In this document: positions 1-64,000 of the stretch, one piece after another
Position numbering within the stretch: position 1 is the stretch's first letter
Layout of the letters: the number at the start of each line of letters is the position of its first letter
Assembly (NCBI GenBank): GCA_020161845.1
Contig: JAIUNK010000011.1
Span: forward strand, 41,669 to 105,668
Origin: Actinomycetota bacterium
Lineage (GTDB): Bacteria > Actinomycetota > Actinomycetes > Actinomycetales > Dermatophilaceae
DNA: 64,000 bases
Direction of reading: 5' to 3'
Notes under the pieces: model-generated
What the model was told of the DNA's origin: nothing
Seen by the model: the letters and a program-made list of their open reading frames with translations, nothing else
The model's database searches: none
Translations under genes and position numbers: made by a program

Positions 1-35
1 CCCATCCGCCATCGATATCCGCTGGAGTGCCCGCA

Positions 36-1670
36 GTGAAGAGTGCCGTCGAGACCCTCAACCCGACCCGGGTCAAACTGACCGTCGAGGTCCCCCACGA
101 GGAGCTCAAGCCCAGCCTCGACGCGGCCCTGCGGGCGATCGCGTCCCAGATGAATATCCCCGGCTTCCGGCCCGGGAAGGTCCCCACCCGCCTGGTCGAA
201 CAGCGCGTCGGTCGGGCCGCGGTGATCCAGGAGGCCGTCAACAGCGCCCTACCTGAGCTCTACGGTCAGGCCGTCGACGAGGCCGACATCAAGCCGCTCG
301 GGCAGCCCGAGGTCGACATCGTCGAGTTGCCGATGGAGGAGGGCGAGCAGTTCGTCTTCACCGCCGAGGTCGACGTCCGCCCCGAGATCACGCTGCCGGC
401 CTACGACACCCTCAAGGTCGAGGTCGACGCCCTCGACGACGCCGAGGTGGCGACGGAGGCCGAGGAGCGCATGACGGCGCTGCGGCAGCGGTTCGGTTCG
501 CTGGCCACCGTCGAGCGGGCCGCCCAGGACGGCGACTTCGTCTCGGTCGATCTGCGCGCCGTCATCGGCGCGGAGGAGATCGACTCGGCCAAGGGCATCT
601 CCTATGAGATCGGGTCCGGCAGCATGCTCGACGGCATGGATGACGCCCTGATCGGGCTCTCCGCCGGCGAGTCGAAGACCTTCACCGCGCCGCTGGCCGG
701 TGGCGAACACGCCGGCGAGGACGCCGAGATCACGGTCACCCTCGGCTCCGTCAAGGAGCGGGAGCTGCCCGAGCTGGACGACGACTTCGCCCAGCAGGCC
801 AGCGAGTTCGACACCGTCGAGGAGCTGCGCGAGGACGTCACCAAGCAGGCCCGCCAGGCCAAGCTGTTCGCCCAGGGGGTCCAGGCCCGGGACAAGATCC
901 TGGAGCTGCTGCTGGACACCGTGCCCTTCGACGTGCCGCAGGGCATGGTCGAGCACGAGGTGCACCACCACCTCGACGGCGAGGGCCGCCTGAACGACGA
1001 CGAGCACCGCGCCGAGGTCACCGAGTCCACCACCAAGGCGCTGCGCGCCCAGCTGCTCCTCGACGCGATCGCCGAGGAGCAGGAGGTCGAGGTCGAGCAG
1101 GGCGAACTCATCGAATACCTGGTGATGACCGCCCAGCAATACGGCATGGAGCCCCAGCAGCTCGCCCAGGCCATGGAGAGCGGCCAGCAGATGGGCGCGA
1201 TGGTCTCCGAGGTGGCCCGCCGCAAGGCGCTCGCTGCGGTGCTCGAGAAGGTCGAGGTCGTCGACAGCAACGGCGAGACCGTCGACCTCTCGGCCTCCAT
1301 CGACACGGACGAGCTGGACGAGGACGACATCGAGGCCGCGCAGGCCGCCGGCGCCCAGGCGACCGCCACGCCGGCCCAGCAGGCGGCACCGCCGGCCGCC
1401 GACGCCGGCGGCCCTGAGTCCGGTGACACCGACGCGGCCGGCACCGACGCTGCCGACGCCGATGCCGCGGGCGAGGTGCCCGCCGAGCAGAAGCCGGCGA
1501 AGAAGGCCCCGGCGAAGAAGGCGGCCAAGAAGGCGGCCGAGCCCGCCGAGGATGCGGCCCAAGCCTCCGATGGCGAGGACAAGCCGGCCAAGAAGGCCAC
1601 GGCGAAGAAGGCTCCGGCCAAGAAGGCGCCCGCGAAGAAGGCCGCGGCGGCCGAGGACGCCGGCGAATAA
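36..1670 (+). CDS. tig: Trigger factor with acidic/AKKA-repeat C-terminal extension
   Basis: KSAVETLNPTRVKL N-terminus, IPGFRPGKVP ribosome-binding signature, FKBP-like domain; precedes clpP. GTG at 36 follows GGAG; alternative GTG at 27. Confidence 0.96.
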   Translation: MKSAVETLNPTRVKLTVEVPHEELKPSLDAALRAIASQMNIPGFRPGKVPTRLVEQRVGRAAVIQEAVNSALPELYGQAVDEADIKPLGQPEVDIVELPMEEGEQFVFTAEVDVRPEITLPAYDTLKVEVDALDDAEVATEAEERMTALRQRFGSLATVERAAQDGDFVSVDLRAVIGAEEIDSAKGISYEIGSGSMLDGMDDALIGLSAGESKTFTAPLAGGEHAGEDAEITVTLGSVKERELPELDDDFAQQASEFDTVEELREDVTKQARQAKLFAQGVQARDKILELLLDTVPFDVPQGMVEHEVHHHLDGEGRLNDDEHRAEVTESTTKALRAQLLLDAIAEEQEVEVEQGELIEYLVMTAQQYGMEPQQLAQAMESGQQMGAMVSEVARRKALAAVLEKVEVVDSNGETVDLSASIDTDELDEDDIEAAQAAGAQATATPAQQAAPPAADAGGPESGDTDAAGTDAADADAAGEVPAEQKPAKKAPAKKAAKKAAEPAEDAAQASDGEDKPAKKATAKKAPAKKAPAKKAAAAEDAGE

Positions 1671-1683
1671 TCGGCCGTACCGC

Positions 1684-1726
1684 CCGGGTCTCGGCCGGGT
1701 CTCGGCCGGGTCTCGGCCGGGTCTCG
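1684..1726. repeat. Tandem repeat CCGGGTCTCGG x about 4 (11-bp unit)
   Basis: Units at 1684, 1695 and 1706 plus a 10-nt copy at 1717, just after the tig stop. Confidence 0.9.
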
Positions 1727-1741
1727 CCCGGCGCCGGCTTG

Positions 1742-1755
1742 CGCTCACGGCGAAC
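1742..1755. promoter_or_regulatory. Putative ClgR operator upstream of clpP1P2
   Basis: CGCTCACGGCGAAC; the reverse strand reads GTTCGC-N5-GCG, the actinobacterial ClgR box. TAGTGT -10 candidate at 1795-1800; clgR-like gene at 60978. Confidence 0.7.
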
Positions 1756-1871
1756 ACTCGCCGTGGCAGGAAATGCCCACGGCGTCAGCCACGTTAGTGT
1801 TGACGATCGGAGGGACCGGCGGATGTCACCCGGAATCTCATGAGACACGACACAGATGGAGAACGGTGAGC

Positions 1872-2483
1872 ATGAGCGAGATCGTCGCCGCCGGACCGAA
1901 CCAGAACTCGGGCCTGGACGACCACATCTACCAGCGGCTGCTCAAGGAACGGATCATCTTCCTGGGCTCCGACGTACGGGACGACAACGCCAACGCCATC
2001 TGCGCCCAGATGCTGCTGCTTGCCGCGGAGGACCCGAGCAAGGACATCTGGCTCTACATCAACAGTCCCGGCGGATCGATCTCGGCGGGCATGGCGATCT
2101 ACGACACGATGAACTGGATCCAGTGCGATGTCGCCACGGTGGCGATGGGCATGGCGGCCAGCATGGGCCAATTCCTGCTGTCGGCGGGCACGAAGGGCAA
2201 GCGCTACGCCACCCCGAACGCGCGCATCCTGATGCACCAGCCGCTGGGCGGCATCGGCGGCACCGCGACGGACATCAAGATCCAGGCCGAGCAGATGCTC
2301 TACATCAAGCGCAAGATGGCCGAGCTCATCGCCCAGCACACCGGGCAGCCGATAGAGCGGATCGTCGAGGACTCCGACCGGGACCGCTGGTTCAGCGCGC
2401 AGGAGGCCATGGAATACGGCTTCGTCGACCACGTCTACGAGCACGCGGGTCAGGCCCCGGGTGCCGGCGGCACCGAGAACTGA
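1872..2483 (+). CDS. clpP1: ATP-dependent Clp protease proteolytic subunit 1
   Basis: [20 protein letters not shown] (catalytic Ser), ILMHQP (His); tandem clpP pair. Confidence 0.97.
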
Positions 2484-2521
2484 CAACCGGCCCGACTGCC
2501 CTGAGCGAAAGACCGAGACCC

Positions 2522-3178
2522 ATGTACCTGCAGACCCCCCGCGGCGGCCAGATCGTGCCGGCCCCGACGAGCCGCTACATCCTGCCGCAGTTCGAGGAGC
2601 GCACCTCCTACGGGATGAAGCGCACCGACCCTTACACGAAGATGTTCGAGGACCGCATCATCTTCCTTGGCGTGCAGGTCGACGATGCCAGCGCCGACGA
2701 CATCATCGCCCAACTCGTCGTCCTGGAGAGCCAGGACCCCGACCGGGACATCCTGATGTACATCAACAGCCCCGGCGGCTCGTTCACCGCGATGACGGCG
2801 ATCTACGACACGATGCAGTTCATCCGCCCGGACATCCAGACCTTCGTGATCGGCCAGGCCGCCTCGGCCGCGGCGGTCCTGACGGCCGCGGGAGCCCCGG
2901 GCAAGCGCTACGCCTTGCCGAACAGCCGCATCCTGATCCACCAGCCGGCCCTGGCCGGCGGCGACTACGGTCAGGCCAGCGACATCGAGATCCAGGCCAA
3001 CGAGGTGTTCCGGATGCGCACCTGGCTGGAGCAGACCCTGGCCAAGCACTCGGGCCGCACGCCCGAGCAGGTGAACGAGGACATCGAGCGCGACAAGATC
3101 CTGTCCGCTCAGGAGGCCAAGGAATATGGCCTGATCGACGACGTCCTGTCCAGCCGCAAGGCGTCGGCGCAGGCCTGA
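2522..3178 (+). CDS. clpP2: ATP-dependent Clp protease proteolytic subunit 2
   Basis: [50 protein letters not shown]. Confidence 0.97.
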   Translation: MYLQTPRGGQIVPAPTSRYILPQFEERTSYGMKRTDPYTKMFEDRIIFLGVQVDDASADDIIAQLVVLESQDPDRDILMYINSPGGSFTAMTAIYDTMQFIRPDIQTFVIGQAASAAAVLTAAGAPGKRYALPNSRILIHQPALAGGDYGQASDIEIQANEVFRMRTWLEQTLAKHSGRTPEQVNEDIERDKILSAQEAKEYGLIDDVLSSRKASAQA

Positions 3179-3256
3179 GGCGGGCCCCCGGGAGGGTCGA
3201 TTGCGGTGCGCCGCAACGAGGCTCCCCGGGACCGCAGCACGCCGTACGACGTGGGC

Positions 3257-3288
3257 ACGCGGCCGCCCGGGCAACCCGGCGGCCGCGT
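3257..3288 (+). terminator. GC-rich hairpin downstream of clpP2
   Basis: ACGCGGCCGCCCGGG-CAA-CCCGGCGGCCGCGT, 14-bp stem with one bulge; no U-tract. Confidence 0.45.
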
Positions 3289-3483
3289 ACCGTTTCCGCT
3301 GCCCGCGCCCCGCCCGACCGGCCCCCAGACGACATACTGACGGGTTTCCGCCCTGAGCGGACACGCCCCGGTTGTTCTCGCGGTCGGGCAGTCGAATGGG
3401 GAAGATGAGGGCACGGCTGCGGCTCGGGACGCACCTCTAGCGCCCACCTCGCCGCACCGCCTCGACGATGGAAGGACCCGCCT

Positions 3484-4779
<1,296 letters not shown>

Positions 4780-4861
4780 GCCACCAGCCGATCCGCGGGC
4801 CGCGTAGGGCTGACCCGCGGGTGCCTGGTGTCCCGTGCCGCGGCCGGGCAGGATGAGGGCT

Positions 4862-5554
4862 GTGACGCGCGTCTTCTCCCTGGCACTCGGGCAGGTCGGC
4901 CCACTGCAGCAGAGCGCCGTCAGTTGTGGCGCGGCATGCCTGGTGGTGGCCCGGATGATGCGCGATCCGTGGCTCGCCGGCTGGATCCTCGATGGCCCGG
5001 CGGGCGATTGTCGCGCCCCGCACGAGCGGTTCGCCGACCTCGAACGCCGCACCATGCGGCGTACCAATTCCGTGCTCGCCTACCCGGGCCGCCTGCAGCT
5101 GCCCTGGCCGCGCAGCCTGGGCACCTCGCCGTGGGGGGCCGCGGCCGAGCTGGAGGAGCGCAGCGCGGATCCCGGCCACGACTACCGCATCGTCCCGATC
5201 CGAGGCCTGTCGCCGGAGGCGCTGGCGGGCGCGTTCGACGCCGTGGTCGCGCGGGTGCGGCCGGGTGCGCCGGTCCTGCTGTACGTCGGGAGCGCGACGC
5301 TACCCCGGCACGTCTGCCTGATCTTCGCCGGCGAGGGCGATCGCACCGTGCTGCTCTACGAGCCGGCGTCCGGGTCGGTGGAACTGCCCAGCCGGGACCG
5401 GTTCGCCGCCGCGGCCCTGGGGCTGGCCGGCTGGGACCGCCCGTGGGTGTTGGTGGCCCCGCAGGCGGCGCCGACGCCGGCCGGCCGGGCCCGGGCGCGT
5501 CTGCTCTCCCGGGCCCCGCGGCCCGCCGCCGGCGCGGTCATGTTCCGGGAATAG
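4862..5554 (+). CDS. Hypothetical protein with papain-like/C39-like Cys-His-acid motif
   Basis: LQQSAVSCGAACL, PRHVCLI, LLYEPASG. GTG at 4862 lies 7 nt after CAGGAT; alternative starts at 4853 and 4835. Confidence 0.65.
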   Translation: MTRVFSLALGQVGPLQQSAVSCGAACLVVARMMRDPWLAGWILDGPAGDCRAPHERFADLERRTMRRTNSVLAYPGRLQLPWPRSLGTSPWGAAAELEERSADPGHDYRIVPIRGLSPEALAGAFDAVVARVRPGAPVLLYVGSATLPRHVCLIFAGEGDRTVLLYEPASGSVELPSRDRFAAAALGLAGWDRPWVLVAPQAAPTPAGRARARLLSRAPRPAAGAVMFRE

Positions 5555-5644
5555 CCGGCCAGGTCACGACGGCCCGGCCGCCGTCCGCGCCGCCCTGCAC
5601 CACCCGGTTCCTGGGCGGTCGACAGGAACTTCGCAGTGCCCCAA

Positions 5645-5660
5645 TGTGATCCAGGTCATA
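5645..5660. promoter_or_regulatory. CRP/GlxR-like box upstream of MCP
   Basis: TGTGA-TCCAGG-TCATA, one mismatch to TGTGA-N6-TCACA. Confidence 0.5.
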
Positions 5661-5669
5661 TCGAGTTCG

Positions 5670-5695
5670 CTCAGTGGCTGGTGGGTGCGGTCGAT
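5670..5695 (+). promoter_or_regulatory. Putative sigma28 (FliA/WhiG-type) promoter of MCP
   Basis: CTCA-N16-GTCGAT, 50 nt upstream of the MCP ATG. Confidence 0.45.
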
Positions 5696-5744
5696 GCTGG
5701 CGACGAACGCCTATTGCGAAGCTGACGACATATAAGGACTCGAG

Positions 5745-7664
5745 ATGCGCCGACCCAACCTCCACCTTCCCCAGGGCGTCCTGGCGAAGATCACGGCACT
5801 GACCATCGCCCTCGTGGTCGTCAGCGTCGGCGTGGGCCTCGCCACCAGCAGGCTGGTCGCGTCCCGCCTGGCCGAGAGCTCTCGGGCCGAACTGTCCGCC
5901 ACGGTCGTGGACTGGCTGGAACAGGACCTGAGCGAGCAGAGGCAGACTGCCGCACAACTGGCCTCCTATGTCGCCAGTGAGCCGGACGTTCAGGCGGCAT
6001 TTGCGGCCAGGGATCGGGCCGCGCTCAGCGCGCTGACGCTGCCCTCCTTCGTGCGGTTGAAGAAGGACTTCGGGGTCGCCCAGTTCCAGTTCCACACCCC
6101 CGATTCGCGGTCCTTCCTGCGGCTGCACAGCCCCGAGAAGTTCGGCGACGACCTGTCGTCCTTCCGGTCCAGCGTGGTCGCGGCCAACAAGGAGAAGAAG
6201 CCGGTCGGTGGCACCGAGGGCGGCGTGGCCGGACTCGGGGTCCGTTCGGTGGTTCCGGTCACCTACCAGAACCAGCACGTCGGCACCGTCGAGTTCGGGC
6301 TGAACCTCGCCGAGGCCTACGTCAAGCGCATCTCGACGTCGTTCCGGGCGCCCGCCGCGCTGTACGCCCCGGACGCCAAGGCCGCAGCCGGGTCGCCGGC
6401 CAAGCCGGTGGCCTCGACCCTGCCCAAGGACTTCAGCGTCGACGGCTCGGTGGTCGCGCAGGCGATGAAGGGGGCCGAAACCATCGACACGATCACCGTG
6501 GGCCAGACCCCGTACGACGTCGTCTACCACCCCATCCGGGACACCCAGAACGCGGTCGTGGCGACGCTGATCCTGATGAAGGACAGCTCGGCGGTCGGCG
6601 ACGCCATTGCGTCGGCGAATCGGATCGGCCTGCTGTCCGGCCTGGCCGTGCTGGTTGTCGGGCTGGCTGGTGGCCTCTTCGTGGCGCGCCGCATCTCCCG
6701 CTCGGTGACGGGCCCGGTGAGCACGGTCAGCGACGTCTTGGAGCACGTCGCCAGCGGCGACTTCGCGGTGCGCGCTCCGCTGGTGGGGGATTCGACGGTC
6801 CAGCGTCTCGCCGAGCGGGTGAACCGGACAGTGGACGAGCTCTCCTCGACCCTGCGCACGGTGCTCACGTCGGCCTCGGTGCTGCGCGGCGAGCTGGAGT
6901 CCCTGGATGAGTCCACGGCGCAGGCCGGTGCCGCCGCGCAGCGGTCCTTGGATCAGGCCGGCCGGGTGCGGCAGGACGCCGAGGGGGTCAACGAGAACAT
7001 CGGCGTGGTCGCCGCGGCCTCGGAAGAGCTGTCCGCGTCGATCAGCGCGATCGCGGCCAACGCTGCCGAGGCCGCCACGGTGGGCGGCGAGGCCGTCCGC
7101 GCCAGTGAGGCCACCACCGAACTGATCGGGGCGCTCGGGGTGAGCTCGACCGAGATCGGCCAGGTCGTCAAGTTGATTTCGGGCATCGCCGAGCAGACCA
7201 ACCTGCTCGCCCTCAACGCCACCATCGAGGCCGCCCGGGCGGGCGAGGCGGGCAAGGGCTTCGCGGTCGTGGCCGGCGAGGTGAAGGACCTGGCCACCCA
7301 GACCGGGACCGCCACCGAGGACATCTCGGGCCGCGTCAGCGGCATTCAGGCCGACGCGGAGTCCAGCGTCACGGCCATTGAGGGGATCCGGTCGGTCATC
7401 GCCAAGGTCAACGACTACCAGACCACCATCGCCTCCGCGGTGGAGGAGCAGTCGGCGACCACGCAGGAGATCAGCCGGAGCGTCTCCGCGGCCTCCGCCG
7501 GGGTGCAGACGATCACCGCCACGGCACAAGACCTCTACAACGCGGCCGAGTCGACGGCCGAGATCTCCGCCGCCGCCGCGGCGGCGACCCACCGCGCCGC
7601 GATCGAAGGCAAGCGCGTCTCCGAGCTGCTGGGCCGCTTCCAGTTGGAGTCGAGCACGCCCTGA
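5745..7664 (+). CDS. Methyl-accepting chemotaxis protein (TM, Cache-type sensor, TM, HAMP, MCP signalling domain)
   Basis: [37 protein letters not shown] hairpin tip; [25 protein letters not shown] dCache_3-like sensor; two TM segments. Confidence 0.93.
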
Positions 7665-7747
7665 TGAGCAGCAGGGCGTGAGCACGCGGCGGACCGGGCA
7701 CGACCGAAGCGACGCGGCCGAAGAGAGCGCTTGTTGCGGCATAGAAA

Positions 7748-7767
7748 GTAGCTACAGTTATAGCTAT
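7748..7767 (+). promoter_or_regulatory. TA operator and leaderless promoter
   Basis: Palindromes GTAGCTAC (7748-7755) and ATAGCTAT (7760-7767), 12 bp apart centre to centre; TACAGT -10 (7753-7758) lies 7 nt before ATG 7766. Confidence 0.7.
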
Positions 7768-8047
7768 GTCTGTTGACGCGTTGATGGCGCTGAAGGATGT
7801 CAAGAACCGCCTCTCCGAGGTCGTCGAGCATGTCGAGCGTCAGCACGACCGGGTCACGATCACCAAGCACGGCCGACCCGCGGCGGTCGTCATCAGCGTG
7901 GACGACCTTGCCTCCCTGGAGGAGACGCTGGACATTGCGGGCCGACCGGCCCTGATGGAGCAGATCAGGGCCAGCCTCGCGGAGAACGCCACCGGTCAAG
8001 CGTCGGTCCTGACCAAGGACGAGATCCTGAGGTCGCTGCGGGCCTGA
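7766..8047 (+). CDS. relB: Phd/YefM-family antitoxin (RelB/RelF-like)
   Basis: LKDVKNRLSEVV...VTITKHGRPAAVVIS..D...LEETL; TGATG overlap with the toxin. Confidence 0.9.
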   Translation: MSVDALMALKDVKNRLSEVVEHVERQHDRVTITKHGRPAAVVISVDDLASLEETLDIAGRPALMEQIRASLAENATGQASVLTKDEILRSLRA

Positions 8048-8307
8048 TGGACATCGTGTGGACCCCCAGGGCGAAGCGGGCGCTGACCAGGCTTCCCGAG
8101 AAGGTGGCCACCGCGGCCGTCGAGTTCATCTACGACGGCCTTGCGGGAAACCCGCGGCGGGTCGGAAAGCCGCTGCGCTTCGACCTCGAGGGACTTCACT
8201 CCGCTCGCCGGGGCGACTATCGCGTCGTCTATCGGATCGACGCTGCCGCCGACCAGGTCACCGTCGTCGCCCTCGAGCATCGAGCCGACGTGTACCGAGC
8301 GCAGTGA
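8047..8307 (+). CDS. relE: RelE/ParE-family toxin (mycobacterial RelE/RelG-like)
   Basis: L..NP.RVGKPL...LEGLHSARRGDYRVVYRID...V.V..LEHRADVY. Confidence 0.9.
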   Translation: MDIVWTPRAKRALTRLPEKVATAAVEFIYDGLAGNPRRVGKPLRFDLEGLHSARRGDYRVVYRIDAAADQVTVVALEHRADVYRAQ

Positions 8308-8337
8308 GGCCTGGACCGCCGCGCAGCAGTGAGTGGT

Positions 8338-11040
8338 TCAGGCCTGCGGCGGGGCCAGTTCGGCGTCGCGGACCTCGATGCTGGCCGCCTCGGCATACGT
8401 CGCCTGTTGCACCCGGCCGGCCGCGAACAGGTCGGCCTCGGCCGCCCGCAGCCGCGCGGTGGCCGCCTCGGGGCCGGCCAGCGTGACGGTCGTGACCACG
8501 GCCTTCATGCCCACCTTGGCATCGGACTTGACCTTGCGGATCCCGGCCAGGGCCTGGCCGACCGTGCCGAGCAGGGCGGCGTCGCCGTCACGTCCCGCAG
8601 CCAGGCCCGGCTCGGCCGTGCTGGGCCAGGCGGCCCGGTGCACCGAGGGCACCGACGCGGCGCGCCACCAGCTCCAGACCTCCTCGGTGGCATAGGGCAG
8701 GAACGGCGCCAGCAGCCTCAGCTGCACGTCGAGCGCGATCCGCAGCGCGGCCTGCGCCGAGGCGGCCCCGGCCGCGCCGTGCCCGCCGTGCGCCCGGTCC
8801 TTGACCAGCTCGATGTAGTCGTCGCAGAACGTCCAGAAGAACGACTCGGTGTCCTCCAGGGCGCGGGTGTGGTCGTAGGCCTCGAAGCCCTTCGTGGCCT
8901 TGTCCACCACCAGCCCCAGGGCCGCGAGCATCGCCCGGTCCAGCGGCTCGGTGACCAGGGCGGCGAGCGCCGCGTCGTCGGCGGGGCCGTCCCCCGGTTC
9001 GCCGAAGCCGAGCGCGAACTTGCTCGCGTTGAGCACCTTGATCGCCAGGCGCCGGCCCACCTTCATCTGGCCCGTGTCGAACGCCGCGTCGGTGCCCAGC
9101 CGCGCCGAGCAGGCCCAGTAGCGCACTGCGTCGGAGCCGTGCTGCTGCAGCAGCCCCTCGGGGGTCTCGGCGTTGCCCTTGGACTTGCTCATCTTCTTGC
9201 GGTCCGGGTCCAGGATCCACCCGCTGATCGCCGCGTGCCGCCAGGGCAGGCCGCCCTGGAGATGGTGGGCTCGCACCACGGTCGAGAACAGCCAGGTGCG
9301 GATGATGTCCTGGCCCTGGGGGCGCACGTCCATCGGGAACAGCTTGGCGAACAGCTCAGGGTCGGTTCCCGAGACCCCGTCGCCCCAGCCCGTGGTCAGC
9401 TGCGGCGTGAGCGAGGAGGTGGCCCAGGTGTCCATGATGTCCGGGTCGCCGACGAATCCGCCTGGCACGCCGCGCTGTTCGGGGGCATAGCCGGGCGGGG
9501 CCTCCGCCGACGGGTCGACCGGCAGGGTGTCGGGGGCCGGCACGATCGGGTCGTCGTACTGCGTCTCGCCCGCCTCGTCGAGTCGGTACCACAGCGGGAT
9601 CGGGATGCCGAAGAACCGCTGCCGAGAGATCAGCCAGTCGCCGTTGAGGCCGCCGACCCAGTTCTCGTAGCGCACCCGCATGAAGTCGGGGTGGAACGCC
9701 AGTTCCCGGCCCCGCTCGATGAGCGCGGCGCGCAGGTCGGCGTCGCGGCCGCCGTTGCGGATGTACCACTGCCGCGTCGTCACGATCTCCAGCGGCTTGT
9801 CGCCGCGCTCATAGAAGTTCGTCTTGCGCTGGGTGGGGGTGGGTTCGCCGGCCAGGTCGCCGCTGGCGCGCAGCGCGTCGACGATGGCGGTGCGGGCGGC
9901 GTACGTCGTCTTGCCGGCCACCTGCGCGGCGTAGAAGCCGGCGCCGGCGCCGGCCAACCAGTCGGGGGTCTCGGCGGCGAGGCGACCGTTGCGGGTGATG
10001 AGCGAGCGGGTCGGCAGGTCGAGTTCCCGCCACCACGTGACGTCGGTGAGGTCGCCGAAGGTGCAGCACATCGCGATCCCGGCGCCCTTGTCCATCTCCG
10101 CGTCGGGATGGGCCAGCACGGGCAGCTCGACGCCGAACACCGGGCTGGTCACGGTCGTGCCGAACAGGGGCTGGTAGCGCTCGTCGTCGGGGTGGGCGAT
10201 CAGGGCCACGCACGCCGGCAGCAGTTCGGGCCGCGTCGTCTCGATGTGAATGGGCATGCTCGGGGAGTCCGCGGTGGCCACCGTGTGGAAGGCCACCCGG
10301 TGGTAGTGCCCCGGGTAATCCCGCGCCTCCAACTCGGCCTGGGCGACCGCCGTCTGGTAGCTGACGTCCCACAGCCCCGGCGCCTCGGACTGATAGGCGT
10401 GCCCGGCGGCGAGGTGCTCCAGGAAGGCCTGCTGGCTCACGGCGCGGGACCGGTCGTCGATGGTGCGGTAGCTGATGTCCCAGTCCACCGACAGGCCCAG
10501 CCGTCGCCACAGCGCCTCGAACGCCTTCTCGTCCTCGACCGTGCGCTCGTCGCACAGCTCGATGAAGTTGCGCCGGCTGATGGCCTCCTGCTTGGCCGCG
10601 TCCTTGACGTCCTTGGCCGGCATGTCGCCGTGATAGCGCGGCTGGTAGCCCTCGACGTACGGCAGGGAGGCGTCGCCGCGCACACCGTAGTAGTTCTGCA
10701 CCCGCTTCTCCGTGGGCAGGCCGTTGTCGTCCCAGCCCATCGGGTAGAACACCTCCTTGCCGGTCATCCGCTGGTAGCGCGCCAGGGCGTCGGTGTGGGT
10801 GTAAGAGAAGACGTGTCCCACGTGCAGCGACCCGCTCGCCGTGGGCGGCGGGGTGTCGATCGCGTAGACCTGCTCGCGGGGCAGGGCGAGCGCGCGGGCC
10901 CGGTCGAAGCGGTACGTCCCCTGCTGCGCCCACACCGGCGCCCACCTGTCCTCGAGGCCGTCGACGGACGGCTTGTCGGGGACCTGCCTCGGGGCGGCGG
11001 TGCCGGTGGGCCGGTGCTGCAGGTCGGGGGGGATCGTCAT
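8338..11040 (-). CDS. valS: Valine--tRNA ligase (actinobacterial type)
   Basis: IDTPPPTASGSLHVGHVFSY HIGH motif, DWLISRQRFFG, KMSKSKGN. Confidence 0.96.
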   Translation of the reverse strand: MTIPPDLQHRPTGTAAPRQVPDKPSVDGLEDRWAPVWAQQGTYRFDRARALALPREQVYAIDTPPPTASGSLHVGHVFSYTHTDALARYQRMTGKEVFYPMGWDDNGLPTEKRVQNYYGVRGDASLPYVEGYQPRYHGDMPAKDVKDAAKQEAISRRNFIELCDERTVEDEKAFEALWRRLGLSVDWDISYRTIDDRSRAVSQQAFLEHLAAGHAYQSEAPGLWDVSYQTAVAQAELEARDYPGHYHRVAFHTVATADSPSMPIHIETTRPELLPACVALIAHPDDERYQPLFGTTVTSPVFGVELPVLAHPDAEMDKGAGIAMCCTFGDLTDVTWWRELDLPTRSLITRNGRLAAETPDWLAGAGAGFYAAQVAGKTTYAARTAIVDALRASGDLAGEPTPTQRKTNFYERGDKPLEIVTTRQWYIRNGGRDADLRAALIERGRELAFHPDFMRVRYENWVGGLNGDWLISRQRFFGIPIPLWYRLDEAGETQYDDPIVPAPDTLPVDPSAEAPPGYAPEQRGVPGGFVGDPDIMDTWATSSLTPQLTTGWGDGVSGTDPELFAKLFPMDVRPQGQDIIRTWLFSTVVRAHHLQGGLPWRHAAISGWILDPDRKKMSKSKGNAETPEGLLQQHGSDAVRYWACSARLGTDAAFDTGQMKVGRRLAIKVLNASKFALGFGEPGDGPADDAALAALVTEPLDRAMLAALGLVVDKATKGFEAYDHTRALEDTESFFWTFCDDYIELVKDRAHGGHGAAGAASAQAALRIALDVQLRLLAPFLPYATEEVWSWWRAASVPSVHRAAWPSTAEPGLAAGRDGDAALLGTVGQALAGIRKVKSDAKVGMKAVVTTVTLAGPEAATARLRAAEADLFAAGRVQQATYAEAASIEVRDAELAPPQA

Positions 11041-11113
11041 GGGCCGAATCTTCCCAGACGCCCAGGCCGCGACTCCAATCGGTTCCGGGACGGCAGCCCC
11101 GCGGGCCGACGGC

Positions 11114-12487
11114 TCAGGACGTCAGGGGCTGCCGCTCCGTGAACACCCGGCCGGGGTTCATGATCCCCGTCGGGTCGAAGACCGCCTTGAGTTGCCGCTG
11201 CAGCCCGTAGCTGAGATCGCCGATCTCCCGGCGCAGCCACGGCGCCTTCAGCGACCCGACACCGTGCTCCCCGGCGAGGGTCCCGCCCAGGCCCAGGGCC
11301 GCGTCTACCAGCTCATCGAACGCGGCCCACGCCGCCGCGGTCTGGGCCGGATCGCGCGGGTCGAAGAAGATCGCCGGGTGCAGATTCCCGTCGCCGGCGT
11401 GCCCGGCCATCATGATCGTCAGTCCGTGCGCGGCGCCGATCGCCTGGCCACGGCGGACCAGCTCGGGCAGCGCCTTGACCGGCACGCACATGTCCTCCAG
11501 CAGGTGCGGGCCGACGTTCTCGTGGGCGGCGTTCAGCGACCGGCGGCCGGCCAGCAGCATCTCGCTCTCCTGCTCGTCGTCGGCGATGGCGATCTCGGTT
11601 GCGCCGACGGACTCCATGATCCGGGCGTACTGCGCCACGTCGGCCGCCGCATATCCGGTTCGGTCGGACTGCACCAGCAGCGCCGCGGCACAGTCCGCCG
11701 GGAAGCCGAAGTCGCCGAGGGCCTGGATCGCGGCGATGGAGGGGCCGTCCAGAAACTCCATCAGGCTCGGCCGCGAACTGGCGAGGCGCAACGCCACGAT
11801 GGCTTGACTGGCCGCGTCGAGGGAGTCGAAGGTCGCCAGCGCCGTGAGCGCGCTCTCGGGCTTGGGCAGCAGCTTCGTGATCACCTTCGTGACGACTCCG
11901 AGGGTGCCCTCGGAGCCCACGAACAGGCCGGTCAGGTCGAAGCCCGTGACGCCTTTGGCGGTCCGCCGGCCGGTGCTGAGGATCTCGCCGCCGGGCAGCA
12001 CCACCTCCAGGCCGCGGATGTAGTCGGCCGTCACGCCGTACTTCACGCAGCACAGCCCGCCCGCGTTCATCGCGACGTTCCCACCGAGCGTGCACGAATC
12101 GACCGAACCGGGATCCGGCGGGTAGAACAGGCCCTTTTCGGCGACCGCCCGACGAAGATCGCCGGTGACCGTGCCCGGACCGACGACGGCGATGGACTCG
12201 ATCTCGTCGATCTGCTCGATGGTCGACAGCTTCTCGGTGTTGAGCACGATGCCGCCCTCGATCGCCGAGGCGGCGCCGGTCAGGCAGGTGCGCGCGCCCT
12301 GGGGGACAATCGGTACGTCGTGCGCCGCGGCATAGCGCATGACCTCCACGACGTCCGCGACGCAGGTGGCACGGACCACCTCGTACGTCGTGGGGGCGGT
12401 CGACCCGATCGTCTGATCCACCCCGTAGGTGGCCTTCACGGCCGGATCCGTGACGGCGTGCGGCAGGGCGACGGCGATGTCGGTCAT
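11114..12487 (-). CDS. FAD-linked oxidase, GlcD/D-lactate dehydrogenase family
   Basis: PQGARTCLTGAA, FYPPDPGS, GGNVAMNAGG..CVKYGVT, GHAGDGNLHP, GEHGVG. Confidence 0.9.
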   Translation of the reverse strand: MTDIAVALPHAVTDPAVKATYGVDQTIGSTAPTTYEVVRATCVADVVEVMRYAAAHDVPIVPQGARTCLTGAASAIEGGIVLNTEKLSTIEQIDEIESIAVVGPGTVTGDLRRAVAEKGLFYPPDPGSVDSCTLGGNVAMNAGGLCCVKYGVTADYIRGLEVVLPGGEILSTGRRTAKGVTGFDLTGLFVGSEGTLGVVTKVITKLLPKPESALTALATFDSLDAASQAIVALRLASSRPSLMEFLDGPSIAAIQALGDFGFPADCAAALLVQSDRTGYAAADVAQYARIMESVGATEIAIADDEQESEMLLAGRRSLNAAHENVGPHLLEDMCVPVKALPELVRRGQAIGAAHGLTIMMAGHAGDGNLHPAIFFDPRDPAQTAAAWAAFDELVDAALGLGGTLAGEHGVGSLKAPWLRREIGDLSYGLQRQLKAVFDPTGIMNPGRVFTERQPLTS

Positions 12488-12522
12488 AGGGTCATCCTCC
12501 CGCGAGGCTGCGGCGTGGCGCC

Positions 12523-12549
12523 TACAGGGTGACGTCTTCCGGCCGATCT
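12523..12549 (+). promoter_or_regulatory. Putative sigma28-type promoter of the CAP gene
   Basis: TACA-N15-GCCGATCT versus consensus TAAA-N15-GCCGATAA, 8 nt before ATG 12558. Confidence 0.45.
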
Positions 12550-12557
12550 TTGGTCAT

Positions 12558-13232
12558 ATGAGCCCCGGTTACCTCGCCGCCGCCGTCTCGGCCGTCCTCG
12601 TGACCTGGTCACTGCTCACCGCCCCAGCGGCCCAACCGGCGGCCGTCGTACCGGCGTCTGCCCCCGTCGCGGTCGCAGTACCGGCGCGCGTCCCCATCGC
12701 GGCCGACCTTGCCCCCGCTGTCGCCAGCGTCGTCCAGCAGGTCGTGGACGCGACGAACGCGCAACGCCGGGCCGTCGGGGCGGGCCCGGTGGCCGCGAAC
12801 GCGTGCTTGCAGCCGTACTCCGACCGGTGGGCGAAGACCTTGGCCTCCCGGGGCGTCCTGTCCCACCAGGATCTGGGGCCCCTCCTGTCGGCCTGCGCGC
12901 TCAGCTCGGTGGGGGAGAACGTCGCGATGGGGTACGCGACGCCCGCCGCCGTCATGACCGGGTGGATGAACTCCCCGGGACATCGGGCCAACATCCTCAA
13001 CCCCACGTTCACGCAGATCTCGGTCGCCGTGACGGCCGACTCCTCGGGGCGCCTGTTCTGGGTGATGAATCTCGGTGCGGGGGCATCGGCCCCGGTCTCG
13101 TCGCCGACACCCGCACCGACGCCGACGTCTTCGCCATCGCCGTCGCCGTCCCCTTCACCGTCCCCGACGCCGGGGCGGACGCACCGCCCGATCACCCGGG
13201 CCGCAGGGGCGGTCCTGCGGCCCCAGACCTGA
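12558..13232 (+). CDS. Secreted CAP (SCP/YkwD) domain protein with Pro/Ser/Thr-rich tail
   Basis: Signal peptide; TNAQRR, LSHQ, VGENVAMG, WMNSPGHRANIL; (SP)n/(TP)n tail. Confidence 0.88.
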   Translation: MSPGYLAAAVSAVLVTWSLLTAPAAQPAAVVPASAPVAVAVPARVPIAADLAPAVASVVQQVVDATNAQRRAVGAGPVAANACLQPYSDRWAKTLASRGVLSHQDLGPLLSACALSSVGENVAMGYATPAAVMTGWMNSPGHRANILNPTFTQISVAVTADSSGRLFWVMNLGAGASAPVSSPTPAPTPTSSPSPSPSPSPSPTPGRTHRPITRAAGAVLRPQT

Positions 13233-13284
13233 GCGCGGCGCGCACGGGACTCGGCGACCGGGGGGAACTCGCACAGCCCGCACG

Positions 13285-13354
13285 TGTGGGTACCGGTGTG
13301 GGCACAGAAGGTGCTGTGATCACGACGCTCAAGGCACCCACAGACGCGCCCACA
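13285..13354. repeat. Dispersed 70-bp palindromic (REP/MITE-like) element, copy A
   Basis: Ungapped alignment with 33012-33081 gives 50 of 70 identical positions by hand count; ends TGTGGG...CCCACA. Confidence 0.7.
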
Positions 13355-13368
13355 TGAGCACGGCTGGC

Positions 13369-14001
<633 letters not shown>

Positions 14002-14060
14002 GCTCGCGGCGCCGCGGGCGGATCAAGGCGGTTGCGGGCGTCCCGTAGACTGGCGGCATA

Positions 14061-14295
14061 GGCGTTCGAGCCGTCATCAGCGGCGAGCCTCCGGAAGAAC
14101 GGCGCGTGAACCGGCCAGGGCCGCAAGCGCACTCATTAGACCCGGACGGGTGGGCCCGTCACAGCCTTGGGCAAGAGCGGTCGCGTGCAAGCGTCCGCGT
14201 GGCCGCCGGCGCACGGCGTACCGCGTGGTCGTCAGGGCGCGGCAAGCGGGGTGGTACCGCGGCAGGCGCGCAGAAGCGCCGTACGTCGTCCTCGC
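14061..14295 (+). ncRNA. ileS T-box riboswitch (actinobacterial translational type)
   Basis: Short Stem I with AUC (Ile) specifier at 14076-14078, GAGCCTCCGGAAGAAC Stem II region, T-box AAGCGGGGTGGTACCGCGG at 14244-14262 pairing with CGTCGTCCTCGC. Confidence 0.85.
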
Positions 14296-14359
14296 AGGGA
14301 ACACCTGCACGACCCGACGTACCCCGACGAGTTCGATCCGCGAAGGAACCCCGAGCGCC

Positions 14360-17300
14360 ATGACCTACCCCAAGCTCACCAGCTCCGCCGCCACCCCCGG
14401 CGCCGCATTCGGCGTGCCGTCCTCGCCGAACTTCCCGGCCATCGAGGAGCGCGTCCTGGACTACTGGGCCGCGGACGACACCTTCCGCGCCTCCGTCGAG
14501 AACCGCGACGCCGGGACCAACGGCAGCAACGAGTTCGTCTTCTACGACGGCCCGCCGTTCGCCAACGGGCTGCCGCACTACGGCCACCTGCTGACCGGTT
14601 ACGTCAAGGACGTCGTACCGCGGTATCAGACCATGCGCGGCCGCCGGGTGGAACGACGCTTCGGCTGGGACACGCACGGCCTGCCCGCGGAGCTGGAGGC
14701 GATGAGCCAGCTCGGCATCAAGACCACCGACGAGATCCGCGAGCTGGGCATCGAGGCGTTCAACGCCAAGTGCCGCGAATCGGTCTTCAAATACACCGAT
14801 GATTGGCGCGACTACGTCACCCGCCAGGCCCGCTGGGTCGATTTCGACAACGACTACAAGACGCTGGATCTGTCCTTCATGGAGAGCGTGCTGTGGGCGT
14901 TCAAGCAGCTCTACGACAAGGGGCTGTGTTATGAGGGGTTCCGCGTCCTGCCGTATTGCTGGAACGACCAGACCCCGCTGTCCAACCACGAGCTGCGGAT
15001 GGACGAGGACGTCTACCAGAACCGGCAGGACCCCGCGGTCACCGTGGGTTGTCGGCTGACCGACGGCCCGTACGCCGGGGCGCTGGCGCTGATCTGGACG
15101 ACCACGCCATGGACCCTGACCTGCAACCTGGCCATCATGGTCGGCGAGGACATCGACTACGTCGTGGTCGAATCGTCCGGCCCGACCGGGCAGCCGGAGC
15201 GCTATCTGCTCGCCGAGGCCCGCGCCGCGGCCTACGCCCGCGAGCTGACCGGCGACCCCAAGGGCGACGTCGCGGCGCTCATCGTGGCCCGGCTCAAGGG
15301 CAGCGAGCTGATCGGCTGGCACTACACCCCGCCGATGTCCTACTACCTCGGGCACGCCAACGCGTTTCGGCTGGTCCCCGCCGAGTTCGTGACGACCACG
15401 GACGGCACCGGGCTGGTGCACACCGCCGGCGCGTTCGGTGAGGACGACAAGGTCGTCACCGATCGGGAGGGCATCGAGGTGGTCGTGCCGGTCGGGATCG
15501 ACGGCTGCTTCACCCACCCCGTCACCGATTACGAGGGCCTGCTGGTCCTGGACGCGAACGGCCAGGTCATCGACCACTTGAAGAACCGCACCCGGCTGGA
15601 CAGTCAAAGTAGCGGCGGGGCGCTCGATTCGCCGGAGGCGACGGGCGCGATCACCGAGGGGACGGTGCTGCTGCGCCGCGAAACCTACGACCACGCCTAC
15701 CCGCACTGCTGGCGCTGCCGCGAGCCGCTGATCTACATGGCGGTCTCCTCGTGGTTCGTGGCCACCACGAAATTCCGCGACGACATGCTGCGGCTCAACC
15801 AGGAGATCACCTGGGTGCCGGGGCACGTCAAGGACGGCCAGTTCGGCAAGTGGCTGGAGAACACCCGGGACTGGTCGATCTCGCGCAATCGGTTCTGGGG
15901 CAGCCCGATCCCGGTGTGGAAGTCCGACGACCCGCGCTATCCGCGCACCGACGTCTACGGCTCGCTGGACGAGCTGGAGCGCGACTTCGGCGTACGTCCC
16001 GACGACCTGCACCGGCCGTTCATCGACGAGCTGACCCGCCCCAACCCGGACGACCCCCGGCCCGAGGGCGAGCGTTCCACGATGCGCAGGGTCACCGATG
16101 TCTTCGACTGCTGGTTCGAGTCGGGGTCGATGAGTTTCGCGCAGGTGCATTATCCGTTCGCCAACCGGGACTGGTTCGAGCACCACTTCCCGGGCGACTT
16201 CATCGTCGAATACATCGGGCAGACCCGCGGCTGGTTCTACACCATGCACATCCTGGCGACCGCGCTGTTCGACAGGCCGGCGTTCCAGTCCTGCGTCAGC
16301 CACGGGATCGTGCTGGGCAACGACGGGCTGAAGATGAGCAAGTCGCTGCGCAACTACCCGGACGTGCGGGAGGTCTTCGACCGCGACGGCGCCGATGCGA
16401 TGCGCTGGTTCCTGATGTCCTCGCCCATCCTGCGCGGCGGCAATCTCATCGTCACGCAGGAGGGGATCCGCGAGGGTGTCCGGCAGGCCATGTTGCCGCT
16501 GTGGTCGACCTGGTACTTCTTCGCGACGTACGCCAATGCCTACGTCGAGGCCGTCGACGGCAGCGGGGCGAAGGGGTACGACGCGCGCTGGTCGACCGCT
16601 TCGACGCACGTGCTGGACCGCTATCTGCTGGCCCGCGTGCGCGAGGTCGTCGAGGAGGTCCGCACGGAACTCGACCACTACGACATCGCGGGCGCATGCG
16701 ACACCGTGCGGAGTTTCCTGGACGTGCTGACGAACTGGTATGTCCGGCGGAGCCGGGACCGGTTCTGGGACACCCGCGGCGCGGGCGGCGCGTCGGCCCG
16801 GGCCGCGATGGACACCCTCTACACCACGTTGGAGGTGCTCTGTCGGGTGGCGGCGCCGCTGCTGCCGATGACGACCGAGGAGATCTGGCGGGGCCTGACC
16901 GGCGGCCGGTCCGTGCACCTGACGGACTACCCGGAGCCGACCGACCTGCCCGCCGACCACGAGTTGGTCGCCCAGATGGAGCGGGCCCGCACGGTGACCT
17001 CGGTGGCGGCCAGCCTGCGCAAGGCCGACCGGCTGCGCACCCGGCTGCCGCTCGCCCGGCTCACGGTCGTCACCGAAAACGCCCACGCGCTGGGCGAATT
17101 CGTCGATCTCATCAAGGACGAGGTGAACGTCAAGGAGGTCGTGCTGCAGGACCTGTCCAGCGCCAGCGAGGCCGATTACGGGGTGAGCCAACGCCTGCTC
17201 GTCAACGCCCGCGCGGCCGGCCCCCGGCTGGGCAAGCAGGTGCAGGCGGTCATCACGGCCAGCAAGTCCGGGGACTGGTCGGTCGCCGCCGACGGCGTCG

Positions 17301-17713
17301 TGACGTGCGGCGGGGTCGAGCTGGCCGAGGGCGAGTACGGGCTCGACACCGTCGTCGACGAGGCCCACGCGCACGCCGGTGCGATCAGCGTGTTGCCGGG
17401 CGGGGGGTTCATCCTGCTCGACACGGCCGTGACGGCGCAGCTTGCGGCCGAGGGACTGGCCGCCGACATCGCCCGAGCGGTCAACGCGCAGCGGCGCAGT
17501 CTGGGCCTCGACTACGGCGACGCGATCAGTCTCACGGTGCTGGGCGAGGACGACCTGCGTGCGGTGGTCATGGACCACCAGCGCTTCATCGAGGCCGAGA
17601 CGCTGGCCCGGCAGATCGGTTTCGGCCCGGCCGACGCGTTGCCCGCCGGCCAGGGCACCGTCGCCGAACTCGGCGACGGCCGAGCGGTCCGACTGGTGGT
17701 AGCCAAGCTGTGA
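14360..17713 (+). CDS. ileS: Isoleucine--tRNA ligase (IleRS2 type)
   Basis: [35 protein letters not shown]; AAGGAA SD; T-box leader. Confidence 0.97.
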
Positions 17714-18213
17714 ACGCTGCCATGCGGCGGGATAGCGGGTACGCCGTGCGCGAGGCGCGTGGCGAAGACCTCGACTCGGTGCGCGAGCTGGGCCTGGCCA
17801 CCTTCCCCGCGGCGTACCAGGGCGTCATCGAACCGGAGTTGATCCACTTGCTGCTCGCCAAGTGGTGGACCAAGGACGCGCTGATCCCGACGATCCGGGC
17901 GGGCCGTACGTTCGTTGCCGAGGACAAATCCGGGGCCCTGCTGGGGATGTGTTCCTACGGTCCGCACGAGGGGGCCTACGTGGTGTGGAAGCTGTATGTC
18001 GACGTGGCCGCCCGCGGTCGCGGCGTCGGCGCGGCGCTGCTGACCGCCGCCGAGGATCGGGCCAGGGGAGCCGGCGTGCCGCTGCGCATCTCCTACACGG
18101 ACGGCAACCGGGACGCGCCGGCCTTCTGCGCGCGGCAGGGGTACGTCGAGGTCGGCCGGGAGGACCAGGCCGGGATGCCCGAGGTGATCTGGATGGCGGA
18201 GGTGTCGTCATGA
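17710..18213 (+). CDS. GNAT-family N-acetyltransferase
   Basis: VWKLYV...[10 protein letters not shown] acetyl-CoA motif; GTGA overlap with the ileS stop and ATGA overlap with folC (alternative ATG at 17722). Confidence 0.85.
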
Positions 18214-19622
18214 CCGGCGACGCCCGAGCGGCCCGGGACGCCGCCCGTCGCGCGGCGGCCGATCTTGAGCTGCGTCGCCGGATGCGGGAGGTCGAGCAGG
18301 CGATCCTGGCCCGCGCCCCGGAGAACGACGTGGAGCCCTCGATCGAGCAGATCGCCGCGGTCATGGAGTTGCTCGGCGACCCGCAGCGGTCCTACCCGGT
18401 CGTGCACCTGACCGGTACCAACGGCAAGACCTCGACGACCCGGATGGTGGCCACGCTGCTGCAGGAGTTGGGGCTGCGCACCGGCCGATTCACCTCGCCG
18501 CACCTGCACGACATCCGCGAGCGGATCGCCCTGGACGGCGCCCCGATCACCCGGCAGGGATTTGTCGCGGCCTACCAGGACGTGATCCCGTTCGTGGAGA
18601 TGGTCGACGCCCGCTTCGCCGAGCGGGGCGTTCCCCCGATGAACTACTTCCAGATGCTCGTGGCGTTGGCCTATGCCGCGTTTGCGGACGCGCCGGTGGA
18701 GGCGGCGGTGGTCGAGGTCGGTCTCGGCGGCACCTGGGATGCGACCAATGTCGCCGACGGCGCCGTCGCGGTGATCACCCCCATCGGGCTGGACCATCAG
18801 CGGCTGCTCGGCGACACGATCGATCTCATCGCCACCGAGAAGGCCGGCATCGTCAAGCCGGGCGCCATCATGATCAGCGCGACTCAGGAGCCGGTCGCGG
18901 CGGAGATCCTGCTGGCGCGCTGCCGTGAGGTCGACGCTCGGCCCGTGTGGGAGGGCGTCGACATCGGGGTGCTTGCCCGAGCAAGCGCGGTCGGCGGTCA
19001 GGTGGTCTCACTGCGCGGCCTCGCCGGCGACTACGAGGATCTCTTCCTGCCGGTGCACGGTCCGCATCAGGCGCACAACGCGCTGCTGGCGTTGGCCGCG
19101 GCGGAGGCCTTTGTCGGCGGTGGCGAGCAGCGGCTGGACCGCGACGTGGTCGAGCAGGCGTTCGCCCGGTTCAGCACGCCCGGGCGGCTGGAGGTCGTGC
19201 GGCGGTCGCCGACCGTGATCGTCGACGCCGCCCACAACCCGGCCGGCGCCGCGACGCTGCGGGCCGCGCTGGAGGAGGAGTTCGCCTTCGCCCAACTCGT
19301 CGGGGTCATCGCGATCCTCGCCGACAAGGACGCCGAGGGGATCCTGCAGGAGCTGGAACCCGTGCTCTCCGAGGTGGTGGTGACCCGGACGACGTCGCCG
19401 CGGGCGATGGCCCCGGCACGGCTCGGCGCGCTCGCCGCGGAGATCTTCGGGGAGCACCGCGTGACGGTGGCATCGGACCTCCCGGATGCCGTCAACATCG
19501 CCGCGGGCCTGGCCGACGCAGCGGCGCAGTCGGGTGGTGCGAGCGGCGGGGTGTTGGCGACCGGATCGGTGACGACCGCCGCGGAGGTCCGGATGCTGCT
19601 CACCTCGGCGGAGCCGGGATGA
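18210..19622 (+). CDS. folC: Bifunctional folylpolyglutamate synthase/dihydrofolate synthase
   Basis: HLTGTNGKTST, FTSPHL, VEVGLGGTWDATN, VDAAHNP. Confidence 0.96.
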   Translation: MTGDARAARDAARRAAADLELRRRMREVEQAILARAPENDVEPSIEQIAAVMELLGDPQRSYPVVHLTGTNGKTSTTRMVATLLQELGLRTGRFTSPHLHDIRERIALDGAPITRQGFVAAYQDVIPFVEMVDARFAERGVPPMNYFQMLVALAYAAFADAPVEAAVVEVGLGGTWDATNVADGAVAVITPIGLDHQRLLGDTIDLIATEKAGIVKPGAIMISATQEPVAAEILLARCREVDARPVWEGVDIGVLARASAVGGQVVSLRGLAGDYEDLFLPVHGPHQAHNALLALAAAEAFVGGGEQRLDRDVVEQAFARFSTPGRLEVVRRSPTVIVDAAHNPAGAATLRAALEEEFAFAQLVGVIAILADKDAEGILQELEPVLSEVVVTRTTSPRAMAPARLGALAAEIFGEHRVTVASDLPDAVNIAAGLADAAAQSGGASGGVLATGSVTTAAEVRMLLTSAEPG

Positions 19623-19683
19623 GGCGCGGCATGAGGGCGCTGCCGAAGGCCGATTCGACTGACGTCACAGGGGAGTGGTTGCG

Positions 19684-20079
19684 ATGAACCTGCCGCCATT
19701 GGGCGGGCCGCAGCGGAAGATGACGCGCCGGCTGGCCGCCGTGGTGCTGGGCAGCCAAGCACCGGTGGTGTTGTTCGGCGCGGTCGGGGCTCGAGCCCTC
19801 GCCGACGCAAGCGGGCACGGCGCCGCCACGACGTACCTCTGGGTCGGTGTCGGCCTCGCGGTGGCGTGCGCCCTGGTGGCGGGGCTGCTGCGGACGCCGG
19901 TCGGGGTGAGCCTCGGTTGGCTCGTGCAGGTGGCGACGCTGCTGTGCGGGTTCGTGGTGCCGGTGATGGTCGTGATCGGGGTGATCTTCGGGGGCCTGTG
20001 GTGGGTGGCGCTGGCCCAGGGCGTACGCCTCGACGACATGACCGAGGCCTACCTGCGCGAGCACCCCAACGAGGCCTGA
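19684..20079 (+). CDS. DUF4233-family membrane protein
   Basis: Four TM segments, GWLVQ motif, conserved position between folC and ndk. Confidence 0.85.
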   Translation: MNLPPLGGPQRKMTRRLAAVVLGSQAPVVLFGAVGARALADASGHGAATTYLWVGVGLAVACALVAGLLRTPVGVSLGWLVQVATLLCGFVVPVMVVIGVIFGGLWWVALAQGVRLDDMTEAYLREHPNEA

Positions 20080-20082
20080 TTC

Positions 20083-20277
20083 ATGACGACCGATGAGACC
20101 AGCGCCTGCCCGGCCGCACGGGCGCGGCCGACCAGGATCACTCGCGGTGACCTTGTCCGGCTCCTGGCCACGGATCAGGCCGATCGGCAGCTGACCGCGG
20201 ATCTCGCCGCCCTGGGCGGTGAGACGACCGACGATCTGGACTGGCCGGGAGATCGACAGCACGAGGGCGGCAGATGA
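20083..20277 (+). pseudogene. Orphan or truncated VapB5-like antitoxin (C-terminal toxin-binding segment only)
   Basis: QAD..L..DLA.L.G.TT.DL matches my recollection of the M. tuberculosis VapB5 C-terminus. No Phd N-terminal domain; the overlapping ATG at 20274 reads ATG AGA TAA. Confidence 0.55.
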
Positions 20278-20340
20278 GATAACGCGGGATCGCCGGATGA
20301 TGACGGACCGGGCTCGCGCGCTTCTCACTAAGGTGGGCGC

Positions 20341-20763
20341 ATGACCGAACGCTCTCTCGTCCTCGTCAAGCCCGACGCCTTCGCCCGCGGCCTCACCGGT
20401 GAGGTCATCCGCCGCATCGAGGCCAAGGGCTACACCCTCGTGGCGCTGCAGATCCTGACCCCCACCCGCGACATGCTGGCCAAGCATTACGCCGAGCACG
20501 AGGGCAAAGGGTTCTACGAGGAGCTGCTCACCTTCATGAGCTCCGGCCCGGTGACCGCCATCGTCATCGAGGGCGTTCGCTGCATTCCCGGTTTCCGGTC
20601 CCTGGCCGGCAAGACCGACCCGACGGAGGCGCTGCCCGGCACGATCCGCGGCGACCTGGGACGCGACTGGGGCAACGGGTCCACCGAGAACATCGTGCAC
20701 GGTTCGGACTCCCCGGAGTCCGCGGCCCGCGAAATCGGCATCTGGTTCCCCGAGCTGGCCTGA
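20341..20763 (+). CDS. ndk: Nucleoside diphosphate kinase
   Basis: LVLVKPDA, PGTIRGD, NIVHGSDS; TAAGGT -10 6 nt before ATG (leaderless). Confidence 0.97.
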   Translation: MTERSLVLVKPDAFARGLTGEVIRRIEAKGYTLVALQILTPTRDMLAKHYAEHEGKGFYEELLTFMSSGPVTAIVIEGVRCIPGFRSLAGKTDPTEALPGTIRGDLGRDWGNGSTENIVHGSDSPESAAREIGIWFPELA

Positions 20764-21001
20764 GCCACGGCCTTTCGCGGCGCCGCGACGTCTCACCGCG
20801 GCGCCGCACCCAGCCCGCCATCGACACCGGCCGCCGCAGTGGGCAGAGCCGCTATCCCACCGGGACGTCGCGGCGGGCGCGCTCGACCGGCCGCCACCAC
20901 CGCCGAAGCGTTATGCCTCAGGGCTCGGACCTCGACTTCCGTCATGCACGACAGAGTGGCTCACGCAACCACGTCAGGACGAGTGGCAGGACCCCGTGCT
21001 G

Positions 21002-21442
21002 TCAGCGCGGGGTGACGAGGGGGTTGCGGGTCCTGAGGTCGGGAAAGGAGCCGAAGTCGCGATCGGCGGTCCACAGCTCATCGACGCCGTGGTCGAGGCA
21101 GATGGCCGCGATGCGCGCGTCGTGGACCTTGGGGCCGACGACGCCCGACCTGGTGATGAGCGCGTGCAGGGTGCTCAGATGAGCTGGCGTCTCGCCGAGC
21201 GGGCGGACCGATTCCTGGGCTAGCAATTGCTCCATCGCGGCCAGGGCCTCCGCCGGTGTCGACGGCGTGCCGAACGCGCGCGGATTCGTCACGACGGCAA
21301 GAAACTCGTGGACGCAGGGCCACGGCACGCCGATCGCCCGTCCCGAGTTGACGGCTTCGTCGACCGCGGCCGCCGCCGGCTGGTGATGCGGGCTGTCCGC
21401 GCGGAAGGCATGGACGAGCACGTTGGTGTCGACGGCAATCAC
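21002..21442 (-). CDS. vapC: VapC/PIN-domain toxin (VapC37/39-like)
   Basis: IAVDTNVLV, PWPCVHEFLAVVTNPR, VHDARIAAI, TADRDF. Confidence 0.92.
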   Translation of the reverse strand: MIAVDTNVLVHAFRADSPHHQPAAAAVDEAVNSGRAIGVPWPCVHEFLAVVTNPRAFGTPSTPAEALAAMEQLLAQESVRPLGETPAHLSTLHALITRSGVVGPKVHDARIAAICLDHGVDELWTADRDFGSFPDLRTRNPLVTPR

Positions 21443-21669
21443 CGCTGGCTGTCCTCGATGGCTCTGCTCAGCGAGAGACCCCCGGCGAGCCAGCCAGTCG
21501 CGGCCGACGTCGGGAAGTGGAAGTCGGCAGGTCGAGCGGGGGCTGCGCGGCGTGCCAGCTCGCGTCGCAGACCCTCCAGCATGACGTCCCGCATGGGCAC
21601 ACCATCACGGGTGGCGCACGCTCGCAGCTCGGCCATCAGCGCGTCCGGCAGGTCCATCGTCGTCTTCAT
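21439..21669 (-). CDS. vapB: VapB antitoxin (RHH/CopG-like)
   Basis: MKTTMDLPDALMAELRACA..DG...RDVMLEGLRREL; GTGA overlap with vapC. Confidence 0.88.
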   Translation of the reverse strand: MKTTMDLPDALMAELRACATRDGVPMRDVMLEGLRRELARRAAPARPADFHFPTSAATGWLAGGLSLSRAIEDSQR

Positions 21670-21705
21670 ATGGGCATCATATTCGTCGACCCATAGATAT
21701 GGGCA
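21668..21705 (-). promoter_or_regulatory. TA operator and leaderless promoter
   Basis: ATATGGGCA direct repeats (21668, 21697), CCCATA-GA-TATGGG palindrome (21690-21703), TATGAT -10 6 nt before ATG. Confidence 0.6.
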
Positions 21706-21788
21706 ACGCCTCGACAGGGGTCCGACGCCAGAACACCGGATCTGGCGCCCAAGCGCCGGTCTGGTCAGTCCACCCCGGCGCCGGAGAG

Positions 21789-23090
21789 TCAGGCCAGCAG
21801 CGAGGAGACCGGCAGGCCCCGGATCGAGGCGTCCAGCACCTGGATGGTGTGTGCGGTCGCGATCGGCGTACCGGCCCGCTCCAGCGCCGCCGCGACCTGC
21901 ATCATGCAGCCCGGGTTGGCGGTGACCAGGAGCTGCGCACCGGTCGTCGCGACATGTCCGGCCTTCCGGTCGCCCAGCTCCCGAGCCGGTTCGGGGTTGA
22001 GGATCGAATAGGTCCCCGCCGATCCGCAACACAGCTCCGCCTCGGCGATCTCGCGCAGCTCCAGGCCGGGGATGGCCCGGAGCAGGTCCCGGGGCTGGCT
22101 CCGCACGCCTTGGGCGTGCGCCAGGTGGCAGGCGTCGTGGTAGGCGACGGACAGCGGCAGCGGGTGTCGGGTGGCCACCGGCTCGATCAGGGTGAGGATC
22201 TCGGCGATATCGACCACCTTGGCCGCGAAGGCCGCCGCCCGCTCGGCATAGGCGGGATCGTCGGCCAACAGCACGCCGTACTCCTTCAACGTCGACCCGC
22301 ACCCCGCCGCGTTGATGACGATGTGATCGGCCGCCGCGGGTTCGAGGGCGTCGATGAGCTGCCGGGCGAAGTTCAGCGCCTCCTCCTCCCGCCCGCTGTG
22401 CACCGACAGGGCGCCGCAGCAGCCCTGCCCGCGCGGGGCCAGCACCGCATATCCCTCCGCCGCCAGCACCCGCGCGGTGGCCGCATTGACCCCCGGGAAG
22501 AACTCCCGTTGCACGCAGCCGAGCACCATCGCCACGACGCCGCGCCGCGGCCCCACCGGTGCGGTGATCTCCGGCACCCGCTCGGCCCGCTCGAGCGTCG
22601 GCGCCGCCGCCTCCATCGCCGCCAGGCTCGGCGCGAGCCGGGCCAGCACGCCGCTATGGCGGATCCGGCGCCCCAGGCCGCTCGCCTGGTAGGCCCGCAA
22701 TGGTCCGCGCAGGGCCCGCAGCCGCTTCGGGTAGGGGAAGGTCGCGAAGATCGCCTCGCGCAACAGTCGCTGCCCGCGGGAGCGCTCGTGCCGCCGCTCC
22801 ACCTGGGCGCGGGTCGCCTCGATGAGTTCGTCGTAGCGCACCCCCGACGGGCAGGCGGTCACGCACGCCATGCAGCCGAGGCAGGCGTCGAAGTGGCCGA
22901 CCATCGTCTGGGTCAGCGGCGCACCCTCCAGCGCGGCGCCCATCAGATAGATCCGGCCCCGGGGGGAGTCCATCTCCTGGCCCCACAGCACATAGGTGGG
23001 GCAGGTCGGCAGGCAGAACCCGCAGTGCACGCAGTCCGCCAGCCGCTGCGCCGATGGCGGGCGATGGGCGTCGAAAGCCGGTTGGCTCAC
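21789..23090 (-). CDS. glcF: Glycolate oxidase iron-sulfur subunit
   Basis: CVHCGFCLPTCP, SPRGRI, CLGCMACVTACPSGV, two CCG domains (CCGAL, CCGSAG). Confidence 0.92.
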   Translation of the reverse strand: MSQPAFDAHRPPSAQRLADCVHCGFCLPTCPTYVLWGQEMDSPRGRIYLMGAALEGAPLTQTMVGHFDACLGCMACVTACPSGVRYDELIEATRAQVERRHERSRGQRLLREAIFATFPYPKRLRALRGPLRAYQASGLGRRIRHSGVLARLAPSLAAMEAAAPTLERAERVPEITAPVGPRRGVVAMVLGCVQREFFPGVNAATARVLAAEGYAVLAPRGQGCCGALSVHSGREEEALNFARQLIDALEPAAADHIVINAAGCGSTLKEYGVLLADDPAYAERAAAFAAKVVDIAEILTLIEPVATRHPLPLSVAYHDACHLAHAQGVRSQPRDLLRAIPGLELREIAEAELCCGSAGTYSILNPEPARELGDRKAGHVATTGAQLLVTANPGCMMQVAAALERAGTPIATAHTIQVLDASIRGLPVSSLLA

Positions 23091-23091
23091 G

Positions 23092-24306
23092 TCAGATCCC
23101 TCCCACGAAACGGCCCGGAGCCAGGACCCCGGCCGGGTCGAACCGGTCCTTGACGGCACGCATGAGTTCCAGCCCGTGCACGGGTCCCCAGACGTCCACG
23201 CCGGCCTTGGCCGCGGCGGGCCCGTCCAGCAGGACGACGCCTCCCTCGTACGCCGTGGCGGCGTCCCGCATCCGCCGCACCAGGCGCACCACCTGCTCCG
23301 GCTCGGCCCCCGGCGCCTCGACCCAGGCCACCCCCACCCCGGTGGAGGCCCGCACGGCGACGGCCACCCCGGCGTCCGCGGCGGCGGCGTCCACGGCGGC
23401 CAGGGCCGCTTCGATGCGGGACAGCGGGAAGGTCAGCTTGACCAGCGGCTCGCCCGGCGCTCCCGGGGTGGCCCGCCACCAGGGCGGCGGCTCGTCCGCG
23501 AGCCGCGCTGTCGACCCCAGCAGGCGAGCCGCCTCCTGGGCACAGCCGGCCACCCCGGCCTCGACGCCGACCACGCAGACGGCGAGTTCGCCCGATCGGG
23601 TGCCGGCCGGACCGGACGGCACGGCCCGGGTCACCTCCAGGGCCGCGGGCACCACGGTCGAGTGGATCAGCGCCTGGCTGAGCTCGGCCAGCCGCCGCGG
23701 ATCGGTCTCGGCCACGCTGATCCAGCGCCGCGCCTGCGGCACCGGGTGCAGCCGGAACGCCAGGGTGGTCAGCACCGCGAGCGTGCCGTAGGACCCGGTG
23801 AGCAGCTTGCCCAGGTCGTACCCGGCGACATTCTTGACCACCTTGCCGCCGCTCTTGGCGATCACCCCGTCGGCGCGCACCATCGTGGCGCCGATGACGA
23901 GGTCGCGGGGCGCGCCGTAGAGCAACCGCGCCGGACCGTTGTCGCCGGTCGCCACGATGCCGCCGAGCGTGCCGTCCCGGGCCGGATCGAGGGCGAGCTG
24001 CTGGCCGACCTCCGCCAGCCGGGTCTGCAGCGTCGACAACCGCAGTCCCGCGCCCGCGACCACGACGTACTCACCCACCCCGTGCTCGACCACCTCCGTC
24101 AGCCGCGACAGGTCCAGCAGGATGTCGCAGCGCCGCGGCGGGGTGCCCCAGGTCAGCTTGGTGCCGGCGCCGGTCGGCACGACGGCCAGGCCGCGCCGGT
24201 GCGCGTCGGCCAGGATCGCCGCGACCTGCGCGGTGTCCTCCGGGTGCACCCGCTCGGCGGCGCCCACCCAGGCCTGGTCGGACTGCCCGTGCCGGATCGT
24301 GGTCAT
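23092..24306 (-). CDS. glcE: Glycolate oxidase FAD-binding subunit
   Basis: GAGTKL.WG, YGAPRDLVIG, GGKVVKNVAGYDLGKLLTGSYGTL. Confidence 0.9.
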   Translation of the reverse strand: MTTIRHGQSDQAWVGAAERVHPEDTAQVAAILADAHRRGLAVVPTGAGTKLTWGTPPRRCDILLDLSRLTEVVEHGVGEYVVVAGAGLRLSTLQTRLAEVGQQLALDPARDGTLGGIVATGDNGPARLLYGAPRDLVIGATMVRADGVIAKSGGKVVKNVAGYDLGKLLTGSYGTLAVLTTLAFRLHPVPQARRWISVAETDPRRLAELSQALIHSTVVPAALEVTRAVPSGPAGTRSGELAVCVVGVEAGVAGCAQEAARLLGSTARLADEPPPWWRATPGAPGEPLVKLTFPLSRIEAALAAVDAAAADAGVAVAVRASTGVGVAWVEAPGAEPEQVVRLVRRMRDAATAYEGGVVLLDGPAAAKAGVDVWGPVHGLELMRAVKDRFDPAGVLAPGRFVGGI

Positions 24307-25763
24307 CAGAACAGTTCCGCCTCTCCGGAGACGACCAGGGGATGCGGCCCCTGGCCACGGCCGGGACGCTCCCCGCACAGCCGGGGCGTCGGGAAGATCT
24401 TGCCGGGGTTGGCGATGCCGTCCGGGTCGAGCGCGCACCGCACCAGCTGCATGGTGTCGAGGTCGTCCGCGGTGAACATCTGCGCCATGAAGGGTGCCTT
24501 GTCCGAGCCCACCCCATGCTCGCCGGTGATCGAACCGCCGTGCGCCAGGCAGAGTTCGAGGATCTTGCCGGCGACGTCCTCGGCCCGCTCCGCGGCGCCC
24601 TCGATCGCGCCGTCGAACAGGACGAGGGGGTGCAGGTTGCCGTCGCCGGCGTGGAAGACGTTCGCCACCCGTACGTCGTGCGCCCGGGCCAGATCGTCGA
24701 TCTGCGCCAGGACCTCCGCCAGCTTGCTGCGGGGGATGACCCCGTCCTGGACGATGTAGTCCGGGCTGATCCGCCCGACCGCCGCGAACGCCGATTTGCG
24801 GCCCTTCCAGAACAACGCCCGCTCGGCGTCGTCGGCGGCGATGCGGATCTCGAAGGCCCCGCGGGAGTGGCACATCCGCTCGATGTCGGCGAACTCCGCC
24901 TCGACCTGCGGCGCCGGCCCGTCCAGCTCGACGATCAACACCGCCGCCGCGCCGGCCGGGTAATTGCAGTGGGTCGCGGCCTCCGCGGCGCTGATCGCCA
25001 GGGCGTCCATCATCTCGATCGCCGCGGGCACCACCCCGGCGCCGATCACGTCGGAGACCGCGTCTCCGGCGGCCTCGATCGAGGAGAAGGCCGCCAGCAG
25101 GGTGCGCACCGCCTGCGGGGAGCGGGTCAGCTTGACGGTGACCTCGGTGGCGATGCCGAGCGTCCCCTCCGAGCCGACCAACACGCCGAGCAGGTCGTAG
25201 CCGGGGGAGTCGGGGGCCTTGCCGCCGAGCCGGTGCACCGCGCCGTCGGGGGCCACCCACGTCATCCCGGTGATGTGGCCCGCGGTGAAGCCGTATTTCA
25301 AACAGTGCGCCCCGCCGGAGTTCTCGGCGACATTCCCGCCTATCGAACACACCAGCTGCGAGGAGGGGTCGGGGGCGAAGTAGTAGCCGTCGGGCAGCGT
25401 CTGCCTGCTCAGCTGCAGGTTGATCACGCCCGGGTCGACGACCGCCCGTTGCGCCGGCAGGTCGACCTCCCGGACGGTGCGCATCCGGCTGGTCACGATC
25501 AGCACGCCGTCCGCGCGCGGCAGCGCCCCGCCGGACAGGCCGGTGCCGGAGCCACGGGCCACGAAGGGGATGCCGGCCCGGGCGCACATCCGCACGCACG
25601 CGGCGACCTGCTCGGTGCTCTCCGGCAGGACGACGAGGCCCGGGGTCACCGTGTATTGCGCGAGCCCGTCGCACTCGTAGGTCCGCAGCTGCACCGGGTC
25701 GGTGATCAGCCCGTCGGCGGGCAGGATCCCGGTGAGGCGGTCGGCCAGGGCGGACAGGTCCAT
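24306..25763 (-). CDS. glcD: Glycolate oxidase subunit D
   Basis: RTYECDG, ARGSGTGLSGGA, PDPSSQ..CSIGGNVAENSGGAHCLKYG, FHAGDGNLHP, ITGEHGVG. Confidence 0.93.
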   Translation of the reverse strand: MDLSALADRLTGILPADGLITDPVQLRTYECDGLAQYTVTPGLVVLPESTEQVAACVRMCARAGIPFVARGSGTGLSGGALPRADGVLIVTSRMRTVREVDLPAQRAVVDPGVINLQLSRQTLPDGYYFAPDPSSQLVCSIGGNVAENSGGAHCLKYGFTAGHITGMTWVAPDGAVHRLGGKAPDSPGYDLLGVLVGSEGTLGIATEVTVKLTRSPQAVRTLLAAFSSIEAAGDAVSDVIGAGVVPAAIEMMDALAISAAEAATHCNYPAGAAAVLIVELDGPAPQVEAEFADIERMCHSRGAFEIRIAADDAERALFWKGRKSAFAAVGRISPDYIVQDGVIPRSKLAEVLAQIDDLARAHDVRVANVFHAGDGNLHPLVLFDGAIEGAAERAEDVAGKILELCLAHGGSITGEHGVGSDKAPFMAQMFTADDLDTMQLVRCALDPDGIANPGKIFPTPRLCGERPGRGQGPHPLVVSGEAELF

Positions 25764-25853
25764 CGGGTCTCCTTCTCGGCGCGACCGATCGGATGAGACC
25801 CCACCCTGCCACCGCGGCGGGCCCGCCGCACTACCAGCGCGACAGTGCAGCGG

Positions 25854-26762
25854 TCAGCTGCTGGTCGGGCTGGCCGCTGCCTTGAGCGCGGTGCTCACCT
25901 TGGCTAGAACGTCGATCTGGCGCCCCCGCTCGTCGTACTCGCGCATCTGCTGCTCGTAGGTCGCCATCGACTCGTCGTACGCCTTCTTCGCCGACTCGAA
26001 GTCCTGCTTCGCCGCGGTCTTGTCCGCGAGTGCGGCGGCCACGACGTCCGTCACGTCCGGGCAGTCCAGCACGACGTAGTCGGAGCGCTTCCGGGCGCCA
26101 TGGCATTGGGCCCAGGACTGGGCGAAGCCCTCGGTGAGGCTGGCGAGATAGCTGCTGGAGTCGCGGTAGCCGCGGGCCACGAATTTGCTGTTGAGGCAGT
26201 CGGCGCGACCGCACAGCCAGGTGGCGTAGAGGTGGCCGCGCTCGTGCATCGCGGCGTCCCACATCTCGCCGCCCTCGCCGGGCTGATTCAGCAGCACCAT
26301 CCGTCCGTCGCCGTAGGCCTTGCCCACGACGTACGAGCCGGCGGGCACCCCGGCCGGCAGGTCGTCGTTCAGGGCGGCGTCGCCCTGCTGCGCGCACCGC
26401 GCCTTGCCGCCGCCGACCTGGTCGGCGATAAGGCTGCAGGCCGTGCCGTCGGCCGGCCGCGCGGCCATGGCGAGGTCGGCCAGGGTGAACCGCTCGGCGG
26501 CCAGAGCCGACGGGCGCGGTTCGATCGGGCGGCGCGGCGTGCTCGGCCGCGCGGCCGCGGGGTCGAAGCCGCTGAGGAACGCCCTGGTCGGGGCGGACAG
26601 GTCGGTGCTTTCGGGGTGGTCTTTGACCTCGTCGTAGGCCTGCTCCAGGGTTGCCGGCAGGACCGCCTGGGTCGGGAAGAGCACCGATCCCGAGCACCCG
26701 GTCAGGCCGATGCCGATGAGGGCCGCCATGCCGGCGAGCGCCACCCGTCGCGTCCTGCCCAT
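25854..26762 (-). CDS. Putative lipoprotein with HExxH metallopeptidase-like motif and C-terminal coiled coil
   Basis: Lipobox LTGC (Cys23), MHERGH, downstream EGFA, six further Cys, AAGGGGG SD. Confidence 0.75.
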   Translation of the reverse strand: MGRTRRVALAGMAALIGIGLTGCSGSVLFPTQAVLPATLEQAYDEVKDHPESTDLSAPTRAFLSGFDPAAARPSTPRRPIEPRPSALAAERFTLADLAMAARPADGTACSLIADQVGGGKARCAQQGDAALNDDLPAGVPAGSYVVGKAYGDGRMVLLNQPGEGGEMWDAAMHERGHLYATWLCGRADCLNSKFVARGYRDSSSYLASLTEGFAQSWAQCHGARKRSDYVVLDCPDVTDVVAAALADKTAAKQDFESAKKAYDESMATYEQQMREYDERGRQIDVLAKVSTALKAAASPTSS

Positions 26763-26879
26763 GACCTACATTCCCCCTTGCGTGCTGGTCGCCAGGATAC
26801 CGGCACGGCCTGACCCGCCCTGTGCGCCGGGCGCGGTCGGCGATTAGGAGGGCTCGGAACGCGCTGGTAATCTCGATTC

Positions 26880-26961
26880 TTGCCGTCGATCGGCCGCGGA
26901 TCGAGAGCGCTCGGTGGATTCGCCACTGGGCACCGCGCAACGAGTCAAGGAGTCGCCTTAC
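26880..26961 (+). promoter_or_regulatory. Probable rpsO autoregulatory leader
   Basis: TAATCT -10 candidate followed by a structured leader (GGCCGCGGA...CACCGCGC) and AAGGAG SD. S15 leaders are known in actinobacteria; the match was not computed. Confidence 0.4.
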
Positions 26962-27231
26962 ATGCCATTGGATGCTGCCACCAAGAACACGATCATGGCT
27001 GAGTACGCCACCAAGGACGGCGACACCGGCTCCCCCGAGGTGCAGATCGCGATGCTCACGCAGCGCATCAAGGACCTCACCGAGCACTCCCGCCAGCACA
27101 AGCACGACCACCACAGCCGGCGCGGCCTGCTGCTGCTGGTCGGGCGGCGCAAGCGGATGCTGCGTTACCTGGAGGCGACCGACATCGAGCGTTACCGCTC
27201 GCTGATCAAGCGCCTCGGTCTGCGTCGGTGA
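26962..27231 (+). CDS. rpsO: 30S ribosomal protein S15
   Basis: [32 protein letters not shown]. Confidence 0.98.
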
Positions 27232-27246
27232 CATTGCCGACGACTG

Positions 27247-27281
27247 GGAGCGGTTCCCGATTCGCCGGGGACCGCTCCTTT
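27247..27281 (+). terminator. Intrinsic terminator after rpsO
   Basis: GGAGCGGTTCCCG-ATTCGC-CGGGGACCGCTCC-TTT, 13-bp stem with one G-U pair. Confidence 0.75.
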
Positions 27282-27516
27282 CGCATATCGCCCCTGTCGG
27301 GGCGGCGTGCGTCGGGCCGCCGGGCGTCTGCGGGGTTCGCCTCGGACGCCCAGCCCGCCGCTGCGGCGGGTCGGCTCGAGACCACGCCGTACGGCGTGTA
27401 GGCAGGACACGGAGGTCGACCTTCGATTCCGGAGGCTTCCCCGTGAGCACGACGACAAGCCGGCGCACAACGATGATGCGCCGCACTGATGAGACAGAAG
27501 AGGAGGGCCCCATCGC

Positions 27517-30153
27517 ATGGAGGGTCCAGAAATCACGTTCGCCGAAGCCGTCATCGACAATGGCAGCTACGGCACCCGCAAGATCCGGTTCGAGACCGGA
27601 CGCCTCGCCAAGCAGGCCGCCGGCTCAGTCACGGCGTACCTCGATGACGAGACCACGCTGCTGTCCACCACCACGGCCAGCAAGCACCCGAAAGACCAGT
27701 TCGACTTCTTCCCGCTGACGGTGGACGTCGAGGAGCGGATGTACGCCGCGGGCAAGATCCCCGGCAGCTTCTTCCGCCGCGAGGGCCGCCCGTCCACGGA
27801 CGCGATCCTCACCTGCCGGTTGATCGACCGGCCGCTGCGCCCGACCTTCAAGAAGGGGCTGCGCAACGAGGTTCAGGTCGTCATCACGGTGCTGAGCCTG
27901 AACCCCGACCACCAGTACGACGTGCTGGCCATCAACGCCGCCTCCGCCTCGACCCAGATCTCGGGCCTGCCGTTCTCCGGCCCGGTCGGCGGGGTGCGCG
28001 TCTCCCTGATCGAGGGCACCTGGGTGGCGTTCCCGAACTTCTCCGACAGCGAGCGCTCGACGTTCGACATGGTGGTGGCCGGCCGCATCGTCCGGCACGG
28101 CGACGGACCGGCCGACGACGACGTCGCGATCATGATGGTCGAGGCCGAGGCCACCGACGCGACCTGGAACCTCGTCAAGAACGAGGGCAAGCAGGCGCCG
28201 ACCGAGGAGGTCGTGGCCGCCGGGCTGGAGGCCGCCAAGAAGCCGATCGCCACCCTGTGCCGCGCCCAGGAGGAGCTGGCTCGGACTGCCGCCAAGGAGG
28301 TCGCCGAGTTCCCGATCTACCTGGACTACCAGCCCGATGCCTACGAGGCCGTCGAGGCCGCCGCGCAGGACCAGCTGCGCGAGCTGCTGGCCATCCCGGG
28401 CAAGCAGGAGCGCGAGACGAAGCTGGACGAGCTCAAGGCCACGTTGAAGGACGAGTTGGCCGGCGAGCCCGGCGACAAGGGCATGGACGCGACGGCCAAG
28501 CGCTTCCACGGCCGCGACAAGGAGATCTCGGCGGCCTACCGGGCGGTGCAGAAGAAGCTCGTCCGCGAGCGGATCCTGCGCGACAAGGTCCGCATCGACG
28601 GCCGCGGGCTGGCTGACATCCGGGCCCTGGGTGCCGAGGTCGAGGTGCTCCCGCGGGTGCACGGATCGGCGATCTTCGAGCGGGGCGAGACCCAGATCAT
28701 GGGCGTCACCACGCTGAACATGCTCCGCATGGAGCAGCAGCTCGACACGCTGTCGCCGGTGAGCCGCAAGCGCTACATGCACAACTACAACTTCCCGCCG
28801 TATTCGACCGGTGAGACCGGCCGCGTCGGGTCGCCCAAGCGTCGCGAGATCGGCCACGGCGCGCTGGCGGAGCGGGCGCTCATGCCGGTGCTGCCGACCC
28901 GCGAGGAGTTCCCCTATGCGATCCGGCAGGTGTCCGAGGCCCTCGGGTCCAACGGCTCCACGTCGATGGGCTCGGTCTGCGCCTCGACACTGTCGCTGCT
29001 CAACGCCGGCGTGCCGCTGCGCGCGCCGGTCGCGGGCATCGCGATGGGCCTGGTCTCGGCGGAGATCGACGGGCAGACGCAGTACGCCGCGCTCACCGAC
29101 ATCCTCGGCGCCGAGGACGCGTTCGGCGACATGGACTTCAAGGTCGCCGGCACCCGCGAGTTCGTCACGGCCATCCAGCTGGACACCAAGCTCGACGGCA
29201 TCCCGGCGTCGGTCCTGGCCGGGGCGCTGACCCAGGCCCGCGACGCCCGGCTCTACATCCTGGATGTGATGACCGAGGCGATCGACGCGCCCGACGAGAT
29301 GAGCCCGTTCGCGCCTCGCGTCATCTCGGTGAAGGTGCCGGTCGACAAGATCGGTGAGGTCATCGGCCCGAAGGGCAAGATGATCAACCAGATCCAGGAG
29401 GACACCGGCGCCGACATCTCCATCGAGGACGACGGCACGGTCTACATCGGCGCGACCGACGGCCCCTCGGCCGAGGCGGCCCGCAACGCGATCAACGCCA
29501 TCGCCAACCCGACGATGCCGGAGATCGGCGAACGCTTCCTCGGCACCGTGGTGAAGACCACGACGTTCGGGGCGTTCATCTCCCTGCTTCCCGGCAAGGA
29601 CGGCTTGCTGCACATCTCCGAGGTGCGCAAGCTCGTCGGGGGCAAGCGGATCGACTCGGTCGACGACGTGTTGGCCATCGGCCAGAAGGTGCAGGTCGAG
29701 CTCAAGGAGGTCGACCCGCGGGGCAAGCTCTCGCTCGGTGCGGTGCTGACCGAGGAGCAGCAGGCTGCGGCCGATGCCGCGGCCGCCGACGAGGGCGAGC
29801 GCCGCGGCGGTCGTGGTGAGCGTGGCGGCGACCGTGGCGACCGGTTCGGTGACCGGGGCGGACGCGACGGTGAGCGTGGTGGACGCGATGGCGACCGCCG
29901 GGATCGCCGGCCGCGACGCGAGGACGGCGAGGGGACCGGCTCCGGTCCCGACGCCGACGGCGAGAACGGCGGGGATGGCGACGAGCGGGGCGAACGTCGC
30001 TCCCGCAGCCGGCGCCGTCGGCCCCGTCGCGAGGACGGTGGCGCCGATGGAGCCGAGGGCGTCGAGCACGGCGAGGGCACCCGAGAGGCCGACGCGCTGG
30101 CGTCGTCTGCCGAGGCCAACGACAGCGTGAGCGCCTCCTCCGAAGAGGCCTGA
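27517..30153 (+). CDS. pnp: Polyribonucleotide nucleotidyltransferase with long RG/RD-rich disordered C-tail
   Basis: [66 protein letters not shown] and S1 domains. Confidence 0.98.
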
Positions 30154-30189
30154 GTAGTCGCCGAGTCCACCTCCCGATGGGGACTCGGA

Positions 30190-30223
30190 AAGGGCCGGTA
30201 CGTCGCACGACGTACCGGCCCTT
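30190..30223 (+). terminator. Hairpin terminator after pnp
   Basis: AAGGGCCGGTACGTC-GCAC-GACGTACCGGCCCTT, perfect 15-bp stem. Confidence 0.75.
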
Positions 30224-30242
30224 CGCCGTCTCGTCTCGCCCG

Positions 30243-30470
30243 CCACTGCCCGCTCGTCCGCCCATTCCAGCGCCGCCCTCTGCCCGCCATCCACTGCCGC
30301 CCCTTTTCCCCCTCGTCCACTGCGGCCCGTTGTCCCCCCTCGTCGACTGCCGCCCTCTTCGTGGCACTGCCGCCCCTCTTGAAGCAGGGCGGCAGTCGTG
30401 CGATTGGGGCGGCAGTCGTGCGATTGGGGCGGCAATCGTGCGATTGGGGCGGCAATCGTGCGATTGGGGC
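30243..30470. repeat. Intergenic repeat block: degenerate CACTGCCGCCC units followed by four 20-bp tandem units GGCA(G/A)TCGTGCGATTGGGGC
   Basis: Exact 20-nt period over 30391-30470; upstream GACTGCCGCCC (30345) is the reverse complement of GGGCGGCAGTC (30387). Confidence 0.85.
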
Positions 30471-30575
30471 CCCGCCGGACCGGAGAGCCGCAGCGTCTCC
30501 GAGCCGGCGCCGAGGTTGTCCACAGGAAGAGGTCGGGCCGCCCCACGATGGCCTTGCGCCGGGCACACTGGCGCG

Positions 30576-31010
30576 GTGATCGCCGACGCCCCGCCCCCGC
30601 CCCCACCGGGCCCCCAGGACCGACCAAGGCCAAGGCCTGCCCCCGGTCCGGAGTTCATAGCGCGCGGAGGGCCGAGGGCGGCTCCGCGCCGCCGTACCTC
30701 ACTGGACATGCGACTGAGCCTCGCCGGCGCCGTCGCCCTTGGCTGCGCGTTGGTACACGGCGTGCTGGTCGTGCTCTTCATATGGTTCGCCGACGCTGAA
30801 TGCGGGTCCGACTGTGTGCGGATCGATGGCCCGGGACGGACCGTGGCCATCTTCGGCCCGGGAGTCACGGCGGCAGTCTTCATCGCCCTGGCCCTCGCGG
30901 CGGGAATCTTGGAGCGGGAGGTGTGGCCGTGGCTGTGGCTGGGGGCTGTCGCGGTATTCGTGACGGGTCTTCTGTCGGCGGAGCTGCTCGTGCCCGTCCT
31001 GCCCCACTGA
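30576..31010 (+). CDS. Small membrane protein (Pro-rich N-terminus, three TM segments)
   Basis: Three hydrophobic segments; CACACT -10 6 nt before GTG 30576; alternative ATG at 30708. Confidence 0.65.
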   Translation: MIADAPPPPPPGPQDRPRPRPAPGPEFIARGGPRAAPRRRTSLDMRLSLAGAVALGCALVHGVLVVLFIWFADAECGSDCVRIDGPGRTVAIFGPGVTAAVFIALALAAGILEREVWPWLWLGAVAVFVTGLLSAELLVPVLPH

Positions 31011-31108
31011 GCGGCCACGGTCGTCCATGACGACCGGCGCCGGCGCGGACGGCGGGTCGGCGGGTCGGCGGGTCGGCTGGCGTCCCACGGCGCGCCTACG
31101 CTGGCGGG

Positions 31109-31957
31109 GTGGGACTCCTGGATCTGGCCCGACGCAGGCGCCGCCACCGGCGCAGCTATCCCGGTGCGATACCCGTGGCGCTGGCCCACCGCGGCGGCCC
31201 GGCCTACCCGCCCAACCTCGGCATCGAGAACTCCCGCGCCGCGTTCGCGACGGCGGTGGCGCTCGGCTACACGCACCTGGAGACCGACGTCCACGTGACC
31301 GCCGACGGGGTGCTGCTCGCGCTGCACGACGAGCGGCTGGACCGGGTGGCGGGAGTGGCGGGGGCGGTGGCCGAGCTGCCGTACGCCGCGGTCCAGGGAG
31401 CCCGCCTCGGGGGCCGGGAGCCGGTGCCCACGATGGCCGAACTGTTCGACGCGTTCCCTGGCGTGGTGTTCAACATCGACCTCAAGGCGCCCGGCACGGC
31501 CGCCGCGCTATGGCGCCTGCTGGAGGATCGCGGCGCGCACGACCGGGTCTGCGTGGGGTCCTTTTCGGCCCGGAACCTGCGGCAGTTCCGGGCCCTCGCT
31601 CGGGGCCGAGTGGCGACGTCGGCCGGCCAACTCGGTACGGCGTGGCTGCGCTTCGCGCCCGCGTGGGTGACCCGGTGGGTGCATTCGCCGGGCGTGGCTT
31701 ATCAGGTGCCGCGCACGCATCGAATCCTGGGCCGGGAGATCGCGGTGGTGACGCCGGCGTTCGTGGCGGCGGCACACCGGATCGGGCGGCAGGTGCACGT
31801 CTGGACCATCGACGAGCGGGCCGAGATGGACGAGCTGCTCGATCTTGGGGTGGACGGCCTGGTCAGCGACGCCATCGACGTGCTGCGCGAGGTCCTGTCA
31901 GGGCGGCACGCCTGGCCGCCGGCCACGGATCAGGTCAGGGCGTGGCGCAGCCACTGA
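31109..31957 (+). CDS. Glycerophosphodiester phosphodiesterase
   Basis: LAHRGG, ENSRAAF, LETDVH.TADG....HD, NIDLK, VHVWTIDE, GVDGLVSD. Confidence 0.93.
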   Translation: MGLLDLARRRRRHRRSYPGAIPVALAHRGGPAYPPNLGIENSRAAFATAVALGYTHLETDVHVTADGVLLALHDERLDRVAGVAGAVAELPYAAVQGARLGGREPVPTMAELFDAFPGVVFNIDLKAPGTAAALWRLLEDRGAHDRVCVGSFSARNLRQFRALARGRVATSAGQLGTAWLRFAPAWVTRWVHSPGVAYQVPRTHRILGREIAVVTPAFVAAAHRIGRQVHVWTIDERAEMDELLDLGVDGLVSDAIDVLREVLSGRHAWPPATDQVRAWRSH

Positions 31958-32931
31958 GCGCCGTAGTCCAATTCGGGTCCCGCGCACGCCGGGGGCACCG
32001 CAGCAAGCACCCGTTCCCAGGACAGGTAGCGGTGCAGCGCCGCGACCCGACCTACCGCGGGCAGGGCCGCCCGCAGCCGCGCCATCGGTACGTCGTACGC
32101 GTCGGCCCACACCCCCAGGTAGGCGTCCACCACCCCGGTGACTCGCGGGTCGTCGATCGCGCACCTCCACTCCTGCGCCATCACCCGCTCGGGAACCAGC
32201 ACCGAGCACAGCGGATGCCCCCAGAACGCGTCGCCGAGGTCGAAGAACCTCAGCGGGCCGGTGCCCGGCACGAAGGCGTTGTTGGGGTGCAGGTCGTTGT
32301 GCTCCAGGGTGTTCGGCAGGCCAAGGTCGGCGACGGTCGCGGCGGCCGCCGCCATCAGCGGTACCCCCGCGAGCAGCGCTCGCGCGGTCGGGTCGTCGAT
32401 GCGCAGCAGGTGGGCTTCCGGTAGGAGAACGGCTCGGCGTACGGCGTCAGCTGCGACCGTCGGAGCATCGGCCGGGTCGAGGACGGGCAGGCCGGTGGCG
32501 GCCGGTACGTCGGGGTCGGTGGCGAGGTCGAGCTGAAGCGCGGCGTACTGCGTCAGCAGCAGCTCCCACTCGGCCGGGTGGACCGGTCGGCCCTGCGTCC
32601 GCGCGTGTTCGGCCAGGGTGGGGCCGCCGTCCGGGGAGAGCAACCAACCGCGCGACGCCTCGACCGCGAGGGGAGGCAGGACGCGGCCGGGGGAGCGGGC
32701 GTGAATCCGCGCCACCAGGGCCGCCTCGAAGGCGCCGGGCGCACTGTTCTCCTTGAACCAGAGGCGCCCCACGTCCGTGGGCACGGTGAGCTGGGTCGAC
32801 CAGACCCGGATGCGCGGCTGCTCGATGGGCCCGGTCACGGTGCGTCCGGCGCAGGCCAGCCGATCGAGAATCCACGCCTCGGCCTCCCGGCGCCAGTCCG
32901 ACGAGGACCACCAGGTCACGAGATCGCGCAC
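31930..32931 (-). CDS. Aminoglycoside phosphotransferase/choline kinase-fold protein
   Basis: LWFKE (ATP-binding Lys), LEHNDLHPNN (Brenner motif), FFDLGDA..GHP. Confidence 0.85.
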   Translation of the reverse strand: MRDLVTWWSSSDWRREAEAWILDRLACAGRTVTGPIEQPRIRVWSTQLTVPTDVGRLWFKENSAPGAFEAALVARIHARSPGRVLPPLAVEASRGWLLSPDGGPTLAEHARTQGRPVHPAEWELLLTQYAALQLDLATDPDVPAATGLPVLDPADAPTVAADAVRRAVLLPEAHLLRIDDPTARALLAGVPLMAAAAATVADLGLPNTLEHNDLHPNNAFVPGTGPLRFFDLGDAFWGHPLCSVLVPERVMAQEWRCAIDDPRVTGVVDAYLGVWADAYDVPMARLRAALPAVGRVAALHRYLSWERVLAAVPPACAGPELDYGAQWLRHALT

Positions 32932-33011
32932 GTCGGGTAGTGAATACGGTCTAGCGCCGCCACGTCCACCGGTTTCCGTCCGCGGCCCCTCCCGGCGCGG
33001 CGCGCACGTCC

Positions 33012-33081
33012 TGTGGGTGCGGATGTGGGCGCATAACCTGCTGCTATCGCGACGACTTCGGTGCCCAGAGCCGCACCCACA
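33012..33081. repeat. Dispersed 70-bp palindromic element, copy B
   Basis: Perfect 11-bp terminal inverted repeat TGTGGGTGCGG...CCGCACCCACA; abuts the sucrase-ferredoxin stop codon. Confidence 0.7.
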
Positions 33082-34077
33082 TCATGGATCCACCACGGGG
33101 TCGATGTGCCCGATGGGGTCGACGGGGTCGATGTGCCCGACGGGGTCGATGTGCTCGACGTGGTCGACGATCGGTACGGCGGCGCGGCTCGGCGCCGTGG
33201 CCGCACAGGTGAGCAATTCGGCGCGGCGGATCTCGTTGTGCCCGTGCACGACTGCGGCGAGCCGGCCGTCGAGAAGGATCTCGCGGCTCCAGCCGCCCGC
33301 TCGTCGGGCCTGCGCTCGGGCGGGTGCTGCCGCCTCGGAACCGGCCCGTCGGGGCCGGGCGGTCAGGCGGGCCCGATCCCAGGGGAGTACGCCCAGTTCC
33401 GGCGCGACCGCCAGGAGCGTCACCTGATCCTGCGGCGATCGGCCGGTGACGCCGCGCAGGTGGGCGACGTCCGGTACGCCGCGCCGGTGCGCCGCCACCA
33501 CGTCGGCGGCGACACCGGGGTCGAGCCCGCCGTAGCACGCCCCGTCGGGCAGGACGATCATGTTGGCCGCGAACCGGTCGCCCCCGGTGTGGGTGGTCTC
33601 CCAGACGGAGTCCGGCTGCTCGGCCGCCAGGGCCGCCGCGACCGGCCGGCCCCGGACCGCGCAACACACGTCGTGGCGGCCGTTCGTGCACACCAGCATG
33701 ATCGGCTCGCCGGGCCCGGTGGGGACGGGGTTGGCCAACGCCGAAAAGACCGCCGCCCACCCCTGCGCCAGCGTGCCCCACACCTGACCGGCCGGCGGCC
33801 CGGTGTCGACGACGGCCCAGCGGCGATCCGCGCCGTCGGCCCGGTGGTCGCTGGGTCGCGCCCCCGGACGGCGTACCAGCTGCAACCGCGCCCCCACGGA
33901 CTCCAGCCCCCGGCGCAACTCCGCCCGATCGGGGATCGGGAGCCCGGCGAGCGACTCCAGCGCGTCGCGGCCCCAGCCGGCCGATTGCTCGATCAGCAAC
34001 CACCGACGGGCCGGGGGAGCGGTGCCGATGAGCGGGTCGCCGCGGTCCCGCGCGGCATCGGAGCAGCGCGGACGCAT
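33082..34077 (-). CDS. Sucrase/ferredoxin-like (thioredoxin-like [2Fe-2S]) protein
   Basis: WLLIEQ...WGRDAL, LVCTNGRHDVCCAVRG (C-x8-C), WETTHTGGDRFAAN; TGATG coupling to the JmjC gene. Confidence 0.9.
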   Translation of the reverse strand: MRPRCSDAARDRGDPLIGTAPPARRWLLIEQSAGWGRDALESLAGLPIPDRAELRRGLESVGARLQLVRRPGARPSDHRADGADRRWAVVDTGPPAGQVWGTLAQGWAAVFSALANPVPTGPGEPIMLVCTNGRHDVCCAVRGRPVAAALAAEQPDSVWETTHTGGDRFAANMIVLPDGACYGGLDPGVAADVVAAHRRGVPDVAHLRGVTGRSPQDQVTLLAVAPELGVLPWDRARLTARPRRAGSEAAAPARAQARRAGGWSREILLDGRLAAVVHGHNEIRRAELLTCAATAPSRAAVPIVDHVEHIDPVGHIDPVDPIGHIDPVVDP

Positions 34078-35414
34078 CAGTCGACCACCGCGATGCCGTC
34101 GACGACCAGGCGCCGGGCGAGCCTGCCCGACGCGGCCTCCTCGCCCGGTACCAGCTCAGCGACCCGGACCGGTTCGCCGGCGAGCAGGCGAGCGACGGCG
34201 CCTTGCGCGGCGGCCGGCACGGGGGTGCGGCCGGCGCGGGACCGTACGACGAGGGCGGCCGAGCTGTCCGGCCCGCTCGACTCGAGGGTCGCCATCAGGT
34301 GGCCGCGCAGCCGCAGCGCATCGGTGGCGGTCAGGGTATCGGCTGCGGCCAGCTGCTCCAGCACGGGCCGAGGTTCGGGGCGCTGGGCCGCTCGGGCCGT
34401 GGCACCGAGCGCGGCGGCAATCGTCGCCGCGGGAAGCTCGTCCACGGCGCGCCGCAGGGCCTGCCTGACCATCGCCACCGCGGCCTCGGCCTCGGCCTCT
34501 GCAGGTTGGCAGGGCGGTTCCGCCGCCATATGGAGCCCGGGGTCGAGCCCGGGGTCGAGCCCGGGATCGATGCCGACATCGATCCCCACCGGCAGGCTCT
34601 CCCGCAGCCGGACGTCCTCGGCGAGGGTGCGGCGGACCTGCTGCAGGAGCGCGTCGGCGAGGTGCATCCGGGTCCAGGTGTGAATGCCGATCGTGAGGTG
34701 GATCGAGATCTGGTCGGAGGCCGTGGCGGAGTGCAGGTAACCGCGCGGCAGGTACAGCACGTCCCCGCGACGCAACTCGACGGCCAGGTCTGGGTCGCCG
34801 GTGGCGGCCTCGGCAACGGCCGCACGGTGCTGCTCCCAGGGCTGGTCGCGCAGCGGGTGCGGCCACACCGGGCGGTGGACCCGCCACCGCTTGGCGCCGT
34901 GCACCTGGACGACGAAGACGTCGTGGATGTCGTAGTGCGCGGCGAACCCCTGGTGGCCGGGCGGCGTGACATAGGCGTTGACCTGCACCGGGTGGCCCAG
35001 CTCCGCCGCGAGCGACTGCGCCAGGTCGACGACGGGGGGCCAGGTGCGATGCAGCCCCTGCAGCACGATGGTGGCGCCGTCGTCGAAGCGGCGTCGTACG
35101 GCGTCCTCATCGACCTGATCGCCGATGCCGGCGCCGACGCCGCCACCGATCGTGTAGTCGCGCTCCGGGAGCGGGTGGCCCGCCTGCGCCATCCGCAGGA
35201 ATGGGGTGCGCAGCCCACGGCGGGTGAGCAGATCGTCGACGGCGGCGGGGGAGAAGAGCTCGGCGGTCTCCTCCGAGTGCGCGTCCCGTTCCGAGGCGGT
35301 GACCAGCAGCGGCGTACGGCCCCAGTGGTCACGAACGAACTGCTCGCGCCGAGACGCGAGCAGTCGTTCGAGCGGGCCGATCGGACCCGGGCCGGCGGAC
35401 CGGCCGGGCGGCAT
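34077..35414 (-). CDS. JmjC/cupin_4 2OG-Fe(II) hydroxylase (NO66/MINA53/YcfD-like)
   Basis: VNAYVTP, GFAAHYDIHDVFVVQVHGAKRW (HxD plus 2OG-binding Lys), GDVLYLPRGYLHSA (distal His), C-terminal extension. Confidence 0.92.
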   Translation of the reverse strand: MPPGRSAGPGPIGPLERLLASRREQFVRDHWGRTPLLVTASERDAHSEETAELFSPAAVDDLLTRRGLRTPFLRMAQAGHPLPERDYTIGGGVGAGIGDQVDEDAVRRRFDDGATIVLQGLHRTWPPVVDLAQSLAAELGHPVQVNAYVTPPGHQGFAAHYDIHDVFVVQVHGAKRWRVHRPVWPHPLRDQPWEQHRAAVAEAATGDPDLAVELRRGDVLYLPRGYLHSATASDQISIHLTIGIHTWTRMHLADALLQQVRRTLAEDVRLRESLPVGIDVGIDPGLDPGLDPGLHMAAEPPCQPAEAEAEAAVAMVRQALRRAVDELPAATIAAALGATARAAQRPEPRPVLEQLAAADTLTATDALRLRGHLMATLESSGPDSSAALVVRSRAGRTPVPAAAQGAVARLLAGEPVRVAELVPGEEAASGRLARRLVVDGIAVVD

Positions 35415-35716
35415 CAGGCAGGGACTCCGGCGCCGCCGTCGGCACCCTTGTCGGCGCCACCGTCGGCCCCGCCATCCGCGCCACCGTCGGCACCCTTGTC
35501 GGCGCCGCCGTCGGCGCCGCCGTCGGCACCCTTGTCAGCGCCACCGTCGGCACCCTTGTCGGCGCCGCCATCGGCCCCGCCATCCGCACCGCCATCGGCG
35601 CCACGGTCGGCGCCACCGTCACCCTCGCGGCCGCGGACCGCACCCATGTCGGCACCGCCGTCCGCGCCGCCGTCGCCCATCGGGCCCAGAACCTCGTTTT
35701 CGCCGGCGTCCGTCAT
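35414..35716 (-). CDS. Small Gly/Ala/Asp-rich peptide with 19 D-x-G-A repeats
   Basis: AAGGGA SD, ATG at 35716, stop overlapping the JmjC ATG (TGATG); 13 DGGA, 4 DKGA, 1 DRGA, 1 DMGA. Confidence 0.8.
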   Translation of the reverse strand: MTDAGENEVLGPMGDGGADGGADMGAVRGREGDGGADRGADGGADGGADGGADKGADGGADKGADGGADGGADKGADGGADGGADGGADKGADGGAGVPA

Positions 35717-35814
35717 GTCGCCAATCCCTTCGTCGAGCGAATCTGACTACTGTCCGGCCATCCTGGCCTCGTCGTGTGACGCCCGCAACAGCAGCCACGA
35801 AGCCGAACGCCGGA

Positions 35815-36834
35815 TCACGCGTCGATGGCGCCGTACGTGCTCTTCGCTCGCTCCAGGGCCGAGACGTAGCCCGCGCGGCCGTACCCGCTCGTGTCGACGT
35901 CCGCGGGCACGGCGAGCAGCCCGCGGACCGCATCGACCGAGCCGAACCCCTTGCGCTCCAGCCAGTTGTCCAGGCCGGCGACCAACAGCCCGGCGTAGTC
36001 CTCACCCTGGCGGACCAGTGCGGACGTCGTCATCACGACGTCCGCTCCGGCGAGGAGGTAGCGGATCACGTCGTCGGCGGTCTCGACCCCGGTGGTGCCG
36101 GCCAGCGAGGCGCGCACCCGTCCGTGCAGGGCGGCGATCCAGGTCTGCGGCAGCCGGGCCTCCGCGGGCGCCGACAGCTCCAGGCCCGTGTCGACGGTGA
36201 TGGCCTCGATGTCGATCCGGGGCTGGATCCACCGGTTGAACAGCACCAGGCCGTCTGCCCCCGCCGCGTCGAGGCGCATCGCCATCGACCCGAACGAACT
36301 GAAGTAGGGGCTCAGCTTCACCGCCACCGGGATCGAGACGGCCTCCTTGACCAGGCCGAGGATCTCCAGGTGACGCCGCTCGATGATCTCCCCGTCGACC
36401 GTGACGTCGCCCGGCACCAGGAAGACATTGAGCTCCAGCGCCGCGGCCCCGGCGTCCTGCATCTGTCGCCCGAATTGCGCCCAGCTGCCCAGCGTCGAAC
36501 CGTTGATCGAACCGATCACGGGCACGTCCACCGCCCGGACCGCTTGCTCCAGCAAGCGCAGGTAGCGGTCCGACAACCCGGAGTCGTTGGCGGGCACGGT
36601 GGGGAAGTAGGTCAGCGACTCCGCGAACGACTCCTCGTGCACCTCCTCCAGGTAGATGTCCCGGGCCGCCTCGTGGCGCAGCTGCTCTTCGAACAGCGAG
36701 TAGAGCACCACCGCGCCGACGCCCCCGTCGGCGAGCCGGCGCACCCCGTCCACCGTCTGGGACAGCGGCCCGGCCGAGGCCACCACCGGGTTGCGCAGCG
36801 TCAGACCCAGATAACGGGTGGTCAGATCAGGCAC
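35815..36834 (-). CDS. Dihydroorotate dehydrogenase-like FMN protein (PFOR-associated)
   Basis: YLGLTLRNPVVASAGPL, GAVVLYSLFEEQ, PVAVKLSPYF, ADGLVLFNR; lacks the NxSCPN catalytic Cys. Confidence 0.9.
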   Translation of the reverse strand: MPDLTTRYLGLTLRNPVVASAGPLSQTVDGVRRLADGGVGAVVLYSLFEEQLRHEAARDIYLEEVHEESFAESLTYFPTVPANDSGLSDRYLRLLEQAVRAVDVPVIGSINGSTLGSWAQFGRQMQDAGAAALELNVFLVPGDVTVDGEIIERRHLEILGLVKEAVSIPVAVKLSPYFSSFGSMAMRLDAAGADGLVLFNRWIQPRIDIEAITVDTGLELSAPAEARLPQTWIAALHGRVRASLAGTTGVETADDVIRYLLAGADVVMTTSALVRQGEDYAGLLVAGLDNWLERKGFGSVDAVRGLLAVPADVDTSGYGRAGYVSALERAKSTYGAIDA

Positions 36835-36837
36835 GAC

Positions 36838-39800
36838 TCAGCCCTCCTTCCGTGCGTCCGCCGCGAAGTCGTGCGCCTCGCGGGTCGCCATCTGCTCGTA
36901 TTCGGCCCAGCGCCGCGCCACCTGCTGCTGGCCCAGCTGCAACAACCGATCCGCCTCGACGGGATCGGCGCTGGCCAGCATCCGGAAGCGCAGCTCGTTC
37001 TTGTGGTAGTCGTTCAGCGTGATCCGCGGCCGTGGGCTATCCAGCAGGAAGGGGTTCCGGCCGGCGGCACGCAGGATCGGGTTGTAGCGCATCAGCGGCC
37101 AGTGCCCGGAGGCGACCGCCTTGTATTGCTGGTCCAGGCCCTTGCGCATGTCGATGCCGTGGGCGATGCAGTGGCTGTAGGCGATGATCAGGCTCGGCCC
37201 GTCGTAGGCCTCCGCCTCCCGGAACGCCTTGAGCGTCTGCTGCGGGTCGGCGCCCATCGCGACGCGTGCGACGTAGACGTGCCCGTATGCCGCAGCCTGC
37301 ATCGCCAGGTCCTTCTTGGTGGTGGTCTTGCCCGCCGCAGCGAACTTGGCCACCGCACCCAGGGGCGTCGACTTCGAGCTCTGACCACCGGTGTTGGAGT
37401 AGACCTCCGTGTCCATCACCAGCACGTTCACGTCCCGACCCGAGGCCAGCACGTGGTCCAGCCCGCCAGAGCCGATGTCGTAGGCCCAGCCGTCGCCGCC
37501 GACGATCCACACCGAACGGCGTACCAGGTGGTCGACCACCGAGACGAGGTCCTGCACGGCCGTGCCGTCCAACGACTCCAGCCGTTCGCGCAGCCTCTCC
37601 ACCCGGTCCTGTTGGGCGAGGATCTCGTTCTCCCGCTCCTGCGGCGCGGTCAGGATCGCATCGACGAGCTCGGCGCCGACCTGGTGGCGCAGTCCCCGGA
37701 GCCGCTTGCTCGCCAGGCCCGCTTGGAGGTCCGCCGCGAGTCGCATGCCCAGACCGAACTCGGCATTGTCCTCGAAGAGGCTGTTGCTCCAGGCCGGTCC
37801 GCGGCCGGCGGCGTTCTTCGTCCACGGCGTCGTCGGCAGGTTGCCGCCGTAGATGGAGGAGCAGCCGGTCGCGTTCGCGACCATCGCCCGGTCCCCGAAG
37901 AGCTGGGTGAGCAGCTTGACGTACGGCGTCTCGCCACAGCCGCTGCAGGCCCCGGAGAACTCGAACAGCGGTTCCAGGTATTGGATGCCGCGCACGTTGC
38001 CGAAGTCGACCTTGGACCGCGTGTTGACGGGGATCGACTCGAAGAAGGCGATGTTCTCCCGGGCCGGCTCCCGGTCCCGCACCGGCGCCAGGTTGATGGC
38101 CCGCCGGTTCGGCTGCTCGACCGGCTTGACCGGGCAGGCCTCGACGCACAGGCCACAGCCGGTGCAGTCCTCGGCGTACACCTGCAGCGTGTAGTGCTCC
38201 CCGGGGATGCCGGCGGCGTTCAGCGGCGCCGACTCATAACTCTCCGGCGCCCCGTCGAGGTGCTTGGTCCGGAACCGCTTGGCCCGCAGCACCGCGTGCG
38301 GGCACACCATCGAACAGTTGCCGCACTGGATGCAGGCGTCCTTGTCCCAGACGGCGATGATCTCCGAGACATTGCGCTTCTCATAGGCCGTGGTGCCACT
38401 GGGGTAGGTCCCGTCGACCGGCAGGGCGCTCACCGGCAGGTGGTCGCCCCGGCCGATGAGCATCTGCGCGGTGACATCGCGGACGAATTCCGGAGCGTGC
38501 GCTGGCACCGGGGCGAGCAGGTCGTGCTGCGCCGTGACCCCCGAGGGCACCTCGATGCGGTGCAGATTGCTCACCGAGGCATCGACTGCGGCCTCGTTCT
38601 TGGCGACGACCTCCGCGCCGCGCTTGCCGTAGGTCTTGCGGATCGAGGCCTTCACCTTCTCGATCGCCACCTCCTTGGGCAGCACCCCGGAGATCGCGAA
38701 GAAGCAGGTCTGCAGGACCGTGTTGGTGCGCCCGGCCAGGCCCGCCTCGCGGGCGACCGCGGTGGCGTCGATGGCGTAGAGCTCCAGGCCCCGCTCGATG
38801 ATGCCCCGCTGCAGGCTGCTGGGCAGGTTGTCCCAGACGGCCTCCGGCGGGAACGGGGCGTTGATGAGCAGCGTGCCGCCGGGCTTGGCGAACTCCAGGA
38901 TGTCGACCCGCTCCAGGATCGACATGTGATGGCAGCCGACGAAGCTGGCCTGGGAGACCAGGTACGGCGCCCGGATCGGTGCCGGTCCGAAGCGCAGGTG
39001 GCTGACGGTCCGGGAGCCCGACTTCTTGGAGTCGTAGACGAAATACCCCTGGGCGTAGGTGCCCTCGCTCGAGCCCAGGATCTTGATCGTGTTCTTGTTG
39101 GCGCCGACCGTGCCGTCGCTGCCCAGGCCGTAGAACACGGCGCCCACGGTGCCCTCGGGCATGATGTCGAGGTCCTCACCGACCGGCAGCGACAGGTGTG
39201 TCACGTCGTCGGTGATGCCCACCGTGAACCGGGGCCGTGGGGCCTCCGCGGCCAGCTCGTCGTACACCGCGGCCACCATGGCCGGCGTGAACTCCTTGCT
39301 GGAGAGCCCGTAGCGACCCCCGATGACCAGCGGCATCGTCGCGCGCTCGCCGCGGGCCACGGCCTCGCCGAGGGCCGAGGTGATGTCGAGGAACAGCGGC
39401 TCCGCGAGGGCGCCGGGCTCCTTGGTGCGGTCCAGGACCGCGATGCGCCGCGCCGAGGCCGGGAGCGCCCCGATGATCTCGGCCGTCGGGAACGGGCGGT
39501 AGAGGCGGATCTGCAGGACTCCGACGTTGGCGCCGTCCGCATTGAGGCGCTGCGCCGTCGCTGCGGCCGTCTCCGCGCCGGAACCCATGATGACGATGAC
39601 CCGCTCGGCGTCGGGGCTGCCGTGGTAGTCGACCAGGTGGTATTGCCGTCCGGTGCGGGCGGCCAGCCGGTCCATCGCCGACTGCGTGATCCCGGGGACC
39701 TCCTGGTAGAAGGTGTTCGCGGTCTCCCGGGACTGGAAATAGGTGTCCGGGTTCTGCGCGGTCCCGCGGATGAACGGGTTCTCCGGCGACAGCGCTCGGG

Positions 39801-40419
39801 CGCGGTGCGCGCGGACCAGGTCCGTCGAGACGAGTTGGCGCAGGTCCTCGTCGCTGAGCATCTCCAGGGTGTTCAGCTCGTGGCTGGTCCGGAAGCCGTC
39901 GAAGAAGTGCACGAACGGCACCCGCGACTCCAGCGTGGCCAGTTGGGCGACCAGCGCCAGGTCGTGCGCCTCCTGCACCGACGCGCTGGCCAGCATCGCG
40001 AAGCCGGTCTGCCGCACCGCCATGACGTCCTGGTGGTCGCCGAAGATCGACAGGCCCTGGGTGGCCAGGGACCGCGCGGCGACGTGGATGACCGCCGAGG
40101 TCAGCTCGCCGGCGATCTTGTACATGTTCGGGATCATCAACAACAGGCCCTGGCTGGCCGTGAACGTCGTCGACAGGGCGCCGCCCTGCAGCGCGCCGTG
40201 GGTCGCGCCGGCCGCGCCGCCCTCGGACTGCATCTCGACGACCGTCGGCACGGTGCCCCAGACGTTGGTGCGGCCGTGCGCCGACCACTCGTCGGCCAAC
40301 TCCGCCATCGTCGAACTCGGCGTGATCGGATAGATGCTGCACAGCTCGTTCGTGCGATAGGCGACCGAGGCCGCCGCCTCGTTGCCGTCGATGATCGCCC
40401 TGCTCGGTGCTGCGGCCAT
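36838..40419 (-). CDS. nifJ: Pyruvate:ferredoxin (flavodoxin) oxidoreductase, single-chain type
   Basis: IDGNEAAA, IYPITPSSTM, MQSEGGAAG, CIQCGNCSMVCP and CTGCGLCVEACP, FEFSGACSGCGETPY, GGDGWAYDIG (TPP binding). Confidence 0.96.
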   Translation of the reverse strand: MAAAPSRAIIDGNEAAASVAYRTNELCSIYPITPSSTMAELADEWSAHGRTNVWGTVPTVVEMQSEGGAAGATHGALQGGALSTTFTASQGLLLMIPNMYKIAGELTSAVIHVAARSLATQGLSIFGDHQDVMAVRQTGFAMLASASVQEAHDLALVAQLATLESRVPFVHFFDGFRTSHELNTLEMLSDEDLRQLVSTDLVRAHRARALSPENPFIRGTAQNPDTYFQSRETANTFYQEVPGITQSAMDRLAARTGRQYHLVDYHGSPDAERVIVIMGSGAETAAATAQRLNADGANVGVLQIRLYRPFPTAEIIGALPASARRIAVLDRTKEPGALAEPLFLDITSALGEAVARGERATMPLVIGGRYGLSSKEFTPAMVAAVYDELAAEAPRPRFTVGITDDVTHLSLPVGEDLDIMPEGTVGAVFYGLGSDGTVGANKNTIKILGSSEGTYAQGYFVYDSKKSGSRTVSHLRFGPAPIRAPYLVSQASFVGCHHMSILERVDILEFAKPGGTLLINAPFPPEAVWDNLPSSLQRGIIERGLELYAIDATAVAREAGLAGRTNTVLQTCFFAISGVLPKEVAIEKVKASIRKTYGKRGAEVVAKNEAAVDASVSNLHRIEVPSGVTAQHDLLAPVPAHAPEFVRDVTAQMLIGRGDHLPVSALPVDGTYPSGTTAYEKRNVSEIIAVWDKDACIQCGNCSMVCPHAVLRAKRFRTKHLDGAPESYESAPLNAAGIPGEHYTLQVYAEDCTGCGLCVEACPVKPVEQPNRRAINLAPVRDREPARENIAFFESIPVNTRSKVDFGNVRGIQYLEPLFEFSGACSGCGETPYVKLLTQLFGDRAMVANATGCSSIYGGNLPTTPWTKNAAGRGPAWSNSLFEDNAEFGLGMRLAADLQAGLASKRLRGLRHQVGAELVDAILTAPQERENEILAQQDRVERLRERLESLDGTAVQDLVSVVDHLVRRSVWIVGGDGWAYDIGSGGLDHVLASGRDVNVLVMDTEVYSNTGGQSSKSTPLGAVAKFAAAGKTTTKKDLAMQAAAYGHVYVARVAMGADPQQTLKAFREAEAYDGPSLIIAYSHCIAHGIDMRKGLDQQYKAVASGHWPLMRYNPILRAAGRNPFLLDSPRPRITLNDYHKNELRFRMLASADPVEADRLLQLGQQQVARRWAEYEQMATREAHDFAADARKEG

Positions 40420-42122
40420 CAGAACAGCCCTCCCTGACGCGAGTCGTCCGCGGTGGCCCGGCCCCGGCCGGGGCCGGTGAGCGGCCGGTCCGGGCGGCCC
40501 TCGGGAACCATGTCGATGGCGTGCACGGGACACTGCTCATAGCAGGTGCCGCAGCCGGTGCACTTGTCGTAGTTGTAGCGGTAGCGGTGCCCGCGGCCCA
40601 GCTTGATGACCGCGTCCTCCGGGCAGGCGCCCAGGCAGCCGTCGCACTCGATGCAGTTCCCGCAGGACAGGCAGCGCTGCGCCTCGAAGGCGGCCTGCTC
40701 CGCATCGAGACCGCCGACGATCTCGTCGAAGGCGCTGACCCGGGCGTCGGGATCGAGCTCGGGTTGGGTGCGCCGGGTGAAGTCGCCGAAATACCACAGG
40801 TGCAGGTCGTCCAGCCCCACGACGGGGTGCTTCGGCGGCTTGTTGTCCGTGGTCGAGTTGAGCCAGGCGTCGATGTTGCGGGCGGCCCGCTTGCCGTGCC
40901 CCACGCCGATCGTGACGGTGCGTTCGGACGGTACGGCGTCGCCGCCGGCGAAGATTCCCGGCACGTCGGTCATCAGCGACGTCGGATCGACCTGGACCAC
41001 GTCGCCGTCGAAGCGCATCCCGGGGATGGACCTCAGGAAGTCGCTGTCGGTCTCCTGGCCCAGGGCGAGGATGACCGTATCGGCCGCGAGCTTCTCGTAG
41101 CGGCCCGTGCCGCGCGGCGTACCGTTCTCGTCAAGCTCCATCACCTCCACGGTCAGGTCGTCGTCGACCTCGGTGATGGTGCGCAGCCAGTTCATCTTGA
41201 CGCCCTCGCGCTCGGCCTCGGCGGCCTCCTCGGCGTGGGCGGGCATCTGCTCGGCCGTCCGGCGATAGACAATCATCGTTTCCTGAGCCCCGAGTCGGCG
41301 GGCTACCCGGGCGGCGTCCATCGCGGTGTTGCCGCCGCCGTAGACCGCGACCCGTCGCCCCATCACCGGCCGCTCGCCGCTGGCCACCGTGCGCAGGAAG
41401 CTGACCGCGTCGACCACCTTCTCGGCGTCCCGGGCGGGCAGGTCGACCTTGCGGCTCAGGTGCGCGCCGATCGCCACGAAGACCGCGTCGAAGCCGCCCT
41501 CCTTCTGCTCGGCCAGCAGGTCCTTGACGGTGTGGTCCGTCACGATCCGCACGCCCATCGCGAGCAGCCGGGCCACCTCGCCGTCGATGACGTCCCGCGG
41601 TAGCCGGTATTCGGGGATGCCATAACGCATCATCCCGCCGGGTTCGGGGGAGGTGTCCCGGATCTCGACCTCGTGGCCCAACCGGGCCAGATGGTAGGCG
41701 GCCGACAGCCCCGACGGTCCGGCGCCGACGACGAGCACCTTGCGCCCCGAGGCCGGCGGCGGTGCCGGGAAGCGCCAGCCCTGCTCCAACGCCATGTCGC
41801 CCAGATAGCGCTCCACCCCGTGGATCGAGATGGCGCTGTCCAGGTCGGCCCGGTTGCACGCCGACTCGCACGGGTGATAGCAGACCCGGCCGTGAATCGC
41901 GGGGAAGGGGTTGTCCCGGGTCAGCTGCAGCCAGGCGGCCTGCGGATCACCGAGCTTGAGCAGCCGCAGCCACTCCTGGATGTTCTCCCCGGCCGGACAG
42001 GCGTTGTTGCAGGGCGGGAGCAGGTCCACGTAGACCGGCATCCGGGATCGAACCGGGGCGACCCGCCCCGCGGCCTGGCTGAGGTCCGGCAGCTTGGTGA
42101 TGTCGCGGCGTGCTTCGGGCAT
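40419..42122 (-). CDS. GltD/PreT-like FAD, NAD(P), Fe-S oxidoreductase with C-terminal 2x[4Fe-4S] domain
   Basis: PCNNACPAG, GRVCYHPCESAC, VVGAGPSGL, GGGNTAMD...YRR, CLSCGNCIECDGCLGACP, CTGCGTCYEQCP. Confidence 0.9.
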   Translation of the reverse strand: MPEARRDITKLPDLSQAAGRVAPVRSRMPVYVDLLPPCNNACPAGENIQEWLRLLKLGDPQAAWLQLTRDNPFPAIHGRVCYHPCESACNRADLDSAISIHGVERYLGDMALEQGWRFPAPPPASGRKVLVVGAGPSGLSAAYHLARLGHEVEIRDTSPEPGGMMRYGIPEYRLPRDVIDGEVARLLAMGVRIVTDHTVKDLLAEQKEGGFDAVFVAIGAHLSRKVDLPARDAEKVVDAVSFLRTVASGERPVMGRRVAVYGGGNTAMDAARVARRLGAQETMIVYRRTAEQMPAHAEEAAEAEREGVKMNWLRTITEVDDDLTVEVMELDENGTPRGTGRYEKLAADTVILALGQETDSDFLRSIPGMRFDGDVVQVDPTSLMTDVPGIFAGGDAVPSERTVTIGVGHGKRAARNIDAWLNSTTDNKPPKHPVVGLDDLHLWYFGDFTRRTQPELDPDARVSAFDEIVGGLDAEQAAFEAQRCLSCGNCIECDGCLGACPEDAVIKLGRGHRYRYNYDKCTGCGTCYEQCPVHAIDMVPEGRPDRPLTGPGRGRATADDSRQGGLF

Positions 42123-42240
42123 AGGGGCACCTCAGGCGAAGGAGGGCGGGTGACATTGCGCAGGCTAGCGCCCCCGGCGCTGCCGGACCCCGCCAATGTC
42201 CTACGAACTTCGCAGCGACCGCGGGCCGGCCGGGGCCGCG

Positions 42241-42621
42241 TCAGCGCCGATGCAACAGCGTCCGCACCGCGGCGAGCACGACCTGCGCGGCCTGGTCCGG
42301 CGCGCCGTCGGGCGGCGGCGGCGCCTCCAGGACGAACGCCGTGGCCGCGTTGAGCACGGCCTTCTGACCCGGGGTGAAATGCGGCCAGCCGGCCCGCAGC
42401 GCGGACAGGTCCCCGGCATGCGCCGAGACGGTGCTGACGACGAGTCCGGCGGCGATGTTCTGGCGCCGTACGGCGTCCATCAGCGTGTAGAGCTCCAGGC
42501 TCGCCGCTTCGTCCAGCGGCACCGCCCAGGAGCGCACCTGTTCCCACAGGCCACCCAGCTCGGTGGCGAACCGGCGCACGTCCGGATCGTCGGGCAACAC
42601 GGAGTCGTCCGTGGCCGTCAT
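42241..42621 (-). CDS. Hypothetical protein (126 aa)
   Basis: GGAGG SD before ATG 42621; helical globular-looking composition; no recognisable motif. Confidence 0.6.
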   Translation of the reverse strand: MTATDDSVLPDDPDVRRFATELGGLWEQVRSWAVPLDEAASLELYTLMDAVRRQNIAAGLVVSTVSAHAGDLSALRAGWPHFTPGQKAVLNAATAFVLEAPPPPDGAPDQAAQVVLAAVRTLLHRR

Positions 42622-42772
42622 CCCACCTCCTGAGTCGGCGCTCGGCGCCGTCCCGGGCGGCGTCGTCCTCATCCTTCGATTCGTCAGTTCGCGAGCTGTC
42701 GGGAGGGTTTTCCCTACCGCAACGCAGCCCCCTAGTGCTGGTAGGGGGGTGGCGATCATTAGTCTGAGAGAT

Positions 42773-43522
42773 GTGAGCGCAACCAGCAAGGTATCGGTGA
42801 TCGGCGCGGCGGGCCGGATGGGTACAACAGTGTGCACGGCCGTCCAGGAAGCCCCCGATCTGGAACTCGTCGGCCGCTTCGACGTGGGCGACGACCTGGG
42901 CGATCTGGGCGGCGCCGACGTCGTCGTCGAGTTCTCCGTGCCGGACTCCTCGCCGGGCAATGTCGCCCACTGCGTGTCCCGCGGGGTGCACGTGGTCGTC
43001 GGTACGACGGGCTGGGACGACACCCGGCTTGAGGCGCTGCGTGGGCAATTGGCGCAGGCGCCCGCCGGCACCGGCGTACTGATCGCGCCCAACTTCGCCA
43101 TCGGCGCCATCCTGATGATGACGTTCGCCCAGACCGCGGCGCGGTTCTACGAGTCGGTGGAGATCATCGAGCTGCACCATCCGAACAAGGTCGACGCGCC
43201 CTCCGGCACGGCCGCCCGGACCGCCCGGCTGGTCGCGCAGGCGCGCCAGGCCGCCGGTATGGGGCCGGTGCCGGACGCGACCAGCACCGATCCCGGGGGC
43301 GCCCGTGGGGCCGACGTGGACGGGATCCACGTGCACGGGGTGCGGTTGCGGGGCCTCGTCGCGCACCAGGAGGTGCTCTTCGGCACCGAAGGCGAGGGGC
43401 TGACCCTGCGGCACGACAGTTTCGACCGGGTCAGCTTCATGCCCGGGGTGCTTGCCGGGGTGCGCGGTGTCCGGTCGCATCCGGGCCTGACCATCGGACT
43501 GGAGCACTATCTCGGCCTCTGA
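42773..43522 (+). CDS. dapB: 4-hydroxy-tetrahydrodipicolinate reductase
   Basis: VIGAAGRMG, VVGTTG, APNFAIGA, IIELHHPNKVDAPSGTA, HDSFDR.SF. Confidence 0.96.
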   Translation: MSATSKVSVIGAAGRMGTTVCTAVQEAPDLELVGRFDVGDDLGDLGGADVVVEFSVPDSSPGNVAHCVSRGVHVVVGTTGWDDTRLEALRGQLAQAPAGTGVLIAPNFAIGAILMMTFAQTAARFYESVEIIELHHPNKVDAPSGTAARTARLVAQARQAAGMGPVPDATSTDPGGARGADVDGIHVHGVRLRGLVAHQEVLFGTEGEGLTLRHDSFDRVSFMPGVLAGVRGVRSHPGLTIGLEHYLGL

Positions 43523-43528
43523 GGCGCC

Positions 43529-43549
43529 GTGCGCGGGCGGCCCGCGCAC
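43529..43549 (+). terminator. Hairpin after dapB
   Basis: GTGCGCGGG-CGG-CCCGCGCAC, 9-bp stem. Confidence 0.4.
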
Positions 43550-43856
43550 CAGAGCCTTCCTTTCGGCGCCGTGGGGGGCCCTCCGTCGCGCCTTTGGGCG
43601 CGTCTCGGCGCCCGCTGATCGGCTGCCCGGACCGCTGAACTCATGACCGCTTGGTCGGGAACTAATGCCCGCTCAGGCCCGCCAACTGCATGAACGGTGA
43701 CTCACCCCGGCGAAAGTGACGTGCAACACGACAGAACTGCTCAGCGCAGGGGGGCACTTGGTCCCATCCCGGACCCGCAAAAACGCGGAAGCCTTTGGGG
43801 CATCGAAAAGCCCGGAGACCCGGGTGTCTCGCACCGTCTTCGAGGAAGGCCCGTCC

Positions 43857-44495
43857 ATGTCCCACAACACCGTCGAGTCCCCGCCCGCCACCCCCGCCGT
43901 CGCTGCCGCCCCCTCCGTGCGGCAAGTCCTCATGGGCGATCCCGGCCCGCTCGGCACGGCAGCGTTCGCCCTCACGACGTTCGTGCTGTCCACGTTCAAC
44001 GCCGGACTGATGCCGCTGGCATTGGAGCCGGTCGTCTTCGGCCTGGCCTTCTTCTACGGCGGAATGGTGCAGATCTTCGCCGGCATCCTGGAGTTCTTCA
44101 AGAACAACACCCTCGGCGGCGTCGCCTTCTCGTCGTACGGCGCGTTCTGGATGGCCTTCTGGTATCTCAACACCAACACCACGTTCGCCGCCACCGTGTC
44201 GGCCACGGATAAGGCGCACGCCGTCGGTCTGTTCCTGCTCGGCTGGACGATCTTCACGGTGTACATGACGATCGCCGTGAGCAAGACGCACAATGCGCTG
44301 TTCTTCACCTTCGTCATCCTGACCGCTGCGTTCATCTTCCTGACCATCGGCAAGTTCACCGGCGCCTCGATCGCGACGACGCTGGGCGGTTGGTTCGGTT
44401 ACGGCGCCGCGTTCGGCGCCTGGTATTGCTCCTTCGCCGCGGTCTTCAACGCCACCGCCGGCAAGGCCGTCGTCCCGGTGTGGCCGCGCAGCTGA
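43857..44495 (+). CDS. satP: Acetate uptake transporter, GPR1/FUN34/YaaH family
   Basis: GDPGPLGTAAFALTTF (NPAPLGL-like motif), FYGG.VQ..AG..EF...NT.G...FSSYGAFW. Confidence 0.9.
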   Translation: MSHNTVESPPATPAVAAAPSVRQVLMGDPGPLGTAAFALTTFVLSTFNAGLMPLALEPVVFGLAFFYGGMVQIFAGILEFFKNNTLGGVAFSSYGAFWMAFWYLNTNTTFAATVSATDKAHAVGLFLLGWTIFTVYMTIAVSKTHNALFFTFVILTAAFIFLTIGKFTGASIATTLGGWFGYGAAFGAWYCSFAAVFNATAGKAVVPVWPRS

Positions 44496-44533
44496 CGCGA
44501 CGCCCTGCATAACCCGGCACAACGCACAACGCC

Positions 44534-44569
44534 CGAGGGGCGGGAGAGCCATCGCTCTCCCGCCCCTCG
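44534..44569. terminator. Bidirectional hairpin between convergent satP and ybdD
   Basis: CGAGGGGCGGGAGAGC-CATC-GCTCTCCCGCCCCTCG, perfect 16-bp stem. Confidence 0.75.
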
Positions 44570-44622
44570 TCGCTGTCTCGGCGGCGCCGGTCGGCTCCAC
44601 CGCTACGACATCGCGTGACCCG

Positions 44623-44832
44623 TCAACAACACCGGGTCTTGGGGTTGCGTTCCATGTCCTCGTACTTGTCCCGCCAGAACTGCCGCTCGGTCGGAACCTC
44701 GCAGTCGGGATGGTTGCGGCGCAGGTGCGCGACGTACCGCTCGTAGGCGTCGGCGCCTACCACGCCGTTCCAGAACCAGCGCAGATGCCCGGCCCCGCGC
44801 CGCAGCCGGCCGAGAACGTCAGAGGTCGTCAT
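44623..44832 (-). CDS. YbdD/YjiX-family CstA-associated small protein
   Basis: G..AYERYVAHLRRNHPD......FWR.K.....NPKTRCC; directly downstream of cstA. Confidence 0.9.
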   Translation of the reverse strand: MTTSDVLGRLRRGAGHLRWFWNGVVGADAYERYVAHLRRNHPDCEVPTERQFWRDKYEDMERNPKTRCC

Positions 44833-44837
44833 GGACG

Positions 44838-47129
44838 TCAATGGTGCGCCCTGATCGGTGTCGGGTCCAGCCCGGCCGCCTTCCACTCCTCCAGCACCTC
44901 TTGCTCCAGCGGGGTCGGGACGAACGCTGCCGGAGCGAAGATCCGAGACTGCTCGATCGGCGACTCCGCGGTCTCGGCCGTGTGTTGCTGGATCGCCCGC
45001 CAGCACACCCAGAGCGTGGTGAGGAAGACGATGAGGACCAGCCCGGCGTAGAGCACCGACAGGGTCTCCTGAATCACGGTGTTGCGGATGATCTTGTCCA
45101 GGTCATCCATCGTCTTGGCCCCACCGAATGTGACATTTCCGGCAGCCTTGGCGGCCACCGCCCGGTCGTGCAGTGCCCAGTAACCGATGGTGGGGTCAGA
45201 ACTGAAGATCTTCTGGAAGGACGCGGTCTGCGTGACGATCAACAGGAACACCAGGGGCACCCCGGGGATCCAGGCATAACGCGCCTTGCCGCTGCGCACC
45301 ACGATGCCGAATACGACGCACAGGGCGATGCAGGCGAGCAACTGGTTGGCGATGCCGAACAGCGGGAACAAGGTGCGAATGCCACCCAGCGGATCGGTCA
45401 CGCCCATGATCAAGAGGCCACCCCAACCGAGGACGACCACGAAGGAACACAGCCAAGCGCCCACCCGCCAGGACGGATCGGCGAACTTCTGCAGGCCCTC
45501 GTTCTTCAGGCCGCGGCCGAGCGCGCCGAGGAAGTCGCTGAACATGAAGCGCGCGACCCGGGTGCCGGCATCGATGGTGGTGAGGATGAACAGCGCCTCG
45601 AACATGACCGCAAAGTGATACCAGAACGCCTTGTTGCCGACGATCGACAGGATCGGGACCCGGTGCATCACTTCGGCCATCCCCATGGCCAGGGTCGGAG
45701 CGCCACCCGTGCGCGAGACGATCGAGTTCTCCCCGACGTCCTTGGCGGCCTGGGAGAACATGGTCGGGTCCACGGCCGGCAACGGCGTACCGTTCTGGGC
45801 CACCAAGTTCAGGCCGTTCGTATAGGCGGCGGCCTTCTCGGGGGTGCCGCCGGTGAGCGCGGCCGGAGCGTTCATCCCGAAGTAGAGGTGCTGGTCGAGG
45901 ATGGTCGCCGCGACCAGGGCCATGATCGCGACGAAGCTCTCGGTGAGCATGCCGCCGTAGCCGATGATCCGCGCCTGCCGCTCCTTCTCGATCAGCTTCG
46001 GGGTGGTTCCCGAGCTGATGAGGGCGTGGAAGCCGGAGATGGCGCCGCACGCAATCGTGATGAACAGGAACGGGAACAGGCTGCCGGCGAACGCCGGTCC
46101 CTTGCCATTGCTCGCGAACGCCGACACATCAGGCATCTGGACCGTGGGGCCCACGGCGACAATGCCCACGGCGAGCAACACGATGGTGCCGACCTTCATG
46201 AACGTCGACAGGTAATCGCGCGGGGCCAGCAGCAGCCATACCGGCAGGACCGATGCGGCGAAGCCGTAGATCATCAGGGCGATCCCGAGCGCCAATGGGG
46301 TGAGGATGAAGTAGTGCCCGAACGAGGAGTCGGCGACGTACTTGCCCGAGATGATCGCGAGCACGAGAAGGATGACGCCGATGATGGAGACCTCGTTGAC
46401 CTTTCCGGGCCGCAGGAATCGCAGATAGATGCCCATGAAGATCGCGATGGGGATGGTCAGCGCGATGGAGAAGGTCGCCCATGAGGATTCGGCGAGCGCG
46501 CCGATCATCACGACGCCGAGGACGGCGATCAGGATGATCATGATGGTGAGCACGCCGATGATGGCGGCCCAGCCGCCGATCGGACCGAGTTCATCGCGGG
46601 CCATCTGGCCGAGGGAGCGGCCATTCCGGCGCATGGAGAAGTGCAGCACCATGTAGTCCTGCACCGCTCCGGCGAAGATCACGCCGAAGATGATCCACAG
46701 GGTGCCGGGAAGGTATCCCATCTGGGCCGCCAGCACGGGGCCCACCAGGGGGCCCGCGCCGGAGATGGCCGCGAAGTGGTGCCCGTAGAGGACCCGTCGG
46801 TCCGTGGGCATGAAGTCCTTGCCGTTGTCGAACTTCTCGGCGGGCGTGGCCCGCCGGTCGTCCGGCTGCAGGATCTTGCGCTCGATGTATTTGGCGTAGA
46901 GCCGCAGCGCGATCAGGTAGCTCCCCACGGCTGCGAAGACGAACCAGCGGGAGTTGACCTCCTCGCCGCGGACCAGGGCGATCATCACCCAGCCCAGAGC
47001 GGCGAGGACGGCGCAGACCGCCAGGTAGATCTTGGTCTTCCCCGTCATCTGCGGGGATTCGTTGACGGCGATAGGGGGCAGGTCGGGATCGTTCCGGACC
47101 TTCCCCTCCACCGGGGTGGCGACGGACAT
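44838..47129 (-). CDS. cstA: Carbon starvation protein A / BtsT-family transporter
   Basis: RATPA....NG.DF.PTD..VLYGHHFAAISGAGPLVGP, ITIACGAISGFHALISSGTTPK, FGIANQLLA; AGGAG SD. Confidence 0.95.
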   Translation of the reverse strand: MSVATPVEGKVRNDPDLPPIAVNESPQMTGKTKIYLAVCAVLAALGWVMIALVRGEEVNSRWFVFAAVGSYLIALRLYAKYIERKILQPDDRRATPAEKFDNGKDFMPTDRRVLYGHHFAAISGAGPLVGPVLAAQMGYLPGTLWIIFGVIFAGAVQDYMVLHFSMRRNGRSLGQMARDELGPIGGWAAIIGVLTIMIILIAVLGVVMIGALAESSWATFSIALTIPIAIFMGIYLRFLRPGKVNEVSIIGVILLVLAIISGKYVADSSFGHYFILTPLALGIALMIYGFAASVLPVWLLLAPRDYLSTFMKVGTIVLLAVGIVAVGPTVQMPDVSAFASNGKGPAFAGSLFPFLFITIACGAISGFHALISSGTTPKLIEKERQARIIGYGGMLTESFVAIMALVAATILDQHLYFGMNAPAALTGGTPEKAAAYTNGLNLVAQNGTPLPAVDPTMFSQAAKDVGENSIVSRTGGAPTLAMGMAEVMHRVPILSIVGNKAFWYHFAVMFEALFILTTIDAGTRVARFMFSDFLGALGRGLKNEGLQKFADPSWRVGAWLCSFVVVLGWGGLLIMGVTDPLGGIRTLFPLFGIANQLLACIALCVVFGIVVRSGKARYAWIPGVPLVFLLIVTQTASFQKIFSSDPTIGYWALHDRAVAAKAAGNVTFGGAKTMDDLDKIIRNTVIQETLSVLYAGLVLIVFLTTLWVCWRAIQQHTAETAESPIEQSRIFAPAAFVPTPLEQEVLEEWKAAGLDPTPIRAHH

Positions 47130-47487
47130 TGTCGGCTCCTGAAATCGGTGCTGGGACACGGGAAAGATACCCATCCGATTTGACTTGGGGAAGCAGGCTC
47201 GCAGGACTGCCGGGTCTTCGTTGCGCAGTGGTGACCTGCGCAAACCTTCGCTTCCTCGGATGGGTCTTCGAGTTCTCGTGATCGCCTGGGTCGATGGCCT
47301 AGTGATTGTATACGGGTCGTACGCGCGAATGTGCCGGGTTTATTCACTTTCCCTGGCGGTGTTGTGGAATGACACGAATAGTGACCGTTGGCCTCGCCAG
47401 AGCCGCCGCTCGGCCCGCCCTGGCGCCGTTCGGCCCGCGCCGCCGCCGCTCGGCACAGGTCCGGTTATGCCCGCCTCGCGCTTTGGC

Positions 47488-47802
47488 TCAGCCCCAGCCG
47501 AGCGCGCGCAGGCCCGCGGCGACGCCCGCCGCGAGAACGACGACCACCAGGAACGGTGCCCGCAGCGCCAGCGCGACCAGGGCCACGGCCACGGCCACCG
47601 CCCGGGCATCCAGTACGAGCGCGCCCGCCGGCCCGGTGACCGTCTGGGTCACCACCAGGCCGGCCAGCAGGGCGACCGGCAGCAGCGCGACAAGGCGCGA
47701 GACATACCACCCGTCCAGGAGGTGCCGCGGCACGACGTACCCGGCCAGTTTGAGCGCGAATCCGGCCGCAGCCGCGGCGAGCACCGTCGGCCACGCACTC
47801 AT
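47488..47802 (-). CDS. azlD: AzlD-family branched-chain amino acid exporter small subunit
   Basis: KLAGY..P...L....V.R....LPVALLAGL; ATGA overlap with azlC. Confidence 0.85.
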   Translation of the reverse strand: MSAWPTVLAAAAAGFALKLAGYVVPRHLLDGWYVSRLVALLPVALLAGLVVTQTVTGPAGALVLDARAVAVAVALVALALRAPFLVVVVLAAGVAAGLRALGWG

Positions 47803-48533
47803 CGCGCGTCCTCCTCGGCGGTGGCGGCGTTCCCGGCGGGCGGCGGTTCGGGGGAGGACGGTGCCGCAGCGGTACGTCGTGCGCCGGGCCAGCCGGCGAC
47901 GACGGCGGCGGCCAGCGCTGCCACCAGCACGGGGACCCCGGCCGGCGTATGCGGCATGGCCACCAGGGTCAGGACGACCGCGATCACGGCGGTGGCCTGC
48001 GCCTCGCGGCGACGCAACCGGGGCCACAGCAAGGCGCAGAACGCTCCTGCGGCCGCGGCGTCCAGACCCCAGGTCCGCGGGTCGCCGAGGGTGTTGCCGA
48101 CCAGAGCTCCCGCCAGCGTCATGAGGTTCCAGAAGACGAACACCGCCACCCCGGTGAGCCAGAACCCGCGGCGGGCGTCGCCGCGGCCGCTCTGCGCCAT
48201 GGCGACCGCGGTGGACTCGTCGATGGTCAGGTGCGCGGCGGCCACCCGGCGCCAGCCGTGGAAGCCCAGCTCACGGGAGAGCTCCAGGCCGTACAGGCCG
48301 TTGCGGATGCCGAGCAGGCTGCTGGTCGCCACGGCGGTCGAGCCCAACCCTCCCGCGCCCAGGATGCCGACCACCGCGAACTGCGAGCCGCCGGTGAACA
48401 GCAGCGCGGACAGCGCCTGGGTCTGCCACAGATCGAGCCCGGCGGCCACCGAGAGAGCGCCGAAGCTCAGGCCGTAGGCGCCGGTAGCCACGCCGACCGA
48501 GAGGGACTGTCGGGCGACGGCGTCCAGCCGCAT
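47799..48533 (-). CDS. azlC: AzlC-family permease
   Basis: YGLSFGAL...AG......LSALLFTGGSQF, RNGLYG, HLTIDESTA, GLDAAAAGAF. Confidence 0.9.
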   Translation of the reverse strand: MRLDAVARQSLSVGVATGAYGLSFGALSVAAGLDLWQTQALSALLFTGGSQFAVVGILGAGGLGSTAVATSSLLGIRNGLYGLELSRELGFHGWRRVAAAHLTIDESTAVAMAQSGRGDARRGFWLTGVAVFVFWNLMTLAGALVGNTLGDPRTWGLDAAAAGAFCALLWPRLRRREAQATAVIAVVLTLVAMPHTPAGVPVLVAALAAAVVAGWPGARRTAAAPSSPEPPPAGNAATAEEDAR

Positions 48534-49159
48534 CACGCCTCGTCGACCCCGCTGTCGCGCGACTCGTCGCCGGCCGGCGACCGGTCGGTGACCCGCGGGG
48601 CGGCGGCAGGATCCGGCGCGATGGAGGCCGCGAACCGTGCTTCCAGCACCGTCCGGCCGTCGGGGTCGACGATGCGCTCGCGGCGCGCCCGATCCGGGCC
48701 GAAACCCGCCCCCTGGAGGAAGGTCCGGGTTCGCTCGTGGGAGACCAGGACCCAGGCGGTGAGCAGCCCCGCCCCGCGGTCCCGGGCCAGATCGGTCGCG
48801 GCGGCCAGCAGCCGGCTGCCATGCCCGGCGCCGCGCCGGTGCACGGCCACGCCGCCGACGAGCAGTTCGACGGCGCCGGCACCGGCTAGGTCGGGATCCT
48901 CGCTGGGACCGAGCGCGACCAGGCCGACGACGTCGCCTCCCGCGTGGGCCAGCAGCAGCGCGTGATCGGGCTGGGTCGGTGGGGTCAGCGACGCGCGCCA
49001 TGCGGCGGCGAACGCCTCGGCGGTGCTCACGGCCAAGGCCTGCGGGGGAAGGTCGTCGGCGTAGGCGTCCCGCCAGAGCTCTGCCTGGATCCGGCCGACC
49101 GTCTCGGCGTCCCCGGCACCCGCCTGTCGGACGCCGACATCGCTGTGGATCCTGCTCAT
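48533..49159 (-). CDS. GNAT-family acetyltransferase
   Basis: W..AY...LP, HRRGAGHGSRLL, AWVL......RTFL...GF..D. Confidence 0.85.
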   Translation of the reverse strand: MSRIHSDVGVRQAGAGDAETVGRIQAELWRDAYADDLPPQALAVSTAEAFAAAWRASLTPPTQPDHALLLAHAGGDVVGLVALGPSEDPDLAGAGAVELLVGGVAVHRRGAGHGSRLLAAATDLARDRGAGLLTAWVLVSHERTRTFLQGAGFGPDRARRERIVDPDGRTVLEARFAASIAPDPAAAPRVTDRSPAGDESRDSGVDEA

Positions 49160-49431
49160 TCGCGCATCCTGTCAGACCGACTCGGCGGGCCGTGGCCGGG
49201 GTGGGATTTCAACCGGCGCGGCGGAATGTGATCGAGAGGGAGTCGCCGGGGGTGGCTCGGATCGGGCAGACTTCGGGTGGGAGGAGTATCCCGAGGCAGC
49301 TCGGGAGGTCGCCGGTGCGGCGCGTACCCGAGCCTGGGGGTCGGTTGGGGTGCGCGCCGCCTGGTGTGTCGCCCTGCAGTAGCGCCCGTGTGTCGCCCTG
49401 GCATGGCCCCCGTGCCCCGCGGTCAGCCGCC

Positions 49432-49953
49432 TCAGCGTCGTCGATAGGTCACGAAGGCGAACGCCCACCGGTCGTCGCGCTCCGCGACCCTCCAGTCGGT
49501 CGCGGGCAGCTCCGGAAACCGGGTGGCGCCATCGGCGGGCGCGTCGACCTCGGTGAGTTCGACCCGAGCGGCCGCCGGCAGCAGCGCCGCGTAGACCTCG
49601 CCACCGCCCAGGACCCAGATCTGTTCGCCGCCGGGGAGCCCCGCGGCGAGGTCGAGCGCCCGTTGCGGGTCGGCGGCGGCCGTCGCGCCCGAGGCCGACC
49701 AGCCGGCCCGACGGGTCAGCACGACGCTGGGCCGGCCCGGCAGGGCCGCGCCGATCGCGTCCCACGTGCGCCGGCCCATGATGACGGGATGGCCCCTGGT
49801 CAATCGCAGGAACCGGCGCAGATCCTCGCGCAGGTGCCAGGGCTGATCGGCGCCGTCACCGATCACGCCGTTGGCGGCCACCATGGCGATCAACGCCACC
49901 TCGCTCCCCGCGGGGGCGCTGGGGGATGCCGGAGGTGAGGCGGGCCCGGTCAT
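49432..49953 (-). CDS. folA: Dihydrofolate reductase
   Basis: IAMVAANGVIG, PWHLREDLRRF..LT.GHPVIMGRRTW, LPGR..VVLTR, VLGGGEVY, DGATRFP. Confidence 0.95.
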   Translation of the reverse strand: MTGPASPPASPSAPAGSEVALIAMVAANGVIGDGADQPWHLREDLRRFLRLTRGHPVIMGRRTWDAIGAALPGRPSVVLTRRAGWSASGATAAADPQRALDLAAGLPGGEQIWVLGGGEVYAALLPAAARVELTEVDAPADGATRFPELPATDWRVAERDDRWAFAFVTYRRR

Positions 49954-50029
49954 GGCGCGCTCGACTCGGGCCCGGTCATGGCGCGCTCGACTCGGGCCCG
50001 GTCATGGCGCGCTCGACTGGCTCGGTCAT
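49941..50029 (-). repeat. 26-bp tandem repeat x3 plus a variant, encoding AUGA-coupled mini-ORFs between thyA and folA
   Basis: Units at 49941, 49967 and 49993; mini-ORFs 50029-49976 ([17 protein letters not shown]) and 49979-49950 (MTGPESSAP). Confidence 0.85.
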
Positions 50030-50817
50030 ACCGCGATCGGAGCCTTGATGGCCGGATGGGGGTCGTAGTCGAGCAGCTGCACGTCCTCGATGGCGTAGTC
50101 CTCCAGGCGCGGCCGCGGCGTCAGCGCCAACCGGGGCAGTGCCCGGGGGGTGCGGGTGAGCTGCTCGCGGGCCTGGTCGAGGTGGTTGAGGTAGAGGTGC
50201 GCGTCGCCCAGGGTGTGCACGAAGTCGCCGACCCGCAACCCGGTGACCTGGGCGACCATGTGGGTCAGCAGGGCGTAGCTCGCGATGTTGAACGGAACGC
50301 CCAGGAAGATGTCGGCGCTGCGCTGATAGAGCTGGCAGGACAGTGCGCCGTCGGCCACGTAGAACTGGAACAACGCGTGACACGGCGGCAACGCCATCGC
50401 GTCGACCTCGGCCACATTCCAGGCCGAGACGAGATGCCGCCGGCTGTCGGGGTTGGTGCGGATGCCGTCGACCACCCTGGCGATCTGGTCGATCGTGCCA
50501 CCGTCGGGGGTCGGCCAGGACCGCCACTGGTGACCGTAGACGGGGCCGAGCTCGCCATCCTCGTCGGCCCACTCGTTCCAGATGGTGATGCCGTGCTCCT
50601 GCAGCCAGCGCACGTTGGTGCTGCCAGACAGGAACCAGATCAGCTCGCCGACGATCGAGCGCAGATGCAGCCGTTTGGTGGTGAGCGCGGGGAAGCCGGC
50701 GGCCAGGTCGAACCGCATCTGATGGCCGAAGACGGACAGCGTGCCGGTGCCGGTGCGGTCGTCGCGACGGGTGCCCTCGGCCAGGACCCGGCGCAGGAGT
50801 TCGTGGTAGGCCTGCAT
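50026..50817 (-). CDS. thyA: Thymidylate synthase
   Basis: [45 protein letters not shown]; TAGGGT -10 6 nt before ATG. Confidence 0.98.
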
Positions 50818-50948
50818 GGGTTCACCCTAGGGAGCGGGGCCGACAACGCTGCGCAGGCGGAGCCTGGAAGGAGACCGACCGGCCCCGGACCACGTCGAAT
50901 CGACCGAAACGAACCGACTCGCCCGGTCGAGTCGGCCGCCGGGATTGC

Positions 50949-50964
50949 TGTGAAGAGGGTCACA
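50949..50964. promoter_or_regulatory. Perfect CRP/GlxR-type box in the thyA-rnj intergenic region
   Basis: TGTGA-AGAGGG-TCACA. Confidence 0.6.
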
Positions 50965-51419
50965 CCAGGAAAGCCTCGGGAGTTCGGTAACGCGGCGGGC
51001 GCACCGGCGATACACCGTACGGTCGCGGCGCCACCCGAACCCCCGAGCGGGGTGGCGCCGCGGTCCGCTGCTTCGGGGTTGTCGTGGGCGGCTGTGCCGT
51101 CAGTGGTCAGCTCCGGATCGCGTCCGGTCGCGGCGTCCGACCGATGTGGAGTCGACATCTCCGCGCCGGTCCGACCAGACGTGACCGAACCGCCGGCGCG
51201 CGACCCCTCGTCGCGATGCCGCCGGAACGGTCGATGGCGTACGGCGCGGGTCCCAGCGGCCCGCGCCGTACCCGTGCCTGCCGACCCCGCGCCGCCGTAC
51301 CAGCCCGTGCCGAGGCCGCGCCGCCGCGGCCGGCGATTCGGGCGCTGTCGGCCCCTGGCGCTACCGTGAACTCACGGGTGCAGCCGCTGCCCGTACCCGC
51401 ACGCGTCGCCAGGAGCCCT

Positions 51420-53105
51420 GTGAGTCATCCCCATCCCGAGCTGTCCAGCCCCCCGCCGCTGCCCGCCGGTGGGGTGCGCATCGTGGCCCTCGGTGGCCTC
51501 GGTGAGGTCGGCCGCAACATGACGGTGATCGAGCACGAGGACCGCCTCCTCGTCGTCGACTGCGGCGTCCTGTTCCCGGACGACCACCAGCCCGGGGTGG
51601 ATCTGATCCTGCCGGACTTCGAATACATCGAGGACCGGCTGGGTGACATCGAGGCGATCGTGCTGACGCACGGGCACGAGGACCACATCGGCGCGCTGCC
51701 CTATCTGCTGCGGTTGCGTGACGACGTGCCGCTGCTCGGGTCGCGGCTCACCCTGGCCCTTGTCGAGGCCAAGCTCAAGGAACACAAGATCACCCCCGTG
51801 ACCATGGAGGTCCGGGAGGGGGACCGGCACCAGCTGCCGCACTTCGACCTGGAGTTCCTCGCCGTCAACCACTCCATCCCGGACGCGCTCGCCGTGGCCA
51901 TCCGCACCGGCGGCGGCCTGCTGCTGCACACCGGCGACTTCAAGATGGACCAGCTGCCCCTGGATCGCCGCATCACCGACCTGCGCGGCTTCGCCCGGCT
52001 CGGCGAGGAGGGCGTCGACCTCTTCCTGACCGACTCCACGAACGCCGACGTCCCCGGGTTCACGATGCACGAGAGCGACATCTACCCGGCGCTGGAACGG
52101 GTCTTCGAGAAGGCCGAACGCCGGATCGTGGTGGCCTGCTTCTCCTCGCACGTGCACCGGGTGCAGCAGGTCTTCGACGCCGCCGAGGAGTTCGGTCGCA
52201 AGGTCGCGCTGGTCGGCCGCTCGATGGTGCGCAACATGACCATCGCCGAGGAGCTGGGCTACCTGCGGGTCCCGCAACGCACCCTGGTCGACTTCAAGAA
52301 GCTCGGCGACTATCCCGAGGACGAGCAGGTGCTGGTGTGCACGGGCTCGCAGGGTGAGCCGATGGCCGCGCTGTCGCGGATGGCGAACCGGGATCACCAG
52401 ATCGAGGTGGGCGTCGGCGACACGGTGGTGCTGGCGTCCTCGCTGATCCCCGGCAACGAGAACGCGGTCTACCGGGTCATCAACGGGCTCATGCGGCTGG
52501 GCGCGCACGTGGTGCACCGCGGCAACGCCAAGGTGCACGTCTCGGGTCACGCCAGCGCAGGGGAGTTGCTGTATTGCTACAACATCGTGCGCCCCACCAA
52601 CGTGATGCCGGTGCACGGTGAGTGGCGCCACCTGGTCGCCAACGCCGCGCTCGCCGAGGCCACCGGGGTGCCCAAGCGGCGCGTCGTGCTGGCGGAGAAC
52701 GGGGTGGTCGTCGACCTGATCGACGGCATCGCACAGATCAGCGGTGCCGTCGACTGCGGATATGTCTATGTGGACGGGTCGTCCGTCGGCAGCACGGACG
52801 AGGCGCTGCTGAAGGACCGACGGATCCTGCGCGACGAGGGCTTCGTGACCGTGATCGTCGCGGTGGACGCCAGCCGCGGCAAGGTCGCCCAGGACCCCGA
52901 GATCCTGTCCCGCGGGGTGGCCGAGGGCGACGAGACCTTCCGTCGCGTCGGCCCGGTGCTGGTCAAGGCCGTCGAGGAGGCCATCGGCAAGGGCGTCGTG
53001 GACCCCTATCAGCTCCAGCAGATCGTGCGGCGCACGGTGGGTTCGTACGTCGGGGGCAGGCTGCGCCGCCGCCCCATGATCATCCCGGTCGTCATCGAGG
53101 TCTGA
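51420..53105 (+). CDS. rnj: Ribonuclease J
   Basis: LGGLGEVGRNM, LTHGHEDHIG, HTGDFKMDQ, DSTNA, HVSGHA, PVHGE; AGGAG SD. Confidence 0.97.
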   Translation: MSHPHPELSSPPPLPAGGVRIVALGGLGEVGRNMTVIEHEDRLLVVDCGVLFPDDHQPGVDLILPDFEYIEDRLGDIEAIVLTHGHEDHIGALPYLLRLRDDVPLLGSRLTLALVEAKLKEHKITPVTMEVREGDRHQLPHFDLEFLAVNHSIPDALAVAIRTGGGLLLHTGDFKMDQLPLDRRITDLRGFARLGEEGVDLFLTDSTNADVPGFTMHESDIYPALERVFEKAERRIVVACFSSHVHRVQQVFDAAEEFGRKVALVGRSMVRNMTIAEELGYLRVPQRTLVDFKKLGDYPEDEQVLVCTGSQGEPMAALSRMANRDHQIEVGVGDTVVLASSLIPGNENAVYRVINGLMRLGAHVVHRGNAKVHVSGHASAGELLYCYNIVRPTNVMPVHGEWRHLVANAALAEATGVPKRRVVLAENGVVVDLIDGIAQISGAVDCGYVYVDGSSVGSTDEALLKDRRILRDEGFVTVIVAVDASRGKVAQDPEILSRGVAEGDETFRRVGPVLVKAVEEAIGKGVVDPYQLQQIVRRTVGSYVGGRLRRRPMIIPVVIEV

Positions 53106-53131
53106 GTTCATCCGGCGCGAACCGCGACAGG

Positions 53132-53866
53132 TCAGGCGCGCAGCAGGGCGTCCAGGTGGCGGGCCGCGAGATCGGCGAGCCGGCGACCCTCGACGTACCG
53201 CGCCGCGCTGGCCCGCTGACTCACCGCGGACGGGCTGATGTCGAGCAGTCCCGCGCAATCGCGACCGGTGTGTCCCTGGTCCATGAGGTCGGCCACGGCC
53301 CAGCCCTCGCGGCTGCGCCGCCGCCAGAGATCGGCGAGGACCCACAGACAGGTCTCGGCGTCCTCGACGCTCTTGGCCGGCAACGCCACGCGGCCGCGGC
53401 CGCGGCTGGCCCGAACCGCAATGCCCTGGTGCGCCCGCCGGGCGGCGCCCAGGGCGACGCGAGCGGCGGCGTACGCCGGCGCGGGGGGCGCCGCCTGCGC
53501 CGGCACGCTCTCCGAGTCCCCGCGCCCGCGGTCCGAATCGGCATCCGAGCGCCCCGCCGCCCGGTCGGCGCTGGGGGCTACGGGTCCCGGGCCGCAGCCC
53601 ACGCCGACGGCCCCGGTACCGGAACGGACCAGGTGGGCCAGTGCGGCGACAGCCGCCGCGCCGTCGGGCGGGTTTGCCTCCACGACCGCGCCGCCCGCGG
53701 CCGCGGGGGCGGTCCACCAGGGCAGTTCGAGAGCGGGTGGGGTCGGCGGCCGGCCGGGCATGGTGTCGGCTCCGACGGCCACCACCAGCACGCTCGGTGC
53801 CGCTGCGGCGCCGAGCCTGCTGGTCGGCCGGCCCCGGCCGGCCGGGGCACCGCGCGAGGGCGTCAT
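53132..53866 (-). CDS. SatD-like protein with C-terminal HTH
   Basis: AVGVGCGP, AY.AAR.A, and a C-terminal A.LL.ISPSAVSQR HTH; TAAACT -10 candidate. Confidence 0.65.
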   Translation of the reverse strand: MTPSRGAPAGRGRPTSRLGAAAAPSVLVVAVGADTMPGRPPTPPALELPWWTAPAAAGGAVVEANPPDGAAAVAALAHLVRSGTGAVGVGCGPGPVAPSADRAAGRSDADSDRGRGDSESVPAQAAPPAPAYAAARVALGAARRAHQGIAVRASRGRGRVALPAKSVEDAETCLWVLADLWRRRSREGWAVADLMDQGHTGRDCAGLLDISPSAVSQRASAARYVEGRRLADLAARHLDALLRA

Positions 53867-53956
53867 GACCCGGCAGTTTAGCCACCGGTCTTCACTTGGA
53901 CGGCCGCCCCGGCGCGCCTGCGCAGCGTTGTCGGAGGCGTCACCTAGCCTGCGAAG

Positions 53957-56914
53957 GTGGTGAATCGCGCCTCGACAGGAAGCCGGACCGGACCGCAGGG
54001 GGCCGCTCGGCCTGCGCAGCGTCCCGGAACTGGGCGCGGTGCTGGTGCCGCCGGCCGCTCGCCCGGGCGGGCCGGTCCGAAGGGTGGTGGGCTGCCGCTG
54101 CCGCTGCGAGCGCTGCGCGGCACCTGGACGGGGGTGGCGAACGTGACGGGCAACGCCGTACGCCGGGTGGGCTCGACGGCCGGCGACCTGGAGCCGCAGC
54201 ACCGTCGCGACGGTGCAGGCCTGTTCTTGATCGCGCTGGCGATCGTGGTGGCGGCGCGGGAGTGGTGGGGTCTGCCGGGCACGGTCGGGGACGTCATCCA
54301 CGCGGTGGCGGCCGGCACCTTCGGGCGCGTCGCGCTCGTCCTGCCCGTCGCGCTGTTCGCGCTCGGCGCCCGGCTGCTGCGCGATCCCGACGACGTGCAG
54401 GGCACGAATCGGGTCCTGATCGGCGGCGCGGCGCTGGCCCTGGCCGCCTGCGGCCTGGTGCACATCGCCTTCGACGTCCCCACCCCGTTCGCCTCTTTCG
54501 AGCCGGTCCGAGACGCTGGGGGAGTTCTCGGCTATCTCGCTGCCGCACCGCTCGTGGCGGGTCTGCGGGCCTGGGGGGCGATCCCACTGCTGGTGTTGTT
54601 GGGCTTCTTCGGGCTGCTGGTCATCACGGCCACGCCGGTGCACCGAATCCCCGACCGGGTGCGCGATGCCTACCGGCGGCTGTTCGGTCTGGGCGTCGAG
54701 GACCCCGAGGCACGGCTCGGCCTGGACGGCGCGGGCGGGACGGCAGCGGGTGCCGACGGAAGCACCGGCGGACGACGTCGCCGGCGCGGCGCCGCCAAGG
54801 GCGACGAAGGACCGCTGCACGGGGACGAGGCCTTCGAGCAGGCCGCTCAGGTGCACCGCGCCCGGGGTGGGCGGCTGCTGCGCCGCCGGGGTTCGGACTC
54901 AGGGACCGACGGCGACGGCCACCGCAACGGTGTCGGCTCCCACGACGGAAGTGGCGACAGTGCCGGACCGACCGGGATGCGGCCTGGCGGTGGGTCCGCC
55001 GCAGCGGTCGACTCCGCCGGGGCGGCTGCGCTGTCGGCCGCCCGGGCCGGGGCTGCCGCGTCGGCAGCACCGATCACCGCGCCGGGGGAGCAGGACGCGG
55101 CCGGCCCGGACGACCGGGGCCACCGGAGTCGCGGCGCCACCGTCTCGCCGGACCAGGCCCAGTCCGACTCGCCAGGACCGGTCGAGAAGCCCGTTCTGAC
55201 CGCGCCCCCGACCGACCCGCTGCCGCAGCGTGTCGAGCAGCTCGCGCTGGCGGGCGACATCGCCTACACGCTGCCCGACCCGGCACTGCTGGCGCCGGGC
55301 ACGCTGCCGAAGGCGCGCAGCGCCGCCAACGACCGGGTCGTCGAGTCGCTGACCCAGGTGCTGGACCAGTTCGCCATCGACGCGCAGGTCACGGGCTTCA
55401 TGCGGGGGCCGACCGTGACCCGCTACGAGGTCGAGTTGGGCCCCGGCATCAAGGTCGAGCGGGTCACCGCGCTGAGCAAGAACATCGCGTATGCCGTGGC
55501 CAGCGCCGACGTACGGATCCTGTCGCCGATCCCGGGCAAATCCGCGATCGGCATCGAGATCCCGAATGCCGATCGGGAGAAGGTCAGCCTGGGCGACGTC
55601 CTGCGCAGCCAGGTGGCGCACAAGAACACGCACCCGATGGTGATGGGTGTGGGCAAGGACGTCGAGGGTGGTTATGTCATTGCCAACCTGGCGAAGATGC
55701 CGCACATGCTCGTCGCCGGCGCCACCGGTTCGGGCAAGTCGAGCTTCGTCAATTCGATGATCACCTCGATCCTGATGCGGTCCACCCCGGATGAGGTGCG
55801 CCTGATCCTCGTGGACCCCAAGCGGGTCGAGCTCACCGCCTACGACGGCATCCCGCACCTGATCACGCCGATCATCACCAGCCCGAAGAAGGCGGCCGAG
55901 GCGTTGCAGTGGGTGGTCCGGGAGATGGACGCCCGATACGACGACCTGGCCGCGTTCGGCTACAAGCACATCGACGACTTCAACAAGGCCGTGCGGACCG
56001 GCGTCGTCAAGCCGCTGCCGGGGTCCGAGCGGGTGATCCAGCCCTATCCCTACCTGCTCGTCGTCGTCGACGAGCTTGCCGACCTGATGATGGTCGCCCC
56101 CCGAGACGTCGAGGAATCCATCGTTCGGATCACGCAGCTCGCCCGCGCCGCCGGCATTCACCTGGTGCTGGCCACGCAGCGGCCGTCCGTGGACGTCGTC
56201 ACCGGCCTCATCAAGGCCAACGTGCCGAGCCGGATGGCGTTCGCGACCTCATCGCTGGCGGACAGCCGCGTCGTGCTCGACCAGCCGGGCGCGGAGAAGC
56301 TCATCGGTCAGGGCGACGCCCTTTTCCTGCCGATGGGGGTCAGCAAGCCGATGCGTGTGCAGGGCGCCTGGGTGACCGAGAGCGAGATTCACCAGGTCGT
56401 CAAGCATGTCACCGAGCAGCTCAAGCCGTCCTATCGCGACGACGTGACCGTCAAGGCCGCCGGCAAGATCGTCGACGAGGAGATCGGCGATGATCTGGAG
56501 CTGCTGATCCAGGCGACCGAGCTGATCGTGACCAGTCAGTTCGGGTCCACGTCGATGCTGCAGCGCAAGCTCCGGGTCGGTTTCGCCAAGGCCGGGCGTC
56601 TGATGGACCTGTTGGAGACCCGTGGCGTGGTCGGTCCCTCGGAAGGCAGCAAGGCCCGCGACGTCCTGGTCAAGCCCGACGACCTGCCCGCCACCCTCGC
56701 GCTGATCAAGGGCGAGGAGCCACCGCGTGACGACGACGACGACCCGGGCTTCGATGACTTGGGCTTCGACGGCCCAGGGGCCGAGAGCTCGGGATACGAC
56801 GGCTCGAGGTCCGACAGCTCCCCGCGACGATCGGCATCATCGGGGTACGCGGACGGCGGCGATGGCGATGGCGACGCGTGGGAGCTGACCGGCCGCGGGC
56901 CGGACCGCTACTGA
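53957..56914 (+). CDS. ftsK: DNA translocase FtsK/SpoIIIE
   Basis: N-terminal TM domain, [43 protein letters not shown], gamma domain [12 protein letters not shown]. Confidence 0.97.
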
Positions 56915-56980
56915 TCCAACAGCCGACCCGAGCCGGCGCGAATCAGCCTGAGCCGGCGTGAATCGGGCCGAGTCAGCGGG

Positions 56981-58114
56981 TCAGCCCGTTGCCGCGTCCT
57001 CGACGTCGCGCAGCATCCGCAGCGCGTTCTCGCCGGCCAGCTTGCGCAGCTCCGCGGCCGACCACCCACGCTCCGCCAGGGCCGCGAACAGGGTGGGGTA
57101 GCAGGAGACGTCCTCCAGGCCGACCGGCAGCGCATCAATGCCGTCGTAGTCCCCGCCGAGGCCGACGTGGTCGATCCCGGCCACCTCGCGGACGTGCTCC
57201 ACGTGCGCGACGACGTCCGCCACCGTGGCCACCGGCCGCTGCGCGCCGCGGGTCGCCATGAAGGCCTTGAAGCCCACATAGTCCCGCGCGTCGACCCCCT
57301 CGGCCGCGGCGTCCTGCAGCATGTCGCTGATCCAGTCGGCACACTGCTGGGACACGAACTGCGGCACGAAGGTGACCATGCAGGTGCCGCCCCCGGCGGC
57401 CATCGCCGCCAGCACGTCGTCCGGGACATTGCGGGGGGAGTCACACACCGCCCGCGCGCTGGAGTGGCTGAACAGGACCGGTGCCGTGCTGACCGCCAAG
57501 GCCGCCCGCATCGTGTCCGCGGAGGTGTGCGACAGGTCCACGATCATCCCGATCCGGTTCATCTCCGCGACGACCTCGCGCCCGAAGTCGGTGAGACCGC
57601 CGCAGTCGGGTTCATCCGTGGCCGAATCGGCCCAGCCCACGTTGTGGTTGTGCGTCAGCGTCAAATAGCGCACGCCGAGGACATAGAGGCACCGCAGCAC
57701 ACCCAGCGACCCCCCGATGCTGTGCCCGCCCTCGGCGCCCATCAGCGAGGCGATGCGACCGTCCCGATGGGCCGCCACGACGTCTTCGACGGTGCGCGCC
57801 GCGACGAGGTCGGCCGGGTACCGTCGGGTCATCTCCTGGACCGCCGCCACCTGCTCGAACGTGGCCGTCAGGATCTCCGACTCCGACAGCGTGGCCGGCA
57901 CGTAGACCGACCAGAACTGCGCGCCGACGCCGCCGGCCCGGAGTCGGGGGATGTCGGTGTGCACCCGGGGCTGCACCGCGGCGATATCGAGGTCGTCCCA
58001 GTCGTACGCCGCGAGCTGACGCGCCGCCCAGGGCAGGTCGTTGTGGCCGTCGACGAGGACGGCCTCGGCGAGGAGATCACGGATCGCTGCCGGCGGCAGC
58101 TCTGCGGCGGACAT
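56981..58114 (-). CDS. Membrane dipeptidase (peptidase M19)
   Basis: [49 protein letters not shown]. Confidence 0.95.
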
Positions 58115-58213
58115 AGTTCCATGCTGCCGCACCGCACTGACTCCTCATGCCGGCCGGTGACCCGGTGCGCCGGTGAGCCGGTCAGCCGGTGGGCGCCCCG
58201 TACAGTGGTGCCC

Positions 58214-59719
58214 ATGACCGAGGCAGCGGGGCGGCAGGACCCGGCGTCCCCGCCCCGGGGCTCCGTCGCGGTGGTGACCCTCGGCTGCGCCCGCAACGAG
58301 GTCGACTCCGAAGAACTCGCCGGCCGCCTTGCCGAACAGGGCTGGCAGCTGACCGCGGACCCGGTCGATGCGGACGTCGCCGTCGTGAACACCTGCGGAT
58401 TCATCGCCCAGGCAAAGAAGGACTCCATCGACGCCCTGCTGGAGGCGGCCGACCTGAAGGGGCGCGGTCGTACGCGCGCGGTCGTTGCGGTGGGCTGCCT
58501 CGCGGAGCGGTACGGCGCCGAGCTGGCGGCGGAACTCCCCGAGGCCGACGCGGTGTTGGGTTTCGACAGCTACGCCGACCTGTCCAGCCACCTGGCCACG
58601 GTGTTGGCTGGCGGCCGCCCCGCCGCGCACCAGCCCACGGACCGCCGCGGCCTCCTGCCGCTCAGTCCGGTGGCGCGCCCGGACGCGGCCCGGTCGGTGA
58701 TGGTGCCCGGCCACGGCGTACCCACCCCCGGCGCCACCCGCGCCGGCGCCGCGGACCTCGCCGTGGACCCCGCTGCGGCGACCCCCGGCGTCGGGGCGCA
58801 CCCCCGGCTGCGCCTCGACGACCGCCCGTGGGCGCCGCTGAAGATCGCCAGCGGTTGCGACCGGCGCTGCACGTTCTGCGCGATCCCCGCCTTCCGCGGT
58901 TCGTTCGTGTCCCGCCCCCCGGCGGACCTGCTCGCCGAGGCCCGCTGGCTGGCCGACCAAGGTGTCCGGGAGCTGTTCCTGGTCAGCGAGAACTCGACGT
59001 CATACGGCAAGGACCTCGGCGATCTGCGGCTGCTGGATTCCCTGTTGCCCGAGCTCGCGGCCGTCGAGGGCATCGATCGGGTCCGGGTCAGCTATCTGCA
59101 GCCGGCCGAGCTGCGCCCAGCCTTGCTGCACGCCATCGCAGGCACCCGCGGCGTCGCGCCCTACTTCGACCTGTCCTTCCAGCACGCCAGTGAGCCCGTG
59201 CTGCGCAGGATGCGGCGGTTCGGGTCGGCCGAGGCGTTCCTGGAGCTGATCGAGCGGGTCCGGCAGCTGGCGCCGACGGCGGGCCTGCGTGCCAACGTGA
59301 TCGTGGGATTCCCCGGTGAGACGGCGCGGGACGTCGAGGTTCTGGCCGCCTTCCTGGCGGCGGCCCGGCTGGACGTGTGTGGGGTGTTCGGCTATTCGGA
59401 CGAGGACGGCACCGAGGCGCAGACTCTCCCGGACAAGGTGGCTCCGGAGGAGATCGAGGAGCGGTTCGCGCGCATCTCCAGCCTGGTGGAGGAGCTGACC
59501 GCACAGCGTGCCGAGGAGCGCTGGGGCGAGCGGGTGGTGGTGCTCGTGGAGGAGATCGACCAGGACGGTACGCCGCTCGGACGCGCCGCCCATCAGGGGC
59601 CCGACGTCGATGGGATCTGCCAGCTCATCGGCGACATCGAGGACGCCACCCCGGGCCGGTTGGTGCGCGGCGAGGTCGTCGGCAGCGAGGGCGCCGACCT
59701 GGTCGTGGAGCTGTCGTGA
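58214..59719 (+). CDS. rimO: Ribosomal protein S12 methylthiotransferase
   Basis: [37 protein letters not shown] radical-SAM motif, C-terminal TRAM-like region. Confidence 0.95.
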
Positions 59720-60306
59720 GCGCCTCCACGCCCGCGGTCAGCCCGTGGAACCTGCCCAATGCGCTGACCCTGCTGCGGATCGCGATGGTGCCGGTGTACG
59801 GCGTCCTGCTGCTCACCGACGGCGGCACCCGCACCGACCTGCGCTGGTGGGCGGTCGGGGTGTTCACGCTGGCGATGCTCACGGACCGGCTCGACGGCGA
59901 GATCGCCCGCGCCAAGGGGCTCGTCACCGACTTCGGCAAGGTCGCCGACCCGATCGCCGACAAGACGCTGACGGGGATGGGTCTGGTCGGGCTCTCGATG
60001 ATCGGTGCGCTGTGGTGGTGGGTCACGATCATCGTGCTGGTCCGGGAGGTCGGCGTCACGGTGCTGCGGTTCGCCGTGCTCCGCTACGGCGTGATCCCCG
60101 CCAGCCGGGGCGGCAAACTCAAGACCACGCTCCAGGCGGTCGGGCTGGGCCTGCTGACCGCGCCCCTCGGGCCACCGTGGTGGTGGGCAGCCGTGGCCGT
60201 GATGGCGGCGGCGGTGGTGGTCACGATCGTCACCGGGGTCGACTATGTGGGTCGCGCGCGCCGTTTGATGGCGCAGCGATCGGCCCCGGCCGACACGTCC
60301 CCGTGA
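59716..60306 (+). CDS. pgsA: CDP-diacylglycerol--glycerol-3-phosphate 3-phosphatidyltransferase
   Basis: [39 protein letters not shown]. Confidence 0.95.
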
Positions 60307-60845
60307 GGTCGACGCCGGTCCCGGAGCCCGTCCCGGCGCCCGGTTTAGAGCCCGTCGGGGATCTCGCCGCCCGGCTGATCGCCGACCTGGTTGCGGCCGG
60401 GCACAGCGTGGCGACGGCCGAGTCGCTCACCGGCGGTCTGGTGGTGGCGACGTTGATCGACGTCCCGGGTGCCTCGGCGGTGGTGACCGGCGGCATCGTG
60501 GCCTATCAGGACGAGGTGAAGACGGCCCTGCTCGGCGTGTCAGCGGCGGTGCTGCTCGAGAGGGGCGCCGTCTGCGTCGAGGTCGCCGAGGCGCTGGCGA
60601 CCGGAGCCCGGGAGCGGCTCGGGGCCACCTGGGGGGTGGGCACCACCGGGGTGGCCGGCCCCGGGCCCGCGGCCGGCGTCCCGGCCGGCACGGTCTTTGT
60701 CGCCGTCGCCGGCCCGGGGGGTGTGTCGGCTCGGGCGCTGTCCTGCACCGGGTCGCGTGCCCAGGTCAGGGCGGCGGCTGTGGCCGGGGCGCTGCAGCTG
60801 CTGGGCGATCTCCTGACGTCAGCCACGACGCATCCGAGACCGTGA
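60303..60845 (+). CDS. cinA: CinA C-terminal domain / PncC nicotinamide mononucleotide deamidase
   Basis: VATAESLTGG, PGAS....GG.VAY....K..LLGV, TTGVAGP, GTVFVA. Confidence 0.92.
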   Translation: MRSTPVPEPVPAPGLEPVGDLAARLIADLVAAGHSVATAESLTGGLVVATLIDVPGASAVVTGGIVAYQDEVKTALLGVSAAVLLERGAVCVEVAEALATGARERLGATWGVGTTGVAGPGPAAGVPAGTVFVAVAGPGGVSARALSCTGSRAQVRAAAVAGALQLLGDLLTSATTHPRP

Positions 60846-60977
60846 CGCGCTAGCGGCCATCGGCGGTTATCCTGGCGTCAACAGGTTGACAGGGAAGTTA
60901 TGGCTGGCGGTTCCCAAGCACCTCGCCCGCCCGTTTCCCGTCGACCCGATCTCGGCTCAGTTCAGGGAGGTAGGCGC

Positions 60978-61277
60978 ATGATCCTGCTCAGGCGGGAGAT
61001 GGGTGACGCCCTGCGTGAGTGCCGGGTCGGTCAGGGTCGCACACTCCGCGACATTTCGTCGGCCGCCTCCGTGTCGCTGGGATATCTCAGCGAGATCGAG
61101 CGCGGCGAGAAGGAAGCCTCCTCCGAACTGCTCGCCGCCGTGTGCGGCGCCCTCGCCCTGCCGATGTCCGAGCTGCTGGAACGTGTCGCCCAGCGCGCCG
61201 CACGCGCCGAGACGGCGTGTGCCCCGGTGGCGCTGCCGGTGCCGCAGAACCTGACGGTCCAGGCCTCGGCCGCCTGA
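60978..61277 (+). CDS. clgR: XRE-family HTH regulator, ClgR-like
   Basis: LLRRE.GD.LR..R..QGRTLR.IS....[20 protein letters not shown]; conserved pgsA-cinA-clgR order. Confidence 0.88.
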
Positions 61278-61310
61278 CGGGCTGTCCGGCGAGCGCGGGT
61301 CGGCGGCCGT

Positions 61311-63032
61311 TCAGGACGTCGGCCGGTAGCCCGTTCCGGATCGCTGGATCGGCGCCCGCACGTCGTACCGCAGCGGCGCACTCACCGAGCCGCCCGGCGT
61401 CGTGACCACGAGCGTCGTCGCCCCGGCGGTCCCGGCCGGAACGGTGAGCAGCAGCGAGGTGTCGGCGGCGGAGACGATCGTGGCGGCCCGCCCGCCGATC
61501 GTCGCGGTCGCCTCGGCCAGGTTCGTGCCCGTGACCGCGATGGTGTCCCCGCCCCGGGTCCGTACGACCGATGGCTGCACGGCGGTCAGGGTGGGTGCGC
61601 GCAGCGGCTGAGGACGAACGGCGGCGACGGCCGCCGCGGCGTCCAGAATGCCCGACCCGAAACCCGTGGCGGTGCCGGGGAACGGCGCAGCCGTGCGGAC
61701 CAGGATGTCGCGGACCTGCGCCGCCGTCAGGGTGGGAGCGAGCGACCAGACCAGGGCCGCGACCGCCGAGACGTGCGGCGTCGCCATCGAGGTGCCGCTG
61801 CGGGCCAGGACGGTCCATCCGGTGGGGTCGGCGCGTCGTGTGCCGGAGTTGCCCAACGAGTAGATGGTGGAGCCCGGCGCCGACAGCGCCACGGCCGCGC
61901 CGCTGTTCGCATAAGGTGCCGTGACCCCGGAGGGCATCGTTGCCCCCACCACCAGGACGCCGCGACAGTTGGCCGGGGTGTAGTCGGCCACGTCGGCGGC
62001 GTCATTGCCCGCCGCCACGATCACCAGGGCACCCCGGGCGGTGGCCTGGTCGATGGCCCGTTGCTCCATGGGGTTGCACGAGCCGGGCCCGCTCAGCGAG
62101 AGGTTGACGATCTTGGCGGGATTGGGGTTGGCGGGTACGCCGGGAACCGCGCCCCCCACCGCCCACACGAGCGCGTCGGTGATGTCGGTATCGGTGCCGC
62201 CGCAGCGGCCGAGTGCCCGCACCGGCAGGAGGCGCGCCCCGGGAGCGATCCCGGCGATTCCGGTGGAGTTGCCGACCAGCGCGGCGATCGTGCCCGCCAC
62301 ATGGATCCCGTGCCAGGACGAGTTGCGCAGGGTCGGGTCCTCGCAGGCGCCGTACGGCGTCCAGTCACCCGCATCGGTCGCGTCGGCATCCCGGCCGGTG
62401 CCGTCCAGGGCGTAGTCGGGGTCGGAGATGAAGTCGTACCCGGGCAGGTACTGACCGCGCAGATCGGGATGCGGCAGCGAACCCGTGTCGATGACCGCGA
62501 CGGTCACCCCGGCCCCGCGGCTGGTCGTCCACGCCTGGGGCACCCCGATCGCGGCGAGGTCCCACTGCCCGGGATAGCCCGGGTCGTCGGGGTCCGTCGC
62601 GGGAAAGAGGCGACGCTCCGCGACGGCGTACTCCACTCCCGGCTGCGCGGCGAGCGCTGTCGCCGAGGCGACCGGGTCACCCTGGACCGTCAGCACCGTC
62701 GCGCCGGTGGCCGTCGTCGCCGCGACCGACCCGGCGGTTCCGGCCGACTCCGCGGCGCGCCGCGCCCGCTCCGGCAGGCCGCGGGGTGCGCCCGGAGCGG
62801 TGGCGTCGGCGAGTTGGACGACGACGCGGCCGGTGTATTCGGGCTGCCGCGGCGTACGGCCGGGCACCGGAGTCGGAGCTGTCGCTGGCGCCGCGGCTGC
62901 GTCGTGGCCGGGCGCCGCGGTTGCGTCGTGGCCGGGCGCCGGTGGGGCTGCCGAGGCCGGCATCATGCCGGCGGTCGCGGCCAGCGCCCCGGAGCAGATG
63001 GCGACCGTGGCGACCCAGCGCCGTACCGACAT
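61311..63032 (-). CDS. Secreted subtilisin-like S8 serine peptidase with C-terminal IPT/TIG-like domain
   Basis: Signal peptide; VAVIDTG (Asp), SWHGIHVAG (His), AAGN, SGTSMATPH (Ser); AAGGAG SD. Confidence 0.93.
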   Translation of the reverse strand: MSVRRWVATVAICSGALAATAGMMPASAAPPAPGHDATAAPGHDAAAAPATAPTPVPGRTPRQPEYTGRVVVQLADATAPGAPRGLPERARRAAESAGTAGSVAATTATGATVLTVQGDPVASATALAAQPGVEYAVAERRLFPATDPDDPGYPGQWDLAAIGVPQAWTTSRGAGVTVAVIDTGSLPHPDLRGQYLPGYDFISDPDYALDGTGRDADATDAGDWTPYGACEDPTLRNSSWHGIHVAGTIAALVGNSTGIAGIAPGARLLPVRALGRCGGTDTDITDALVWAVGGAVPGVPANPNPAKIVNLSLSGPGSCNPMEQRAIDQATARGALVIVAAGNDAADVADYTPANCRGVLVVGATMPSGVTAPYANSGAAVALSAPGSTIYSLGNSGTRRADPTGWTVLARSGTSMATPHVSAVAALVWSLAPTLTAAQVRDILVRTAAPFPGTATGFGSGILDAAAAVAAVRPQPLRAPTLTAVQPSVVRTRGGDTIAVTGTNLAEATATIGGRAATIVSAADTSLLLTVPAGTAGATTLVVTTPGGSVSAPLRYDVRAPIQRSGTGYRPTS

Positions 63033-63097
63033 GACCGCTCCTTCCGCGGCGCGCCCGCCGGGGATGTGTTCCGCCCGGCGTCGCGTGACGAGGCCCC

Positions 63098-63123
63098 ATC
63101 GGCCCGCTGGTTCGGCTCCTGAG
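63098..63123 (-). promoter_or_regulatory. Putative sigma28 (FliA/WhiG-type) promoter of the S8 protease
   Basis: Minus strand CTCA-N16-GCCGAT. Confidence 0.55.
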
Positions 63124-63157
63124 CCGCTGGGTCGTGATCGCCCGTGCCGCACCGAGG

Positions 63158-64000
63158 TTACCGCCCCGCCCCCCGATATCGGCCCCCGGACCTGCCGGGG
63201 CCACGTGGTGAATTTGCCGGGCCGCCAATCTGGTTCGCTGTCCGCGAGGTGGTTCCGAGGGGAGCCTGTCGACGGCCGTCGTCGGTCGGGGCCAGCCCGC
63301 CCTGGCAGGACGGGCAATAGAACATGGTGCGATCGCGCGGCGGAGGTCCGATCGGCCACACGCGCACGGCCGTTCCGCAGCGCAGACAGGGCAGACCGGA
63401 GCGGCCGTGCACCCACGTCTGCGCGCCGCGCCGCCGGGAGCCGGTCGTGGACTGGACGGCGTGCTCGACGTTCGCCCGCAGGAGTCGGCAGGCGCGCTCG
63501 AGCAGGGCGGCCGTGGTCTGCTCGGTCAAGGCGCCGACCGGGGTCCACGGCTGGATGCCGTCCAGGAACAGCGATTCCGCGGCATACATGGTGCCGATCC
63601 CGGCCACATTGCGTTGGTCCAGCAGAGCCTCCCCGACGGTGCGGCTGAGGTCGGCGCGGACATTGGCCAGCGCCGTCGCTGCGTCCCAGTCGGGGCCCAG
63701 CAGGTCCGGGCCCAAGTGGCCGACGAGGCTCGGCTCGGCCTCCGTACGGATCGCGTCCAACATGCCGAGCCGTACGCCGAGACAGACCCACTCGTCACCG
63801 CCGACCACGGCCCGGATGGTCGGTGCCGACACCCGGGCCGCGGTGGCCTCGCGCGCCGGCAGGACCCGCCATGAACCGTCCATGCGAAGGTGCGAGTGGA
63901 TCGTCCAGCCGCCCTGGAGCCGGTGCAGCACATGTTTGCCGCGGGACACCACCTCCAGGGTGTCCCGGCCGGTCAGATCGAGCGTGGCGGCCTCGCCCCA
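63158..64000 (-). CDS. nei: Fpg/Nei-family DNA glycosylase (5' end outside the window)
   Basis: RGKH.L, SHLRMDG.W, LGPDLL, LLDQRNVAGIG..YAAE.LF (H2TH), C..CG...FYCPSCQ zinc finger. Confidence 0.93.
   Translation of the reverse strand, partial: WGEAATLDLTGRDTLEVVSRGKHVLHRLQGGWTIHSHLRMDGSWRVLPAREATAARVSAPTIRAVVGGDEWVCLGVRLGMLDAIRTEAEPSLVGHLGPDLLGPDWDAATALANVRADLSRTVGEALLDQRNVAGIGTMYAAESLFLDGIQPWTPVGALTEQTTAALLERACRLLRANVEHAVQSTTGSRRRGAQTWVHGRSGLPCLRCGTAVRVWPIGPPPRDRTMFYCPSCQGGLAPTDDGRRQAPLGTTSRTANQIGGPANSPRGPGRSGGRYRGAGR

Follow-up and report, generated by a model that had tools for sequence, protein, structure and literature searches.

The window, by which we mean the whole 64,000-nucleotide stretch of Austwickia DNA analysed here, carries three consecutive minus-strand ORFs. 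They code for an acidic repeat peptide (100 aa; 35716..35414), then a JmjC_2 or ribosomal-oxygenase-type Fe(II)/2-oxoglutarate oxygenase (445 aa; 35414..34077) and then a Suc_Fer-like protein (331 aa; 34077..33082). The peptide gene was assigned from the ORF list, its codon pattern and its orthologues, the oxygenase from Pfam and PDB matches, an alignment and an AF2 model, and the third protein from Pfam, an alignment and an AF2 model. Adjacent genes overlap by a single base, the A shared by TGA and ATG, and the two TGATG stop/start overlaps reported in the first-pass annotation are present exactly at 35414 and 34077. A Shine-Dalgarno-like AAGGGA, read from the sequence (35725..35730, minus strand), lies 8 nt 5' of the ATG of the peptide gene. 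Scans of 32700-36100 against Rfam and for promoters and terminators gave no matches. The earlier proposal that these genes make up one translationally coupled unit, conserved as such, is supported.

Translation of the first ORF confirmed the 100-aa peptide with its D-x-G-A units. The peptide begins MTDAGENEVLGPMGDGGADGGADMGAVRGREG and continues with (DxGA) units; it comprises a non-repeat N-terminus of 13 aa, 19 D-x-G-A units in all (with x being G, K, R or M) and a C-terminal GVPA, and it has neither His nor a signal peptide. A Pfam search returned no match. The Ser-Asp repeat adhesins, a far sub-threshold, low-complexity match in NCBIfam, were rejected as a family for the peptide, the resemblance being compositional. 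A 15-billion-protein collection does not contain the exact sequence, which is therefore not annotated; nor was any other of the six exact sequences searched, of which the Austwickia peptide is one, present there. We interpret the product of the small gene as a repeat protein that is intrinsically disordered and strongly acidic, with (DGGA)n as its Austwickia form.

Several lines of evidence bear on whether this ORF is a gene. Tandem Repeats Finder resolved the repeat DNA (35428..35620, minus strand) into a 12-nt period (16 copies) and a higher-order 60-nt period (2.7 copies). Through 16 units in a row, the codons for D, G and A are fixed at positions one and two, and every third position varies; the units differ from one another only at synonymous third positions. 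Likewise, when the first 37 codons were compared with a locus from the same genus (L038), 14 of the codon changes were synonymous and 3 non-synonymous. The orthologues have strong Shine-Dalgarno sites, GGAGG or AAGGAG, at the same distance from the start as AAGGGA here. A run of at least four DxGA units occurs only once in the six frames of the 4.39-Mb, 71% G+C genome, and a repeat that is unique in its genome is not a chance feature. The third-position variation, the ratio of synonymous to non-synonymous changes and the ribosome-binding sites of the orthologues show the repeat ORF to be a real gene, evidently under purifying selection. We give a negligible probability to the reading in which it is a non-coding artefact of G+C-rich repeat DNA: although high-G+C genomes hold many spurious long ORFs, the repeat is open in all three frames and gene callers have not recorded the peptide, these same codon-level features and ribosome-binding sites contradict it, as do the uniqueness of the repeat in the genome and the conservation of a single reading frame across more than 100 loci. 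The comparative data in effect refute it.

At least 591 homologous actinobacterial loci were found, and of the 118 evaluable ones, 116 have an acidic D/G/A repeat ORF directly 5' of JmjC, its end within about 100 nt of the JmjC start or overlapping it. The families represented include Dermatophilaceae, Intrasporangiaceae, Streptomycetaceae, Micrococcaceae, Nocardioidaceae, Propionibacteriaceae and Gaiellaceae, and the host species number at least in the hundreds, among them Streptomyces albidoflavus and Arthrobacter, both amenable to laboratory work. Since the repeat ORF almost always accompanies orthologous JmjC genes, the pairing of peptide and enzyme put forward in the first-pass annotation survives. 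Its statement on GGAD-rich small ORFs beside cupin and sucrase-ferredoxin genes in other actinomycetes was also correct, such ORFs being very widespread. Among related genomes, a (DGGA)3 coding pattern was found in 10 of 41, and the reversed-pattern control in none; the pattern adjoins the JmjC gene, except in one genome whose assembly is interrupted within the repeat, so that the pattern ends a contig. None of 18 related genomes without JmjC had the pattern, and no case of the repeat without a JmjC gene was found. These data show an almost obligate linkage of the peptide gene to the JmjC gene. The JmjC gene itself has a patchy distribution, being found in about half of the related genomes, which fits an accessory module.

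The peptide orthologues vary in repeat number, their lengths span roughly 74-295 aa, and the repeat unit differs between clades. In most other genera the repeat is a module of about 25 aa, EGPADGGAxGxPGxHDGGADGGAD, and some orthologous peptides have repeats of only D, G, A, P and V or of only D, A, S and T. These features bear on a reading in which the small ORF acts solely in cis, as a leader or upstream ORF whose translation controls the oxygenase by translational coupling, its product being functionless. One-base stop/start overlaps with JmjC, or short gaps to it, are common, as this reading would have it. Nevertheless, we consider it highly improbable, because the amino-acid sequence is kept while the DNA varies synonymously, because a specific module of about 25 aa is conserved across families and because a length of 74-295 aa is far beyond what coupling needs.

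To look for further members of the system, coding-like ORFs were clustered over about 120 loci. Only the JmjC and Suc_Fer-like genes recur, with the next family found in at most 12 loci; we found no conserved protease, exporter or transporter, regulator, RRE-type or tailoring gene nearby. An HD-domain gene was not conserved in these loci either, the downstream gene being the Suc_Fer-like one. No natural in-frame fusion of peptide and enzyme was seen. We interpret the cassette as a stand-alone module of two or three genes in Actinomycetota. The neighbourhood also weighs on the possibility that the peptide is a multi-core RiPP precursor, which would be hydroxylated, cut into small units and released as a metallophore-like or otherwise bioactive product. 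The tandem identical units resemble multi-core precursors, the non-repeat N-terminal part is "leader-like" and beta-hydroxy-Asp is an Fe(III) ligand in siderophores. With no protease, transporter, RRE-type protein or tailoring gene conserved in about 120 loci, however, and no evident cleavage motif between the units, we regard this as improbable. The RiPP-like character suggested in the first-pass annotation is a loose fit: a peptide gene is placed beside the gene of its putative modifying enzyme (116/118 loci), whereas the leader peptidase, exporter, class-defining enzyme or further tailoring gene of such systems is not conserved nearby.

The oxygenase matches Pfam JmjC_2 (PF08007; E 4e-27, 94.7 bits against a cut-off of 22). 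In an alignment of 18 orthologues, the H160-x-D162...H228 iron triad and the 2-oxoglutarate Lys, K175, are invariant, bearing out the intact facial triad and cofactor Lys noted before; this Lys lies 13 residues after the Asp, and HxD, Lys and His align with HYD...K...H of NO66. The NO66-type N-x-Y-x-T-P-P and HYD motifs are also invariant in the orthologues. The best PDB matches by sequence are NO66 (7e-20) and MINA53 (3e-17). The AF2 model (pLDDT 85.9) can be aligned from end to end with NO66 (TM 0.63-0.65, about 480 columns), the next matches being MINA53 and YcfD, and represents the protein as a full three-domain NO66-like enzyme, with a predicted JmjC barrel, helical dimerisation domain and C-terminal winged helix. 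Alignment and model together show an oxygenase with an intact active site and a predicted ribosomal-oxygenase (ROX) fold. A genus-specific low-complexity insert (GIDVGIDPGLDPGLDPGL...AEAEAEA) separates the JmjC and helical domains.

We searched for signs that the enzyme is adapted to the peptide. The catalytic core is the same whether or not the peptide contains His, and no JmjC residue was found to covary with the type of peptide; when JmjC columns were compared with the presence of the HDGGAD His or of a Suc_Fer-like gene 3' of JmjC, mutual information reached at most 0.4 bits, confounded by phylogeny, and the columns concerned were all variable, non-catalytic positions. Each of the 18 oxygenase orthologues has an acidic overall pI (4.9-6.0), so that a global charge complementarity between enzyme and polyanion is unsupported. 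It is possible, if rather doubtful, that the oxygenase is an ordinary hydroxylase of ribosomal or other cellular proteins, like NO66, MINA53 and YcfD, and that the peptide is a partner other than its substrate, acting perhaps as regulator or pseudo-substrate inhibitor, as chaperone of a basic substrate or as a metal buffer that provides Fe(II). The closest structures, the invariant NO66-type motifs and the insensitivity of the core to peptide composition all suit this explanation, and an overall acidic enzyme would suit a basic substrate. It fits less well with the patchy presence of the gene, which suits an accessory module, and with the E. coli YcfD and two alphaproteobacterial homologues examined, which have no acidic repeat partner. 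Moreover, one would expect a regulator to tolerate less change than this peptide, in which repeat number and length vary and the unit sequence differs between clades.

The third protein, named "hypothetical protein [Austwickia sp.]" in the public database, matches Pfam Suc_Fer-like (PF06999; E 1.2e-16, 61.8 bits versus 34.9). It has a central thioredoxin-like-ferredoxin domain and a C-terminal tail with HIDPV repeats. A search of solved structures by sequence gave nothing significant for this protein; with the AF2 model (pLDDT 81.8), the best fold match in the PDB was the thioredoxin-like [2Fe-2S] ferredoxin of Aquifex (1f37; probability 0.97, E 0.05, TM on target 0.60). Residues C5, C130, C138, C139, H163, D167 and C291 are invariant in the alignment, and the C-x8-C and HxGG motifs recognised earlier correspond to C130-x8-C139 and H163-x-G-G. 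In work by Stegmaier and colleagues from 2019, C-x8-C ... H-x-G-G-H is reportedly the cluster ligand motif of Apd1/Aim32-type proteins. Measured against this motif, the second element here is not HxGGH but the invariant H163-x-G-G-D167; as Asp replaces the second His, the ligand set, if a cluster is bound, must differ. The Suc_Fer-like gene follows JmjC in about 70% of the loci and is missing beside the other 30% or so, and it has been gained or lost repeatedly. One genome with the peptide and JmjC has no Suc_Fer-like gene anywhere. As the gene is missing from so many loci, and as members of its family are also found in genomes lacking the cassette, any role of the third protein is put forward tentatively. 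That it is a ferredoxin serving as redox partner, as first suggested, is less well supported, given the loci and the one genome that lack it and HxGGD in place of the bis-His HxGGH.

We tentatively favour, at somewhat less than even probability, the view that the peptide is a dedicated substrate for hydroxylation at multiple sites, most probably at Asp, with an intracellular product. The coupled NO66-like JmjC oxygenase would use Fe(II), 2-oxoglutarate and O2 to hydroxylate the peptide at many repeat positions. The likeliest target would be C-3 of Asp, since this is the only hydroxylatable beta-carbon side chain common to all versions of the peptide; the indifference of the core to peptide His and the repeats made up solely of D, G, A, P and V or of D, A, S and T were counted for Asp. 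Counted in favour of the substrate reading were the reality of the peptide gene, its linkage to and co-occurrence with JmjC, the intact enzyme and the apparent transfer of peptide and JmjC as a unit: the Arthrobacter JmjC nests within the Streptomyces clade and carries the same peptide module. The acidity of the oxygenase, the lack of covariation with peptide type and the absence of the third gene in about 30% of loci were counted against the peptide as substrate. To our knowledge, moreover, characterised ROX enzymes target His or Arg of basic ribosomal proteins, not Asp. As precedents, FIH, a JmjC enzyme, hydroxylates Asp of AnkyrinR (PMC4543633), CzlI (PMC11575548) and BipG (PMC12707348) are JmjC hydroxylases acting on ribosomal peptides, and the Fe/2OG Asp hydroxylases of RiPP clusters have precursors with Asp in Gly-rich GD/DG motifs (PMC12186529). 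The product would be a polyhydroxylated polyanion kept in the cell, with metal (Fe or Ca) binding or an O2-dependent signal as plausible roles. The Suc_Fer-like protein may be an accessory partner that keeps the oxygenase iron reduced or acts on the product. Possibly, though we view this with some doubt, the product is an intracellular poly-(beta-hydroxy-Asp) polymer that binds metal in a siderophore-like manner or reports O2, with the Fe-S protein as its redox or iron-handling partner.

We found no description of the cassette in the literature searched on JmjC, RiPPs, sucrase ferredoxin, ribosomal oxygenases and hydroxyaspartate, and a comparative-genomics paper on JmjC neighbourhoods makes no mention of it (PMC2938197). 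The bacterial relatives of the human ribosomal oxygenases have barely been explored, and with protein hydroxylases the greatest difficulty tends to lie in identifying what they modify; here, the genome context itself points to a candidate, whose gene was missed by annotation yet is conserved beside the enzyme in at least hundreds of species. If it is the substrate, the peptide would introduce polyhydroxylated polyanions as a new type of small protein with post-translational modification, and the cassette would give bacterial Suc_Fer-like proteins their first functional context. Should poly-(beta-hydroxy-Asp) be the product, the oxygenase would be the first of the ROX family with a dedicated non-ribosomal substrate, and the peptides a new class of multi-site modified small proteins in hundreds of actinobacterial species, including Streptomyces. 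A peptide that instead regulates a ribosome hydroxylase would likewise be new for the ROX family.

Among known systems, the cassette oxygenase belongs to the same Pfam family as human NO66/RIOX1 and MINA53/RIOX2 and YcfD/RoxA of E. coli and Rhodothermus. It shares with these ROX enzymes the H-x-D...H plus Lys site and the three-domain architecture, and they are its best sequence and fold matches. The ROX members known to us lack a co-encoded partner, and each of them hydroxylates one His or Arg of a basic ribosomal protein. Unlike them, the cassette oxygenase almost always has a gene for a polyacidic repeat protein 5' of it, and often a Suc_Fer-like gene 3'. Asp beta-hydroxylation of a peptide by an Fe/2OG enzyme is exemplified by CinX of cinnamycin.

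The JmjC-type Fe/2OG enzymes CzlI, a YxbC-like Phe hydroxylase of curacozole (PMC11575548), and BipG, an ornithine hydroxylase of biphenomycin (PMC12707348), act on a peptide encoded in their own cluster, as we propose here for a putative substrate. They are encoded in clusters of several genes that also supply class-defining enzymes, proteases and transporters, and each modifies one residue. The cassette, by contrast, has no other conserved genes, a long repeat protein as candidate substrate and an enzyme of the NO66 branch, not of the YxbC one. SmaO, with the HD-domain enzyme SmaX, converts Asp to hydroxy-Asp and on to aminomalonate (PMC12186529). The cassette resembles this system in having Asp in a Gly-rich GD/DG context as the likely target and a hydroxylase with a second, here putative, metal protein; neither "JmjC" nor "cupin" occurs in the SmaO paper. 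The partner in the cassette, where Asp hydroxylation is a prediction, is a thioredoxin-like Fe-S-type protein and not an HD-domain enzyme. Finally, the third protein shares PF06999, C-x8-C, H-x-G-G and the thioredoxin-like ferredoxin core with the Apd1/Aim32-type [2Fe-2S] proteins, but differs from them in the invariant Asp at the second His of the HxGGH motif, in the extra invariant Cys 5 and 291 and in its additional N- and C-terminal domains.

The cassette occupies three minus-strand ORFs: the peptide ORF at 35716..35414 (100 aa; MTDAGENEVLGPMGDGGADGGADMGAVRGREG and then DxGA units), the JmjC_2 oxygenase ORF at 35414..34077 (Pfam PF08007, E 4e-27) and the Suc_Fer-like ORF at 34077..33082 (Pfam PF06999, E 1.2e-16). 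The first-pass annotation had described these ORFs as joined by two TGATG stop/start overlaps, with 19 D-x-G-A units in the peptide, and both descriptions proved correct; one base is common to each pair of neighbours, and the x position is filled by G, K, R or M. In the peptide gene, Tandem Repeats Finder reported 16 copies of a 12-nt unit together with a higher-order period of 60 nt. In a six-frame reading of the whole 4.39-Mb genome (71% G+C), four or more consecutive DxGA units occurred only in this peptide, for which no family match above compositional noise was found in Pfam or NCBIfam. Directly upstream of the cassette, 35815-40533 (minus strand) holds a 1231-aa ORF that, going by its sequence, is pyruvate:ferredoxin-oxidoreductase-like, and also encodes a dihydroorotate-dehydrogenase-like protein (NCBIfam PRK07565, E 1e-125). 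The gene for this second protein also precedes the cassette in locus L038, from the same genus; in other genera it does not. It is possible that the upstream pair and the cassette are co-transcribed across the 98-nt gap, in a genus-specific arrangement.

Repeats of other kinds were seen near the gene for polynucleotide phosphorylase (PNPase; 27517-30153, plus strand), whose product has a long Arg/Gly/Asp/Glu-rich low-complexity C-terminal tail, unusual for a PNPase. Immediately past its stop codon lies a perfect 16-bp inverted repeat (30190-30223; AAGGGCCGGTACGTCG / CGACGTACCGGCCCTT), probably the pnp terminator or a processing hairpin. Further downstream is an intergenic 20-nt tandem repeat (30387-30486; GGGCGGCAGTCGTGCGATTG, about five copies), and a second set of repeats, spaced by about 27 nt and partly complementary to the first, is found just upstream of it (30283-30355).

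Since open frames are cheap in so G+C-rich a genome, the coding status of the peptide gene was tested directly. Over 16 consecutive units, the Asp, Gly and Ala codons never differ at positions 1 and 2, while all four third positions are variable; the sole amino-acid change is G to K/R at x. Across the first 37 codons, the window peptide differs from that of L038 at 17 codons (14 synonymous, 3 non-synonymous), with 13 of 17 base differences at third positions. AAGGGA is found 8 nt before the peptide ATG, orthologues carry GGAGG or AAGGAG at the corresponding site, and the D/G/A frame is the one reading frame kept in more than 100 loci. On this evidence the small ORF is a real gene, and an artefact is effectively excluded; that it is purely a cis-regulatory leader seems to us very improbable. 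The exact sequences of the window peptide and of three orthologous peptides are absent from a 15-billion-protein collection, indicating that annotation pipelines miss the gene.

Homologous loci were collected in three rounds: a scan with the JmjC protein (25 actinobacterial and two alphaproteobacterial loci), related genomes (20 further loci), and a profile scan with matches at no fewer than 591 loci, the 80 best of which were retained. Once two duplicates and the loci truncated at contig ends had been set aside, 118 evaluable loci remained, with counts that rest on ORF heuristics. The expectation that JmjC homologues would carry a repeat ORF upstream was borne out: in 116 of the 118, an acidic D/G/A-rich repeat ORF overlaps the JmjC start or ends within about 100 nt of it. 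Two apparent misses were N-masked, and the repeat ORF is present in both. One exception, a divergent JmjC locus of Actinomadura (L022), has a 65-aa acidic non-repeat ORF. The other (L030, in the related genome G010) lacks a DGGA repeat at about 100 nt before the JmjC start; in its place a short frame of RDVDH repeats (DVDHRDVDHRDVDNRD) overlaps that start, and this may be a decayed or diverged form of the peptide. Nothing comparable to the repeat ORF was found at the two alphaproteobacterial homologues (30% identity). Most genera have a peptide made up of a module some 25 residues long, EGPADGGAxGxPGx(H/Q/S/T)DGGADGGAD, which is simplified to (DGGA)n in the window's clade and replaced by DADST or DGTDGVAG units in two lineages; lengths run from about 74 to about 295 aa, with start codons not all fixed in other loci.

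Of 41 related genomes, 23 encode JmjC_2. A (DGGA)3 coding pattern was found in 10 of these 23, either next to JmjC or, in a single genome, at the end of a contig whose assembly breaks off within the repeat, and in none of the 18 related genomes without JmjC; the reversed pattern, used as a control, had no match in the related genomes. On the JmjC tree, Arthrobacter loci (L005-L008) nest inside a Streptomyces clade (L086-L126) with 100% support, and the two groups have near-identical peptide modules. The cassette thus moves as a unit, and the nesting indicates that it has passed whole between families by horizontal transfer. The peptide and oxygenase genes are almost always linked, are translationally coupled, and are lost and transferred jointly, all of which argues for a shared function of their products. 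Around the cassette no further gene family is recurrent: the runner-up occurs in at most 12 of about 120 loci, and no conserved protease, transporter or regulator was seen near it in this set. The absence of a conserved export or cleavage function stands against a cleaved, exported multi-core product, which we consider unlikely, and leads us to expect an intracellular one.

By sequence, the oxygenase (445 aa) is closest to human NO66 (7e-20) and MINA53 (3e-17), followed by YxbC and YcfD. The intact HxD...H triad and 2OG-binding Lys of the first-pass annotation were confirmed, as H160, D162, H228 and K175 are invariant, as are the NAYxTPP and HYDIHDVF motifs around the catalytic residues. The AlphaFold model (pLDDT 85.9) matches NO66 from end to end (TM 0.63-0.65), and the match takes in the helical and winged-helix domains by which ribosomal oxygenases (ROX) are defined. 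A genus-specific run of in-frame GLDP units (12-nt period) and AEAEAEA is found at 34481-34586, in a low-confidence loop (residues ~280-300). The closeness to NO66, the invariant catalytic residues and the full-length NO66-like model make it credible that the oxygenase is an active ROX-family protein hydroxylase. Its NO66-like pocket, and the fact that it is acidic overall (pI 4.9-6.0), would also suit a ribosomal or other protein as its target, the peptide then being a regulator, decoy, chaperone or metal buffer; we regard this as the main rival, less probable than the peptide being the substrate.

In 78 of 110 evaluable rows the gene after JmjC is the Suc_Fer-like one, often with a 4-base overlap at the junction; mapped on the JmjC tree, this adjacency underwent at least 6 and up to 11 changes. 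Because the family also occurs elsewhere in cassette genomes and in genomes without JmjC, and is missing altogether from one genome with peptide and JmjC, the protein is an accessory partner, outside the invariant core. A second paralogue in the window's own genome (contig C32, ~91876-92085), between genes for a SorC/DeoR-like regulator and a type II topoisomerase B subunit, likewise shows that the family is not restricted to the cassette. In the 15-billion-protein collection the window's protein is named 'hypothetical protein [Austwickia sp.]', a match that also assigns the window to the genus Austwickia in the family Dermatophilaceae. The central domain of its model (pLDDT 81.8) resembles the Aquifex thioredoxin-like [2Fe-2S] ferredoxin (probability 0.97; TM 0.60 on target); other parts had no match among solved structures. 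C5, C130, C138, C139, H163, D167 and C291 are invariant. Both the C-x8-C and the HxGG motif noted earlier are present, the latter as HxGGD. The second motif of Apd1 and Aim32 is HxGGH, so that the protein shares C-x8-C with them but differs in the second motif. Cluster binding is plausible. Its C-terminal tail consists of genus-specific in-frame HIDPV(G/D) units (33095-33169; 9/27-nt period).

In the simplest reading, the oxygenase would be the enzyme and the peptide its dedicated substrate. His, frequent in the HDGGAD motif, does not occur in the window's peptide or in roughly half of the versions overall, Lys and Arg appear only sporadically, and the repeats of some peptides use D, G, A, P and V only, or D, A, S and T only; the catalytic core of the oxygenase is unchanged across these differences. 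On composition, Asp is therefore the sole common candidate target, and would be hydroxylated within the repeats to give an intracellular polyhydroxylated polyanion. A JmjC enzyme, FIH, can hydroxylate Asp (PMC4543633), CzlI (PMC11575548) and BipG (PMC12707348) are JmjC hydroxylases with ribosomal peptides as targets, and Fe/2OG Asp hydroxylases of RiPP clusters go with precursors that bear Asp in Gly-rich GD/DG motifs (PMC12186529). We hold the explanation as a whole, a dedicated substrate and an intracellular polyhydroxylated product, tentatively, at a little under even confidence; a metal-binding or oxygen-sensing role for the product is speculation.

Full-text literature searches found no published description of the cassette, nor does the main comparative-genomics study of JmjC gene neighbourhoods in bacteria describe it. 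Set against published knowledge, the cassette is for now a variation on ROX-type JmjC hydroxylases and peptide-modifying Fe/2OG enzymes rather than a categorically new principle.

Follow-up and report, generated by a model that had tools for sequence, protein, structure and literature searches.

How does a gene that the cell needs survive the growth of a repeat in front of it when each added unit shifts the reading frame? This question is raised by the thyA-folA junction of a Dermatophilaceae actinobacterium (GCA_020161845.1, contig JAIUNK010000011.1), which was studied in a window of 64,000 nt (i.e., the whole stretch of DNA that was analysed). At this junction, a tandem array of 26-nt units links four reading frames on the minus strand, in the order thyA, a 17-codon ORF, a 9-codon ORF and folA, and each of the joints between them is an ATGA. 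The features concerned are the following, all on the minus strand.

50026..50817, minus strand: thyA, encoding a thymidylate synthase of 263 aa (PF00303, E 6e-124, residues 2-263), with its stop TGA at 50028..50026.
50026..50029, minus strand: ATGA overlap, read from the sequence, with the thyA stop nested in ATG 50029 (referred to as ATG0).
50006..50029, minus strand: degenerate 24-nt leader copy ATGACCGAGCCAGTCGAGCGCGCC, the 69% copy of the repeat search, outside the perfect array.
50018-49993, 49992-49967 and 49966-49941, minus strand: three perfect 26-nt units AGTCGAGCGCGCCATGACCGGGCCCG, the variable part, with CCTCACC... after the last one.
49976..50029, minus strand: mini-ORF 1, 17 codons and a TGA at 49978..49976, its stop overlapping ATG 49979.
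49950..49979, minus strand: mini-ORF 2, 9 codons (MTGPESSAP) and a TGA at 49952..49950, its stop overlapping the folA ATG 49953.
49432..49953, minus strand: folA, encoding a dihydrofolate reductase (DHFR) of 173 aa when read from the ATG in the final unit (PF00186, E 3e-39).
49900..49953, minus strand: N-terminal extension of folA MTGPASPPASPSAPAGSE, 18 codons ahead of the DHFR core (Pfam match from residue 19).
49897..49909, minus strand: alternative start, consisting of GGGGAG (49909..49904), a 4-nt spacer and GTG 49899 (from the duplex with the 16S 3′ end).

The 3′ end of thyA reads ...GCG GTA TGA, and the A before the TGA forms ATG0 together with the TG of that stop; the same ATG is the folA start in relatives and in an allele with a single unit. 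The leader ATGACCGAGCCAGTCGAGCGCGCC that begins here aligns as a homologue of the 5′ end of the folA extension in a relative (G005), and mini-ORF 1 holds a further in-frame ATG at 50005. The thyA stop, the start codons at 50029, 49979 and 49953 and the peptides read from them were all found in the sequence as a preliminary description of the locus had given them. With a stop/start overlap of 4 nt in one mRNA, the junction shows the arrangement (i.e., an overlap of 4 or 1 nt) by which coupled gene pairs are recognised, and a scan between the two genes yielded no promoter-like or terminator-like site. Neither strand of the region 49300-51200 gave an Rfam match at E<=1.

Beyond folA and a gap of 272 nt lies a gene for a GNAT acetyltransferase of 208 aa (48533-49159 of the window, minus strand), whose stop codon and the start codon of the next gene, of the AzlC family, overlap; this order is kept in all contigs of the strains. 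On the other side, the divergent spacer between thyA and the RNase J gene (50818-51083) shows hundreds of mismatches in an ungapped comparison with three strains (L055, L058 and L059). These strains are near-identical elsewhere, and the mismatches upstream of thyA indicate indels in the divergent promoter region.

Tandem Repeats Finder described the array at 49941..50029 as having a period of 26, 3.5 copies and 95% matches, and a repeat search resolved it into three units of 100% identity and one degenerate copy of 69%, offset by 24 nt. When the window was dinucleotide-shuffled 100 times, the unit never found a match. Moreover, with up to three mismatches allowed, it matched this array alone in the 4.39-Mb genome and the window. 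A dispersed element was thereby ruled out, the unit occurring at no other genomic site. An origin of the duplication through microhomology was likewise considered and found unsupported; perfect periodicity stops at 78 nt.

The consequences of a change in copy number were followed by rebuilding the junction in silico with one to six units. With one unit, ATG0 is in frame with folA and opens a protein of 181 aa that carries an N-terminal extension of 26 aa. With two or more units (n), exactly n-1 mini-ORFs arise, one of 17 codons and the others of 9 codons, with ATGA at every joint, and the start of folA falls on the ATG in the final unit; each added unit brings one more 9-codon ORF. This happens automatically because the unit contains ATGA (in ATGACC) and because 26 equals -1 modulo 3. 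The chain of stop-restart events that the preliminary description had proposed is thus arithmetically sound for every copy number from two upwards, and its claim that folA is not inactivated also stood, an in-frame ATG nested in ATGA being retained at every copy number. An in-frame extension had further been expected with either one or four copies, and this was borne out for one copy only: from two units onwards the outcome is mini-ORFs, and with four units the frame of ATG0 always meets a TGA at offset 51.

Such arithmetic had to be read against the background of the genome. Non-overlapping tandem arrays with a period of at least 8, at least 2.5 copies and at least 90% matches numbered 314 in the 4.39 Mb (82 contigs). 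As judged by crude, greedy gene calls based on GC3, the period was divisible by 3 in 150 of the 175 arrays inside genes; the arrays at gene edges comprised 15, 11 and 24 with periods of 0, 1 and 2 modulo 3, respectively, and spacers and edges showed all classes. Relays of the formal kind, in which overlaps of -4 or -1 lead from the stop of a gene through ATG, GTG or TTG starts into an ORF of at least 60 codons, were common in this GC-rich genome, with 164 cases. A CRISPR array (G000:C6:57700-58750; repeat ATTCCCCGCACACGCGGGGATGATCC, period 61) even displayed eight ATGA-linked ORFs of 41 codons, because 2x61 = 122 is again -1 modulo 3. Since this array is not translated, it is a useful negative control: a relay pattern alone is no evidence of translation, and any periodic sequence of the 3n-1 type that contains ATGA will resemble a relay. 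Given these 164 formal relays and the eight-step ATGA chain in the CRISPR array, the idea of attaching statistical weight to the pattern was dropped. Self-relaying 3n-1 arrays between co-directional genes were seen in 8 of 25 cases on the sense strand and in 1 of 25 on the antisense strand; this enrichment was set aside as a signal, for it largely reflected units that include the TGA of the upstream gene, most of them far from the next gene.

Other arrays in the genome were recorded in passing. One at G000:C16:19596-19743 is a perfect 26-nt repeat of 5.7 copies ATGACCGGTTCACCGGTCTGATCCCG between two minus-strand genes, with a GTGA per unit on the gene strand that creates self-relaying ORFs of 9 codons; the downstream gene starts ca. 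65 nt beyond. Another, at G000:C37:20305-20355, has an 11-nt unit (4.6 copies) directly after a gene stop and forms TGATG-chained mini-ORFs reading ATG-TCC-CGC-TGA (i.e., MSR-stop). Its unit resembles the start of the next gene ATGTCACGC (MSR...), whose ATG, preceded by AAGGAG, lies ca. 60 nt downstream. In the window itself, a 20-nt unit GGGCGGCAATCGTGCGATTG is repeated 4.2 times at 30387-30470 and an 11-nt unit 4.4 times at 1684-1731, both intergenic according to the crude gene calls, and an 8-nt unit 4.5 times at 31041-31077.

Whether the number of units at the thyA-folA junction actually varies was examined in public assemblies found by an exact-protein look-up. After removal of duplicate contigs, 22 independent assemblies remained beside the window, and their flanks differed at 12 variable sites in 1326 aligned nt, so that they represent one species. 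Units were counted from these assemblies, not from reads. A single unit was found in one short contig of an NCBI MAG (GCA_020439125), an allele reached solely via a gene call of 173 aa (L074). Two units were present in eight non-Logan assemblies, i.e., four ERZ272335xx (MEGAHIT, k141), ERZ965297 (wastewater, k127), ERZ27309110, GCA_023957955 and JGI 3300009517, as well as in five Logan contigs. Three units were present in seven JGI samples and ERZ28655559, in addition to the window. The Logan contigs were not counted for two versus at least three units, because at k=31 the two states cannot be separated, the three-unit form containing every 31-mer of the two-unit form.

It might be objected that the true number of units is single or fixed and was merely expanded or collapsed by the assemblers, since assemblers of the De Bruijn type are able to collapse periodic stretches, and the Logan contigs do not separate two units from three. 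However, the array of 78 nt is smaller than the final k-mer size that most assemblies used (k127 and k141), and the two- and three-unit states were each obtained in more than one pipeline: three units in eight public assemblies and the window, and two in the eight non-Logan ones, across JGI assemblies, MEGAHIT assemblies and NCBI MAGs. Moreover, in the two-unit allele of JGI 3300009517 one of the units carries a T>A SNP, which tells it apart from the other. We therefore regard an assembly artefact as highly improbable. The identical flank haplotype TGAGCTAGGCAA carried two units in two samples and three units in four, and a haplotype with ATC (Ile) in place of AGC in the extension occurred with one, two and three units. 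Different copy numbers on identical haplotypes indicate that the copy number changes recurrently, and faster than point substitutions arise. The suggestion that the repeat is a VNTR is hence supported, with one, two or three units among the 22 assemblies of this wastewater species.

The origin of the array was traced in 24 relatives at the level of genus, family and order. In these, thyA nearly always ends in GTATGA, and in 13 of the 24 folA starts in frame and stop-free at the ATG nested in the thyA stop, with extensions of 2-39 aa. Within the genus, five of the six species have a highly variable in-frame folA extension, 13-39 residues long, in which Pro, Ala, Ser, Thr and Gly abound, whereas outside the genus the DHFR core begins 2-3 codons after the start (M-T/S-x-V...). 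Most of the genus has GTC or ATC as the first codon of the core, and since neither is a start codon, the extension must be translated in those members. The closest relative (G005; ThyA 88% and DHFR 82% identical) likewise has GTC as first codon of the core, and its extension of 28 aa can be aligned, over the full length of both, with the 26 aa that extend DHFR in the one-unit allele, and both end in APAGSEV; the 26-nt repeat is absent from G005. Judging from this alignment, the one-unit, ATGA-coupled and in-frame state looks ancestral, and the two- and three-unit alleles are recent tandem expansions of the piece of the extension that includes Met9-Thr10 (ATGACC). By the same comparison, the 18-codon extension MTGPASPPASPSAPAGSE in the window is the remnant of the ancestral extension of 26 aa. 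The homology with the G005 extension, which derives the unit from local folA sequence, also argues against an insertion.

A sister species (G002, L005) carries an in-frame triplication of 18 nt ACCGCCGACCCGCACACG (TADPHT three times) within its folA extension of 39 aa. This triplication lies in the matching segment, which is thus repeat-prone and weakly constrained.

A cell that relies on ThyA needs DHFR. In the whole genome, DHFR_1 is represented by a single gene, and there is no thyX, so that the two- and three-unit alleles must still make DHFR. Pairing with the 16S 3′ end, which is canonical in this genome, was calculated over the 20 nt upstream of each start and amounted to -2.8 kcal/mol for ATG0 and -3.0 kcal/mol for the ATGs of the units, weaker than the mean of -4.3 kcal/mol at random positions of the window. 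Such a near absence of Shine-Dalgarno (SD) pairing would suit unit ATGs that rely on a terminating ribosome. The predicted folding of the junction RNA became stronger with copy number, with z-scores against shuffles of -0.55, -1.5, -3.9 and -4.2 for one to four units, because the units (GGGCCC, GCGCGC) pair with one another. This stronger predicted structure would disfavour de novo entry of ribosomes and favour dependence on upstream translation.

Comparable events are on record: termination-reinitiation at -4 overlaps has been documented in bacteria and archaea (PMC6728339), and a review describes short ORFs that bring ribosomes to a downstream gene (PMC12548453). Of five gene pairs in E. coli, three lost 60-90% of their re-initiation when the SD was removed, and a fourth lost it altogether (PMC6728339). 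By analogy, three successive SD-less re-initiation steps could be inefficient.

The array might instead be a passive spacer, i.e., a tolerated intercistronic insertion, with the folA of two- and three-unit alleles initiated independently at GTG 49899 or de novo at the last ATG, so that translation of the mini-ORFs would be irrelevant. The GTG is preceded by GGGGAG at 4 nt, with a duplex of -7.5 kcal/mol versus the -3.0 of the unit ATGs, the Pfam match to DHFR starts exactly there, and one public annotation has a DHFR of 155 aa from this codon. In addition, many of the 314 tandem arrays lie at gene edges or in spacers, and an expansion at this site needs no function. Against this stands the genus, in which GTC or ATC mostly takes the place of this codon and translation of the extension begins at the ATGA. 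A start at GTG 49899 would also leave the N-terminus of DHFR 2-3 residues shorter than the family norm (M-T/S-x-V...), the spacer of 4 nt between SD and GTG is short, and the structure predicted for the three-unit array would hinder de novo entry nearby. Weighing both sides, we find independent initiation of folA unlikely, though a serious competitor. In an exact look-up, neither the hypothetical 181-aa protein of the one-unit allele (from ATG0) nor a 155-aa DHFR was present in the sequence collection.

The explanation that we favour, and hold to be probable, is that of an ancestral in-frame extension that was expanded, with a relay that re-initiates into folA as a by-product. In the starting state, as judged by the comparison, translation of folA began at the ATG in the thyA stop and its product bore a poorly constrained extension of ca. 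26 aa, rich in Pro, Ala and Ser, an arrangement that the one-unit allele has retained. A 26-bp piece of this extension, with its internal Met-Thr (ATGACC), has been tandemly duplicated, giving one to three units among strains. Each added unit shifts the upstream frame, which thereby ends on the TGA within the ATGA of the next unit. Ribosomes leaving thyA may accordingly re-initiate at successive ATGAs and start folA at ATG 49953, in which case DHFR would bear an extension of 18 aa rather than 26 aa. Such a relay would account for the tolerance of a frameshifting expansion before the sole DHFR gene. It would be a built-in by-product of the duplicated piece, filtered by selection, rather than a designed regulator; as a filter, selection would plausibly remove those expansions that sever folA from a start. 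With more units, the translation of folA is probably somewhat lower, owing to the extra re-initiation steps and the RNA pairing between units.

Another reading puts copy number to use. As had been suggested when the repeat was first described, it might tune the DHFR:ThyA ratio, and hence antifolate tolerance, by way of re-initiation. Copy number would then act as a contingency switch, each re-initiation step counting towards the setting, and the variation would be kept by fluctuating selection, e.g., by trimethoprim in sewage. In line with such a role, copy number changes recurrently on identical haplotypes, every unit adds a re-initiation step as well as more predicted structure, folA is the only DHFR gene, and the sample names point to a wastewater habitat. 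Nevertheless, three copy-number states were seen and no others, a duplicated segment yields the pattern automatically (about one third of random junction duplications would have a length of 3n-1), and with hundreds of other tandem repeats in the genome, selection is not required to account for frequent local mutation. The in-frame 18-nt repeat at the matching place in the sister species further points to a mutation-prone, weakly constrained segment. An adaptive tuner of dosage is therefore improbable in our judgement, and the polymorphism is most likely nearly neutral.

Contingency loci are phase-variable simple-sequence repeats in coding regions, where the gene is off in two of the three frames. 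The thyA-folA array shares with them a slippage-prone repeat that is not a multiple of three and lies near the 5′ end of a gene, but differs in that each unit supplies an in-frame ATG, so that there is no OFF state. One could thus conceive of a frame-proof contingency locus in which slippage sets DHFR against ThyA in steps, folA is never off and the variation is maintained by antifolates; we consider this an improbable proposition. In such a locus, the setting would depend on the number of SD-less termination-reinitiation steps and on the strength of RNA pairing between units. On this improbable view, and if the bias of gene-edge repeats towards 3n-1 periods (24 versus 11 of 3n+1) is real, self-coupling junction repeats would represent a general and selectable way of retuning operon stoichiometry in repeat-rich actinobacteria.

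The closest known kind of element is the MIRU-VNTR of mycobacteria. MIRUs are units of 40-100 bp that are present at ca. 40-50 mycobacterial loci in variable number and are transcribed within operons (PMC3184786, PMC12548453). The ends of their ORFs overlap the flanking genes by -4 nt, which is thought to allow insertion with minimal impact (PMC3184786, PMC12548453), and the type locus of MIRU-VNTRs (Supply et al. 1997) is the intercistronic array of senX3-regX3 (via PMC3184786, PMC12548453). In both cases, tandem units that vary among strains lie between two co-transcribed genes, and unit ORFs in the same orientation overlap the stops and starts of their neighbours by 4 nt, which at the thyA-folA junction takes the form of ATGA at all joints. 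In contrast, MIRUs are dispersed and apparently mobile, whereas the thyA-folA unit is unique in its genome; they measure 40-100 bp as compared to 26 bp; and they belong to Mycobacterium, while the present unit belongs to another actinobacterial family and arose locally out of the sequence that codes for the folA extension. The array thus resembles a MIRU array in its working and is not a member of that class.

Two further systems share parts of its layout. The ATGA and TGATG overlaps of termination-reinitiation (Huber et al. 2019, PMC6728339; PMC12548453) have the same -4 overlap that is found here at every joint, and in both settings SD-less downstream starts would be expected to require the ribosome arriving from upstream; the ancestral junction of thyA and folA is a plain example. 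The array differs from them in that up to three joints are chained via throw-away ORFs of 17 and 9 codons. Leader ORFs and the bicistronic design (PMC12548453) are similar in that a mini-ORF without function of its own terminates at the start codon of the gene proper and can open up local RNA structure; however, the leader ORF of these cassettes contains an SD and their copy number is fixed, while the units described here are SD-less and variable.

For practical purposes, strains of this activated-sludge organism could be told apart by means of the locus, and it is one at which gene callers place the folA start inconsistently, giving proteins of 173 or 155 aa. The strains also offer a natural allelic series of one, two and three units with otherwise identical flanks, which is usable for measuring the efficiency of successive SD-less re-initiation, a quantity that is missing from the coupling literature (PMC6728339). 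If the relay is translated, this operon junction would absorb frameshifting expansions and keep its essential downstream gene through the combination of ATGA and a 3n-1 unit length, and the array would be a non-mobile, locally generated counterpart of the MIRUs.
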